Source: Paramecium tetraurelia
Lineage: Eukaryota
NCBI GenBank assembly: GCA_000165425.1
Contig: CT868019.1
Coordinates: 496,001-560,000 of the forward strand
Reading direction: 5' to 3'
DNA: 64,000 nt
Positions 1 through 64,000 of this stretch are shown here, in pieces. The notes beneath the pieces were generated by a model. That model was not told where the DNA came from, did not search any database, and worked only from the letters and a program-made list of their open reading frames with translations. Each line of letters starts with the position of its first letter. Positions within the stretch are counted from its first letter, which is position 1. The position numbers and the translations under genes are program-made.

Positions 1-1062
1 AGGGACAGAGTCCGTAGTATATCCGAATTAGATGATGACTTAAAATTAAATGTGATTAGAGAGTTCGATGAGAAGAGTTACATTTCTTAAATTAATTTTG
101 AAAGAAGTCCTCAAAGTGATTTGAAATCTGTCATTGAACAAAGAATGGAACAGTCCCAAAACCATTATTTCAATGAGGCTCAATTGGATGACGTAACTAT
201 ACTCCTTAATTTTAGGCATACTATGTAATTCAATAGGCTAAGGCTGAGATTTAGAACAATCAACAATTAGAAGTTTGGTTCTAAGAAGTCTATGGAGATT
301 TCATTGATATGATACAAGACAAATATGTCACCATGTAGCATAATCTCAATGAGTTAGATTCAGATGGATGGGTCATTGAAAAAAACACTAAATAATTAGT
401 AATCAAATATAAAATTGACTCCAAAAATTCAACAGTAACTCTTTTTATGGATTCAGTCTTCGAAGCCAACATCACTAAATTAATGGCTTTAATCAATGAA
501 ATTGAACTCTATCAAAATTATGTACCTTTTTGTGTCAGATCATCCATGCCTAAAAGGATCGGAAAATGTTGCAAGATTTGTGATATTCAAGTCTACTTTC
601 CCTTGATCTCAGATAGGAAAGCTGTCTTTGTTGGAGAAGGCATCGATAGACTCAACATTAACGGAACCATTGTTTTTTTATGTAAATCTGTTGATAATAA
701 TCCTGAATTTCTTAAATTACATAATGTAGATTTATCAAAGGATAAAGGAAAGTTTGTAAACTTGATACTTAATTATTATGTTTTTGAACTCACACCACTT
801 AGTGATAATAAATGTAGAGTAAGGGCTGTTACTAATTCAGATCCTTAATGTAGATACGTTCCAAAAGCCTTGGTAGCACTTGTAGCTAGAAAAGTAATTA
901 TAATGTATATCTTAGATGGCAAGCACCTTGTTTGAAAAAATGTAAAAGATTACCTAGAATTTCGCCAAAAGCCCCTGGTATCCAAAATATCTTGAAAATT
1001 AAGAATTTTATAATTGGATTGACAATAAAGTAACCAACCACTTTTCTAAACAATAAAATTGA
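1..1062 (+). CDS. START/SRPBCC-type lipid-binding domain protein, 5'-truncated by window edge
   Basis: Code-6 frame includes MDSVFEANITKLMALINEIELYQNYVPFC..VYFPLISDRKAVFVGEG (START-like pattern). Micro-introns at 193-215 and 894-915; ends ..HFSKQQN-TGA at 1060-1062. Confidence 0.7.
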
Positions 1063-1459
1063 TTAATTCTCTTTATTTATATAATAATTATTAATTATTT
1101 TGTAATTTTATTAAGATTGTGATTTGGTAATTCATCTATTCCTTAAGGATCTAAGAATTGATATTATTATTATTAAAAAATAATCAAAATATGATATGAT
1201 ATGATGAAACTCTTTTATTCAACATAAATTATCAAAGCTAGATATTAAAATATTAACTGCCCCTCTTAGAAACGGATACAAATCTCCAGAAAACAAGAAA
1301 TAAAGACCATTGTCCTAAAGAATTCAGAACATTTATTTAAAAAATATAAGTGAAAATTAAATTTATTTAATTCAATTTCAATTTAATGTTGTTCTAAAAT
1401 TTTAGAAAAAAGTAGGAATTTGAGATCATAATTAATTTTTGAATAACTTAAAATATTTA

Positions 1460-4400
1460 TCAAATTAAAGTGTCTACTTTAGTTTTATTTCTTTTGTAAC
1501 AGTAGTATCCTGTTCCCAATATTAGACAGCCTCCCAATATACCCAAAGTAACCCAAACTCCTGTATGGCCACTAGTAGTAGTATTATCGTGATCGTCATC
1601 ATTACCACCAGGGCCTCTAATAGTTATGGGTATTGAATCCATTGAGAAATCGTTTCTAACTACAATATTGCCCATTGATATATCAAATTTTCCGTCAAGC
1701 AATAGTTTTGGAGATGGATTAATCTTATACAAAGATAATTATTCAATATGTTCTGAATTGGTAATGTAATACAACTAATTATAAATATATAATAGTACTT
1801 AGTTTTCGTATGAGTACAATTCCTGTTAAACCTAATACGATCCAAAATAGAATGTTGGTTTTAAGGCTGCAAAAAAGGTTACTGCTGAATTGGTAGATTA
1901 AACCTTAGGTAATTAATAGATTGCCTAGACCAATCTCATTTAGGCAGAATCTGTGTATGAAACTTATATGAAATTATTAACAATTCTAACTGTTGAGAAT
2001 ATGTATCCCAAGATTGAGAATGATCCATAGCCTTACAAAACAAAAACAATCTTTTTTTATATCAAATTGCATTAATCAGTAGAACAAGAAAACTCTATGT
2101 GTATTCCATAATGAGGACCTTAGGTGCCAAATAGAATAAAATCTGCTTTGTATGATACATCAGTAGTCACAACATTAATTGTTTTGATGCAAGAGTAAAT
2201 AGTATCTTTAGGCACAAAGAAGTCTTGATTGAGAAAATCGTATAAATCGAAAGTAATTTTGTTGGTTCTCTAAATTTGATTCTGTTTTATGCTATATTCA
2301 AGTACAATTAATGCATAATTGTGATCAGTGCAATATACGTGATAGTGATTCTTCTTAATTTTTTAAATAGTTAATCCATACTAGAAATTATCCAAATCTG
2401 TAACACTTACTTTACCGTAATTTTAAGCTTTGGATAAGTCTAGAATATTTTTGGAGTATGCCAAGATCTCCTGTTTTTAAATAATAAAGATATTTTCAGT
2501 ATCTATGTATCCTGATATGATGTCACCATTAATTTATAGCCAAGAACTACCTATTTTACAATTGGTATTCTCACATTGTATTCCACCAACATACTATAAT
2601 TTATCTTTAACACATTAAATCAAGACCTAGGAATCAAAACTTGCTATGACATCTCCACATGAATAATCTGCAGTTATTTTTTCAGTGACTACAACTTCAT
2701 TTGTCTTTTTACTAATTAGAACATAGGAGTCATGTTTCAGAACAAAAATATAGTTTGTACTGAAATCAATTGCATTCATAGAATTATTTAGATAATATGG
2801 TTTTACAACTTCAAAAGGATTTATAATTTCTGCTTTTCTGTCTTTGAATTGAGGTATCATCAATTCAAATTAGGCTACCTCACCGGAATACCAATCAGTA
2901 CCCATATCTTAAATATAATTGTGTTCCTGATTGGATGTTAAATTAGTTTTTATGTTTAATTTATCCTTCTTAATTTTTACGCTAAGTTAATTGTTAACCA
3001 ATCTGAACTTTCGATTAACCAATAACAGTTATTCATTTGAGTAGACTATAGTGTAATCTTAATCTTAAATGAAAGTATTGTCATCAAAAATAACTGAATA
3101 TTACAATTAAGGATATCTTTATATGTAATATATCCAAACATTTTCTTTATTAAATTAGAATACGTTATCCTAAGTTGCTGTCACAAATTAATTGGCTTTG
3201 TCCCAATCTTGGACACAATATAATGAATTGTGATCAGTCAACTCAACAACATACGATAAGATAACAGATTTGAATTCAGATTTTGCTTTGACATGCAGCA
3301 AATTATTGTATGGCGCCCAAAAGAAGGATTCAATACTTTCAATCTGGTAGTTATAAAAGGATGGAGTTTTCTCTAGATAGATATTTGTAGGATCTTATCG
3401 ATTGTAAACTTGGAACGTAAATTTTCCTTAAGCTTACTATTAAAGTATAGCGAATCGCTCAAAAAAATTGATAACACGAATATCTTATGATTATGAAATG
3501 GCCATTTCGTATCCAAAAGAGAAATCTGTTCTAGTTAAATTCAAGATCAGAAGTTAATTCTATTCTTATCCATTAACGACAAACAAAAGTTAGCTGAAAT
3601 CAGTTGAAAACAATTTTTAAGGATCCCAGTTGAGAAATCCGAATTAGCTCAATTTTTCAGAATTAATAATGTAAAGAAAATCAACAATCTGATAATTATA
3701 CACTCCAATAGCTTTTGCTGCTTTTGAAAATATTAGTAAATATTAATAACTCAAATAAATGCTGTCTATAGATTTGATTTAGTCATCATCTTTTAGGGTA
3801 ATAGTTTTGTTGATATAATTGTTTGACAAAAATTTATAATGGAACAATGTTTTCTCATTTAATATAGTGATGAATGTAAATTAATAATTCTGATATTGGA
3901 TAACAGTATTTTCCTTAGTAATTTCAAAATTCAACTTAGTCTTATACTACTATTGGCATATCTCAGCCTAAAGATTGTTACAAAAATAAATTGTCAACTC
4001 TTTTTCCTTATTCTAAGTGATTATCGAAAAAGGTTAATCAAAAGATTATGCCATAGAAATAGTTTAAAGGAAGATTAAGTCGGTTAAACTCAAATTTTTA
4101 TTTGTATACTTTTCTGAGAAGTCTCCAGTAACGGCGATATATGTAAGATTTCCACCTCCAAGTGCATTTTCTTTAGTTTTCTTTTAAAAACTGATTTTTT
4201 ATTTAGGGCCAGAAACTAATTATCTAGGACGGGTAAGGGAATCATATGCAAATATTTGTTCTGTATAAAATGGAGAATCTTTAATATTTCCCTTTGATAC
4301 TAGTTACAAATCTACAGAGTTGATTGAAACTGTCTAATATTCTATAGTGACTTAACATGCATTTAGAATTAGTTTTGCATTTCCAGTTATACCTTGATCA

Positions 4401-5641
4401 TTATTGTGATACTAGATCTAATATTTAGAGCGACTTAAATAATGTCTAACATTTGCATTGGTGAAGACTAACAAATCATTTTAAATCTAATCTGTCATTA
4501 CATTGCTGAAATCTCCTTATACAATCTAAATTATCTATAAATATTTATCAAATGCTATTATTTGAGTGGGGGAAGTTAAAAATATAAAATTATTGCTGTA
4601 ATGAATTTTCGAATTTGATAAGTCATCTGTTGAAACATAAGTTCTATAGCTTTGTATGATAGAGTGTTTTTATACGATTGCAAATTCGTTATTATTGAAT
4701 TAATAATCAAACGATATAGATTCTCCTAAGAGACGTCCCTATTGACTAAATTGGAACGTATCATTAGAAGGGTAGTATTTGAGTAAAAAAACATTTCCAG
4801 TCTTGTCTAAAATAGCAATTTAATCAGCTGGACTAATTTTGGCATCAACCATATCAAAGGAATATTAGGTAATATTCACATATTTTTGAATTAACTCTTA
4901 GTTAATTGTCTTTTGGAGTTTTATGTCTTTGTTCGCTAAATCATAAGTAAACAATTCAATAATTGCAGGATTATTATTAGTTTTCAAAGTAATTCTATAT
5001 ATATAGTTCTAAGTGCTTACAATGTATCTTTATTAATTTTTTTCATAAGGATACACATTTTATATTAATTATTTTTAATCATCCTTTTCGCTAATCAAAT
5101 AAAAATATGTTTATGGCTCTTCACCATTAACCTAATAGCAATCTGTTATTAGATGAGATATATCTAAAATAGTTGAAGATTGGCAAATAATTTAGTCAGT
5201 CTTTCCAAGTAAAACTGTTTTATCAAAGGTTGGGTATCTCTATTAAGTACCTGCAACAATTTTTTCTGTCCATGCCAAAACTTATTCATCTTGATTTCTG
5301 ATAGCTAATAGTTAAAATTTATTAATCCACTAACCTTGATTGGTAGTCAAAACTGAGTATGATAACAATTTATTCACTAAAACATTTAAGTTTGATATTA
5401 TACCATTAGGAATCGTTTCTTTTGTAGCTTTTAAGTTAATCGGCGGTACCAAAGTAACCTTGCTATTCTAGTCAGTTAAGGTGACGATGTCGTTGTATTT
5501 CACTTAACTAAAATACTCCGATATATCCTATACAATTATTTCATTCTCCTTTCCGACTATCTTCGTGTAATCACTTGGGAATAATGAGCAATCTTTGGCT
5601 ATGCTCTTAAGAATACAACTCAATAATGTGATGTAAATCAT
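1460..5641 (-). CDS. Large (~1,390 aa) type I membrane protein: signal peptide, beta-rich ectodomain, one C-terminal TM helix, short basic tail
   Basis: Starts MIYITLLSVILKSIAKDCSLFP; ends ..TGVWVTLGILGGCLILGTGYYCYKRNKTKVDTLI-TGA. Coding-like on the minus strand with TAR=Gln; internal micro-introns not fully resolved. Confidence 0.75.
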
Positions 5642-6552
5642 TTTAGATTTAAAATTCAATATAATTAACTATATCACAAAAGAACTTATATATCACTTTA
5701 AATCTATATTTACGTTGTATATAGAGTTATTAAATACTACTTTTGCTTAATCTATATAGAAAATTAAAATTTTTATTATATAACCTTGAAATTTGTATTT
5801 GTATTTCTATTTCCAAATTATAGTCACAAATTAAAAATAATTACATTAAACCGAAGTAGAAACGATCGTGGTTCTCATCATTAATCCAAAAAAGTAAAGT
5901 AGTCATGATGGTAGGAGATCTTCAAAATTAATTCTTCTAAATTAGGCTCTTATTTATATATAAATATGAATTACATTATCTAAAAAGCTAAGTAATCTTA
6001 AACGAATCACAAACATAATTCAAAATTTGATAATGATATAATCTGATAAATCAATTTTGACCCCTAATCTAGTGGGTAAAAAACCATTAAGAAATGTCTA
6101 AAAAATGTAAGAAGTCAAGAAATTTGTATTCTTTTAATTAAAATCGTGATTCAATTATTTAGAGCATTTAAAATACAATCTGTTTAGTTTTATATCTAAA
6201 ATGTGTGAAATCTTACATAATTGATATACTACTTTAAGCAATTAATAATTTTGTATAAGATATAATGCAATCAAAGAGCTTATTATTTTCAGAGATGAGA
6301 AGACTGGAACTAATTGGTTAAATAAACTATAAATCTTAATAATTTAGTAATATTTTTGTGATTCATATATTCTTCAATTTATATTTTAAAAATTAGCTAT
6401 TATTTATTATTTAACTCTCATTTATGATCTAATCGTTTTCTGTATATATTATAAGACTTTTTTGAAAATGAACTTCAAGTATTTTATTTCATTTTCTCAT
6501 AAAATTCTATATAAATTTGTATAAATGTTAATGTGTCTAAATAAATAATTTT

Positions 6553-7318
6553 ATGAATATTGAGAAATTCGTTTTTGTAAATGTTATTTTAAATTAAGCC
6601 TTTGATTTTCTTAGTATAGACGACCTTATATTCACTGCGTAAAAAATTTCTTTGTAGAATAAGCAAATTTTAATGTTAAACAACGGATTGGTCAAGATGA
6701 GATCATTTCTCATTTGTTGAAAAATAAATCAACTAATGAGCAGATTTGTTAATCCATCAAAAAGACATTTCTTAAGATATAAAGATCCTAGAATAAATGA
6801 ACAAATAAAAAATCAGTATCTGAAATAAATTTATTAAATTAATGATTAAGTCAAAGTAATAAAAGCTATTAGAATTGATGTGAATCTTTTAAGAATAGAG
6901 AAAACTCAATAACGAAAATATACCAAAATTAAGTGGAACTGTATCCATATACATCTTAAAAGTTATTTTAGCCATTCGTCTACCAAAAATGTTATTAAGT
7001 GGGAATTCAAACCAATTTCTTAAATTTTATAAATGGTGTACACAAAAAGTGTAATCTCTAAGCTTATGCATTCTAATAATATATAATAATAGCTATTTCA
7101 TTCATCTCTAATGCTCTTACAAATTTAACCGAATGTGGAATACTTTGTAGGTTTTAGATTAAAAGGGACTGGACAATCAACTATATTGATAGAGGATCAA
7201 AACTGAGCCAACCCATGGAAAATAAAAACTTGGAATTAAAATCCTTCCACTATCCTAGAGTATCTAATATTAATAGATTTAGAGTTTTAAATCCTTTGAA
7301 TTTACAGAATATCATTGA
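6553..7318 (+). pseudogene. Probable degenerate gene with an F-box-like start
   Basis: MNIEKFVFVNVILNQAFDFLSIDDLIFTAQKISL.. followed by an in-frame TGA near 6718. Protein-like stretches continue in different frames and I found no micro-intron that repairs them. Confidence 0.3.
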
Positions 7319-7365
7319 TAAGAAGCTTTCATTGAAATTTGATTAATTATTTTTTGTTGTAAAAA

Positions 7366-8067
7366 ATGGATTATAAGACAGAATAAAGATAAAAACTATT
7401 TAGAATTTCTAATCCTGCTCAGAAAGCCCAAACTTTAGTACCAAGACAGTTAAGAGATGACAGTTTAAAACCATAGCAATAACAATAAATGTAAAAAATA
7501 GTTGTTAGTGATGATTAATTGAGAAAGGTTATTATAGATCATCATTAATGATTAGTAAAATGAGTAACTAAAATCTGAGCTGACGGCAACTAAGGAATAA
7601 TATAAAATTTTACAAGAGGATTATAAAAAATTATAATCCAAATATCAAAATCTATAATCATAGATGAGAGGACCACATTAAGAGATGCTGATGGCTCAAG
7701 AAATGTAAAGGCATTTAAGACATTACTAATACTATGAATTTATTTAAGAAGCAATGATGCCTCAACAGTAATTCTAGACAGATGGAATGACTTATGAATA
7801 AATATTAGAATTATAAGAGTAAATTGGGCACGTTTCAAAAGGTCTTACCAAATAGGAAATCAAAAAAATTCCAAAGAGATAGGTCAACCAAAAATAAAAA
7901 GACCCGTAATATTACTTTAATTTTTTAGATGTACTATTTGTTACAACGATATCGAAAAATTTGATAAAATCAGAGAATTAAAGTGTAGACATTAGTACCA
8001 TTCTAAATGCATTAAAAAATGGCTACTTTCTTAAAAGAAATGTCCCATCTGTTAAACAGAAGTATGA
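7366..8067 (+). CDS. RING-H2 E3 ubiquitin ligase (coiled coil plus C-terminal RING)
   Basis: DGMTYEQILELQEQIGHVSKGLTKQEIKKIP precedes CTICYNDIENFDKIRELKCRHQYHSKCIKKWLLSQKKCPICQTEV-TGA; two micro-introns (~7528-7555, ~7906-7928). Confidence 0.85.
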
Positions 8068-8211
8068 TTTAAAAATAAATAATATCTTATTGCTATTTAT
8101 TCTAGATGGTCTTTCAATGCATTATTTTTCAAGTGTTCAGTTCTAATTATCTTGAGTAAAGTAATAAATATTAAATAAATTTAAATGCTTAAAGCCAATA
8201 ATATATTATAT

Positions 8212-10209
8212 TCATTATTGATAAGATTATTTTTTAACACATAAAAATCCATTGTTGTTTTTATTTCTAACTGTGGTTGATTGTTCAGCATTCTCTTTTG
8301 AGATTAACTTTTGATTTTTTAATTTTTGTTAACTATTCAATTTTAAGACCTAACTATATATAGATTCACTAGGATGGCTACATAATTCTTTAAGAATTCT
8401 ATCTTTTAAAGTGTCTTCATTTGCAACATGTTAACTAGGTTATGAAGTATATTGTTAAGAATTAATGTTAGCCATGATGAACTACCTTTTACCCTCTATT
8501 TAATCAAAAGAAGGCTATTTTGCTTGTTTGGAATTGGATCTCCTATTTTAATGGTTATCAATTTTTAAATTTAATTATTAATTATTTCTCGATTAAGGTT
8601 CTTAGTGAAGTGGAGTTAATGATTTTTGGTTAGGCAAAGAATCATAATTGGTTTTGGAAAATTCTTTTTAACTTTTTTGTTCAAATAAATTATTGTTCAC
8701 TTAAGGGTACTAGTATTAAGCTTAGATATAATAAAATAGTTTTACATCTTTGACTAGCATGATTAGTAATGAGCTTAAAGGTTTGAGGACCTGAAGTAGT
8801 CATATTTTTCTAATGTTTAGGTGTTAATTATTATCCATCTTCAAAACTTTTCCTATCTGTATCCTTATTATTTTTTTACATGTACAACTAGCTTAAATTA
8901 TTTATTAACTGCTAATTATTTTATTCATTAATTTTATCAAATTCAGAAGAGGTTTTTTATTTTTCGTTTTTTTAGACATAATATTTTTCATTAATTTCCA
9001 ATTATTTGTTTAAGCATTTTTATGAATTCAATTATTCTCCAACACTAATATTATGTTTATAGCTTTCTCTTTCATTTGGAGTAATTAAAGGATTATTTTT
9101 TTGATTGTAAGTTGTTTATTGCCAGCTCTCGGGTGTATTTGTTCTACTTTCTCTTCTGGAGTTTTATATGGTGGATGTTGGATTCGAATAAGTATTTGAT
9201 TTCGATTTCTACATTTATGATTACTATTATTGCTATTACAGAATTCTAATTGGAGATTGTGTATGATCCTTGATTGGATTAGAATAGGTACTCTAATATA
9301 TATCTTCTCCCTCTAACATCTCAAACACTTTCATATCTACAGGAGAATTATTAGTATTCTATCTGATCTTTGGACTATTTTCCAACTTGATTTATAAAGA
9401 ACGACTATCTGAGGTCGATGAATCATCACTCTTTAATAATAACAGATTGTAACACATTTTATTCATATCTGCCAAAATCTGACTTTGTTCAAATTTAATA
9501 GGTTTGGCTTAAAATTCCTAAGTGCATTCAGACAATTATTCTTTTGTCTGAAGAACTCTCTTTTCATATCGACTCATGATGTCTTCAAAAGGTTTCATAT
9601 CCATTTTCTTAACAATGTTGTCATGATTTTTTTCGATATCTATCTAGAATTACTTTATTTGTGCATCAATCTACTTAATTTAAGTAGCTTTTAATTGAAT
9701 AGAGTTTAGTAACATATGATGATCATTTTGGAACTTCTATAAGTAAGTTTATTTTAATTAATTTGCAGTCTAAATAACAGAATCAAAGAATTATTAACAA
9801 CTTTCCTGATGTTCCTGAAGTTATTTACTTGATATTGCCTCTATGTTATTAAATTCCTAGGATTTATATATGCATTATTCCATTATTTGTTACAATAGTT
9901 CTTAAAAGCGATGTATCCGTTGCTATCTCAGAACTTCATGCTAATTCTCTTATGTCTCCTCAATTTTTAATCCTTTCAAAGCTAAAGTTAATGCGCATTT
10001 AGAACAAAATTATTTAGTTTTATCACATTATACATAGTATTTTGCCTAAGTTAATTTATAACATTTACTTTTTTATTTGGATGCTTGGCACATTAGTTAT
10101 TACTTTGTTCTTTCTGTTTAAATATGTTTGAACTCTTTAAAATTCTCTCTTATTCTGTTAAAACAAACGATGTTTCTTCTGAATCTGAAGATGAAATTGA
10201 TCCACTCAT
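8212..10209 (-). CDS. B-box-like zinc finger, coiled coil and low-complexity tail protein
   Basis: MSGSISSSDSEETSF..CAKHPNKK/AKYYVQCDKTKQFCSKCALTL after removing a 23-nt intron; Q/N/S-rich C-terminus ending ..GFLCVKKQSYQQ-TGA. Confidence 0.65.
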
Positions 10210-10249
10210 TATCGGTTAAAAATTATTAAAAAATAATAAAAGAAATTTC

Positions 10250-11572
10250 ATGAAGCCATCCTCTAATGCTTCTCAATAAGCAAATCAGTGGGCTTTGAAA
10301 AAGAAGGAGCAAATGGAAAAGGCTGCTCAGATGAGAGCAGAACGAAAATTAGCTGCAACTGGAGAAATGGCTTTGGGTAATAAACCAAATTATGGTACTT
10401 ATATTGAGTATCCAAAGATTACGACAAACCTCCAAGCTAGAATTCTTAAAAACAATATTATTAACCTGATTTAGGTAATAATAACGTACGATAACAACAA
10501 TATGGGCAGTAGTAATTTTAAATGAATGATATTGGTTTTCAAAATGTTTAGCCTAACCGGCAATCATCCTTAGGAAAGCAACAACCCTAACCCTCTTATG
10601 ATAAGTATGGATATAATTAAAACAATTAATTTTCAAATAATAAACCGCCTAGTTAGGAAGGATAAAGAAAAGTTCAATAGGGTGTTTAAGCTAAGCCTTA
10701 AATGAATTAAGCCTAACAGAGTAGATAATAATATGGTAAAATTGAGGATGACTATGATTATTAAAATAGATAATATGGACAACCTAAACAATAATAATAA
10801 TAATAACAATATAATGCAAAACAGCCTCCACCAGTTTAAAAACAATAATAATACAGACCACCATCAGGTACTTATGATTAATCTAATGGATATAATAAAC
10901 CTTCAAATTAATCAATTAAACCGCCTGTTCAATCAAATAAACAACCGGCAAACAATAAATAATAAAGTAATCTTAGAACTAATTAATAACCCACTTACCA
11001 ACCATAATAATAGTACTACAATCCAATCGATGACATTCCAATTAAAAAAAGTGATAATATTCCTAATATAAATATTCAAAATCCTGAACCATTATATGAA
11101 TGTTCAAAGGGTTGTGGCAGATCTTTTGCAAAACTTGCTTTATAAAAACATGAAAAGATTTGTGTGAAAGTATTCCAAAAATAAAGAAAACAATTTGATG
11201 CATAGAAACACAGAATTATTAGTAATGAACAAATAAGTCATATTAAAAACTAAGATAAGATTGAATAAAAATATGAAAAAGCCTTAGGTTTATATTTATT
11301 CTATAATTTTAGCTAAGAAACAAAACTGGAAAAATCAATCCGAAGCCTTTAGAGCTGCCATTATTGCTGCAAAAGGTGGAAAGCTGACTAAAGATCAAAA
11401 GGTTTGAAATTTAATAATAATATAGAATGCAATGTAAGAGGCTAGCAAATCAAATTTAGTCTAATGCAACTATTGTGGAAGAAGCTTCAATTAATAAGCA
11501 GCCGAAAGACACATTCCTTTTTGTGCTTAAAAATCAAAGATTCCTCCCAAACAACCATAAAAAAGGAGATGA
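10250..11572 (+). CDS. C2HC-type zinc finger protein (ZC2HC1/zf-C2HC_2-like) with Q/N-rich linker
   Basis: Two fingers: CSKGCGRSFAKLALQKHEKIC and CNYCGRSFNQQAAERHIPFC; micro-introns near 11288-11312 and 11402-11426. Confidence 0.8.
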
Positions 11573-11618
11573 CCATTAATAATTCATTAAGATTTATATA
11601 TAAACGATTAATTATTTA

Positions 11619-13304
11619 TCATTACAAATTCTCTAATAATGCAAGAAATTCATTCTCTTCAATTAAACCATCCTTATTGTCATCACAAGAGGTTAAAATT
11701 TCTTACCAAGCATTATTATCAATTTAAATTCCACCAAATATCTCCTGTATTTCTGATCTGGAAATAGTACCATTACCATCCAAATCAAAAAGCCTAAATG
11801 CAGCTCTCAGACTTTCTTTCAATATTCGTTTCTCTTACATAACTGAAGCAGTAATAAATTCAGTAAAATCGATTTTTCCAGAATCATTAGTATCCATTTG
11901 ACTCATAATCTCTTTTATCATGTTTTAGGAAGTTATTTAATTTATATTGACCATGAGCATTCCTTGAAGTATTTCTTCTTCAGATAGTACACCATCTCCA
12001 TTATTGTCAAGTCTTTTAAAAGCCTCTAAGCATTTTTCGCATTCTTCTTTTTTAAGTGTTTATATTGTAATAAATTGGTAGATCGCCACTCTTAAATTAT
12101 TATAGCCTTTAAATTAAGTGATATTTCTGAAAAAGGTTTAGTCAAAATTTAAACTCTTCTAAGATTACATTTAAATCCAACTATGACTCATTGCCTCCTT
12201 CATAGAAATTCTTTTGTTTGGATCTTTTTCAATCATGAGTTTAATCAAATCAAGAGCATCCTGGCTTATCCTTTAAATAATTTATGCTTTTTAATGCTTT
12301 ATTCATATAGTACCATTAAATTCAATTTTCGCTTATTAAGCTAGTTGCAAAGTTTCATATCGGTTTTTTCCTCTAAACGGAGCCTTTCCGATTAATAATA
12401 TATAAAGAATCACACCACATGACCAAACATCCACTTTCTCATCGTATCCATTGGATCTTAGAATTTCAGGGGCTAAATAATAAGGAGTGCCAATTTTAGT
12501 TGTGAGCTTTTTGGACATCATCTTTTCACTTGCTCCGAAGTCAATAACTCTCAAATTCGAATTGATGTCTAAAGTATCAAATAATATGTTTTCAGGCTGA
12601 CAAATATCATATTTATCATACTTTAAGGTCTCTATGGACAATCTTTCTTTCATGGCAATATATCATGGCAGACAATATTTATTTCATATATGTTTTTGCT
12701 ATTTCTTCTGAATAATTAGTTATTGTTCTGACCCTGTCTAAGAGTTCCCCTCCATCTAAGCATTCAGTGATTATATAGAAATGTTGGTTATCACTGAAGA
12801 GTTCAAGAATTTTCACTATATTTGGATGATCTAAGGTTTTTAGTATTTCAGTTTCTCGGAATAATAGAGATTCATTCTCGATTGATTATCTGATAACAAC
12901 CTTTGCAGCCCTTATCAATTTGGTTTTTAAATGCCTAACTTAATACACTTCTCCAAAGCCTCCTTGGCCTAATTTCTTTATTATTTCATAATGGAATAGA
13001 AATTTCTCGCCATCATTCTATTTTCTGATCAATAAATTAGGAGATAATTGTAGATCTGATTGATATTTTATTTGAGGATTTGAACAATAAGAACCAGAGT
13101 TACTTTCAGGGCTCTCCTAATTTAAGGCCCTAACTTCATTTTAAATTATTTTTAGTTATTCAGAAGTTGCTTATTTTTATACATTCTCCTCTTGGATTGC
13201 TTAATCAATAATTCCATCCACCTATTTAATAGTATCCTAAGCTAAAATTATGAGATGTCAATACCTTAATTGTCAACTTAAGACTTATAAATACAATTTC
13301 CCAT
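11619..13304 (-). CDS. Calcium-dependent protein kinase (CDPK) with N-terminal MGNC acylation motif and four EF hands
   Basis: MGNCIYKS start; LGQGGFGEVY, HRDLK/PEN (25-nt intron 12597-12621), DFG, GTPYYLAPE, DVWSCG; EF loops DNNGDG, DTNDSG, DLDGNG, DDNKDG; TGA at 11619-11621. Confidence 0.93.
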
Positions 13305-13513
13305 TAAGAATTTACTAAAATTGCGTAATAATATATTTTTATGGTTATGAATAAATTTATAAAATATTGGGTTTTTTAAGTTGAAATCTTCTTAAAGATT
13401 CTTAGAATCAATTTTCTATAATGTTTTAAATTTATATACACTATGTTTATGGAATATAAATGCAATTGATATTTTCGAACAAAATAAATCATTTAAATCA
13501 ATAATTAATTGTT

Positions 13514-14673
13514 ATGCTTCACATTCCAGACGTAGTAATTGGTATTGAAAGAGCCAATCATAAACATTTCGATGACATCTACGAAACCTAAAAACTAGCA
13601 AACCCTGTGAAAATATCCATGATTAAAATCCAATATAACAAGGAGCATGTCACAGGAGTCAAGCTTAAATACAAAGCAATTGATGGAAGAGTAGCTAAAG
13701 GAACTTGCTCAATGAAGTTCAAATTGCTCGGAGGCTTGCTCTCTGGAACAAAGAAAGAAAAATACAATATCGCTGACGGTAATAATTTAATATAATCATT
13801 CAGATGATTTCATCAAGGAAATACATGGATATGTTGGCACAGAAATTAATCAATTTGGATTTACAACTTACAAAGGAGTTAGTCACAGGTGCGGTATAGC
13901 AAAAGGAGTGTCGTTTTCTCACCACTTTCCACTTCATACATTCTCCTCAGCAAGAGGCTCATACGATAAGTTCTTGGACTTTATAGCCTTTAGAGTAGTA
14001 CCTCTTACTCCTGATTAATTGAAAAAATTGGTAATAAATATAGCAATATTCTAAGGGATTGGGTTAAGGGAATGTTAATGTTGTTGTCACATAAGTCACT
14101 CAACCTCCTCCTCCTCAACCCTAGCTCCAATAGCCAGGATAATACCCTCCACCAGGATAGTATCCTCCCCCAGGATAATACCCTCCACCTGGATAGTATC
14201 CACCTCCTGGACAATACCCCCCACCTGGATAATACCCACCTCCTGGACAATATCCACCACCTGGATAACAACCTCCACCTGGACAATATCCTCCTCCAGG
14301 ATATCCAGGATAACAACCACCTCCTGGGTAATATCCTCCACCTGGACAATATCCACCACCTGGACAGTATCCACCAGGATAATACCCTCCCCCTGGATAG
14401 TACCCTCCTCCTGGATAATATCCACCTGGACAGTATCCACCTGGATAGTATCCACCTCCTGGATAATACCCTCCACCATAAAATACTACTGTTATCATCG
14501 AGTAGCAAGGTCCTCCACCCCCTCAATAACATAGTGGTGGAGGCGGTGCCGTTGCTGGAGCACTTATTGGAGGTGCTTTGATTGGGGCTGCTTTGGCAAA
14601 CGATAATCACCACCATCATCATCATCATGGTCCAAATGTTGTTGTTGTGAAAAAGCACGGTCATCATCATTGA
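13514..14673 (+). CDS. Jacalin-like lectin domain protein with PPPGQY repeats, glycine zipper and His-rich tail
   Basis: KHFDD..ISMIKIQY..VTGVKLKY..DDFIKEIHGYVGTEINQFGFTTYKG..GSYDKFLDFIAFRVVP resembles a jacalin beta-prism. Introns 13779-13803 and 14031-14055; ends ..KKHGHHH-TGA. Confidence 0.75.
14134..14479 (+). repeat. Coding tandem repeat, 18-nt unit (PPPGQY), ~20 imperfect copies
   Basis: CCN-CCN-CCN-GGA-(TAA/TAG/CAA/CAG)-TAY read directly from the sequence, with some shorter PPGQY units. Confidence 0.95.
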
Positions 14674-14727
14674 ATTTATTTAGCCATTATTCAATATATA
14701 TAAGCATTAATATTAAGTATCTTTAAA

Positions 14728-15296
14728 ATGTAAAAAAATGAAATCCATATAGGTATAGAAAGGGAAAACCATAAATTATTTGATGATCTCTAGAAAATGG
14801 ATCTTCTAGCTCAACCCATAACAATTTCTATGATTAAAATTTAATTTACTCATGAGAGAATTTTAGGGATCAAAATAAAATACAGAGGGATGGATGGAAA
14901 AACCATTGTTGGCTAAAGTAGTAGAAAACTCAAAATATTTGGAGTGCATTTTGAGAAGTTTAAAATAGATAAAAGTAAACCAATAACTATTATTAGATGA
15001 TTGTATAAAAGAAATCTTTGGATTTGCAAGTACTTCAATCAATTAGCTCGGATTCAGAACATACAAAGGCCATTAGGTAACTTGTGGATCGCCGAAGGGA
15101 TAAACATTCTCTTACTAAATACCAAATCACACATTCATAGCAGCAAAAGGATCTCATGAAGAATTTTTAGAATATCTTTGTTTTAGAGTAATCCCATTAA
15201 CCCAAGAATAAATAACTAATTTGGTATAATATATATAAATATGATCATCAGGGAATCGATACTCAAATAAATAAATAACAATCCTTTCAAACATGA
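14728..15296 (+). CDS. Jacalin-like lectin domain protein, tandem paralog of 13514-14673 lacking the repeat tail
   Basis: IGIERENHKLFDD..ISMIKIQF..DCIKEIFGFASTSINQLGFRTYKG..GSHEEFLEYLCFRVIPLT aligns to the upstream gene. Introns 14975-14996 and 15224-15251 sit at the same positions and phases. Confidence 0.75.
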
Positions 15297-15396
15297 ATTA
15301 TAAATAATCTTAATCAGAATTTTAAATATACTTAAGGCTACTTATTTATAATAATTAAATTATGAGAAAAATAAATTTTTAATTTCATATTTCTTC

Positions 15397-16245
15397 ATGA
15401 ATTCTAATGATAAAATCTATATTTTTAAAGCTGTCTAAATTAAAGTAAATCAACATTAGAAACATTGTTTTGCAAAGCAAATAAACTATGCTAAAAATTT
15501 TTATATTAATTATTAGAATAATTTCTATTCATAATAAAAGGAACTGTCAAAGATTAACGCAAAATCAACTATTACTCAATTTAAACTCTGATTACATTAA
15601 GCAATAGGATTCTTGATGAGTAATGCTTTGATATCATTGATCCCACAAATGAGGAACTATAAAAATAGAATAGAATATTTGAGACAACTTTTCACATATT
15701 TTAATGAGTTATGTAAAAGTGTTGAGTAATTCAAATAATAAAGACCAATTTCAAATCTTAGGAAATAGTAATGTCTCTAGTTGATAATTCGAGGATACTA
15801 AATCATTAAAAAGGAAAACAAAACTAAAACCTATTTAGTAATTAGTGATAAGTAAATGTTAGCATTAAATATTCAATCAGATAATGTGATGATTATAAAA
15901 ATAGTGATATCCTAAAGAAAAATAACTGCCTAAATTGAGTAGGTTGAATATAAGCAATAGGTTAGTAAGAAGATGAGGAGTTTTTGCTGAATTAAAATAT
16001 TGTAATAATAGGAAAATAAAGATGACATAGAAATTCAAGGAATAATGGTCGAATATAATAAAAGGGGTTAAGGGAAGTGTGAAATTCCTCTTAACTTCCT
16101 TTTTATTGGTTACAAAAGTACTAGAATTAATAAAGGTTCAGTGATTGCAGATATATGAGTTTATATTTCTATGCATTACTCGATAATTCACTTAGGATAG
16201 GCATTTTTTGTTGTTCTCAAGAAGTCTAAACGAGGTGATATGTGA
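15397..16245 (+). pseudogene. Probable frameshifted coding remnant
   Basis: Protein-like segments (RILDEQCFDIIDPTNEELQ and NRIEYLRQLFTYFNELCKSVEQFK) lie in adjacent frames across an A-run at ~15661; in-frame TGAs at 15589 and 15988. Confidence 0.3.
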
Positions 16246-16287
16246 GATTATTTTTTCTCATCGACTTAAATTAATTATTTCATTATA

Positions 16288-16896
16288 ATGAATTCACAAT
16301 TATAGGGAATTCCAGATAACTTGGATTAGAAATTAGAATTTTTTAATGAGCGTAAACAACAGGAACTCCAGAAGAGGGCTAGAATACTAAAATACTCTCA
16401 TTTAAAAAGCAAAGGCTATACTTTTGGTTTGGGTAGAAATGTAACTTTATTTCATGTACATCCTAGCCTATGGAAAAACAATTAGAAACTCCAGGGCCAG
16501 GTCATTATATAACTCAATAGTCTGAAACTCCAATCAGTTACAGTATGGGTGTAAGACTCAATCAGAAAGGTAATTGTAATAGCATTGCATTAGTTCATAA
16601 ATTTGAGGCTCCTCCTTTGGGAACTTATGAAATCAAAGGTTTAGATAAATATGGTTATTATACTAACTCCAAATTTAAAAATGCTTGTGCAACTCTCTTC
16701 AGTCCGCTGAAAAACAGTAATGCTAAACAAGTACTGTGAATTCTTTAAAAAGTCAATTGTAACTCCAGGTCCTGGTGATTATGAATTACCAGGAAGTATT
16801 AATTCAAGAGGGAAGTATTTCGTTTCTAATTTTAAAACAAATCAAGGTTGGGCTCTTGGTAAAAAATCACTTTCTCAAAGAAAGGCTTATTATTGA
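16288..16896 (+). CDS. SHIPPO/ODF3-like PG-rich repeat protein (microtubule/ciliary associated)
   Basis: TPGPGHY, APPLGTY and TPGPGDY motifs; micro-introns ~16441-16466 and ~16732-16751. Confidence 0.75.
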
Positions 16897-17000
16897 AAAG
16901 ATAATGAATTAAATTTTCTAAAAATTATTATTATTGTTAAATTCTCAAAGATAGCTTAGTCGCAATAATGCAATCTTTGCTTATAAAAATAATAAATAAA

Positions 17001-18530
17001 ATGAAAAAGTAATCTTCACATCATTCTAAGACTGAGCCTTCAATTCGCAAGTCTAATAAAACACCCACAAGTCCCATAATCAATCTTAAGGCTGACGATT
17101 AATTGACACAAAGTCAAATTAACTATGACTTTCTAAAAACATAATAATCGTTTCGCAGTTCTGCAAGTCCATAGGCTTAGAATTCATCTCTAAGGTAAAC
17201 CATTTCATAATCTTATTAAGTTCTAAAGCAACATACTCTGCAAAGACTCTAATGTAAAATAACTAAAAAAAATAAATGCAGATCTTATCAAAATAGAGAA
17301 TGTAAAATATGCATGAACGTTCAATAATAAAAGTGATGGGTCTGAATATGGAGGCTATTTGTCACAGGAGAAATCATGAAAACAATAAAATGTTATACTT
17401 TTGTCAATACTCCGATTGCAAGGCTGATAGTAGAATAGGTTGTTCATATTGTTTAGTAGAATAGCATAGTGATCATTCCACACAGATAATGGAAGTGTAG
17501 ACATTCTGTAAATTATTCGATGATAAAAAAAAACAAGTAAAAGTATAGTGAATTTCCTTAGTTTATGAACTTAAGTGAATCTATCCTCAAGCCACCTGAT
17601 AAAACACCAGAAATCAAATTTTATTTTGATTAACTAAAACAGTATCTGTTAGATCGTTTGGTTTTTATAGAAAAGAATGTTTTATAATCAATGAACTAGT
17701 AATTAGAATGGAATCAACTAGAAAAAGAATTATTAAATCAAATAATTAGTTTAGGTTCTAAGAATATATATGAAATGTCTTAAGACGAATTAAAGGAGAG
17801 TTTAGATTTTATCTAAGGAAAACACCTTTAAGAGTTAGAATAGATGAAATAAGAAACAAACCATTATTTGGGTTAAAAAATAAGTTAAGTTGAAAAAGCA
17901 TGGAATGAATATAAAAAATAATTAGAAGTTGATCTCAGTCATCTTTTAGATGAAAATAATAAATTAGTATTCTTAGATCCTCAAAGTAAAGAATTCCTAG
18001 AATACAAATTAAATTTTTATGAATAAAAGGAAAAGAAAGTTAAAGAAATGCGATAGCCCTATTTTACATAATTAGAAGTAATTAAGGAGGAAGAGTAATA
18101 TTAATAGGAGACCTTGAAAAAGATAATGAGTCTATAGAATTCAGATTTTAATTTAAAAGATGAAGAAAATAAGAAGGAAAAGGACAAAGTCACCAAGGCT
18201 GAATAATTCTTAAAACAATAAAAATATATAAAATAACGTGAAAAAGAGAGGGAAAAAGAGAGAGAAAAAGAGAGAGAAAGAGAGAAACTACTTTTGACAT
18301 TTCCATATAAAATATACACAGAAGAATGTGGTCACAGAGTTTAATGTAATACAATTCCCATCTTTGGATGTTGTAACAAAGCCTATCCATGTGCTAAATG
18401 TCATGGGAATATTGCTCATCCTGCAAGGATTCAAGTGCCTAGCTATAGGTATTGTATGAAATGTCTTGAAATCTATCTTGTAATGTATCCCACTAATTAT
18501 TCTGTGAATTGTCTGAAATGTTAAAAATGA
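17001..18530 (+). CDS. B-box-like, coiled-coil and C-terminal CHY-like zinc finger protein
   Basis: ICHRRNHE..FCQYSDCKADSRIGCSYCLVEQHSDH; EKERE repeat ~18239-18290; CGH..FGCCNKAYPCAKCH..YCMKC..CLKCQK-TGA. Confidence 0.7.
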
Positions 18531-18807
18531 TTAAATTTTGAAAAATATAATTATCACAGTGATTAACAAATCAATCAAATAAGTGTTTTGTTTCTTTTTT
18601 GCTAGCTTCAAACTTTCTATGAATTAATAAAAATACTCAATTTTCTATATTAGAATCAGAACAATTTATTTCTTCCATAGAATCAAAAATAAAGGTATTT
18701 AAGTTCAAAGGCTTCCTAAAATACTCGATTTATTATAATTAAACGATAAAACAATAAAATGTTAATAGTAAAAATTAAGAGAATAATTAATACATTATAA
18801 TTATAAA

Positions 18808-20188
18808 TCAGCCAGTTGATTTAGAACTAACTCTTCTACATACTTAATCATTATCTTGAACTGAATCAGAGCTAAATCTTTGACCTCCTTTCACCGAATC
18901 CATCACTGGAATTTAACACTTGGGAGGCAATTCATTATTAAAGTAATCTACATCTAGATCATCATCTAATTTCTTTTTCTGGCTCTGCACACTCAAAAGT
19001 TCTTTTTAAATTAAGTATCTTTCCGATCTGACTTGGCTGAAATTTTGACTATTCTGATTGGAGTTGGGTTTGAATGGATCATTAATGAATGGATGCTTTA
19101 AAGCATCTTGAACAGATATCCTTAGTTTAGGATTAATCTCGAGCATTTAACTCAATAAGTCTTAAGCACTTGAAGGAATTCGTATTAGTTATAAAGACTT
19201 AAGGTTGAAGGAGCATTTTTTATTTTCTGATATTAGTTCTGCTAGACTAGATCCCTGAAACAAATCCTTTTTTGCTAATCTAATAATATTTTGGAATCTT
19301 ACAATTTATAGAATACACATCCTAGAGAAAACATATCGCATTCACATCCATATTATTGATCTAAAAAGATCTCAGGGGCTATATAACCTGGAGTACCGCA
19401 TTTCTTAGGTTCAGTTCCTACCTTAGCTGAGTTACTGAAATTAATTAATTTAACAACTTTTTTCTTGTTTTATTATTACTCATATAGTATATTTTCTGGT
19501 TAGATGTCTCTATGCATCACATTGATTGACTCTAGATATTGTAATATCTGCAAGCATTCCACAAGTATTGATTAAATCAAGCGAAGGTTCAATTATAGTT
19601 TTGAAGTGTTAATAATAGTAGTTAACTTTTCTCCTTGCATTTTTTCCATAATGATATAGTACATATCTTAAGTGGAGAAGAATTCCTCGAAATTAGGGAC
19701 GCCTTAATGGTTTAAGAGTTTGAGAATATTAAGTTCCCCATAGATGATATTTTGATCATCCATCTAATCCTTCTATACACACCTGGCTATTAAATTGGCA
19801 GTGTTATCACTCTTTTTCAGGATTTCGAATTCATTACTTAATTCTTTAGATTAATGAGTAGTTAAAGTGTAGAACAGATTAAAATCAGTTGATGTCACAT
19901 GTTTTTGTAGTTACTTTTTCAAATTTGAAATGACTTGGGGCTTTGCATGAAACCATTTAAACTTTTGATTCGCTTTCAATCCAAAAGCTTACTCTTGACC
20001 TGTTAAATTCCAAGTAATTTCAACAGACCAATCTAGTTTGATAATATATTTAGGTTTCCTCGAAGTCTAAATTAACTAGGATTATTTAATACAGCATCAA
20101 TTAACCTAAGTTATTCATCCTGGATATCTATTTGATATATAGTATCTTTGAATAAATGCTTTCTCAAACATATAAAATCTAAATTCAT
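18808..20188 (-). CDS. CAMK-like kinase-fold protein with N-terminal PH-like region; probable pseudokinase
   Basis: HRDIQPEN, NFS in place of DFG, CGTPGYIAPE, DMFSLG, NPKLRISVQDALKHPF; no GxGxxG loop or VAxK lysine; ends ..VSSKSTG-TGA. Confidence 0.8.
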
Positions 20189-20202
20189 TAAATAAATAAA
20201 AA

Positions 20203-21215
20203 ATGAAAACATCTCCTTAATCATTTTAAAGGGAAAATGAAGAAACAGTTTGGCACACCAGGAAATTGAGACAAGAGACTGAGAAGGATATTCAATTAAT
20301 GAAGAATCGTCTTAAATTATTAAAGAGAGGGGATGCACAGTTATCTAAGAGAATTGATGAAACCAAAAAGAAAACTTAATCTATGATTGACCTAAAGATG
20401 AATCATCATTAGTAGATTGAACAAGTAAGAAACTTTATATCTGTTTTATTAGAAAAAGCTAACACAAAAAAATGATGAAGCATAATTAAAGGAGAAATAG
20501 CTATTAAATTATGATCAAAAGAAACAATAAGAAGAATAGCTAGAAATGATTAAAAAAGCTATGGAATAAATTAAATTAGAGGAATATAAAAAAATTAAGT
20601 AACATTCCCAAATTATGCATTAGAGAGTTATCAATAAGAAATGCTGAAATGATCAATAAACAAAAATAAGATTTCATGGTTAAGAACAGGGAAAAAAGAG
20701 AACACATCAAAGAGATCATGCAAAAATCTAAATCCAATATTTCTCTCTATTGGAATGAAAAGCTGTCTCACATTTAAAAAGAAAATGAAAAGTATTCATT
20801 TCTAATCATATTTAATAGAGCCAAATAGGAAAATAAAAAAGCTTGTGAATAAAACAAGGCCTATTAGGAAAAAATGGAAATGGAAGAATCGTATATGATG
20901 CAGAAACTAATGAGATCTCAAGAAGTATAAAAGAAATTAGCCATTAAATTGGAAAAAGCAAAGAATTTGCCTCATGATGAATTTAATTAGATGATCAAAG
21001 AGGAAGAAGACAACTCTAATAATATCAAAACTAATAAAAGCGCTGAAATTCCAAGATGGTTACCAACTCCAGAGAAAGATTTTGCAATTATCCAAGACTT
21101 AGACACTGAACCTTAACAAGATTCAGATTAATAGAAAGATGATTAAGGATAGAAGGATGATTAAGAATAGAAGGATGATTAAGGATAGAAAGATGATTAA
21201 GGATAGCAAGAATGA
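20203..21215 (+). CDS. Coiled-coil hypothetical protein
   Basis: MKTSPQSFQRENEETVWHTRKLRQETEKDIQLMKNRLKLL..; E/K/Q-rich heptads, micro-introns, acidic repeat tail, TGA at 21213-21215. Confidence 0.7.
21132..21203 (+). repeat. Coding 18-nt tandem repeat x4 (QKDDQG/E)
   Basis: TAGAARGATGATTAAGRA repeated four times. Confidence 0.9.
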
Positions 21216-21752
21216 TATAAATATAATATCTAAATTAGATTTCATAATAATCTTACATATATCTTATTATAATAAAATCTATATACATCATAAAAAATTT
21301 GTTTTCTAAATATGAATCTACTATTATTATTCTAAAGCTTGTAAGAATATGATAAAAAATGAAATGAAAATATTCAGCTTTGAATTGTAATCGCTTATGA
21401 TTTATTGAAGAATATTTCATCGAAGTATATTATATAAATTTATATTATTTTCTTTTAAAAGAATATAATAAAAATTAAGGACTTCTATTAAAATTTAATA
21501 TTTTGAAGAGTAATTTAGGTATGAAATTCTATGATATGATTTGAACTAGGTCTATTCGAGATTATTAACATAATAAATAGTCATAAGCTTATCAGAAACT
21601 CCAGTATCTATTCTAAATAAAATTTTGTCTATGCACACGAGTCTAATTATATTATTTATTATTAGATTACAATAAAATAAAAGATTATATCAAACGAATA
21701 GATGGTATTTTGAACTAGATTTCATTAGATATTAAAATAACATATAAAATTT

Positions 21753-22471
21753 ATGTAAATTAATGGCCGTTTAACTTCAGGTGATAGATATCCCGAAGTC
21801 AATATAGAACAGGAGGCGGCTGAAATGGCATCCAGGATTTTGGAGAGAGTTCGTTAAAAATCAAATGCCAAATCTACTTAGAAACTTTTAGTAAAACCAG
21901 AAAATTTTAGATCAAGTGATTATATACCTAGGCCATCTGAAATTTAGTCAGTTAGAGAGGGAACCATATCTATTACTGATCGTAATGAACTCAAATTTGA
22001 ACAAAATTTCAATAAAATGAATCCCCTTAAGAATTATTTTAAATCAAACAATAATTAGATTGAAACTATGAAAACACCTCAAAGATCACAATTTAAATCA
22101 GCCTCTTCAGGTATGTAAGACATTTATCAAAAAACTGTAAAATTAAATAATAACAATTATTATGTTCCTGAACATCAATCATAATCCACTGCTGATAAAC
22201 CAGATAGTACTAAATTAATTAAACTAACGTATACAACCTTATTAATTATTATAGAGATAGTGTAAATAGTCTGGTCAATAAGAAATCTGATCTTTTAGCA
22301 AAACATAGAAGAGTTGAGAGTAATATGCAATTTAAATTGGTATTGAACGCAAAGCCTGATCAATTATAAACTCCTGTTAAGTCTAATAAAGAAGACATAG
22401 TTTCATAATTATTAGGTAGTTTGCGAAACCAAAAGAAATACTCAGATTATAAAAACTCAGCTTAAAAATGA
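21753..22471 (+). CDS. Hypothetical protein
   Basis: MQINGRLTSGDRYPEVNIEQEAAEMASRILERVRQK..; one micro-intron near 22229-22254; TGA at 22469-22471. Confidence 0.6.
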
Positions 22472-22534
22472 ATTACTAATATTAAATTGAATTTACTCCA
22501 ATTATAAATAGTTCCCCATATCAATATAAATAAA

Positions 22535-24285
22535 TCAATTCCTCATTAAATTTTTGATTTGGAATCTGATTTCCAAATAATCAGACATCTTTATTTCTTT
22601 TGCCTTTAAATAGGTTTGTATCTTAGATTGTTTGGCAAACTTTTCTTGATCAAAATTTTTAAGAAAGAATTTATCAATCATTTCAAGATAGCAACACAAT
22701 TATTATAATAAAATGATTTCAGTTGCCTAATTTTTAGTAATCTGATAACTTTGATTGAAAAAATCTACATTCTGAACTATCATATGATTAAATTCTAAAA
22801 TCAAATTTTTAATGATCTTCCTGATTATTTTCCATTCTAATCCAAATAATATCTAATAAAACTCAGAATCATATTTTTAATATTCAATAATCAATGATTT
22901 ATTAGATTTTATCATTTCATTATAATCTTTGATTGTCTTATTAAATTAAGCATTCTCAAGAATAAACTTCGCACTAAATTTATTGTAAGTATTTTCCTTA
23001 CAATAAAGAGACCACTCTTTGAATTTGAATCTGTTTTCACCTTCAATCAATTGTTTATAGATATTCTCCTTAACATTTTATAAGTGCTTTGAAAAAATGA
23101 TTCTGCATTTCTCATTTAATAAAGGAGTTAATAATTTCTGATCTCTAATTTTTGATATCATTATATTAAGAAAGAGACATAAATTAAACTGGCTTTGTAA
23201 AATAGATGTGATTTCATCAAAGTTGGATTAATTATCTTTAATTTATTTGTTATCCTTTTGATTTGTAGTATTAGGATTCAAATATTTTGAAATAATTGTA
23301 TTTATTTATGGATTTTTGTAGTTTATCTTGACTAATTTTTTATCACTATTCTTATAAGTCCAAGGATCAGAAGCATTTGGAACTTCCGATTTAATAGTTT
23401 GATCAGTGCTTTCTGTCTCATTAGGCTTGACTATTTATTTACTACTTTTTTTGATAACTGGATGCTGTACCAAATCATTTAGACTTAATCTCATATAAGG
23501 GTCTATGATTAGACATTATTTGATTAAATCCTTTACGCTATCTGATACAAATGGGAAATCAGGGAAAATAACGCTTTTATTGAGTACCTTGTATATCAAT
23601 TCCTACTCTGTTTGAGCCACCCATGGAGGTTTACCATAGAGCAATTCATAAAATACAACTCCGAGACTCCAGATATCAGTCTTGCTAGTATATTGTGATT
23701 TAATCAAGGTTTCAGGACTCATATAAATAGGAGTGCCGACATTCATTTCATTTTTCAATTTATTTAGCGGTTTAGCGAAACCAAAGTCTGCTATTCTCAC
23801 TTCCTATTCATTCAGTAAAATGTTCTATGGTTTCAAGTCTCGATGTATTATATCTCATATGATAATGTTTCAATACTTTATTAAGCCATCACATAAATAC
23901 CATCTATTATTTATTTAACCATAGCTACGGCTTACTCCTATTTGAAATACCCTTGCTATTTTAGTTTCTACCCTAAATCTCCTTACTTACAGTATTCAGT
24001 AATAATATAAATGTTATTTTTTGAAGCAAAATGATCATAAAATTTCAGAATATGTCGTCCTTAGAGACTTCTGAGAATGTGTATTTCATTCTAAATGGCT
24101 GGGAGTTATTCTGAAAATTTTCTATTGATCACCTAATCAAGATAATGAAATTTGGCTACCTTGATTGCTACATAATCCTTTGTATTTGTATTTATTCCTT
24201 TGTAAACAACAGAACTAAAGCCTTTGCCTATAATGTCACATGTATTATATGAATAATTCATAATTATCTTTGTTTCATAAGTCAT
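22535..24285 (-). CDS. Ser/Thr protein kinase (ULK/ATG1-like N-terminal kinase domain, helical C-terminus)
   Basis: IGKGFSSVVYKG, YVAIK, HRDLKPQNILL, IADFGFAK, GTPIYMSPE, DIWSLG. Confidence 0.88.
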
Positions 24286-24742
24286 AATAAATTTTAATTA
24301 TTTGAGACAAACATTTTGCCACATTTAAGATTACCAAAAGAAACTAAAAATTATACAATTACATTCCTTCTTGATTCTGTCTATATAATTTCCAATTATC
24401 ATGAAATAAGCAATTAAATAATTTCATTTCAATGAATATAAAAACCAATTTGGTTTAAACTATTTTAGTTCAATTTATTTATTTGTTCATTTGTAGATGT
24501 AAGTAGTTGTTTAATTTAATGTAATTATTTCTAATTTTATTAAATGTTCACTTAAGAGTTCGGGATTTTATCAAAGAATTTAATAAAGAAAAACATCTAT
24601 AAAAATTTGTTGATTTTGAGTATAATTTAATTGAGATTCAAATATCTATTGTATTAAATGATTCAAATTAAGTTGAGAAGCGTAAATCCATATCATTCTT
24701 AGGGTTAATTTATTTAAAAAATATAAAATTAATTGAAATAAA

Positions 24743-26864
24743 ATGATTAAAACATATACCTTATAATTTGCTTCTCAGGAGATAGAAGAAATTTATAGGT
24801 AATCTCTATTGACTGGCATTAAACATAGACGCGAATATACTTATGGAATATTAAGTTTATATTTGGGATTAATAATAATAAAATATAATTTGTAAGAGGT
24901 TTTGCTACCATAAATATTTGCAGGAGTTGGTATAGCATTAGAACTGGCATTATTTTTCTTTATGAAGAAATATTGGCAAAACAAAGAAATCCTTATCACC
25001 ATGAATCTGATTTTAATGGCCACAATATGTGAATGTCTGAGATTGTTTGAGTCTTAAGATTTTCTTTGGTATTAGGGCTAACATTCATCCTGTCTTAAAT
25101 TAAGTACAACATAAAGATTAATTTAGTTATTTATTTATAGGGAAGTTAGTTTTTAATTTAATCCTTCATTTTCTGTTGCTCCTAAGCTGTAGCAATTTAT
25201 AACTTAAGTCAATATGATATATCTGCAATCATTTCTCACTGCCTTATCACTTTGATTCTAGTCATGCTTCGTTATCAATACGAAATTATAAATAGAAAGA
25301 ACTTCCTATCCGGACTTTCTAAAGAGCAATATGAAAATGTGATAGAAGACCTATTACCATCATGGGTAGTCGTGCTTAAATATAACAAATTAGCCTCCCA
25401 ACTCTAAATAGAAAAGATCAATAAAAATCTTAAAGAAAAATTCAATCTTCAAAGCAATGAAGCATTAAGAGACTTTTTGAGAAAATTAACCTTATATGAT
25501 TTTGAAGTAGCTGCCTAATCTTCGACTATAAAAATAGAGCATGAAATAATTTAGATATTAAAATCTAAAAGTGAAGATCACCCAGTGCAAAGATACTTTG
25601 GAAATTTGGAAAAGGAGGTCAATTCAAAATAACACAAATTTAAAATTACCTAGGTTTATTTTAAAGCATTCGAACCTTAAGTTATTCTTTTATTCGAAGA
25701 AATTAAAGAAGACAAATACGATTAGTTCTTAAATTAAATTGAATAAAGAGATATTCAGCAACATGTATTGATATAAATTATGCTTAGCACAACTCCAAAG
25801 TAAGCCTATTATCAATTTATTAATAAATGTAACTCATTTAGTAAGTTCATACTTAAACCCAAATGTCCACCTTTATCAAAAAAGACTAATCTTGTGCTAT
25901 TCAATAAAATTTGTAAAAATTAATGTAGCAATGTTATTATTTATACAATCTTAATAATAATTTGTCGAATCTCTACAAAATATCCCACAGATAGATTAAA
26001 TATGAATTTTAAGATTTGTAGACGGAATAATTTTTTAAGACTACTTGTGATAATTTGCTTATTAATTATCAGTAGAGGAGGATTGATATTACCAATTTTT
26101 CAATTAAAAAAGAGATAATCAGAACAGATAAAAATAAGTTAGTATCCATTATTATGAACTTAATGGAATTTATGAAGATTTTACTCTCAATAATATACAC
26201 AGATGAGAGCATTATTTTTCAGATTCATCCATTTAAGAAACCTTTTTCATTATCCATAAAACAATCAAAACTGCAAAATGATTCCATTTTAATAACTTTA
26301 ACTCATCCTAATTTAAACATTCCTAATTCAATTATTAATTTAATCTAAAATATTTAGACAATTTCAATTGATGATAAAAAAAGAAATTGGAACAACAAAA
26401 ACTATTATGATATGATCTCCAGTTTGAATCATACACTTTCTAAAATGATTGATCACTATAAAAATGATATTTAATCTCTTGCAACTATAGGAGTAGAACT
26501 ATAAAATAGCGGATAACAGAATAGAACTCATCAACATACTTAATAGAAATAATTTAATACATTAGGATTTATTATGGCATAATATTTTATTAGTCAATTA
26601 GGTCCTTTTAATAAAATTAACTTCAAATAAGCTCTTATAGAGAATGATATCTTGAATCCCTAATACATTTCGGCCCTTTATCAAACTAAGATTCAATTTA
26701 CAATTTATAAGGACTTGCAAAATTTTTCAAGAGAAATTTCAAAATTAGAAGGAAATAATCTGGATGAGAATTTGTTTTTTTCACAAAAAAAATATAATAA
26801 TTAGCAAATAACAGATAGACTATTTCAAATTAATTTTGAGGATTAGTAAAAGAATATATTTTGA
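24743..26864 (+). CDS. Multi-pass membrane protein of a ciliate family resembling degenerate sensor histidine kinases
   Basis: MIKTYTLQFASQEIEEIYR, several hydrophobic segments, then YENVIEDLLPSWVVVLKY..INKNLKEKF and a long cytosolic region. N-terminus resembles that of 37943-39673. Confidence 0.6.
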
Positions 26865-26899
26865 ATTTTTACAGAAAGGAAAAAATCGCACTAAAAATA

Positions 26900-27785
26900 T
26901 CATTGATGATTTTCATTATCATATTTTATAGAATGATATCTGGAGTATTCAAATGTTTGGTTTTATTGCTAAGATTTATCTAAAATAGTCGTTTCAAATA
27001 TTCCTGATCTTTTAGCCAAAATACTTTTTTATAGACTTTAAGCTCTGGTTTATTATGAAAAAATAAATTTCGATTTAGTCTCTGAATTAGGTATTGAGTT
27101 AAATGAAGTGTTCTTATTATTATGAGAAGAATCATATCTACCCCTTTTCACACTTGTTTAGATATGCTACTAGTAGTCTTATAACATCTTAGATTCGGTC
27201 GGTTATAATTTAAGATTTTGGTTTTTCAAATCTGAATTTTCATTCATTTATTCTTTGAACCTCTTAATAATTTGTTTGAGTTTTTCATTTTTCTAAACTT
27301 ATTTTAATAAAGCTTCTTTAGTGAACATCAATTCCTAAAGTATGCTTAAATAAAATACATTTTCTAAAAATTAATTTGCTTTTGCGAGTGTTTAGACATT
27401 ATGCTTCAATTATTTACATTATTCATTTAAAGTATGACATTCTTATCTAAAGAATACCATTTTGTTTTAAGCATTTACTACCTTTAATGGTTTAATATGA
27501 TTCATTTACTTGGGATTCTTATTCATGAAATGCAACGTATTGATGAAACTTTTCATTAATTCTATCTATGTCTTTCTTCATGTTTTCTAAGACTTGCTTG
27601 AAGGCATTTAGAATGCTGTTTTGTTAAGACTTTAACATATGGTTTACATTTGTGTTTGTTTAATCTATTAAACCTTCCATCTCTTTGCAAAGTTCCTACA
27701 TATTCTTGGCTTGATCAGGGTGGATCTTTTCTAGAGTAGGCAATATTTGTTTATTTTCAGTTATAAAAAGAGGCTACTCCGCCAT
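26900..27785 (-). CDS. Coiled-coil hypothetical protein
   Basis: MAEQPLFITENKQILPTLEKIHPDQAKNMQELCKEMEGLID..; heptad-rich; micro-intron ~27482-27509; 3' end approximate. Confidence 0.6.
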
Positions 27786-27809
27786 TAAATGTTTAATTAA
27801 ATATAAAAA

Positions 27810-28527
27810 TCAATAATCACAATTTTTGCCTTAGACGACAAGCTTTTTTAGAGAGTCATCTGACAAGAAATTATATTAAGGATCTGTGATTTATTTAAAA
27901 AAGCACAGTCTAGGTTTATTATATATAAATAATTCCAAATCGATGTTTTTATTATTCATTGCTATAATAAATCTTTGAATATCGTTTCTTAAATCAGGTT
28001 TTAATTATTCTAAAATAAATTCATATTAATACTTGAGGAAATTGGAGCTTTGACGCCAAGTTCTTTATAAGAATTTTATAGAAATCCATCAAATTCAGTT
28101 TTATTAATTAGTTCATCGTGAATATATTAACATCTAATCCCATATGGACAATACCCTTATTGGAAGAATCTCTTGCATGGTTTAGTTTTATATTTGGAAT
28201 GCAAATGAGTTTTAGGCTATAATTCAGAATCCCCATGAGCAAAAGAACACTTAATTTTAAATAAACAAATACTTCATAACCATATTTACATCTCCCAGTC
28301 TACACAAAATTCTTGCAGAGTTCTGTTTTTTTCTTTTTAGTATACTCCTCTATGTATTATTTTTTTTCTTGGATAGTTATGAAGTGTTTTTTAGAAGGTT
28401 TAACATTGAGATATTTTAAAGAATTATTTTACTCTATCTCAAAAGTGTTTTCCTCATTATCACTAATATCAGTATCACTGATTGAGAATTCATGCTAGTT
28501 CCTCCAACTTAGATAGGCTATATTCAT
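27810..28527 (-). CDS. Tandem CCCH zinc finger protein (TIS11/ZFP36-like)
   Basis: KTELCKNFVQTGRCKYGYE/CSFAHG and YKTKPCKRFFQQGYCPYGIRCQYIH (C-x8-C-x5-C-x3-H twice); 23-nt intron 28250-28272 inside finger 1. Confidence 0.9.
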
Positions 28528-28990
28528 TTATACAATTAAGTTATATAAAAATATTTATACAGAAAAATCTTCTAAAATAAATATATAAACTCCAAAGAAT
28601 TACATCCAGTAATAACAAAAGAAAATGAATACAAAAAGTAAATATCAATTAAGCATATATAGAATTGTGTTTTTTCATACATAAACCTTACTGAAAATGA
28701 TAATTATCGTATGCTCCAAGATCAAGAATATAAAATATTGTAAATATAAGTCGAATCTCAATTATTATTCAATTTTGTTAAAATGATAAGAATAACGACA
28801 TACTATTTAGTGTTTCTATAGAAGGTCGATGTTTATCTTTAAAAATTGAGAAATTGAAGATTTACTCATAGAATTTTGATTCTCCTTAGAGAAAACAAAA
28901 GAATAATGAATATTGTATGACTTAAAGCTTGTTAACTTAAATTTATTTGTTTTTGTTTTTATAATTATTATTAATAAAATTGTTTTATCA

Positions 28991-30005
28991 ATGTTAAATA
29001 TGCTTGATGTAATTTCAACATTTTCAATTCACTCTTGCCAAAGTAGAAGGTATGATGAATAATAATTAAAAATATAGAAATAGATAAACTGGAAATTTAT
29101 CAAAGGGATCCACGGCTAGATAATCAACAAGACCAAATTAGAAATTTTACAAAATCCAATTAGATGATTTGCCATTCAAGACTAGTCCAAAAAGTGAACA
29201 AAGAGAGAAAATAGAAATTTAACCAATAAATGAATAAAATAAATAAAGAGAAAATGAAAATGAAAACCAATTTGGAAGTAACTTTTACCCATTGATCAAT
29301 TTTTAAAAAAGTAATTATTAGTGATTAACAAATAAGTCTCCTACCGTCAGTTATTGAAAGAAGGTAAATAATTCATAATTTTTAGTAAAGTTCGAAAAGG
29401 ATATTAAATCTCTTCATCCATCTGACAAACGAAATTTAATAATATACAAAATAATGCGTGAACTTTTTTAGGAACTTTAATTTGAAATACAAAACATATT
29501 GATTTGTCAACATCCAATTTCTAAACTTTTTTATATCTATTTTTCAGATACTGATTATTGTCCAATCTCGAAATGTTGTAATTAAAATGTGGTAATCCGA
29601 ATTGGTGAGGCATTGGGTGGAGAAATCAGATGTTTAAATCCTAAATGTCCTTTGGGAGTATTAACGACATTTGAAATAGAGGAAAAGATTCTTTGGAATT
29701 CCAAATTTTAATAAAAACAAGTCATCTCATCATTAATTTCAAGTGGAAAGTACAGAACCAAGAGTTTACTTTAATCTGTTTAAGTTCCTTAAGATTCTAA
29801 TGCTTATGTGCCGAAATAATAATAAAAATAAAGTTAGAATTCATGGAAAAGATCTTCTACATTTTATTAAAGAGCTAGTTAAACCAATTATGAATAAATA
29901 TACAGATATGAATTGTCAAAAAATTTATTACTCAACTCTTAAATATTTAATAAGAATTTCGATGATTAAATAGATGAAAAATATAAATACAAATGCAAAT
30001 TTTGA
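28991..30005 (+). CDS. Hypothetical protein with a Cys-rich segment
   Basis: ..CQHPISK..DYCPISKCC..EIRCLNPKCPLG..; several probable micro-introns; start uncertain. Confidence 0.45.
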
Positions 30006-30025
30006 TTATTATATTAAATTCTTAT

Positions 30026-33000
30026 TCATTATTTTAAATTTGGAACTAATTCATATGGAACTTTTAAGCAATCAGATGTTCCTTCAACATTTTAAAAATT
30101 GTCTAATTAATTTAATATATATTAGTACTTTCAAAATCTGTTGATTGAAAAAATCTTATTTATAGATTATCAGGGACAATAAAAGAGAAAATCTTAAATC
30201 CATCGATATATTGTGGAATGTCTGGATATTCTCCACATAAATCTAATCTATTTCCTTAGAAATTGCACTAATCATAAACCACAAAACAATCATTCTCCTC
30301 TTATTAACGATTAAATGTTTTTATTCTATCATTTTTTACTAATGGTTTTCTTCCCTATCTAAATTTATATTAAGGATCATTCAAATAATCATGGGTCTTT
30401 TTTTAATCCTCCTGATAAGGTTGAAATTAATTTGGGTCCTAAATTGTTGAATCATAATCAGGATATTATTATACAATATTCTCATATGATTAAGAATAAT
30501 CTGGCTAAAAATCAAGATCGTAGTCTCCATACTTATACCCAACTTAATCTCTATATTATTACATAGATTTTTTCCATTGTTTTTATTATTATTACTTAAT
30601 TGTTAAATCTCTTAAGACTTGATCAGGATCTGTATATCTACCCTTATAAGCAGCAGTTACTCTACTCATTCCATACCCAGTATCAGGATAAAAGTCTCTT
30701 CCAACCCATGGTGAACAATGATAAGTCTATTGCTGATATGGATGCATTTTATAATAAGAGTTAACATGTGGAAAGGGTGAATGATCAATTGATTATTTTC
30801 GATGTCTATAAGGATATCCATTAAAAGGATATCTTACTTATTATCTTCTCATGGTATCATATCTCCAAAATCTATCATCTTCAAACACATCATAAAATGG
30901 ATCTCTTGTTGGATAATTAAAAGGAACTCTTCCTCTTTTTGACTACCTATGTTCATAAAATGGATCGTTCCGTATGTATCTGCCATTAAAATCATATAAT
31001 TCCTCTTCATTTTAATTTTCAATATTTTCTTCTTCTTAATCTTCTGCTTTTTCTTTATTTTTTTTTTATTTTTTTTTATCATTAACTTCAGATTATTTTT
31101 TCGTTGTTTTCGACTTTTACTTATCCTTTTGCTTTTCTTAGGCAGTCTCCTCCTATTCTTCTTAATTTTCATCTTATTATTATTCTTCTTTTGGTTCTTC
31201 ATCCTCTTGCTCCTTAGCTGGCTCTTCGTCCTCTTGCTCTCTTGCAGGCTCTTCATCATCTTATTCTTTTGCTGGCTCTTCCTAATCTTGATCCTATTAA
31301 TTAGTAGATTCATCATTATTCTAATTTTCATTTTCTTCCTAATTTTCCTATTCTTTATCTTTATCTCTATTATTCTTACTTTTTGATTAAGATGGTTTTT
31401 CTTTATTATTTTAATCATCCTCATTATTATTTTAATTGCTCGCTTCCTCCTCCTCTTAATTGGATCCACTTTTATTAGTTTTTGCAGCTTTATTTGAAGG
31501 TGCCTTTTATTATTACTTATCATCCTTATCTTTAGTATTTTATTTTTAAGTAGATGAAGTATTTGGTTTATTTTATTTATTACTTTATGTTTAATTATCA
31601 TTACCTTATTCATTATTACCCCCTTCTTCTTAATCATTTGATAAGCTTTAGGTTTAGCTTTTACTTTATTATTTGTTATTTTGATTACCAGAACTCTACT
31701 TATTTTTATTATTATTATTATTAGGGTTTTAATTATTTTATTATGATTATGATTCATCCTCTCCATATTAGATTTATTATTTTTTAGGGCCTGGGATAGG
31801 ATTTTCTTTTTTATGATCCTTTTTTGATTAACTTTATTGATTCTATGATAATTCATTCTCCTATTAAGAGAAATTATATTCTATAATTATTTTATCAATT
31901 ATTTCTGGATCATTATTATTATACAAAGAATCATTTCTAAAATTCCTACCCCTTAAATTATTTCTTTTAGGAACAACATCTTAGCCTCTAAGATTGAAGT
32001 CTTCATTTTCTTAAATTGAATCATCAAATTAATGATTATGATGATGGAATTAGTGATGATGATGATGGTGACGATGGTGGATTGGTCTTTCGTATTCAGA
32101 GTAAGATTATTCATCTTCATATTAAGTACTTCTAAATTAGTCACTATGATGATGATGATGATGGTGATGGGAATGATGAGGTTCATATTAATCATAATGA
32201 TTTTTTTATCCATATTAAACATCATCTTATTATTAATGTTAATGTTAATGATTATGATCTTTGTTCTGGAAATGTTCTTCTTGATTATTGTTTTTTATAT
32301 TTTAATTTACTAGATTTTCCTATTATCTTCTTGATTAATTATATTCATCAAACACTATGCTTTCAATTTTCTATTCTTGTTATTATTTGTTATTAGAATC
32401 ATTAAAATTAATAGATTCTTGGATTTCTTAAGTTTTTTTTTCATATTAATCTATTTAATTTAGCCTTTATTAATGCTATTATTCTTCAACTTGTAATGGT
32501 TAATCAAAGATATCATCATTATTCACATGTTAAATATCAATCTCTTGTTATACTTCCCTAGGTTATTAATCTTCTTCTAACGGTAAGTCTTTATTAATTT
32601 CTAATTATGCTATGCTTCCTTATGATTAATTGATTTATATGAATTGCACTCCTTCATATTTTTCATTATTATTATTAGAATACAATAATTTTGATTAAGT
32701 ATTGATTTACTGAATTCCTTCATCTATCTTAATTTCTACTTTTTCTTCTATAAATCTATTTTTCTCAGTCTTTTCTTCAATTTTGATTTGTTCTTTGCTT
32801 TCGTTTTATTATTATTAAATAAACAAGGAATTGATTTAAATCATTTTTTCTATACTGTGAATATTTTATGAGATAGCTTTTTAACATTTTAAGTTCTCTA
32901 TAATAAAAAACAATTCTTCTATCAATTAGTTTTGGTTGATATCATTGTTGACTTAAATGAGTATTACATAGTAGTTAAATCTTTATTAATTTTGAACTAA

Positions 33001-34007
33001 CTTAAATTAATCAATAATTTCTACTTGAACTAAATCTAAAATGATAAATCAAATTATCAATGCAAAAGTATTAATCAAATTCCATCATGATATGATTTCT
33101 CTCTTCAGAGTAGCTTATCAATTTTATGCATTCTAATGTAAACTCAATATTAAAATTAATTTCATTCTTCTCCAACTCAATATTGGCAGCATAAATTGAG
33201 TTGATTAGTTTGTAATATTGGATAGATTAAGATGTCTTTAATGAACCTAATTACATTAAGAAATATTTATACATTATTTTATAAATTTAGGAGCAATTTG
33301 TTGTAATTAAACACTTTAAAGCAAGTGAAATAGTTCCTTATCCTTTTTACACTCATTTACTTTGCATGAGATATAGTTTTTTTATATTTGTTAAACTAAA
33401 TTAGTTACTTATGGTTCAGTTCCCTTAAAATCATTTTCAAACAAAGTAGCAAATATGATCTATACAAAATAATCTTATTAATCTTTAAATTTGAAGCTAA
33501 ACTAAAGTCCATTCAGAGTTTCCTGTATTAGTTATTTAATAGACCCTTGCTAATAAATATTTAATAAATGCAAATTTATTATCTCTTATTTATTCTACAT
33601 ATTCACTAATTTAGTTCTTATGTAGACATAATTTCTACCCTCTATAACATATTATTCAATATCATAATTCTTTTCGTATTCAAGTTACATCTAAAATGAT
33701 TATTGATGAATCTTACAACATATTAACTTTTCACTTTTTTATCAATGTAAACTAAAACATCTTAATCAAGTGTATAGTCATTGAATTCATCAAATTTTAT
33801 CAGGTGTCCTTTCTTAGTTCTGAATATTCCAAATTCATTTTGATTAATATTTTCTATCTGCAATACTTCATTAACTTCTTTTGATATTTAACATTGCAAT
33901 TTGCTTGCGATATCTTAGGACTCGTTCAGCATTCCCGGTAGACATTGTATATTTACTGTTAATAAATACAAATACAGAACAACTGTCCGTTTTATATAAA
34001 TTTACAT
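30026..34007 (-). CDS. Secreted ~1,300-aa low-complexity protein (acidic/Gln, poly-His, Tyr/Pro-rich) with C-terminal beta/gamma-crystallin-like domain
   Basis: Signal-like MQIYIKRTVVLYLYLLTVNIQCLPG; His tracts at ~32030-32190; C-terminal CFVVYDQCNFQGNRLDLCGEYPDIPQYIDGFKIFSFIVP..CLKVPYELVPNLKQ-TGA. Single-gene continuity was not verified codon by codon. Confidence 0.65.
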
Positions 34008-34424
34008 TCGATATATAAAAAATAAACTTACAAACCAAATATATTAGTTTCATTGCTAAAGAAATCAATCAAAATAAATGAGTGTTCTTAATATAAATTA
34101 TAAAATATATATATTAAATGATAGACCATATAAGCTAAACAATGTTTTATGATTAGAAATTTACCATAAAGCCTGATTTATTTTTAGTACAATCATGCCA
34201 TTTACTAGCAGAAATATTAAAATTGAAGTGATTTTTGATTTATAGTTAATTTTAATGATTAAAATTGATAAACATAGTTTTCGAGTTTAAATAGCATCTT
34301 TAAGATAAAAGATCGATTGGAAACAAATTTAGAAAAAAAAATGAACCATTATTTAGAACTCATTATCTTCTTGGATTCTAATTTGGAGTTCTTTTGTTAA
34401 TTTTAAATATTCAATATTTAACTA

Positions 34425-34726
34425 TCAATATGGCGCACTAAATCCGGGAGGTGGTAAACCAGTATTTGGGTCAGTATTTTTAGGGCGTCTAAATAATAAG
34501 ATGTGAGGTTCAGGTCTATGAGTTTCATAATGAGCCCATCCTCTAGATTGTTGTACTCCAATTGCTCTCCATTCCATTTCATTTAACAATTTTCCTACAT
34601 TTTACTAGTTAAAGTACCTTTAGTAATTTTTTTGAATATGTGTTTGGGCAAGATAACATGTCTGTATTCATAATAATCATCAAAATATTTGTCAGAATAT
34701 TCTATCTCCTCTGGATAATGAGGCAT
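34425..34726 (-). CDS. CKS1: Cyclin-dependent kinase regulatory subunit (Cks1/Suc1)
   Basis: [57 protein letters not shown]; one 23-nt intron. Confidence 0.95.
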
Positions 34727-35383
34727 ATACTCTACTTCAAATTTTAAATTAAAAATATAATACAATCGTTGAATTAATTTAAAATATATTTATATATCCT
34801 CGACAAATTAAGGAATAGGAAGAAATCCAAAATATATTGTTATACTAGAAATTTATTAAATAAATGATCAAGAAAAACAATTCCCATATTTATAATGTTT
34901 TTTCAACTTTTTTATTTAATTTTAATTTTAGAATAAATAATTAAATATTATTTATTTTAAAAGTTGATATAGATAGATAATTTTGAGGATATCCCTTGCA
35001 TTTTTCTATTATCCACAGGGTAATTAATAAAAGTATTAGTTCTGAATCTAAATAGTAAATAAGATGAGTTCATTCAATACTGTTCATTGATAAAAAAATA
35101 TACTATAAATAATTTAAACTCATTGAATAAGAATATTCTTCTGCACCTTGGCACTTTTTACATTTTAAGCAATTATTTGAACTCAGAAAATATATAATTA
35201 GAGAGTGAAAAAATAAAGTAATGATATCTCAAGAATATCATTTTATATCACTCAATTCTTTGATTTATATCAACACAAAATGATAGGATCTTAAAACAAT
35301 ATCATTCTTGAGAATTATAAAATTCTTAAAAATTCTTATAAATAAGCCATGATTATTCAAGAATTTATTTGATATTTTTATTA

Positions 35384-36635
35384 ATGAAATTCATCTTGTA
35401 ATGCTCAATATGCCTGTAGAATTTAAAAAATCCAGTGTCTTTGAGTTGTGGGCACACTTTTTGCTAAAATTGCATATAAAATTCTTTTGAAACTTAAGAA
35501 TTTTGTGCATGTCCCTTATGTCGTTAACCGGCCTTGCTTAGCAACAATAAAACTGATGAATTATTACCTATTGTCCAATAAATTTACGAATAAGAAGGAA
35601 CTTAAAGTATAAACGATCTTTAAATTAGGTTTATTAAATGAATTTCCTTCTTTAATAATATGTCTTTGTTGTGCTTTAACTCCTATCAATCCAGTGGTGC
35701 TACCTTGCTAACATATGTTTTGTCAAAAATGCATCGAAGAAAGTTTAAAAGAAGAATTATTATGTCCTGCTTGTTCAGATTATTGTTTTAATATCAAAGT
35801 CAATACAAATAAGAAATATAAAGATCTCATCGACTGGTACTTGAAGGAATTCAAAATCGAAGAGGAATAAGAAATGACTTAAGTCTTATAAAACGACAGC
35901 ATATTTGGTATTCCAGTTTTCCATTTTGATTAATCAGTTATTATATATGGATAAACAGATTTTCAATTTCTAGAATTTAGATATTAAGAAATGATAAAAA
36001 TGGTTGGTTCAGGTTCTGGTAACTTTGTTGTATCAAATGACTTGATTAATGGGGATTTAGTTTAAATTAGAAGTATTAAAAAAACAAACAAAGGATATCA
36101 AGTTTAGGTTGATGGAATATCGAGAATTAAAATAAAATAAGTGTATAGTTATATTGATGGAGTTAAAACTTATTATTAGAACTGGAATATCCAATAATTA
36201 TGGCTTTGTGATTGTGAATATGTGAGAGATCAAATTTTCAAAGAAAATTGTTTTTAGCAATACAAATTTATTGTTGCTACCTTGGAAAAATTATATTAAA
36301 ACATTAAATTAGAAGTTAGAGATGTTTTTTAGGCCTTTATGAAAAAGATTACAACTTTATCAAATTCTGAAAGCAGCCTCATCTTACTAGCTTCTCTAAA
36401 TAATAATTTTGAATTAGATTACTATTCAACTGATATTGAAAAAAGAATATAACAAATACAATAACACTTTGCAATATTAGAATAAAAAATAAAAGGACTT
36501 TATGATAAAGACGATTAAATTTAACATGCAAAATTGAAATATGATAGCATTGAAATAGTTTAATACCCTGAATTCGATGTTACTACTCAATATTTTCTTA
36601 ATCTCTTTAATGTTAAGAAAGTTCTTTGTTTTTGA
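35384..36635 (+). CDS. LONRF-like protein: two RING fingers plus a Lon N-terminal (substrate-binding) domain
   Basis: CSICLQNLKNPVSLSCGHTFCQNCI..CPLCR; CLCC..PVVLPCQHMFCQKCI..CPAC; IPVFHFDQSVIIYGQTDFQFLEFRYQEMIK. The 3' end may extend to ~36821. Confidence 0.75.
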
Positions 36636-37248
36636 TTTACTCATTTCATATCTTATAAATAATAGATTAAATTATTGAAATTCATTTAAGATCTTTTTTG
36701 TATTAGACTACAAAAGAAATAAAAAAGTCAAACAGCATATGTTCTATTTTGGCTTATTTTATTAGAATCTTATAAAATTCACTATTTAATCTATTTGATT
36801 TAAGATAGTAATATAATTTGAAATTTATTGATTATAAATTATCTTTATTTTAAGCTAAGCCAAAGTTTAATGCATTCTTAATTGCATCAGTATTATCAGC
36901 AATATTGCAGAAATATAACTAAGAAATATTAATAGAAAATGAAAATAATAAAAAAATATATCTTATAATTATGCCTAACAGTTTTTTCAGAAAATGAAAG
37001 GAAGAAATAGGAATTTCATAGAAGGATTATATTACCACAGAAATTCTAATTAATATAGATTTTATTGAGAATTTTAATTTTTATATATTAAAATAATTAA
37101 TTCCTTTAATTAATGCTTTTATTTTAATAATGTGTAGTATTACATTAATAATCGATATTAAAAACTTAAAGCAATAAAGAATGTTTTTCTCGATCAAAAT
37201 AAACAAATTTTAAGAACACATATAAAACCTAATATTTGTCATCCCTTA

Positions 37249-37554
37249 TCACTTAATCTCTTTTTCTATTTTTGTCAATTGTTAAAAAATTATTTATATT
37301 GACTTTTTCTAAAAGGTTTGAATACATTATTGATATTTGGTCTGATTTTCATCTACGCATTTATAGAGTCCCTATTTCTCTTAATCAAGGCTATTTTTTA
37401 AAGGATCAAAAATAGTCGAGTATTTCTTACAATCTGCTTTATCATTTTCCATACATAATGAGAATGCCTTAACCAATTTGGAAATCGTAGACTTAAATTA
37501 CTTTTCTGTTTATTCATCAATACTATTAATTGCGGCTTCTAATTCTCTGTACAT
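37249..37554 (-). CDS. Small (101 aa) helical protein with two Cys pairs
   Basis: Intronless MYRELEAAINSIDEQTEKQFK..CMENDKADC..CVDENQTKYQQC..KIEKEIK-TGA. Confidence 0.55.
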
Positions 37555-37942
37555 TGTATATATTATTGAGTAAAATTAATTATGAAAATTAATATAGCTT
37601 GTTATAAGTTGTTTCAAAACTTTGGTACTTTTCTTGAGTTCTATAAAATTTTTAAATTTGAATATACAGTTTATTATATATAGGTATATTTAATGTTAAT
37701 AAAAAATCCAAAACATCGAAGCATAACTCAATTTCATTATTCTGAAAAACAAACCAACTTAAAATTAAAATTTATTTATTTATTATACATATTATGAATT
37801 GACTTTCATTTAAATTAAACTAGATATTATCATAAAATTATCTTCAAATTTTGTCAAACCTTGAAATTTTGTTCTTCTGTTATCTTAAATAAAGGCATTT
37901 AAAAGCAACTCTATAAATACAATAAATAAATAATAAGCCAAA

Positions 37943-39673
37943 ATGATAATTAACAAATTCACTCTAAATTTCAAATCGAAAAGTATAGAAAATGATTATA
38001 GAAAATTGTAATAAAGCTATATCAAATAAGAATTCACACTATTTTCAATACATACAATTGTAAAAATAAGTCTGATTCTAGTTATTCTTTTCAGCTTACA
38101 TACTATACTACTTTGAAGAATATACATTTAATGGAATAATCGTAGCAAATATTTCGGTGTTTATGTTATCAATAATATTGTTGAGATTCATTATAAATTC
38201 TCATCCTGCTTGGAATGAATATATATTGCCCATATTATAAATTTACATAGCCTATATTTGGAATCTAGACAATTTTTTTCCAACAACCACGGAAGATCCA
38301 AATTATGATTATGATGCGAGCTATGAGTACAACTGGTACTATGGGTTACAAGCATTCTACTTTCATTTTGGTAATTAATATAAAATTATTGAAGCAATAT
38401 TGCAACTTGGCTATTAAATATGGCCCCAAGCTGTTGCTCTGATTGGTATATACATATAATATGTCTCTTATTATCCTACGGAGACTTTGGAATATTCAGC
38501 AATGTGCTTAACAATATTTTTAGTATTTATTGGGCTTTTAGTAATGAAGTACACTAATGAAAAGACAAAAAGACTTTAATTTAGGGATAGTAGAGAATAG
38601 AATAGATGGATAAAGATTATAGATTAAGTATTAGAGTAATCTATTGTTGTAATTAAGCTTGATTAAGAGTAAGATTAATTAATACTTTAACAAATAAATG
38701 ATATTTCAAAATCAAGATTGAAGATTTAGAATAATATCGAATTAAGAGAGATGCTCAGAAATGTATGATGATGATTATACTTTAGATGATTATAGAGAAT
38801 ACACATATGGAGAGAGAAGAAATTAGATTTAAAAACTTGGAGTAAGAGATTCGAGACCTCATAATAAGATATGATCAATATAGATTCATTACCCATTAAG
38901 TAGATGTTCGATCGAATGTTTTGAATAAGGAGTATAAAGTGAAATTGATACAATAAGTGTTATAGGACGAATTTTGTGTAATTGCAATATTTGAATAAGA
39001 TTTAAAAAATGAAAATCACAAACATCATTTAGAGGTCAAATGTAAAGAAAATATCTTTTAATTCTTGTTAATACAATTTTTCTAATAAATGAAAACTGCA
39101 AGTACTAGATTAAAAATTCTCTACTCCATGATCAATTTTTAACAAATTCGTTTATTGCTTAATAATAATAATGAGAATCTTACATCTATATGAAGTTGGG
39201 TTTCGACATCGTAAATAAGAAATTAGATGAACATAATATTTTCTAAGAAAGTCTAAATATCAATCAAGACAGAATTGCAAGGGTTTGTGACTAAATAAGT
39301 TTATCTATTCAGTATATTAATGAGTATCTCATAAATATTCGATGAATTTCATCACATGAAAATTAAAGGAAAAACCATCCTAAGTGTATAGAGAGTTAAA
39401 ATAACTTTGATCGGAAAGATAGGTGATGCGATATCCTTTCAAAAGTTATTGAATTAAAATTTAAATTTTAGTGAGTCATTTACACAAAATTAACGGATCA
39501 TTTTAAAACAACTCTAGAAAATAATAACAAATAAAAAGATAGAGAATCAAGAGAAAAATTAGTTATTATCAATATATTTAAACAAATTTTTGTTATGGGA
39601 AGGATTTAGAGAAAAGCATTTCAGACTTAAGACCAAAGATATGGTTCATGTGTCCTTTGAGTTTGATGTATGA
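37943..39673 (+). CDS. Multi-pass membrane protein, same family as 24743-26864 (degenerate sensor-kinase-like)
   Basis: MIINKFTLNFKSKSIENDYR, hydrophobic segments, ..EQNRWIKIIDQVLEQSIVVIKLD..; ends ..GSCVL/FEFDV-like-TGA at 39671-39673; micro-introns present. Confidence 0.6.
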
Positions 39674-39818
39674 TCTTGAATTTAATCTTATATCTTATAT
39701 TCTTAAACATAAATTTGTGTTTTCAATTAAATTACAAAACTTTGTTTCATTTATGACATTTCAATAATATATATATATTTATATAATAATGATAACAAGT
39801 AACCAAATAGAGCAAACT

Positions 39819-42800
39819 TCATTTATATTATTGTTCATCCATCATTTTTATTAATCCTATGACAAATTCTCTAAGATTTTTATTTTATTTTATCACTTCA
39901 ATTGGAATCATATTCAACATTTGTATGGTTTAGTTTGTCTTAAGATAATAATTTAATATTTACTTCTTTATTGATCTAATTAAAATAACGAAGGGCTACA
40001 ATAATATAGAAGAAAAACATAACAATCACATATATGATAGTCAATAGTAATGACAAGTTAACTGACGATTGAAAGACATTTTCGATCATGATATTCTCTT
40101 ATTCAATCATGTAATCAATTGAAAAGCCGATATAATTAAACAAACAATAGTTGATTTCAAATAATAGTGAATCATTTAATTGAGGAGAATCTAATATTTC
40201 TTCGGTTAGGTTGAGGTACGGTCTTTGTCTTCTTTCAAAAAATTAATACATATACTGTTCAATAGCAATGATACCTAGCAGATTAGTGGTGTTAATATAA
40301 GTAGAACATTTATTGTATTCATCTTCTCCTATGATATCTTTGATTGGGTCACATATCATGAAATATTAGATGGTGTTATATAATTCAGTAAAATCTTGAA
40401 ACTAGTCAAAAACCTATACACTAAATTCTCTAAGATTCTCTTAATTATTTTTGAAAACACTTAGATGTTGATTTGCAGCTTCTTTAATGCTTTATCCATT
40501 AGCCTCTATGCTACTATTCAAAAGCATGAGAGTATAAATGTTTAAGTGATCAAGATAATTCATGGTGAACTACTGATATAGATAATTTTAAGGCCATATT
40601 AGTTTAAGGAATGATTATTTGTCAACCAAATCAAAGAATTGGAAAAGGGTGTTTCCTAATATAATCCAACCGATCAATATCACACTTAAGACTAGATTCA
40701 ATTGTCCCTTTAAGATGTTACTTTAATATTTTTGAAGCACCTTTTTATACTTCTAAGCTTGCTTTCTATTGTGTTCATTGGCAAAATCATCCTCTTATTG
40801 CTTTTTGACTTCTTAAACTTAATCATTAACATCAATTTCTTATTCTTCATCTGAAGATGCCTCCAAATCATAAGTTTAAGCTATCAATTCTTTAATACTC
40901 ACAAACTATTTCAAGAATTACTCGCAATTCTTTTAAAAATGACTCAAATGAGAATCTGGAATGGCCAAAAATAAGAACATAATGTTTTCTCTTTATTATT
41001 TTACTTAAATCATGAATATGATTACTCTAATAATGATGAATGTGCTTATGATTAATGTTAGGACAATTTAAATAATCTAAGAAGTTTATAATCTTTCAAC
41101 TTTATCATATCCATTTTCATATAGAAGAGCATTTAATTAAATTAATTTGGAAGTCATTGTAGGGTGAAAGTTATTTAGAATGTTTACCATTTCAATGTCA
41201 TTTAATGTTGACGAATTCTTGGATATCCATATTTGAGCATAAGTTTCCATAAGCACAATAGCCTAATCAAATCTAGTTTTTCTAGTAATAGGGATCCAAT
41301 TACTTTAAATTGTGACAAAGTCTATTTCATCGGTCATTAGCAAATCATTAAAAATATCATATTTGACTGATTTCAAAGTGATATCATTTAAGTTGATGAC
41401 TGTTTTATTGATATCTAATATAATGTCATCGGCAGTATATTGAGTGAAGTTCTTCAAAAGCAAAATGTGATCAACTGATCTTGTAAACAACCTTAGCAAT
41501 TCGAAATTGATTTGATAGCAATAATGCATAGTGGTTAAGGATTCATTTTGTATTTCATAAAAACTCTGTTTGTCACTAAATTAATAGATGGCAAATCCCA
41601 TAAAGTAGATGAGATAAAATAATGTATATTGTTTGAGTTTGGTTATTTGTTTATGTTTATGATTAGTATTTAAAGCATTCACAATAGTAGATTACTATTT
41701 TTGTTTTGAGAAATTCTTGTATTCTCTATTGTTAATTTAGAAATCATTTCTATTTTTAAAGATGGAATCATCTTGCTCTTATTCCTCCAGTTCTTTGAGG
41801 ATCTGCTCCTCAAATTCCTCATCAATAGGTACAATTTAACCATTGATTAATCTTCTTGTTTTTATTACATCATCTATTCCAATGGTTTATTCAATGGTAA
41901 TAGTTTGTTTCTCTTCTCTTACCAAATAGTTGTTAATTTATTCAATTTCTTCTGGTCTGGGACCTTATTAGAAATTGGCCATCATTGAAAACACTAAATT
42001 AGTATCTAAATTTTATTAATTAGTTTGAGTTGCATACATGAATGAGGAACTTTGATGAGCAGAATATATCTAAAATGTTGGATTCAACTTAAGTATATCA
42101 ATGCTCTATCGATTGATACTCTTCTTATTAGATTGCATGGCTTCAGTTTTATCAATGTTTTAAAAGGTAATTTGATAATATTGTTATTGTTACTACTGAT
42201 TTTCATCTACATCAGCTGCTATTCTTATTTGTATGAATTTTATGGTGCATCTCAAGAAATGAAGTCCTAAATTATCTTGATAAAATACTTTCTTCGTTTT
42301 TGATGTTTGATCTAAAATGAATGTCGTACTTGTCCTTGTGCATAACATCAGGGATCAAATCATTCAATTTAATGTCCCTATTCAAGACTGCCTTGTTATC
42401 TAGACCGAATATATTTATAGCTCCAGTTGACAATTCATAGATCTTGGTATCTTCATCTACTATGAAATGAATAAGATTTTGTTATTCTAAATTAGATTCA
42501 AAAGTAACAAAGTATTGTAAATATTCTAGATTCAACATAACCTTATATTTCATTGGAGCAATATACCCGTTCTTATGTTTGAAGTAATTGGTTTAGTCAA
42601 AGTTGATGTAATCACTATCTATATGATTATTTTTGACATTTTCTAAATACTATTAGAGATAAGCATTATGCTATTCCCCATACATTTTAGGCATTAATTA
42701 ATTAATGGATTTCCCAATCAATTCCTATTTTGAGTATCCTAGATGATTAACCACTAATTGATTCATGCCTACGATCACTCCATGTTTTATCATACTCACA

Positions 42801-44650
42801 CTAATAGCAGGTTTGAGATTGTTTTCTAAAGAGAATGATTCTTCATCTTCCACCTAAGCTAATGACTATTGGACTTATTTGGCCAATCGCAAAAACTGTC
42901 TTCCCTTTAATTTATCATTAGTAACAAAAATTAAAAACAAACCATACACTCTTATCGTTTAAAAAATATTTGGATTTATTTTTTGCATTTTGAAATAACT
43001 TTCATTGATCATATTCGTAGTTTTATTGATTCTCTATCCAAGAGCATTTAACTTCCTTAAGTCTGGTTAATCCTCTTTCAATTCAATCCAAAACTCTTTA
43101 TGAAGATTCGCTGATAATTTCATCATATCTTCACAAATAGTCATATTGTTTTCGAATTCTATCATGCTAATTACATCGTTATTTTGTTCTTTTTTTTCTT
43201 GATTATTATTCATCGCTTTGCTGTTTTTGTAGATGATAAATTCCTAATCAAAAGCAGGTCTTCCAAATTTTTGAGCTTCTAAAAACTATTAATGGGCCTT
43301 CTTTTTATTGTTCAATCTTTCAATCAAAAAGAAGGCATAAGAAATTCTCAATTGTGTTGATTATGGGAATTTCTCTAAGCCCTATTGAAACAATTTATCC
43401 AATTCTGCCAATAGACCAGATATGATGGCTTCGAAATTGTTCTATGAAATCTTTTTGTTGTTCTTCTCCTTCAATTAACACTCATCTGGATTGCATGTTT
43501 CCTTGTGTTTTTCAATATATCCTATGAGTAACATGTAAGAATTCTTATCCCTCTCCTAATTTTATATCAATTACAGCACATATCGAATATGACTATTGAT
43601 TTCCTCTCCTGATTTGAATTTATTGGATTATCTAATGAGCATATCAATCTTTGATTTTCTTGAGGATGCCATTATAGAAACAATAAATGGAATCCCCAAC
43701 AGCCAAGCAATCAATCCACCATTAAAAGTGGTATTTTCCAATATCTTACAAATCAGAAGCCAAGAATTTGTCCATAAATAATAACTTGAAATTACATTGA
43801 AAAAGAGTCCCACTTCCCAATCATAGTAGGGATCATCAATATTATACACTTTGAATAGCCATAAGGATAAGAGAAAGGTGACAATAATGAGTATCCAGCT
43901 ATCCTAAGGTCCTAAGAAAGAATATAAAACCTAGCAGATGACTTTATTTAAAATGAAGACTACCTCACCATTACTATCTTACCTTGATGTACGATTTTTA
44001 GTCTTCATTTTAGGTTCAAAGAAGGCATAAGCAACAATAGAGCAAATAATTGTGAAAATGAGATTGAAAAGACTGGCTAATATGGCATGAAATATGTGCC
44101 AACCTGACCAACATAAGACTGTTGGAAATTAAGTTAAAGCATATTCTCCATCCTGATTGGTCTCGCATGTTATCAAAGATATCAAAGTTTCAGTAATGGG
44201 CAAGAAAAATAGAGTAACAACTATGGACACTCCTGATCTCAATACATGCACAGGCCACATCCATCTAAATCGTTGTCTTGAAAATGAATAGGATACATAT
44301 ATGATGTCTAAAACCATCAGGAATATGATGAGTAACAAAAAATATACTGACAGTATAAATGTGAGGTAATTGATTGTTGGTAAGTAGCTTCCAATACTTA
44401 GAATATTGAAAGCCGTAAAAACTATCTCTAAAAAGGAGGATGCTTTCCAAATGTAATCAATTTTCTAATTGAAAGGGAAACTATGAATCTAAACATAATC
44501 AGCCACAGTTTGTAAATAAAATAGCAATAGACTTTCACTGTCTTCTTCGCCTTAGTCTAAGATTGCCAATACATCGAAAATAGCAAATTTGATTTTCCGT
44601 AAGAAATTATCAAAGCCTTTGTCCTCATCATCCATTTAATTCATTTACAT
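39819..44650 (-). CDS. TmcB/TmcC-like PAS-domain multi-pass membrane protein (~1,600 aa)
   Basis: N-terminal multi-TM block; TPR-like FQQGLEKFPQSTQLRISYAFFLIERL; PAS-like GVIVGMNQLVVNHLGYSKQELIGKSINQLMPKMYGEQHNAYL; further TM segments; ends ..LNMIPIEVIKQNKNLREFV..-TGA. Confidence 0.8.
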
Positions 44651-44705
44651 GGATTTGAAATATTAGAATTAATTTATAATGCAGGCATATTATATTTCTT
44701 AATAT

Positions 44706-45279
44706 TCAATATCTATAGACTGTGCTATACGCAGGTGCCACATAGCTGGTAGTGACTGGGGCAATGGGAGCAGCCACACTGTAGGAAAGAGGAGAGGCAT
44801 AGTGGATAGGAGGAGCTGTATTGATTGGAGCCACGAATGAGCTTCTTCTTACTTCTCTTTCTAGGTAGTCCACTCTTGGGACAGTTTTTTCGACAGGAAC
44901 ATAATCGATCTATTTTTCGTATGTGACCTAAGGGACGTATTCCTTTTGATATTCAACTGGATAATAGTCTGTCACCCACTTTTATTTGGGCACCTACAAT
45001 ATTAAATAAGCAACTACTTTCACTATTCTTTATTCCTCCTCCATTTCTACTACGGATTTCTAATAAGGGACGTATTCGTATCTCGATTCTCCCTTGATTG
45101 TTGCTGGAGCTGGTTGTGCATAGGTGATTGGTTAAGCATATGAGACTGGTTGTGCATAAGAGACTGGCTACACATAGGAGACTTAATAAGTGATTTCAGG
45201 TAATACCTGGAGCTGGTCTCACAACTGATGTTGCAATTGGAGAGGCGAAGGAAACCCCAAGAGGAGCGTATGAGTACAT
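44706..45279 (-). CDS. Epiplasmin (Paramecium cortical epiplasm protein)
   Basis: PVSYAQ repeats; core IKGESRYEYVPYQKSVVE..VPKQKWVTDYYPVEYQKEYVPQV..IDYVPVEK; V/P/Y-rich tails; two micro-introns. Confidence 0.88.
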
Positions 45280-45463
45280 TTGATAAATAGAAATAAAATT
45301 TATTGAATTTTATTTTACTTTAACTTAAAATATAAATATAAATATACAGAATTATCATTTTGGGTAAGTAAGTAATTTTTCATAATGAATGATATCCAAA
45401 GAATTCGAAACTTCAAAACAAATCAAGTTGAATCTCTCTTGTTCTCTGTGAGTGAATTGTATT

Positions 45464-47202
45464 TCATGGAATTTCAAAGCTTGATCCAAATCGCTCTATT
45501 CGCAAGTCCCAGGTTAGAGATTCTTCTTTTTTGTTAGCATCATTTAAATAGTTTCTATTAATGAAGGGTTCAATTTCTATCATAGTAATCATAAATAACT
45601 TATTTGATAGATTATAAAATGGATTGTTCCTCCTCATTTTATAATATTTCATACTTCCCAACTATCCTCTTCATAACCGACTTTATTATTGTTGTTTGAT
45701 TTGTTCTATCCTAATCATAAATTAAATAATCTTCAGAATTATCCTCTACTAAATATCTACTCAACAATCTAATCTATTAAGGATCATGAATCTCAAAGGG
45801 AGGTCTTGTTAAAATTACATCTTTACTTATGCAATATATTCTTCACCTAATGAATACTCAATTCTTCCGAATCATTAAAGTATTTCTCTATGTCCTAATA
45901 TTGTACTTTGTGTTTAACCAGATTTAACCTCAGTTTCATACTAATTTCTCTAATATCTGACAATTGAACTCGAGGCAGCTTTTTCTTCATTACCTAAGAC
46001 TTCATTTCAATCTGCATTATTTTAAATCCATTTTATAATGGTGATTCAGCATTTCCTACACGAGAAACTGGAGAGTATACTGAACACTCTATTTCTCTGA
46101 TCTTATCCTCTTAATTCTCAATAACCTTCTCCAACTCCTATATGTGAAGATTCAATCTCTGAACTTCAGTTTTTAATGAACGAATTTCTTAACTCTTGAG
46201 ACTATTTTATATTCATATATATAAGTTACTCCATGTCCTATGAATATTTATTCTATAACATCTCTAATTAGGATTGAACCTTAAATAGTTCTTCAGATGT
46301 TGTGTTCTATTGACTCTACACCTACACCTTATTTTAAAATTATAATTAGGATATAAAGTCATTGCATTATCTGTTATATTCATTTAATTCTTTCACCATC
46401 TATTCATAACGAATGATTTCATTTAATTATTTCTCATTCTACTTTAAATTCTCATCCAATTGGATCTAGTTTATTCAAATCATGTACTTATAACTTAGAA
46501 GTGATAATATCATTATTTAACTGCTTTGAATTTAATTCCAGATTGTCCCTCTAGAGTACTTTGATTGTCTTCTCCAAATGCAGAATTTACTTTTCTAAAG
46601 GCTCTGCTGATGATTATATCGCTATCATTTATTCATTATATTCCAACTTTTATCGTAATCTTAAGGTTTCATCAATGTAATTCTTCAATTCTATCTAATG
46701 TATTGTAATAAAGGCATTTACTTCTAACTCCTAATAATTTGTGAATCTCATGGTTCTCTTTAATTCAGTTAATTCTTTAGTTTTATTCTATAACTCTAAA
46801 AGCAATTATTTTTATTTAGTTTTCATCTTCATAATTAAACCATATCGCTCAATTTAAACTTTCTACTGCGAGGTTTCAGGTTTAATAGAGTCCTCAATTA
46901 AGTTCTCGAATCTTTGCAATTCCCTCTAATTTAGAATACTAAAATGTACTTCTAATTGCTGAATTTTGGATCTTGCATAAAGTAACTGCTATGTTAATTC
47001 ATTTAGTTGAGACTTCAATTTTATATTCTCGTCATATAGATTTTCCTTCTCTCTGCCCATTTTGGGAGTAGTGTATTATTTTCTAAAATTTATTGTGAAC
47101 ATACACTAATCTACTATCCCTGATTGCACTATTATCTAATGGTCTATTATGATTGGAAGTAGTTTAGGGACGATTCAACTTTGGTCTGATATAATATGAC
47201 AT
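45464..47202 (-). CDS. Coiled-coil hypothetical protein
   Basis: MSYYIRPKLNRPQTTSNH..REKENLYDENIKLKSQLNEL..; several micro-introns; ends ..RFGSSFEIP-TGA. Confidence 0.7.
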
Positions 47203-47612
47203 AAGAATTATAAATAAAATTATTTTATTTATTCAATAAACTAAATTCATATATTTTCCAATTCTCAACTTTTTGATGCATTATCAAAATTCAACAATCT
47301 TAATCTTCTGTTTCTTCAATTACTCTATCATGAATTAAATCGATATCCTCAAGACAATCTAGTAATGCAAATTCAATTGAGATATAACATTAAATTATAT
47401 TGATTGAAAAGCCAATAAGAAATATTAGTTATGATATTTCAATTAATTTAAGTTTCTCTATTTATTTCTAATCAAAGTAGCTTAAATTTTATATGGAATT
47501 AGTTAAAATGATTTAATTTATTTATAGGAAAATTATAGAATTATAAATTTTAAAACAAGAGTGTAGGATAGAATATTTTAATTAGACAAATAAAATAACA
47601 TTTTCTTTATTT

Positions 47613-48134
47613 ATGTTTGAAAAAGCGTTAAAGTTTTAAGTACCGAAAAAAGGAGATAAAATGAAATATGTACAACCTTTGCTGCCGACAATCAACTTCA
47701 ACAATTCTGAAAAATATAATGATTCCACAATAATAGCTGATTATTAATCAATAGGAAATAGACATTATCATTATAATAGTTAGAAAAGAAATTAGATTAA
47801 GTCTATTCGAAGATCGAGTAGAATAGGTTACACACAGATGATTGACAATTATAAGAATACCAGTCGACAATCTCAAGAGAATCCATTTTCAGAGGAATTC
47901 TTAATAAAACCATTTTAAAATAATAGAAATAAGGAACAACTTACAGAGAGATAACCAATAATGACGATGGATTACTAATTACATAAGTATAACACTATAG
48001 AAGGCACAACGAAAAGTATAAGATATAAGTCTTAGACTCAAAAGGTGGAGTAAATTGAGACAAACATGAAAATTTCTCCTTATATACATTAAAATAAAAG
48101 ATTTTAATGCATTGATTATTTCTACATCATTTGA
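47613..48134 (+). CDS. Hypothetical protein
   Basis: Uninterrupted code-6 ORF MFEKALKFQVPKKGDKMKYVQPLLPTINF..DYFYII-TGA. Confidence 0.55.
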
Positions 48135-48176
48135 ATATAATTTTAAATTGGTTTTTGTTTGATATAAGTCTTAAAC

Positions 48177-49382
48177 TCATTTCTTTCCATAGGAGGTTTG
48201 ATTGGCCATTTCCAAAACTTATTATTTGAAGATATGAATGACTTCATCAATAATAGCATTTTCCTCTAAGAAAATAGAATGAAGCAATACCATTTCTTCT
48301 ATTCAACTCGGTTTCATACAAGTCTCTTAACTCATATAAGGAAGCAGTGGCAGCATTGATGGCATTCTAAGAGTCCTTCAAAACACTGTTAGCTTTGGCT
48401 TAGACAGCAAGAGCAGCTTATTCTTACTTAAAAGATATGAGACAATAGACATACCACAACCAATTTATCTTACAATTGAGTCTTTCTTTGGATTTCATCA
48501 TTAAGATGTGCAACCTCAGATTCTGTATCAGCAAGCCAATCAGCCAATTAATAATAGGCAGCAATTTCATTGGCTTCCAAATTGGCTAATGAGGACTTTA
48601 ATTAATCTTCAAGATCAGATAGAGCATTGTAGACTAATTAACCAACATTAAGTCCTGGTTATCTGTCAGTAGATGATGATGATCCATTTTCTTATCCTAA
48701 TGCATGTAATTCTGCATTTCCTGATGCTTATTCTGCAGCTAATTAGGCAAATTTGGTCATGGCATCTTGATTGAACAATTGACTGTATTGTTTTAACTTG
48801 TCTGAGACATTTTGGACATTGATTTCAACCAATGAGGATGGTTATCCTGTTAAATATCCACTCAAATCGTTTTTCAAAACTCTGATGACTCCTAGAGCAT
48901 CATTATGTTGTTTGATTGCTCTTACAAATAATCCATTTGAGAAGCATCTCAACTCTTATAATTCGACTGATCTTCTATCAATATCAGCTAATCTTTAAGT
49001 TGCCCAGGCAATGTAATCTGTTGCTTCCTATATTATAATGATATCAGTTACTCTGTATTCAATTCCGATTTATTCTCTTCTTGCTTTAGCACTGGCCCAA
49101 GCCTTTTGATTTAATTCATTGACTTTTGATAATGCAGCAATTCTTGCCTAACCAATCTCTTCATCTGAGATATTCTTTTCGTCTGCCACTCCTTGGGCTT
49201 CGATGTTACTTGTTTTCAAATCATTCAATAAATCATAAACTGCTTAAACTGCATCATTGGATTCTGAACCTGTCTAAATAATTTATCAATTCGAATGATA
49301 CTTGAAGCAACAAAGCGAAATCAATATCGAATGCTGATACACTCATTAGACCTATCATCGCCAAAATTATGATCTTGTTCAT
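48177..49382 (-). CDS. Trichocyst matrix protein precursor (TMP/GRL family)
   Basis: Signal peptide MNKIIILAMIGLMSVSA; ..LLLQ/TG processing-type motif; two acidic helical halves; SLVEINVQ linker; C-terminal ..YETELNRRNEENAIIDEVIHIFKQQV; three or more micro-introns. Confidence 0.88.
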
Positions 49383-49595
49383 TTCCTCTGAACTTTATTA
49401 TTATATTAAATAAAAACGGTATTGCAATTATTCATTTTAATAAATGCCCAACATAAATTCACACTCCTACCAAATCCAATCTCCCTTATACTTGTATATA
49501 TTCAATTTAAGATATGTAAAAACTATGAATTTATTATGCTACTTAGTTTATAAACTATATTAATATTTTATTTTTTATATATCTAACTGCTAATT

Positions 49596-50267
49596 ATGAG
49601 TGACTCACTGAGATCACTGTCAACGAATTAATCAATCGAGGGACAGGTCAGCAAAAAGAAAAAAGTTTAGTCAACTTCTTCAAAGACTAATCGTCCTTAG
49701 AATATTAGTTATAATGAACTCGTAGATTTATTGCACCCAAATCATCTATTCATTAATATTAGTTTGGAAGACAAGTTCAATGCAATTGAAATGTACCTAT
49801 AACCCATTTAAAATAGCCTTGAATCCGCCTATTTCCCAAACTTCAAATTCGTAGTTGATGAAAACCTAGAAGACACAGAAGTCAAATGGAAGCGCTTACC
49901 TTCATTTATTAAATTGACTACCTGAAAAAGGTATTATCTTGTAGTTTTCATATATAAGAATAATCATTTTAAATCATAGCCACTCTCACTTTCGTTCACC
50001 TCATTCTCCATTACTCCAATACAATTCAATTAATCAATATCCATAAATAATAAAATCATATCGCTAAATTTAATTCCAAAGTATTACAATGAGGCTCCCC
50101 TCTACCCATTGAAGAGAGATTTATCTAACAATTTCCAACTGAACTTTTCTGGAAGTGCAATTCATTATAAAAATATATTGCAATTAAACTTGAAACTATT
50201 ATTTCCTCTCTCTAAAAATGGAGGAATCTAAAGAAATGAATTATTTATATAATTTTCTTGGTTATGA
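49596..50267 (+). pseudogene. Short gene or frameshifted remnant
   Basis: MSDSLRSLSTNQSIEGQVSKK.. is open to TGA at 49923-49925; protein-like sequence continues in other frames (..PLPIEERFIQQFPTELFWKCNSLQKYIAIKLETII..). Confidence 0.35.
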
Positions 50268-50275
50268 ATAGAAAA

Positions 50276-50524
50276 TCATATGTGTTTTGCCTTAAAATCT
50301 GTAGAGGCATCTTTAATTCCTTCATGCAATTTCTTTAAAGCGTCCTGATATTGAAGCAATGAAACTTTGTTCTAACCTTGTCCACCTGTTGTGGTCTTTC
50401 CTGATCCACAAGAGCATTTCTTAACTTCAGATGATGTGTCAGGTTGATCATTGTTTCCTCTCAGTTGTTGAGCTGTCACACTTAGGATCAAGAACACTAG
50501 CAATAATACTTTAAATATATTCAT
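50276..50524 (-). CDS. Small secreted protein (82 aa)
   Basis: MNIFKVLLLVFLILSVTA-QQLRGNNDQPDTSSEVKKCSCGSGKTTTGGQGQNKVSLLQYQDALKKLHEGIKDASTDFKAKHI-TGA. Confidence 0.65.
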
Positions 50525-50555
50525 TATATTAAATAATAAAAAACGATTACTCTCA

Positions 50556-51379
50556 TCAATATCGAAATTATAATACTTAAAATGAATCATTTTTTAGTAA
50601 AGATTTCTTTGATTTCTTTTACTAAGTATGTTAAATGAATATTTTACAAATCTAACTTTGGATGGAGTAGTGAATTCCTCTACTTATGATGATTTCTATC
50701 TCCTTAGAATATTTTGAGCATCACGAATGAACTTCCAATCATCTTCTTAAGAATCATTAATATTTTGAGTATAATACCGAGAAGAGCATATCGAATCCTT
50801 CTTTTTGAGAGCGCTCTTTAAGGGTTATTCCTTCAATTTCTTTGGGCTCTTCTAACTCAAATGTTACTCAAATTCTGCTAAAATTTATAATCTCTCATGC
50901 AGGTATTCTATTACATCAAACTTAACATACCTTCATCTAACTATTCCAACTTTTTAACATATATATGTCTTATTTCTTTCAGTCGTTTATTTAAAAAGCT
51001 TTATTCTTCATTAATAATTTTTTCTTTTTGAATGAAAGAACTAATTCCTTCCGATGTTGTATATTTAGTCTGTTCCAACGATTGTTATGAGTTGCTGCCC
51101 TACTTTTTATCTTTAACCGAAAATTCAATGTTATCTGATAGTAATGAAATGTAACTCTTTTGATTTGTGTCGATAGGAGATAGTTACAGTTGAATTGGCG
51201 TGTTGGAGCTGGCATAGTCACCAAAAATCATTGGAGAGGAATTTTTTATTTTATGCATTGGATCTGAATCTAGAGTTAGAATAAATTTAATGTTTACAAT
51301 CATCCATCTTGGTTTTGCATTGAATATTGAGTTTCTATATTACTGCATCAAAATCAGTACTTTAAGCTAACTTTTTCAT
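50556..51379 (-). CDS. Hypothetical protein (coiled-coil, Ser-rich)
   Basis: MKKLAQSTDFDAVIQKLNIQCKTKMDD..; micro-introns including a putative 26-nt intron at 50622-50647. Confidence 0.55.
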
Positions 51380-51902
51380 TTATTTTAGTGATTGTTATAT
51401 TTATATAACTATAATTTAAAATAGTATTAATTATCAACTTATTTAGAATTGATTAGATTGATTATTATTCGAAAGTTTAGATGTTTTGAAAAATAAAATA
51501 AAAGAAAGAAGAAATCAAACATAAAATATGTAGGCAAAAACTTAAAAATAGAAAGAATTCTAAGTGGAAATGGAAAAATAAAGTGAGAGATATATATAGT
51601 TATAACCTTGTCTACTTATTTGATAATATTTAAAAGGTACCGCTCTTAATTTTTAATTAATTCATTTTGCAATTATTCATCTTATGGCTGATTATCTATT
51701 TAAATGCAGTTGTGTATAATAATATATAAAAACTGTTACATTAACAGAGGAAGAGGAATGAAAAAGTACATACTTACAATTTGAAACTCTAATTCTAATA
51801 GTTTTAAGAAAATAGTTAATATGGCAAAGTTAGATTGAATAAAAGCGAAAAAGGATTGTTTTTAAATTACTTATTATATTATTTTATTGATTGATATATA
51901 TA

Positions 51903-54900
51903 ATGTCTGAGAGTGAAAATTTCAAATTAAGAAGAGAAATTATACAGCTCAAAAAACAAATTGAGTAATTGCGAGAAGACGGTCGCTAGAAAGATTAAAG
52001 AGTCGCATTTTTGGAAGCAGAATAAGAGTTTCATTAGGGGAGATATGAGGAATAGAAGGCAAAATATAATGATTGCTTTACCAGAATGAGAGAATTAGAA
52101 AAGATGGTTAATAGGGATGATGCATATACAAAAGAGACCTTAAAGAATTAATTAGATAAAGCAAAGGATGATTTAGATAGAGAGAAGGCAGCTGTTCAAT
52201 AATACATCGATTAATTGGAGAAGGTGAAACTTGAAAATGGTAATCTGATGTGGCAATTGACATAATTATCGTTGAAATACAAGGATGAAAATATAGTCAA
52301 GGATGAATTCCATTACAGAGATGAAGTTTAGGATAACAGAGAAAAATTGAAGAATTTGGTGGAAAAAACAAATGCTTTGAATTAGGCCATTGAAAGATTG
52401 AGTGCTGAAAACAGAGTGTTGAGAAAGATGGCAGGAGTTCCAGATGATTATTAATTTGAATTGGATGATGTGATTTAAGAAGGATAATTGTAAGTAGAGA
52501 AGTACAGAGCTCAAGTGATTGAATTAGAGAGAGAAGTGGAAGAATTGGAAGAAGAGAGAGCAAGGTTGAGAAGAAAATTGAGAGAATAAGTTGCTGGAGG
52601 TGAAGTGAATTTGGAAGAATTCGATACTTAATCAAATAATCAATTGAGAAAGGAAAATTAGGAATTGAGAAGTAAAGTAAAGATGTTGGAGGAAGAAAAT
52701 GCCCATATTCGTTAAAATTAATAAGATTATGGAGCTATGGGCATGGGCACGTAGTAAGGAATTATGAGAATTACTAATGATCAGATGTAAGAAATGATGT
52801 AGAAATAATAACAGGAACTAAAAGAACAGCTTTAAGAGATAGTCAAAACTATGAAAGGGTAAAACTATTAGGAGACTACATAAGTCAAATAATCAATTAT
52901 TTCATAAAAATAAGTTGTTGATACAACTGGATTGGATAAATTAAGTGTTCCTCCTAATCCTATCCCAGGAGCATTTGGAAATTATAATGATATTAAAGAA
53001 GGTTACAGTTAGCGATTTAATGTTAGATTTCCAGTAGATATGTCCTCAGCATATGGGGATTCAGGTATGGATCAGATGTAATTGAAATACGAATTAGCAT
53101 CATTGCAATTGTAGAATATAGAGACCTTGAGATTATTGCAACAGAAGGAAGCTGAGTATACCAATTTATTATAAGAAGTTACTACAATTAAGGAAGATAT
53201 AAAGGGCAAGTGTTTGTTGGTTTAAGACCAATTGTTTGTGAAGTATATTGAGGAGAGAGACAAATTTAAGGTGATGTATGGAGAAATCCAAGAGAAATAC
53301 AAGGCTTAATTGGATTTGAATGTGGAAGCCAAGATTAAGTTAGCTCATTATGAGGATTTTATGAGAGACAGAGAGAAGCCAAAGAAGGATTTGGAAGACA
53401 AGTTGGGGGAGATGGCTAAGAGAACTGCAATTTTAGATGTCAATTTGATCAAATTATCAAGAAAGTATGATGCATTGACTGAAGAATATAAATAAATGAA
53501 GACCAGTTATACAATAGTAGAGAGTGAGAGTATGGCAAAGGAGAAGGAATTGTTAGAAAAAATATATAATTTGCTTTCATGGAAGAAATCAGCAGAAGAA
53601 CATATGAAGGTTATGATCAAAGAATTAAAGAATTCAGTACCATCTGATTTATTCAACAATCTTAGACAAAAGTTGGAATACACTTAGGATAAATTGGCTA
53701 ATGCCCAATTGAAAGAGGCAGAGTTCTAAAAGAGAATTGCAACTCTTGAAAGTCATGAGAGAGAAGCATTTGAAAGAGGAGAGAGAGTAAGGTAATTGGA
53801 AGAAGAATTAGTGGAAATTCAATTAGAAGAAGAAGTGATTAAGAAAAGATTGTAGAGTTTTGATCCTGCTTTTGATAAATATGTTAAGATATATGAACAC
53901 ATTGTAGAGTTTATTAAGATTAAAAATATATCGGTTATAGAAATATTCAAATTATTCGATGAGAATGGAGACAACAAGATTTCAAGAAGTGAATTCACCA
54001 CAGCTATTGGTAACATTGGAGTTCCTGTCAATAATGACGATATGGAAATTGTATTCATGTTTGTAGACTTAGATGGAACTGGCTAAATTGAATATTAAGA
54101 GTTCATTCGAAAACTTAAGAGATCAGGAATCAATCTCAGAAAACCAGAAGATTAATTGCTATATCAATTATATAATGCAATCAAGGAGTCAGGATATGAC
54201 TTAAGATCTGCTTTCTAAGCATTTGATACTAATTGTGATAATGTCATCTCCAAAGCAGACATGAAAGAAGCACTTCTTTAGATGAATATAAAACATGATC
54301 AAAAAGCTATTGATTATATCTTTAGAATGGCAGACACTAGTGGAGATAATCAAATCAACTATGAGGAGTTTTATGTATTATTTGATGAAATTGTTAAAAG
54401 CGAGTTAATTAATTAAGGGAAATCAATCTAACTAACCTTAGATATTAAGTATCAAATTATGTGTAAATTGGATCAATCAATTAAAGATTAGAGATTAACA
54501 TTACTTGATGTATTTAACATGATAGATAGAGATGGAGATCAAATTATTACATTAATGGAATTTTAAGCTCTATTCAGAGAATTAGAGGGAGGTATCGCCC
54601 CTGATTTGATTAGATAACTGTTTGATTAGATGGATTAAGATCGCAATGGTCAAATAAGTTATAATGAAATGTTAAATTATTTAAGAACGGCAAAGACAGA
54701 AGAGGAGAAATACCAGAAGTTGCAATTTATTTAGTAAAGAACAGAACAACTGAAAAGTTTACAGGAAGCAGATGTCAATCTTCAAAAAGCAAAACTAGAA
54801 AATAAAGGATAAACATTAGAAGATAGATTAAAAATGAAAATAAGCATATTAGAAATGAGGGAGAGAAATGCACATTAAAAATGTGAAGTTCTACTCAACT

Positions 54901-57639
54901 AATTAACTAATACGGAGTTAAAACTAAAGGAAACAACAAAGACTTTATTTGAACTATAAAATTAAATGGAGAAATCCAATGATACTTTCTATAGAGATAG
55001 AGAGGAAAAGCTTATGTTGTTGGAAAGATTGAAAGGAGCATTATCCAGAGAAGAAAGCGAAAAAATGACTAAGCAAATCGAATAATAGAGATTGACCATT
55101 TCTGATTAAAATAGTGCCATCACAACGTATAGACAATTGTATGATACTGCAGTCATGTAGACTAAGAGTATGAAATTAACTATAGAAAAAATAAAAAATG
55201 ATACGGACACTATGTAGTAAACAATAAAAGAATTACAGGCAATATCAGATTAGAATATGATGATTGGCAAGTTGTATCATCATCTCATGGTTGCAAGATG
55301 GCATGAGGCATAAACTAATCAGAAGTATGAGAAAGTCTTGGATGAATTAAGAAAACTCAAGTTGTAATCTGAATCATATGATACAACAATTCTTAAACAA
55401 TCATAAGAAATTATTTCATAAAATACGATCTTTTCAGAACAAATTAAATCGTACGAATAATAACTCACTGAACTCAAATTAAAAATATTACCTACTGTTA
55501 CTTTACAAAGAGTTGAAGAATAAGCGAAAAGAGTCAAAGAATTGTCAGATATGAAATCTGAGGTTGAAAGACAAAACAGAGAATTGAGAGACAGGTTTTA
55601 TGAATTACAATTAAAGGCAGATTATTTTGATAATTACAAGGAGAAATTAGATAATCTAGAGAGAATCTTAAGATAAAATAATCCTGACGAATTAAGTTAA
55701 TAAATTATAACAGTTAGTTAAAAATTATCTGATGAAAAAATAGAATTGCTTAGGGTTAGAAGGGAGATGTAAGTTAGTGCGGAAAAGCAAGAATACTATT
55801 AAAGATTAAATAAACAATACACTGATACTATTAAGAAGTTAGAATATGAATTAGCACATGCTGATTTGGACTTAAGAAAAAGAGAAGAAGATTGGAGGAA
55901 GAGATTCTATGAACAAAGAAAAACTATTTTTGCCTAATTAGGACTCATTGAAAAAGGAGATATAAAAGAGTTTTCTTAAAAAAATACAGATGCTAGCAAA
56001 ATGCTTATTGATGCAATTTAGAAAAAGTAGAATTAGCAGACTGAATACCAAAATCAGCCAACTGAATAATAGTAAATAGAAAATTCACAACTATAAAGAA
56101 GAATATAAGAATTAGAAGCTTAAGTCAAGGCAAAAAGCATAGAAATTGAAGCGTATGTAGAAAGATAAAAGATTGTTGCTGGAGGTTCCACTGTGTTTTA
56201 ATAATAACAATTAGAAGATTATACAAAGACTTTATTAGCTCAAGAAGCTGAAAAAGTTTCTACTGCGGGTTAATAAATGTTAAAGGCTATGCAGGAAATA
56301 ATTAAGGACAAGGATAGAGAATTAGAAAGAAAGGAATAGTAGATAGAGGCTATGCGACAGGAGTCTTTAATGAATAAGAAAAAAGATGTTTCAGAAATAT
56401 AAAGATTAACTGATTTATTACATAAAAGAGATTAAGCACTACAAGATGCAAACAGAATGGGTAATAACACAAATTTCAATAATTTCTCATATCTGTAATA
56501 AAATTAGATGTCTGAATTATAACCAGTATTGATAGAGAAATATTAATAATAATTATCAGAAAAGGATAGGAAAATAAAAGATTTAGAATTATCATTCGAA
56601 GCAGAGAAAAATGCTTTGAAGAAAGTAAAAGAACAATTAACGAAAACTATTGCAATGAAGGAATAATTAGAAATAGATTTGGAGAGCGAAAAGAAATTGA
56701 ATGAAAACATGTAATATGTATCGAAGATTGAGAAATTATAAAATTTAGTGAATGAAAAAAATAGTTTATTGGCTTCATAAAAGAAAACTATTATTGCTTT
56801 AAAAGAAGAATAATTTAAAATAGCAGGAGAATCTATGAATAAGGAATAAACTTACAAAAGTAAAGAAGCTAAATTAAATAATAATACAACTGAGCTTGAA
56901 TTTAAATTAACTAAAATGGTTAATGAAACGAAATTATTAAAAGAGGAAATCAAAGATAAACAGAAAAAGTTAGAATAACTGTAAGAAAAGGAAATTCAAA
57001 ATAGAGCATAAATGACAGATCTACAAAAGAAAAACTCAGAACTTAAAGCAATTATCTAAGCTGGAGGTGGCAAATTAGAAGAGTAAGATTAAACAGTAAC
57101 AAATATTTAAGCAAAACTTTAATAGTTTAACTAAATGTCAATGGAGAAAGTATAATTAGAAAGAGAAATTCAATTTTTAAAGTAATAAGGAGGAACAAGA
57201 GAATTATTTGATAAAGATGCTACATTAAAACCATCAACAGGGTTATATTTTAAGACATTCTCAGATTTGTTGGATACTCTGAAATAATATTTAATAACAA
57301 AACCTAAGTTTGATTTACTTTTTGAATTTAAAAAGTTGGACAAATAGTCAGAATATATACTGCCAATGGCAAAGTTCTTTGAAGTGTTATCCAATGCTGG
57401 AGTAAAACTGAAAACAAGGTATAATGTTGTTTAATATTTTTAGAGATCAAAAATTAGTGATTGACACGATTAAGACAAAGGATGAGAATGCAGATTACTA
57501 TTTCAAGTTTTACTATGTTTATAAGGGTTGGGCAGACAATATTGTTCAAACTGATTTAGAAGATAAATCTTAATTATAGTAATAGCCACAAATCCAATAA
57601 CAACAGTCTTAAAAGTTTAGTTTAAAAAATAAAAAATGA
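51903..57639 (+). CDS. CEP290: CEP290-like transition-zone coiled-coil protein (~1,900 aa) containing six EF hands
   Basis: Segments recalling CEP290: ENRVLRKMAGVP, EKYRAQVIELEREVEELEEERARLRRKLR, RTAILDVNLIKLSRKYDAL, LKNSVP, QAISDQNMMIGKLYHHL. One micro-intron near 57419-57442; upstream exons possible. Confidence 0.7.
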
Positions 57640-57680
57640 GATGATTGTAATTGAAATAAAATAAATAATGAATTATTTAC

Positions 57681-58899
57681 TCAATTCATTTCTATAGATA
57701 AATTATATTTCTTATATTTACTAGTTGAAATTCTTGGTTTTGAAGTATTTGTGCTGGATCTCCTATTTATAATTATAATCTTTACTATTTTATATTTAAC
57801 TAAGGCTTAATCTGCATTGTGGGTTATTGCTTTTATTAGAATTGTTATTATTGCTGTTTTTATTGCTTTTTATTTTTATTACTATTTCATTTGATTAAGG
57901 TATTGGATTGTACTTTAGGCTCTTACATCCATTCCAGTGTTACATCTAGATTGATTAGTAACTGTAGTTTTATTTTTTTAGTTATTATTTGATAACCTGG
58001 CTTTCATCTCTTCCAAAGGTTCAGTAGAACATCGATTCGAATTTCTCTGATAACTCGATAGAGACGAGCGATTTAACAATTATTTTTTTTGTAGTATTTA
58101 AGCTACGGTTAAAGCTTATTGCTGTAAATCCATAGTTTAACTATTAATATTAACATTAAGATTGATATGACTATTATTGACATTAAAGATGGTGTTGGCC
58201 TTGGATGGATTGCTCTTACTTTTCTATTTCGATAAGATGGCTGCTAGATTGGTTTTGCTGAGAGACTTTTTAGATTCAGTTGGAATGGACTTCTTCACAG
58301 AGGAGGTTTTGGTATCTATTTCAAAGGGTCTTTGATTTTTTTTACTTATACTTCCGTTGATAATGACTATTATAATGAGTTGTACTATTGGAATTGCTCT
58401 TTGCTCTGGAGGCCCCTTTTTATTCGCACTTTTTCTTAACAAAATCTTTGCAATTTATTGTATGCAACTTCCTTTCTAAATCGTTTAAGATCGTTCTATA
58501 TGTTTATTATGTAGCTGCATGTTTTGCTTTTTTAGGTTGAGGAGGCTTTAATTTTTATTAATAAGGTTTTGGCTACAATACAACCGCATCATCCGATAAA
58601 TGCTCAGATGAACTATTAAAATTGAAATTTAGATCCAATTAATCCTCTGATTTTTCATTTCCTTCTGTTTTTAAACGTTGTGGAGATTCGATTGTTTAAT
58701 ATTTATCAGGTGTTTCTTCAAAAGGTATTCGAGGAAACACATAATCCTATTTTGATTATCTAAATTTGAATTCGATCTCTTCTCTCTATAAACATCTATT
58801 TGAAGATAACGGTTGGCAAACTTGCATAAAGTAATCGTCCGTTCTATTCGAAGAATCACAATTAAATTTATCAGTCATCTGTGAATATATATCATCCAT
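57681..58899 (-). CDS. Hypothetical low-complexity (Q/S/N-rich) protein
   Basis: MDDIYSQMTDKFNCDSSNRTDDYFMQVCQPLSS..; 3' end approximate. Confidence 0.55.
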
Positions 58900-58999
58900 T
58901 TCTTATAATTATATTAATAATAATTGTTATGAATAATTAATATTTTACATTCTACTTAAGAACTTCACTCTATATTTCCTATTGAAAATTAAACTCAAA

Positions 59000-59703
59000 A
59001 TTATTTTAATAGGTTACTTAATATATGCTGAGTGTGATAATCACTAAATAATTTTGCATCTTAAAATTGAGAGTATTTTGTTTCTCAATTATGTTAATCG
59101 ATCTTGAAAAACCTAAAATTTTTTATTCTTTGATTAAACTCTTAAAGTCCCCTATTTAAGTGTTGCATATGAATTCACTATTTTTAATAGATCGATTATT
59201 CAAATTCTTTTGTGGTTTGGCTGTATATTTTTATCAATAATTATTTTTCTAAATATCTTGTGTAGTATTCGAAAAACATATTCTTTTTTGAAAATAATTT
59301 TTTATTATAGCACCCATCTTTTACTTTACAAATTATTAGTGGTCATTTATTTCTTATAATTCAATCAATTTTAAATACTAATTCTCATATTCCATAAGTC
59401 TCTTTCAAAAATTTATATAATTAATTAATTAAGTTACTATTTGAACTGGGAGGATTGGTAATACTTTTTATCATCTTTTTCTACATGAGAGGAATGTTGT
59501 GATAAAAGGATCCAATCATGGATTTTTGGAATCCTATAATGAACAGATTTCTTAAATTAAAAATTTAATATTTATTCCAAAAACTTTTGTTCAAGAAATA
59601 ATAAGCAATCTATTTTTTCTAAAATATTTTTCTAAATCTCCAAACCAATTTTAACACTCTAATTTCTCATATTTTATATAAGGTATTTTAGGCACTCTTT
59701 CAT
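59000..59703 (-). CDS. Possible hypothetical protein
   Basis: MKECLKYLIQNMRNQSVKIGLEIQKNILEKIDCLLFLEQKFLEQ.. is open for about 100 codons; boundaries unresolved. Confidence 0.3.
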
Positions 59704-59965
59704 TTTTGAAGTTTGTAAAATGTGCTATTAAATACATTATGAATTTGTCTTTTTAGTCCAACTAGTATTAAAATGATCAATACCACTATATTTTGATATT
59801 ATAATTTATTATAAATTAATTACTGCAATAATATATTTATATAATAAGAATATTTTGGCTGAAAATTACAAATATTATCATCAGAGAAAATTTATAAACT
59901 TGACTTTCCCTATAATATAATCTCTAATAATTAATTATTGATTAATAATTTAAATTATAATATAA

Positions 59966-62663
59966 ATGAACACAAATAGAACTGATCATTGTTTATTACA
60001 AGATGGTTATTTTGGTCCTTGTATTTTAATTGATTCTGCCAATATAAACAACTATAAAAAGAATTCTCCTTCTAAGAATTCAATCACTTCAGATATTAGT
60101 TAGAAAGAGATTGAATCTAATAATATCTCTCAAAATGTAGAAATTTTTCCAACAATTCTCCAAATTTCCAAAGCCAAGCAAAACTTCAGGAATAATAAAG
60201 GCAATCCTAATTAATAATCATAAAGTAATTTCATTAAGGGTAGCAAGAGACAATTATTGGAACCTAAAATATAGAAATCAGAACGGCCTTCCTTTATGAG
60301 AACCCTTGTTAAAAATAACATCATCAATAAATTTAAAAATAACCTATTTTCATCAGCATATGTTCTTCCAAATGAAATGAAATACATCTTGGAAAACGAA
60401 ACCTACATCTACGAATAAAAGGAAAAAACAAAAGCCAATTAAACCAAAATAGAGATGAAGTAATTAAATTATATCTTTAAGTCAGTAAAGAAAATGGGTA
60501 TGCCACCAAAGTATCGGAATTAAGTATGCTACTAATGCCTGGCAAGAATCTTACGATTTTATGGGATTTTATGTCTTTATTTGTTTTGTTTTTGAGATTA
60601 TTCTTTTGCACTATGATTGCCGCATTTGGATAATAGGATAAATTTTTCAAGGGAATTGAATTTTTCTTCAACACATATCTCATATTTGAGAGTGTGCTTA
60701 CAATTTATAGACCAATTATTCTCTAAGGAGAAATCATCAGTGAAAATTAATAAATATGGATTCTTTACTCAAAAAATCAATTGATAGAAGATTTAACCAG
60801 TTTCATAATTTGGTTTTTGATTTATTTTGATTTAAATGAAATTTTAGTACTCAATGAAATTTTGGCCATATCATAAATTATTTTAACAGTTCGATAGATA
60901 TTAAGAAAATATAATATTCAAATTGAATAATTGTATCTAAAAGGATTTAATAGTCACTTTCTAGATTTAATAAGTCTGATTATAATTATTTGTTTCTTTG
61001 CTCACTTTACAGCTTGTTTATGGCATTATATTGGTTACATTACAATTAATTAAGGCTCCTGGCTAACATACGCTCATATCATAAATGAAGATATTTGGGC
61101 ACAATACAATTATTCTTATTATTGGGCTACAATGACAATGGTTACTGTGGGATATGGAGATATTACACCTAAAAATTAGGTTGAAGTAGCATTTGCATCA
61201 ATAATAATGATATCCTCTACTTGTATGTTTGCTTATTCAATGAACTCGATAGGAGTGATAGTGAAAAATATTTATGATGAATAAACAAAATTTAAGTATT
61301 GATTTTATTTATATATCAAAGGAGAACTTTAATATTGATGAGTAAATTCATGTCAAAGAATGAAGTTGATTCTTAGATTTAGAGTAGAGTGAAGAATTAT
61401 ATTAAATTTAGTATCGAACATGAAGTTATGGAGAATAAAGAAGAAACTACGAAAATATTAAATGATTTGCCAGTTGGTTTAAGATTAGAATTAGAATCAG
61501 ATATTTAATAAAAAACTATATAAAAGATAAAACTCATAACCGATTATTTTTCAATATAAACATAAAACCAAGTAAAAAACAATCTGATTCCAGTCAAATT
61601 CACTCCTAAGGATATAATATATCATAGAGAAGATATAAAAGATAAAAATTTGTATAAAAATATATATATATTCTTTAGATATTTCATTTCTGAAGGGGAA
61701 GTGCAAATTTTAGAAGAGCAGAGCTAAAAGATTATAAAAAGATTGAAAGCAGGAGATGTTTTTGGCGAATTTTAATTTTTCACTGGATAAAATACCAAAG
61801 AATCAACTATAAGTGTGGGATTTACATAATTATATAAGATAGACAGAGATAAATTTATAAGTATCATAAAGTAAACCCAAAAGGATTATGAGAAGTTTCA
61901 TAAAATCAAAGATTCAATTTTATATACCAAAAATTACACTAGCATTTTAACTAAATGTTATTTATGTAATAAATTTTCACACAAAGATATTGAGTGTCCT
62001 TACTTAACATATCAACCCTCTAAATATCTAAAAATTGTAAAATTTAATAAATTTGATTTTAATGAGAGAGAAAAATTCAAAAGAAAAGAAAAAAAAAAAA
62101 TAAAATCTTAACTTGATCAATAATAGATTGAAGCAAGCATTAAAGACTTTCAAGAATTTCTATCCATATCATTTATAGAAGAATACAATACTCAAGTTCA
62201 AACTTATTAGGTATCTGAAACTAGTGGCCAAGTTGAAACCACACCAGTAGAAGAATTGCGAGAAAAATCATAGAATTCTATATATAGAAATATTCAATAA
62301 AACGGGTTAATTCAATAGAGCGGGATGGGTAGAAGAGGATCGAATACACCAATTTTGGATTATGAAAAAAGGAAATCCTTAGTTTTAGCTAAAAAAAAGT
62401 TATCTTTTACAGAAGAAGAGAAAAGAAGAACATAAATTTATAGAGAAACTTTAATTTTTAAATAATTAGATCAATTTTAAGTCAAATAATAATTCTATGT
62501 ATTGGAAGGATTTGATAAAATGCAAAATTATGTAGATTATTTACCACATAACAATGCTAATTAAGTGATCAGAAATTCTAACAAAGAGAAACCAAAAAGT
62601 AAGTAAATTAAACCTTAAGTCTTTAAATTTTCTAATAGTTTTAGAGTGATGAAAAATATATGA
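59966..62663 (+). CDS. Cyclic-nucleotide-binding-domain (EAG/HCN-like) potassium channel
   Basis: Six-TM pattern; pore YWATMTMVTVGYGDITPKN; C-linker RVKNYIKF..ILNDLPVGLR; CNBD YFISEGEV..GDVFGEFQFFTG; micro-introns including 60460-60485. Confidence 0.92.
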
Positions 62664-63319
62664 TTTTATATTTTAATTTAATTAAAATTTCAAAAATTAT
62701 GAATTCCAGATAAAATTTTCATTTTGTCACATATATTTCGAGGCTCGAAGACATTATTTATTAAATCCGTTAACTGAAATTTTTATGAATTTTATATTCT
62801 CATTTTATAAATTTTAACTAAATTATTTCTTTATTTTAATATTTTTTTATGCGAACTTTTGAAATGTTAATCTTATAAACTATCTGTTTATATCAATTAG
62901 AAATTGTAAATATTTTGTTTTTTTGGATAAAATTTATATTAGTTTAATTAATAAATAATATTTCTATTTCAATAGTGAAATTTCAGTTTAATATTTTAAA
63001 AGTTAAATTTAGAAATGATTGTTCTAAATAATAATGGTAAGTTTTATTTTTATAATCATAATTTTAGATACAAACCATTAAAATCCTCATTTTTCCTTAG
63101 TGTTTGTTGTAATGAGTTTTTCATTTTTATTCTTTGTTAATAGATTACTCAATATTACTAATTACTCTTTCTTTATGTGCGAATTTTACATAGATTTCAG
63201 GTTTTATTGATTAATGGTTCATTTAAAATATTTGTTATAAAAATATCATAAAATTATTAAACTTTTGATGATCATATACTTAAATGAGAATGCTAAATAT
63301 TATTAAATGAATTTAGCAA

Positions 63320-64000
63320 TCAACTTAAAACAACTTTGTTCACTTGTTCTCGTTCTTTTATTGAGCTCGATTCAAATATTCTACCAATTTAGATATCAAA
63401 ATTAGGTAGCCTATTTACAAGCGGAGATGAGTCATGACAATCCTCAGTATCACACCTTTGTTTATAAATTTCATACAAAGATGAAAATTATTCATAAGCA
63501 GCCTTCAAAGTGATTCTGTCAGATGTATTCTTTTCCAATAGAGATTTCAAAAGATTCTATATAACTGCATAAAAATCTTACAATAATACTCAAAGAGAAA
63601 GCATTACATTTTTCTTGTTGCAAATTTAATTAACAAATTCTGTTGTTGTGGACTAGCTATTCCGTTGTGTCACCTTTAAAAGGCAATTCATTAAATAACC
63701 TAAAGAATGAATCAGTTAATTACAATAGATAAAGCATACAACCACTGCTAAAAATATCACAACTAAATGAGTAATAAGTGCATTAAGAATTAAGCACTTC
63801 AGGTGCTGCATATCCGGGTGTACCACATTTATATAAAAGATATCTGTTAATATTGGTGAAGGTTGCAAATCCAAAATCTATTATGGTAAGAGAATTGAAA
63901 TCATCTTCTTCTGCTAAAACTAAATTTTATGGTTTTATATCCCTGTGTATAATCTATATTTAATTGTCCATTTACTTCTAATTAGGATAGTTTGATTAAG
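63320..64000 (-). CDS. Ser/Thr protein kinase (CAMK-like), 5'-truncated by window edge
   Basis: IIHRDIKPQNL, IIDFGFAT, KCGTPGYAAPE, DIFSSG; the 3' end may extend to ~63090 via an intron. Confidence 0.85.

What the first reader, a model, noticed from the sequence alone, without database searches (positions are those of the whole stretch)
13514..14673. Chimeric lectin: jacalin-like domain + ~20x PPPGQY + glycine zipper + poly-His tail
Seen: after the lectin-like domain the code-6 translation gives ~20 PPPGQY units, then GGGGAVAGALIGGALIGAALA, then NDNHHHHHHHGPNVVVVKKHGHHH-stop, with no signal peptide. Known: Pro/Gly/Tyr repeats in galectin-3 and annexin A7/A11 drive self-association and, for the annexins, ALG-2 binding; GxxxG zippers mediate membrane or oligomer contacts; His tracts bind metals or sense pH. 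Inference: a cytosolic glycan-sensing, condensate-forming protein analogous to galectin-3 but on a jacalin fold, possibly sensing damaged food vacuoles. I do not recognise this architecture from ciliates.
Basis: partly seen in the sequence, partly recalled or inferred. Interest (0 to 1): 0.72.

Follow-up and report, generated by a model that had tools for sequence, protein, structure and literature searches.

The report
Jacalin-head protein with proline stalk
This is a real, expressed Paramecium gene for a jacalin-type lectin-fold head joined to a long proline/tyrosine repeat and a conserved glycine-rich, histidine-rich tail, one of a small uncharacterised Paramecium family.

Summary
Under the ciliate code, three exons (13514-13778, 13804-14030, 14056-14673; two 25-nt introns) give a 369-aa protein. 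It has a ~160-aa N-domain, 20 PPPGQY-type units (13 exact), GGGGAVAGALIGGALIGAALA, and a His-rich end. RNA data show both introns removed and the repeat exon joined to the head exons.

The head is a divergent jacalin-like domain:
- A local HMM of 16 bona fide jacalin repeats scores it 59.7 bits, against 11.0 for the best of 1000 shuffles.
- The tandem paralog and other relatives pass Pfam PF01419.
- A paralog model matches jacalin-related lectins at Z 19.4.

The architecture is not unique. Paramecium paralogs and an environmental ortholog carry the same head, P/Q/Y stalk, Gly-rich hydrophobic segment and His tail. The tail residues are kept despite many synonymous changes.

Function is open. 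The canonical GxxxD sugar loop reads DKFLD. The hydrophobic segment is only borderline for a membrane helix, and AlphaFold gives the tail no structure. I read it as a cytosolic β-prism head on a stalk, anchored or self-assembled through the tail. It is a new variant of a known kind, of moderate interest.

The parts
13505..14716 (+). mRNA extent (short 5' leader, about 43-nt 3' UTR)
   Evidence: intron-less contigs of runs X3 (13505-14716) and X10 (13510-14716) have 0 other letters. Oligo-dT RNA reads of X19 and X20 cover 13466-14719 at up to 431x, almost all with the first mate on '-'.
13514..13778 (+). Exon 1 (ATG at 13514; residues 1-88 plus the first base of codon 89)
13779..13803 (+). Intron 1, 25 nt, GTA...CAG
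   Evidence: One search gives the sequence; 25 letters are left out at 13778 in the X3 and X10 contigs. Loose read ends at 13778 and 13803 continue into the neighbouring exon (8-10 reads per run and site).
13804..14030 (+). Exon 2 (residues 89-164), C-terminal half of the jacalin-like domain
14031..14055 (+). Intron 2, 25 nt, GTA...AAG
   Evidence: 25 letters are left out at 14030 in the X3 and X10 contigs. Loose ends at 14031 and 14055 match the adjoining exons (7-11 reads).
14056..14673 (+). Exon 3 (residues 165-369 plus TGA): stalk and tail
   Evidence: 20 in-frame TAA/TAG codons are read as Q.
13565..13997 (+). Jacalin-like β-prism domain (residues 18-153 by HMM envelope; interrupted by intron 1)
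   Evidence: 59.7 bits, E 1.3e-17, against a local HMM of 16 non-ciliate jacalin repeats; best of 1000 shuffles 11.0 bits; the exon-2 profile hits proteins that Pfam scores as Jacalin; a paralog model matches jacalin-related lectins.
13940..13954 (+). Loop D143-K-F-L-D147, aligned to the jacalin-type GxxxD sugar-binding loop
   Evidence: One search aligns the family profile to GYWLD (residues 121-125) of chain 1jot_A. One search places the target's DKFLD in the same columns. One search gives the residue numbers. The sugar-binding role of this loop is recalled knowledge.
14104..14487 (+). P/Q/G/Y low-complexity stalk with 20 PPPGQY-type units (Tandem Repeats Finder array 14137-14477)
   Evidence: One search counted a 132-residue stretch that covers this part: P 61, Q 28, G 20, Y 18.
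14482..14499 (+). Short conserved motif NTTVII before the hydrophobic segment
   Evidence: the aligned motifs are NSTTIVEV in P0056, NQTIIVN in P0026 and NETIIIT in L001.
14536..14598 (+). Gly-zipper hydrophobic segment GGGGAVAGALIGGALIGAALA (residues 325-345)
   Evidence: Kyte-Doolittle 19-aa mean 1.83, additive Hessa sum +2.05, ends 24 residues before the C-terminus. Conserved as GGGVMGALIGGALLGAALS in L001.
14599..14670 (+). His-rich tail NDNHHHHHHHGPNVVVVKKHGHHH
   Evidence: The pattern His-run, N-V-V-x-V, His-run recurs in P0026/P0058, in the P0056 group and in L001.
14728..15296 (+). Tandem paralog (exons 14728-14974, 14997-15223, 15252-15296): 172 aa, head only, no stalk or tail
   Evidence: the spliced product is identical to P0053 (P. 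tetraurelia GSPATT00005754001). PF01419 30.6 bits; the 22-nt intron is removed in an X3 contig; depth 1-42x.

Best explanation
The locus is a genuine, well-expressed Paramecium gene. The window's neighbouring gene product is letter-identical to a P. tetraurelia protein. The gene encodes a 369-aa modular protein made without a signal peptide. It has three parts.

(1) Head. Residues ~6-160 form a divergent jacalin-type β-prism I domain. This is the binding module.

(2) Stalk. About 130 residues of roughly 46% proline are organised as 20 PPPGQY-type units. I take this to be an extended, disordered polyproline-II-like spacer. Its regularly spaced tyrosines could give weak multivalent self-association.

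(3) Tail. A conserved C-terminal module runs NTTVII, poly-Pro, an uncharged 21-residue Gly-zipper segment, a His run, NVVVV and a second His run.

Most likely mechanism (inferred): the tail fixes the protein, either as a tail-anchor-like insertion into a membrane or by zipper-mediated self-assembly. The stalk then holds the β-prism head out in the cytosol for multivalent binding of a ligand. That ligand may be a sugar, but it need not be, because the canonical sugar loop is altered.

Shown: the gene model, its expression, the head's family and fold (the fold through a paralog), and conservation and purifying selection of the whole architecture. Inferred: topology, anchoring or assembly, and ligand.
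For: Gene and expression:
- Contigs of X3 and X10 lack exactly the two 25-nt introns and span 13505/13510-14716.
- Oligo-dT RNA reads of X19 and X20 give 29-431x and 18-388x across the gene, nearly all in one orientation.
- Loose read ends at all four splice sites continue into the partner exon.

Head:
- The exon-2 profile (A1) found 41 proteins at E<=1e-3 among 1.84 billion.
- Of 17 of these scanned with Pfam, 12 hit PF01419. Eleven reached the 22-bit cutoff, including multi-jacalin proteins at 108-426 bits. The other 5 were He_PIG/Big_9 proteins matched only over short stretches.
- The spliced target head scores 59.7 bits (E 1.3e-17) against a local HMM of 16 non-ciliate jacalin repeats. The best of 1000 shuffles scores 11.0 bits.
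- The tandem paralog P0053 scores PF01419 30.6 bits.
- The family profile hits PDB jacalin-type chains 2jz4 (7.2e-7), 5gqt (2.8e-4) and 1jot (0.005).
- The AlphaFold model of paralog P0056 has pLDDT ~90 over residues 1-160, with 12 strands. The target head matches P0056 at 106.6 bits.
- That model matches ZG16, artocarpin, banana lectin and jacalin in Foldseek at probability 1.00 and target-normalised TM 0.66-0.86 among the rows shown. VIA-align gives Z 19.4, rmsd 1.5 Å over 134 residues with 4akd_A.

Architecture conserved:
- P0056, P0009, P0054 and P0057 (344-362 aa, four Paramecium species) and P0026 and P0058 (337 and 338 aa) have head, P/Q/Y stalk, Gly-rich hydrophobic segment, His run, N-V-x-V and a second His run.
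- Environmental contig L001 encodes an ortholog with introns at the same two positions. It has about 12 (P)PPPGQY units, GGGVMGALIGGALLGAALS and a His tail.

Selection:
- In the tail module, 39 of 64 aligned residues are identical, and 22 of those 39 use different codons.
- In exon 2, 59 of 75 residues are identical, and 34 of those use different codons.

Topology and anchor:
- There is no N-terminal hydrophobic run, and the transcript starts just before the ATG.
- The only hydrophobic segment (KD 1.83) ends 24 residues from the C-terminus.
- Its G/A positions follow GxxxG spacing: G328-G332-G336 and G337-G341-A345, read from the sequence.

Stalk:
- AlphaFold gives it no structure.
- Paramecium epiplasmins carry Pro/Tyr-alternating Y-rich domains that their authors propose mediate protein-protein binding (PMC2709106, passages of sections 6 and 15).
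Against: - The target's own head could not be scanned or folded whole. The tools take only contiguous translations, and the single exons gave 0 Pfam families at E<=10 and no relevant PDB match. Its fold is therefore inferred through paralogs.
- Sugar site: the first Gly of the GxxxD loop is Asp (DKFLD). The paralogs also change the last Asp (EEFLE, DKWLN). The N-terminal Gly-rich loop that I recall from mannose-binding jacalin-related lectins reads IGIERANHKHFDD here.
- Anchor: the additive Hessa sum is +2.05, which is marginal. It is +3.25 in L001, +4.01 in the P0056 group and +7.25 in P0026, whose segment contains K, E and R. A true membrane helix is therefore not conserved across the family.
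- AlphaFold predicted no helix for the segment in either the target tail (mean pLDDT 44, no secondary structure) or P0056 (pLDDT ~30).
- There are no localisation, binding or membrane data.
- PPGQY-type repeats also occur in unrelated bacterial and eukaryotic proteins, so the stalk on its own says little.
Confidence: 0.5

Rival explanations
1. One reading: a freely soluble cytosolic lectin that works like galectin-3 on a jacalin fold. The head binds glycans exposed on damaged food vacuoles. The PPPGQY region drives condensation, and the His tract tunes this by pH or metal.
For: The jacalin fold and the lack of a signal peptide are supported. The stalk is Tyr/Pro/Gly/Gln-rich and unstructured in the models. 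The N-terminal domain of galectin-3 is reported to mediate liquid-liquid phase separation (PMC7060198; I saw only the search listing and the start of the abstract). The target keeps the last Asp of the GxxxD loop and an aromatic residue at the Trp position (DKFLD against GYWLD).
Against: The first Gly of GxxxD is replaced, and the paralogs lose the Asp as well. The model gives no role to a conserved, uncharged hydrophobic segment near the C-terminus. The repeat lies C-terminal to the fold, not N-terminal as in galectin-3. No data here bear on damage, glycans, condensates or metal.
Confidence: 0.15
2. The β-prism head is a protein-binding module rather than a sugar-binding one. The protein is an adaptor or scaffold that recruits a partner to wherever the tail sits.
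For: The sugar-loop signature is degenerate in the target and more so in its paralogs. Structural and sequence neighbours include jacalin domains in chimeric, non-classical contexts: nitrile-specifier protein 5gqt and rice JAC1 7ywg.
Against: The fold and its closest structural matches are overwhelmingly sugar-binding lectins. The target alone among the Paramecium paralogs keeps the terminal Asp. No partner is known.
Confidence: 0.2
3. A cortical or membrane-skeleton component. The Pro/Tyr-rich stalk co-assembles with other Pro/Tyr-rich Paramecium cortex proteins such as epiplasmins, so the protein is mainly structural.
For: Epiplasmins have Y-rich domains in which Tyr and Pro alternate. Their authors propose these give protein-protein binding and copolymerisation (PMC2709106, passages). 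The target is fairly abundant in RNA.
Against: The target has no epiplasmin central domain. Its repeat is P-x-x-Y (PGQY), not the P-X-Y or P-h-X-Y motifs quoted in that paper. Composition-only similarity is weak, because such repeats occur in unrelated proteins.
Confidence: 0.1
4. Not a functional gene: a decaying duplicate or an ORF produced by a simple repeat.
For: The full-length protein was not found in the protein collections searched, although the neighbouring paralog is annotated.
Against: Spliced, polyadenylated-library RNA covers it at up to 431x. The frame is intact through 369 codons. The ortholog L001 keeps the same frame, introns and tail, with many synonymous differences.
Confidence: 0.02

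Closest known systems
Jacalin-related lectins with a β-prism I fold (artocarpin, champedak CMB, frutapin, banana lectin, Heltuba, jacalin, mammalian ZG16)
   Same: Same domain family and fold. Relatives pass PF01419. The paralog model aligns at Z 17-19.4, rmsd 1.4-2.4 Å, over about 126-138 residues. Like the plant mannose-type members (recalled), it is made without a signal peptide.
   Different: Only 12-25% identity. The GxxxD loop reads DKFLD, and the Gly-rich first loop is absent. A roughly 200-residue stalk and tail is attached. Sugar binding is untested.
Paramecium 'Jacalin-type lectin domain-containing proteins' (for example P. tetraurelia GSPATT00000779001 = P0056 and GSPATT00020674001 = P0058, plus orthologs in P. 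primaurelia, pentaurelia and octaurelia)
   Same: Same overall architecture: head, P/Q/Y-rich stalk, Gly-rich hydrophobic segment, His run, N-V-x-V and a second His run. They are true paralogs: 106.6 and 43-50 bits to the target head.
   Different: The stalk units differ (PPPPMQQGYV-type, or Q-rich without regular units). Their hydrophobic segments are weaker (KD 1.32 and 0.98). None is experimentally characterised as far as my searches show: one search found 0 papers for four gene ids, and searches found nothing on ciliate jacalins.
Chimeric jacalins of plants (rice JAC1 dirigent-jacalin, 7ywg; Arabidopsis nitrile-specifier protein jacalin-Kelch, 5gqt)
   Same: A jacalin domain fused to an unrelated module in a protein without a secretion signal. 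Both appear among the structural or sequence matches.
   Different: The fusion partner here is a low-complexity stalk plus a hydrophobic, His-rich tail, not a folded enzyme-like or Kelch domain.
Galectin-3 (chimera-type galectin)
   Same: A lectin-fold domain joined to a Pro/Gly/Tyr-rich repeat region, made without a signal peptide. The repeat region is reported to drive phase separation (PMC7060198, listing and abstract start only).
   Different: Different fold (galectin β-sandwich, not β-prism). Its repeat is N-terminal. It has no hydrophobic segment and no His tail. It works like a candidate analogue only and is not a family member.
Tail-anchored membrane proteins
   Same: No signal peptide. 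A single uncharged hydrophobic segment ends 24 residues from the C-terminus.
   Different: Hydrophobicity is borderline (KD 1.83, additive Hessa +2.05). Eight of the 21 residues are Gly. AlphaFold predicts no helix. The segment is weaker in the paralogs.
Y-rich domains of Paramecium epiplasmins
   Same: Pro/Tyr-alternating low-complexity regions in the same organism, proposed to mediate protein-protein association (PMC2709106, passages).
   Different: No epiplasmin core domain here, and the repeat unit is different.

Membership tests
Jacalin-like lectin domain (Pfam PF01419) | The target's own sequence matches the Pfam model at or above the 22-bit gathering score | tested here: inconclusive
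   Only contiguous translations can be scanned. The single exons P0001, P0002 and P0003 gave 0 families at E<=10. The spliced 165-aa head could not be handed to the Pfam tool.
Jacalin-like lectin domain (Pfam PF01419) | Close relatives match the Pfam model at or above the cutoff | tested here: met
   Tandem paralog P0053 scores 30.6 bits. P0005 32.6, P0026 33.6, P0038 35.1, P0025 26.8, P0031 23.3, P0009 22.8, P0034 22.8; P0011 scores 20.1, below the cutoff.
Jacalin-like lectin domain (Pfam PF01419) | The target head is significantly similar to bona fide jacalin domains | tested here: met
   A local HMM built from 16 repeats of P0023, P0024, P0033 and P0036 (Pfam Jacalin 108-426 bits) scores the spliced head 59.7 bits, E 1.3e-17. 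The best of 1000 shuffles scores 11.0 bits. The window's exon-2 profile hit those proteins at library-wide E 6.0e-8 to 2.4e-4.
Jacalin-like lectin domain (β-prism I fold) | Three-fold β-prism of 12 strands | tested here: met
   Tested on paralog P0056, not on the target. pLDDT is ~90 over residues 1-160, with 12 strands. Foldseek probability 1.00 to ZG16, artocarpin and jacalin. VIA Z 19.4, rmsd 1.5 Å, 134 residues. The target head matches P0056 at 106.6 bits.
Jacalin-related lectins (functional lectins) | GxxxD sugar-binding loop (its role is recalled; the alignment was tested) | tested here: not met
   GYWLD (121-125) of 1jot_A aligns to the family columns. In those columns the target has DKFLD, P0053 has EEFLE and P0056 has DKWLN. 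The Asp is kept in the target and the Gly is lost.
Jacalin-related lectins (functional lectins) | Measured carbohydrate binding | not testable with these tools
   Needs recombinant protein and a glycan array, ITC or similar.
Tail-anchored membrane proteins | No N-terminal signal sequence or other transmembrane segment | tested here: met
   The best hydrophobic window of the whole protein is the C-terminal segment. The transcript starts 4-9 nt before the ATG.
Tail-anchored membrane proteins | One transmembrane helix within about 30-40 residues of the C-terminus | tested here: inconclusive
   The position fits: 24 residues follow the segment. KD is 1.83, but the additive Hessa sum is +2.05. AlphaFold gave no helix. 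No dedicated transmembrane predictor was available.
Glycine-zipper Pfam families (recalled names: Gly-zipper_Omp, Gly-zipper_YMGG, Rick_17kDa_Anti) | Sequence match to a Pfam glycine-zipper model | tested here: not met
   P0003 gave 0 Pfam families at E<=10. Only the (G/A)xxx(G/A) spacing is present, as read.
Galectin-3 / chimera-type galectins | Galectin carbohydrate-recognition domain | tested here: not met
   The head is a jacalin β-prism. No galectin family appeared in Pfam for any relative.

The most novel reading that the evidence does not exclude
The conserved roughly 60-residue tail (NTTVII strand, poly-Pro, Gly-zipper, His run, NVVVV strand, His run) is a previously undescribed switchable anchoring or assembly module. 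Protonation or metal loading of the two His runs would control whether the Gly-zipper inserts into a membrane or zips into oligomers. A cytosolic lectin head on a 130-residue stalk would then be deployed on acidifying or leaking compartments such as food vacuoles. That would make this a ciliate-specific damage or cargo sensor built on a jacalin fold, a functional analogue of galectins.
Probability: 0.1. Interest if true: 0.7.

Novelty: new variant of a known kind. Interest (0 to 1): 0.42.

Why it matters
Jacalin-type domains are well known from plants and from mammalian ZG16. Nothing has been published on them in ciliates in the literature I could search. This gene and its paralogs show that Paramecium keeps a small family in which a signal-less β-prism head is tied to a Pro/Tyr stalk and a conserved Gly-zipper/His tail under purifying selection.

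If the head binds sugars, this would be a cytosolic lectin system in a phagotrophic protist. Cytosolic glycan recognition, in vacuole damage, glycogen handling or symbiont compartments, is almost unexplored there. If it does not bind sugars, it is an example of a lectin fold re-used as an anchored adaptor.

The target itself appears to be missing from the protein sets searched, although it is transcribed about ten times more than its annotated neighbour. That is a practical annotation point.

Tried and rejected
- Pfam on the single exons found 0 families at E<=10. phmmer of single exons against PDB found nothing relevant. Splitting the domain removes the signal.
- The word-index homology searches with P0001 and P0002 ('longer') found none. 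With P0003 ('longer'), 153 hits at E<=1e-3 among 8000 scored candidates. The six I read match only through (Q)YPPG-type repeats. The target's own full-length protein did not appear.
- No whole genome is held for this window. Earlier-findings look-ups were empty.
I did not pursue it.
- A genome-contig scan with the environmental relative P0064 found no relative.
- The look-up of sequencing runs listed no holder on record as RNA among the indexed runs. The evidence for expression comes from the laid runs.
- AlphaFold of the stalk and tail (P0003 with alignment A4) gave mean pLDDT 44 and no secondary structure. This does not decide between helix, strand and disorder.
- The N-domain tree (19 rows) left the relations among the six ciliate subfamilies unresolved. 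Whether the tail was ancestral and lost in the tandem paralog, or gained, is therefore open.
No result exists.
- GPI-anchor reading rejected: there is no signal peptide, and 24 polar residues follow the hydrophobic segment.
- Collagen-like reading rejected: Gly occurs every sixth residue, not every third.
- WW-domain PPxY and ALG-2-type PPYP motifs (definitions recalled): 1 and 0 matches.
Full report
**Observation**

The window is AT-rich, with GC between 0.22 and 0.33 per 2 kb. The region reads open only when TAA and TAG are glutamine. Translating 13514-13777, 13806-14030 and 14056-14673 under table 6 gives 88, 75 and 205 residues. Exon 3 alone uses 20 TAA/TAG codons as Q.

Joined at two 25-nt GTA...AG introns (13779-13803 and 14031-14055), the CDS is 1110 nt, or 369 residues plus TGA.
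- 13 exact PPPGQY and 20 units in all, counting PPGQY, PPPGQQ, PPPGY and PGQQ. Tandem Repeats Finder reports 14137-14477, period 18, 19.9 copies.
- GGGGAVAGALIGGALIGAALA at residues 325-345.
- NDNHHHHHHHGPNVVVVKKHGHHH-stop.

**Is it a real gene?**

Yes. I laid four public runs on 13400-15350.

- Two assembled-contig runs (X3 and X10, whose kind is only guessed as RNA) each hold one contig. These span 13505-14716 and 13510-14716, have no other letters, and leave out exactly 25 letters at 13778 and at 14030. They are the spliced mRNA.
- Two oligo-dT RNA-seq runs with 58-nt raw reads (X19 and X20) cover the gene at 29-431x and 18-388x. Almost all reads have the first mate on '-'; for example 420.4 against 1.98 in bin 14126-14191.
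- No read-level joints were listed for these short reads. Loose ends at 13778, 13803, 14031 and 14055 (7-11 reads each) continue with the first or last letters of the partner exon. Depth dips in the two intron-bearing bins.

The contigs begin 4-9 nt before the ATG, so no upstream signal-peptide exon exists.

**Surroundings**

A tandem paralog follows directly at 14728-14974, 14997-15223 and 15252-15296 (introns of 22 and 28 nt). It is 44-52% identical per exon. It encodes 172 aa and ends 14 residues after the head, so it has no stalk and no tail.

Its spliced product is identical to P0053, which is P. tetraurelia GSPATT00005754001 (A0BVE1), named by UniProt 'Jacalin-type lectin domain-containing protein'. 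The window is therefore most probably P. tetraurelia macronuclear DNA. The paralog is transcribed at 1-42x in the same runs, and its 22-nt intron is removed in an X3 contig.

**What the head is**

Split into exons, it gives nothing: 0 Pfam families at E<=10 and no relevant PDB sequence match.

A profile of the two exon-2 sequences (A1), searched against 1.84 billion representative proteins, found 41 hits at E<=1e-3. I fetched 24 of these and their cluster mates and scanned 17 with Pfam.
- 12 hit PF01419 Jacalin, 11 of them at or above the 22-bit cutoff.
- These include non-ciliate multi-repeat proteins at 108-426 bits.
- The other 5 were He_PIG/Big_9 proteins, matched over only 17-30 profile positions, and I set them aside.

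On the script machine I built an HMM from 16 repeats of the four non-ciliate jacalin proteins. The spliced target head scored 59.7 bits (E 1.3e-17, residues 18-153) and P0053 scored 71.9 bits. The best of 1000 shuffles of the target scored 11.0 bits. P0053 itself passes PF01419 at 30.6 bits. A profile of the ciliate family hits PDB jacalin-type chains 2jz4 (7.2e-7), 5gqt (2.8e-4) and 1jot (0.005).

The tools do not accept a spliced protein for folding. I therefore folded P0056, a P. tetraurelia paralog with the same architecture that matches the target head at 106.6 bits, using a 19-row alignment.
- Residues 1-160 have pLDDT around 90 and form 12 strands. Everything after that is below 50 or only moderate.
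- Foldseek returns ZG16, artocarpin, horcolin, frutalin, banana lectin and jacalin at probability 1.00, with target-normalised TM 0.66-0.86 among the rows shown.
- VIA-align gives Z 19.4, rmsd 1.5 Å over 134 residues with champedak mannose-binding lectin 4akd_A. 171 chains have Z>=8.

The head is thus a divergent jacalin-type β-prism. For the target itself the fold is inferred by homology.

**Sugar site**

In the profile-to-1jot_A alignment, GYWLD (residues 121-125) falls on the family columns. In those columns the target has D143-K-F-L-D147, the tandem paralog EEFLE, P0056 DKWLN and the environmental P0064 EKHLD.

That this GxxxD loop, together with an N-terminal Gly-rich loop, makes the sugar site is recalled knowledge, not a call. 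The target keeps the Asp and an aromatic residue but has lost the Gly. Its first loop reads IGIERANHKHFDD. Lectin activity is therefore possible but not implied.

**The stalk and tail are a conserved module, not an accident**

Reading the retrieved sequences and the alignments A3 and A4:
- The P0056 group (P0056, P0009, P0054, P0057; four Paramecium species; 344-362 aa) and the P0026 group (P0026, P0058; 337 and 338 aa) share the target's order of parts. After the head comes a P/Q/Y-rich stalk, then N-[ST]-T-[IV]-I-V, a Gly-rich hydrophobic segment, a His run, N-V-[VN]-[VLI]-[VFY] and a final His run.
- P0025 keeps only the His end. P0034 and P0071 end in VGMAIGIFKLITHHH. P0038 and P0031 have Q-rich tails only.

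One metagenome contig, L001, encodes a diverged ortholog of the target with 79% identity in exon 2. Its introns of 22 and 23 nt lie at the same two positions. It carries about 12 (P)PPPGQY units, KNETIIITQ, poly-Pro, SGGGVMGALIGGALLGAALS, NDHHHHHGHGH, ANVVVIGN and HGRHHHHHHKHH-stop.

Codon comparison shows the following.

| Region | Aligned residues | Identical | Identical but with different codons |
|---|---|---|---|
| Exon 2 | 75 | 59 | 34 |
| Tail module | 64 | 39 | 22 |

This is the pattern of purifying selection on both head and tail.

A tree of the heads did not resolve the order of the six ciliate subfamilies. Whether the tandem paralog lost the tail remains an inference from parsimony.

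**What the tail might do**

The 19-aa window GGAVAGALIGGALIGAALA is the most hydrophobic in the protein. Its Kyte-Doolittle mean is 1.83. It is uncharged and ends 24 residues from the C-terminus, the geometry of a tail anchor. However, the additive Hessa sum is +2.05, and 8 of the 21 residues are Gly.

| Protein | Kyte-Doolittle mean | Additive Hessa sum |
|---|---|---|
| Target | 1.83 | +2.05 |
| L001 | 1.55 | +3.25 |
| P0056 group | 1.32 | +4.01 |
| P0026 (segment contains K, E, R) | 0.98 | +7.25 |

AlphaFold gave no secondary structure to the tail in either job. The (G/A)xxx(G/A) spacing (328-332-336 and 337-341-345) is real, but no Pfam glycine-zipper model matches.

I therefore hold two sub-readings about equally: a weak tail-anchor-like membrane insertion, or a zipper-type self-assembly element. 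The paired His runs could act as a metal or pH handle. A four-copy complex prediction of the last 47 residues could not be queued.

**The stalk**

One search counted a 132-residue stretch covering the stalk: 61 P, 28 Q, 20 G and 18 Y. It is modelled as unstructured. Repeats of the (Q)YPPG type occur in unrelated bacterial and eukaryotic proteins, so the unit is convergent and not diagnostic.

In Paramecium itself, epiplasmin Y-rich domains alternate Pro and Tyr. Their authors propose that these give protein-protein binding (PMC2709106, passages of sections 6 and 15). The N-terminal region of galectin-3 is reported to drive phase separation (PMC7060198, listing and abstract start only). Both are analogies, not tests.

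**Comparison and novelty**

- Membership in the jacalin-like domain family is met by sequence (through relatives and a local HMM) and by fold (through a paralog).
- The functional-lectin signature is not fully met.
- It is not a galectin.
- Tail-anchor status is inconclusive.

Proteins with this architecture are already in public databases with an automatic jacalin label. I found no paper on jacalin domains in ciliate protists. 'jacalin' with 'Paramecium' returned 4 papers, with 'ciliate' 36 (15 listed, none on jacalins of ciliate protists), and with 'Tetrahymena' 2; none was relevant by listing. 'jacalin-like' with 'tail-anchored' returned 0, and four GSPATT ids returned 0.

The target's own full-length protein was not found in any protein search. 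Only 80-123-aa ORF fragments were found, the P0004 cluster.

**Verdict**

This is a new variant of a known kind, and interest is moderate.

Noticed in passing
window 14728-15296 (+): A tandem paralog of the target, 172 aa, with the jacalin-like head only. Its exon 3 is just 14 codons. It is identical to P. tetraurelia GSPATT00005754001 and is transcribed about ten-fold less than the target in the same runs.
   Followed up: yes
window 13514-14673 (+): The target's full-length protein was not found in the protein collections searched, although its annotated neighbour is there. Only 80-123-aa ORF fragments (the P0004 cluster, from transcript-like contigs) match it. It may be missing or mis-modelled in the public annotation.
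   Followed up: partly
L001 1-1226: An environmental contig with a diverged ortholog: same two intron positions, about 12 (P)PPPGQY units, a conserved Gly-zipper and a longer His tail. It probably comes from another Paramecium species.
   Followed up: yes
proteins P0064, P0059, P0011 (environmental, 157-172 aa): Intron-less ORFs under the standard code, with a jacalin-like head (PF01419 22.9 bits) ending in PPHKHHLKVIIIKS, a miniature His-plus-hydrophobic-strand tail. They score closer to the target head (99.8 bits) than the Paramecium P0026 group does (50 bits). Their organism is unknown, and they were not found in the bacterial and archaeal genome collection.
   Followed up: partly
window 51903-57461 (+): A single 1853-codon open frame under the ciliate code, rich in coiled-coil-like sequence, with a central cluster of EF-hands (EF-hand_7 111.8 bits). 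It accounts for the strong purine skew at 52-58 kb.
   Followed up: partly
window 12303-13257 (-): Exons of a Ser/Thr protein kinase (Pkinase 122.7 bits on the 12616-13257 piece), divergently oriented just upstream of the target.
   Followed up: partly
proteins P0083, P0091, P0099, P0075, P0076, P0088: Unrelated bacterial and eukaryotic proteins carry long (Q)YPPG-type repeats, for example behind signal-like N-termini in acidobacterial proteins. The hexapeptide is a recurrent, convergent low-complexity unit.
   Followed up: partly
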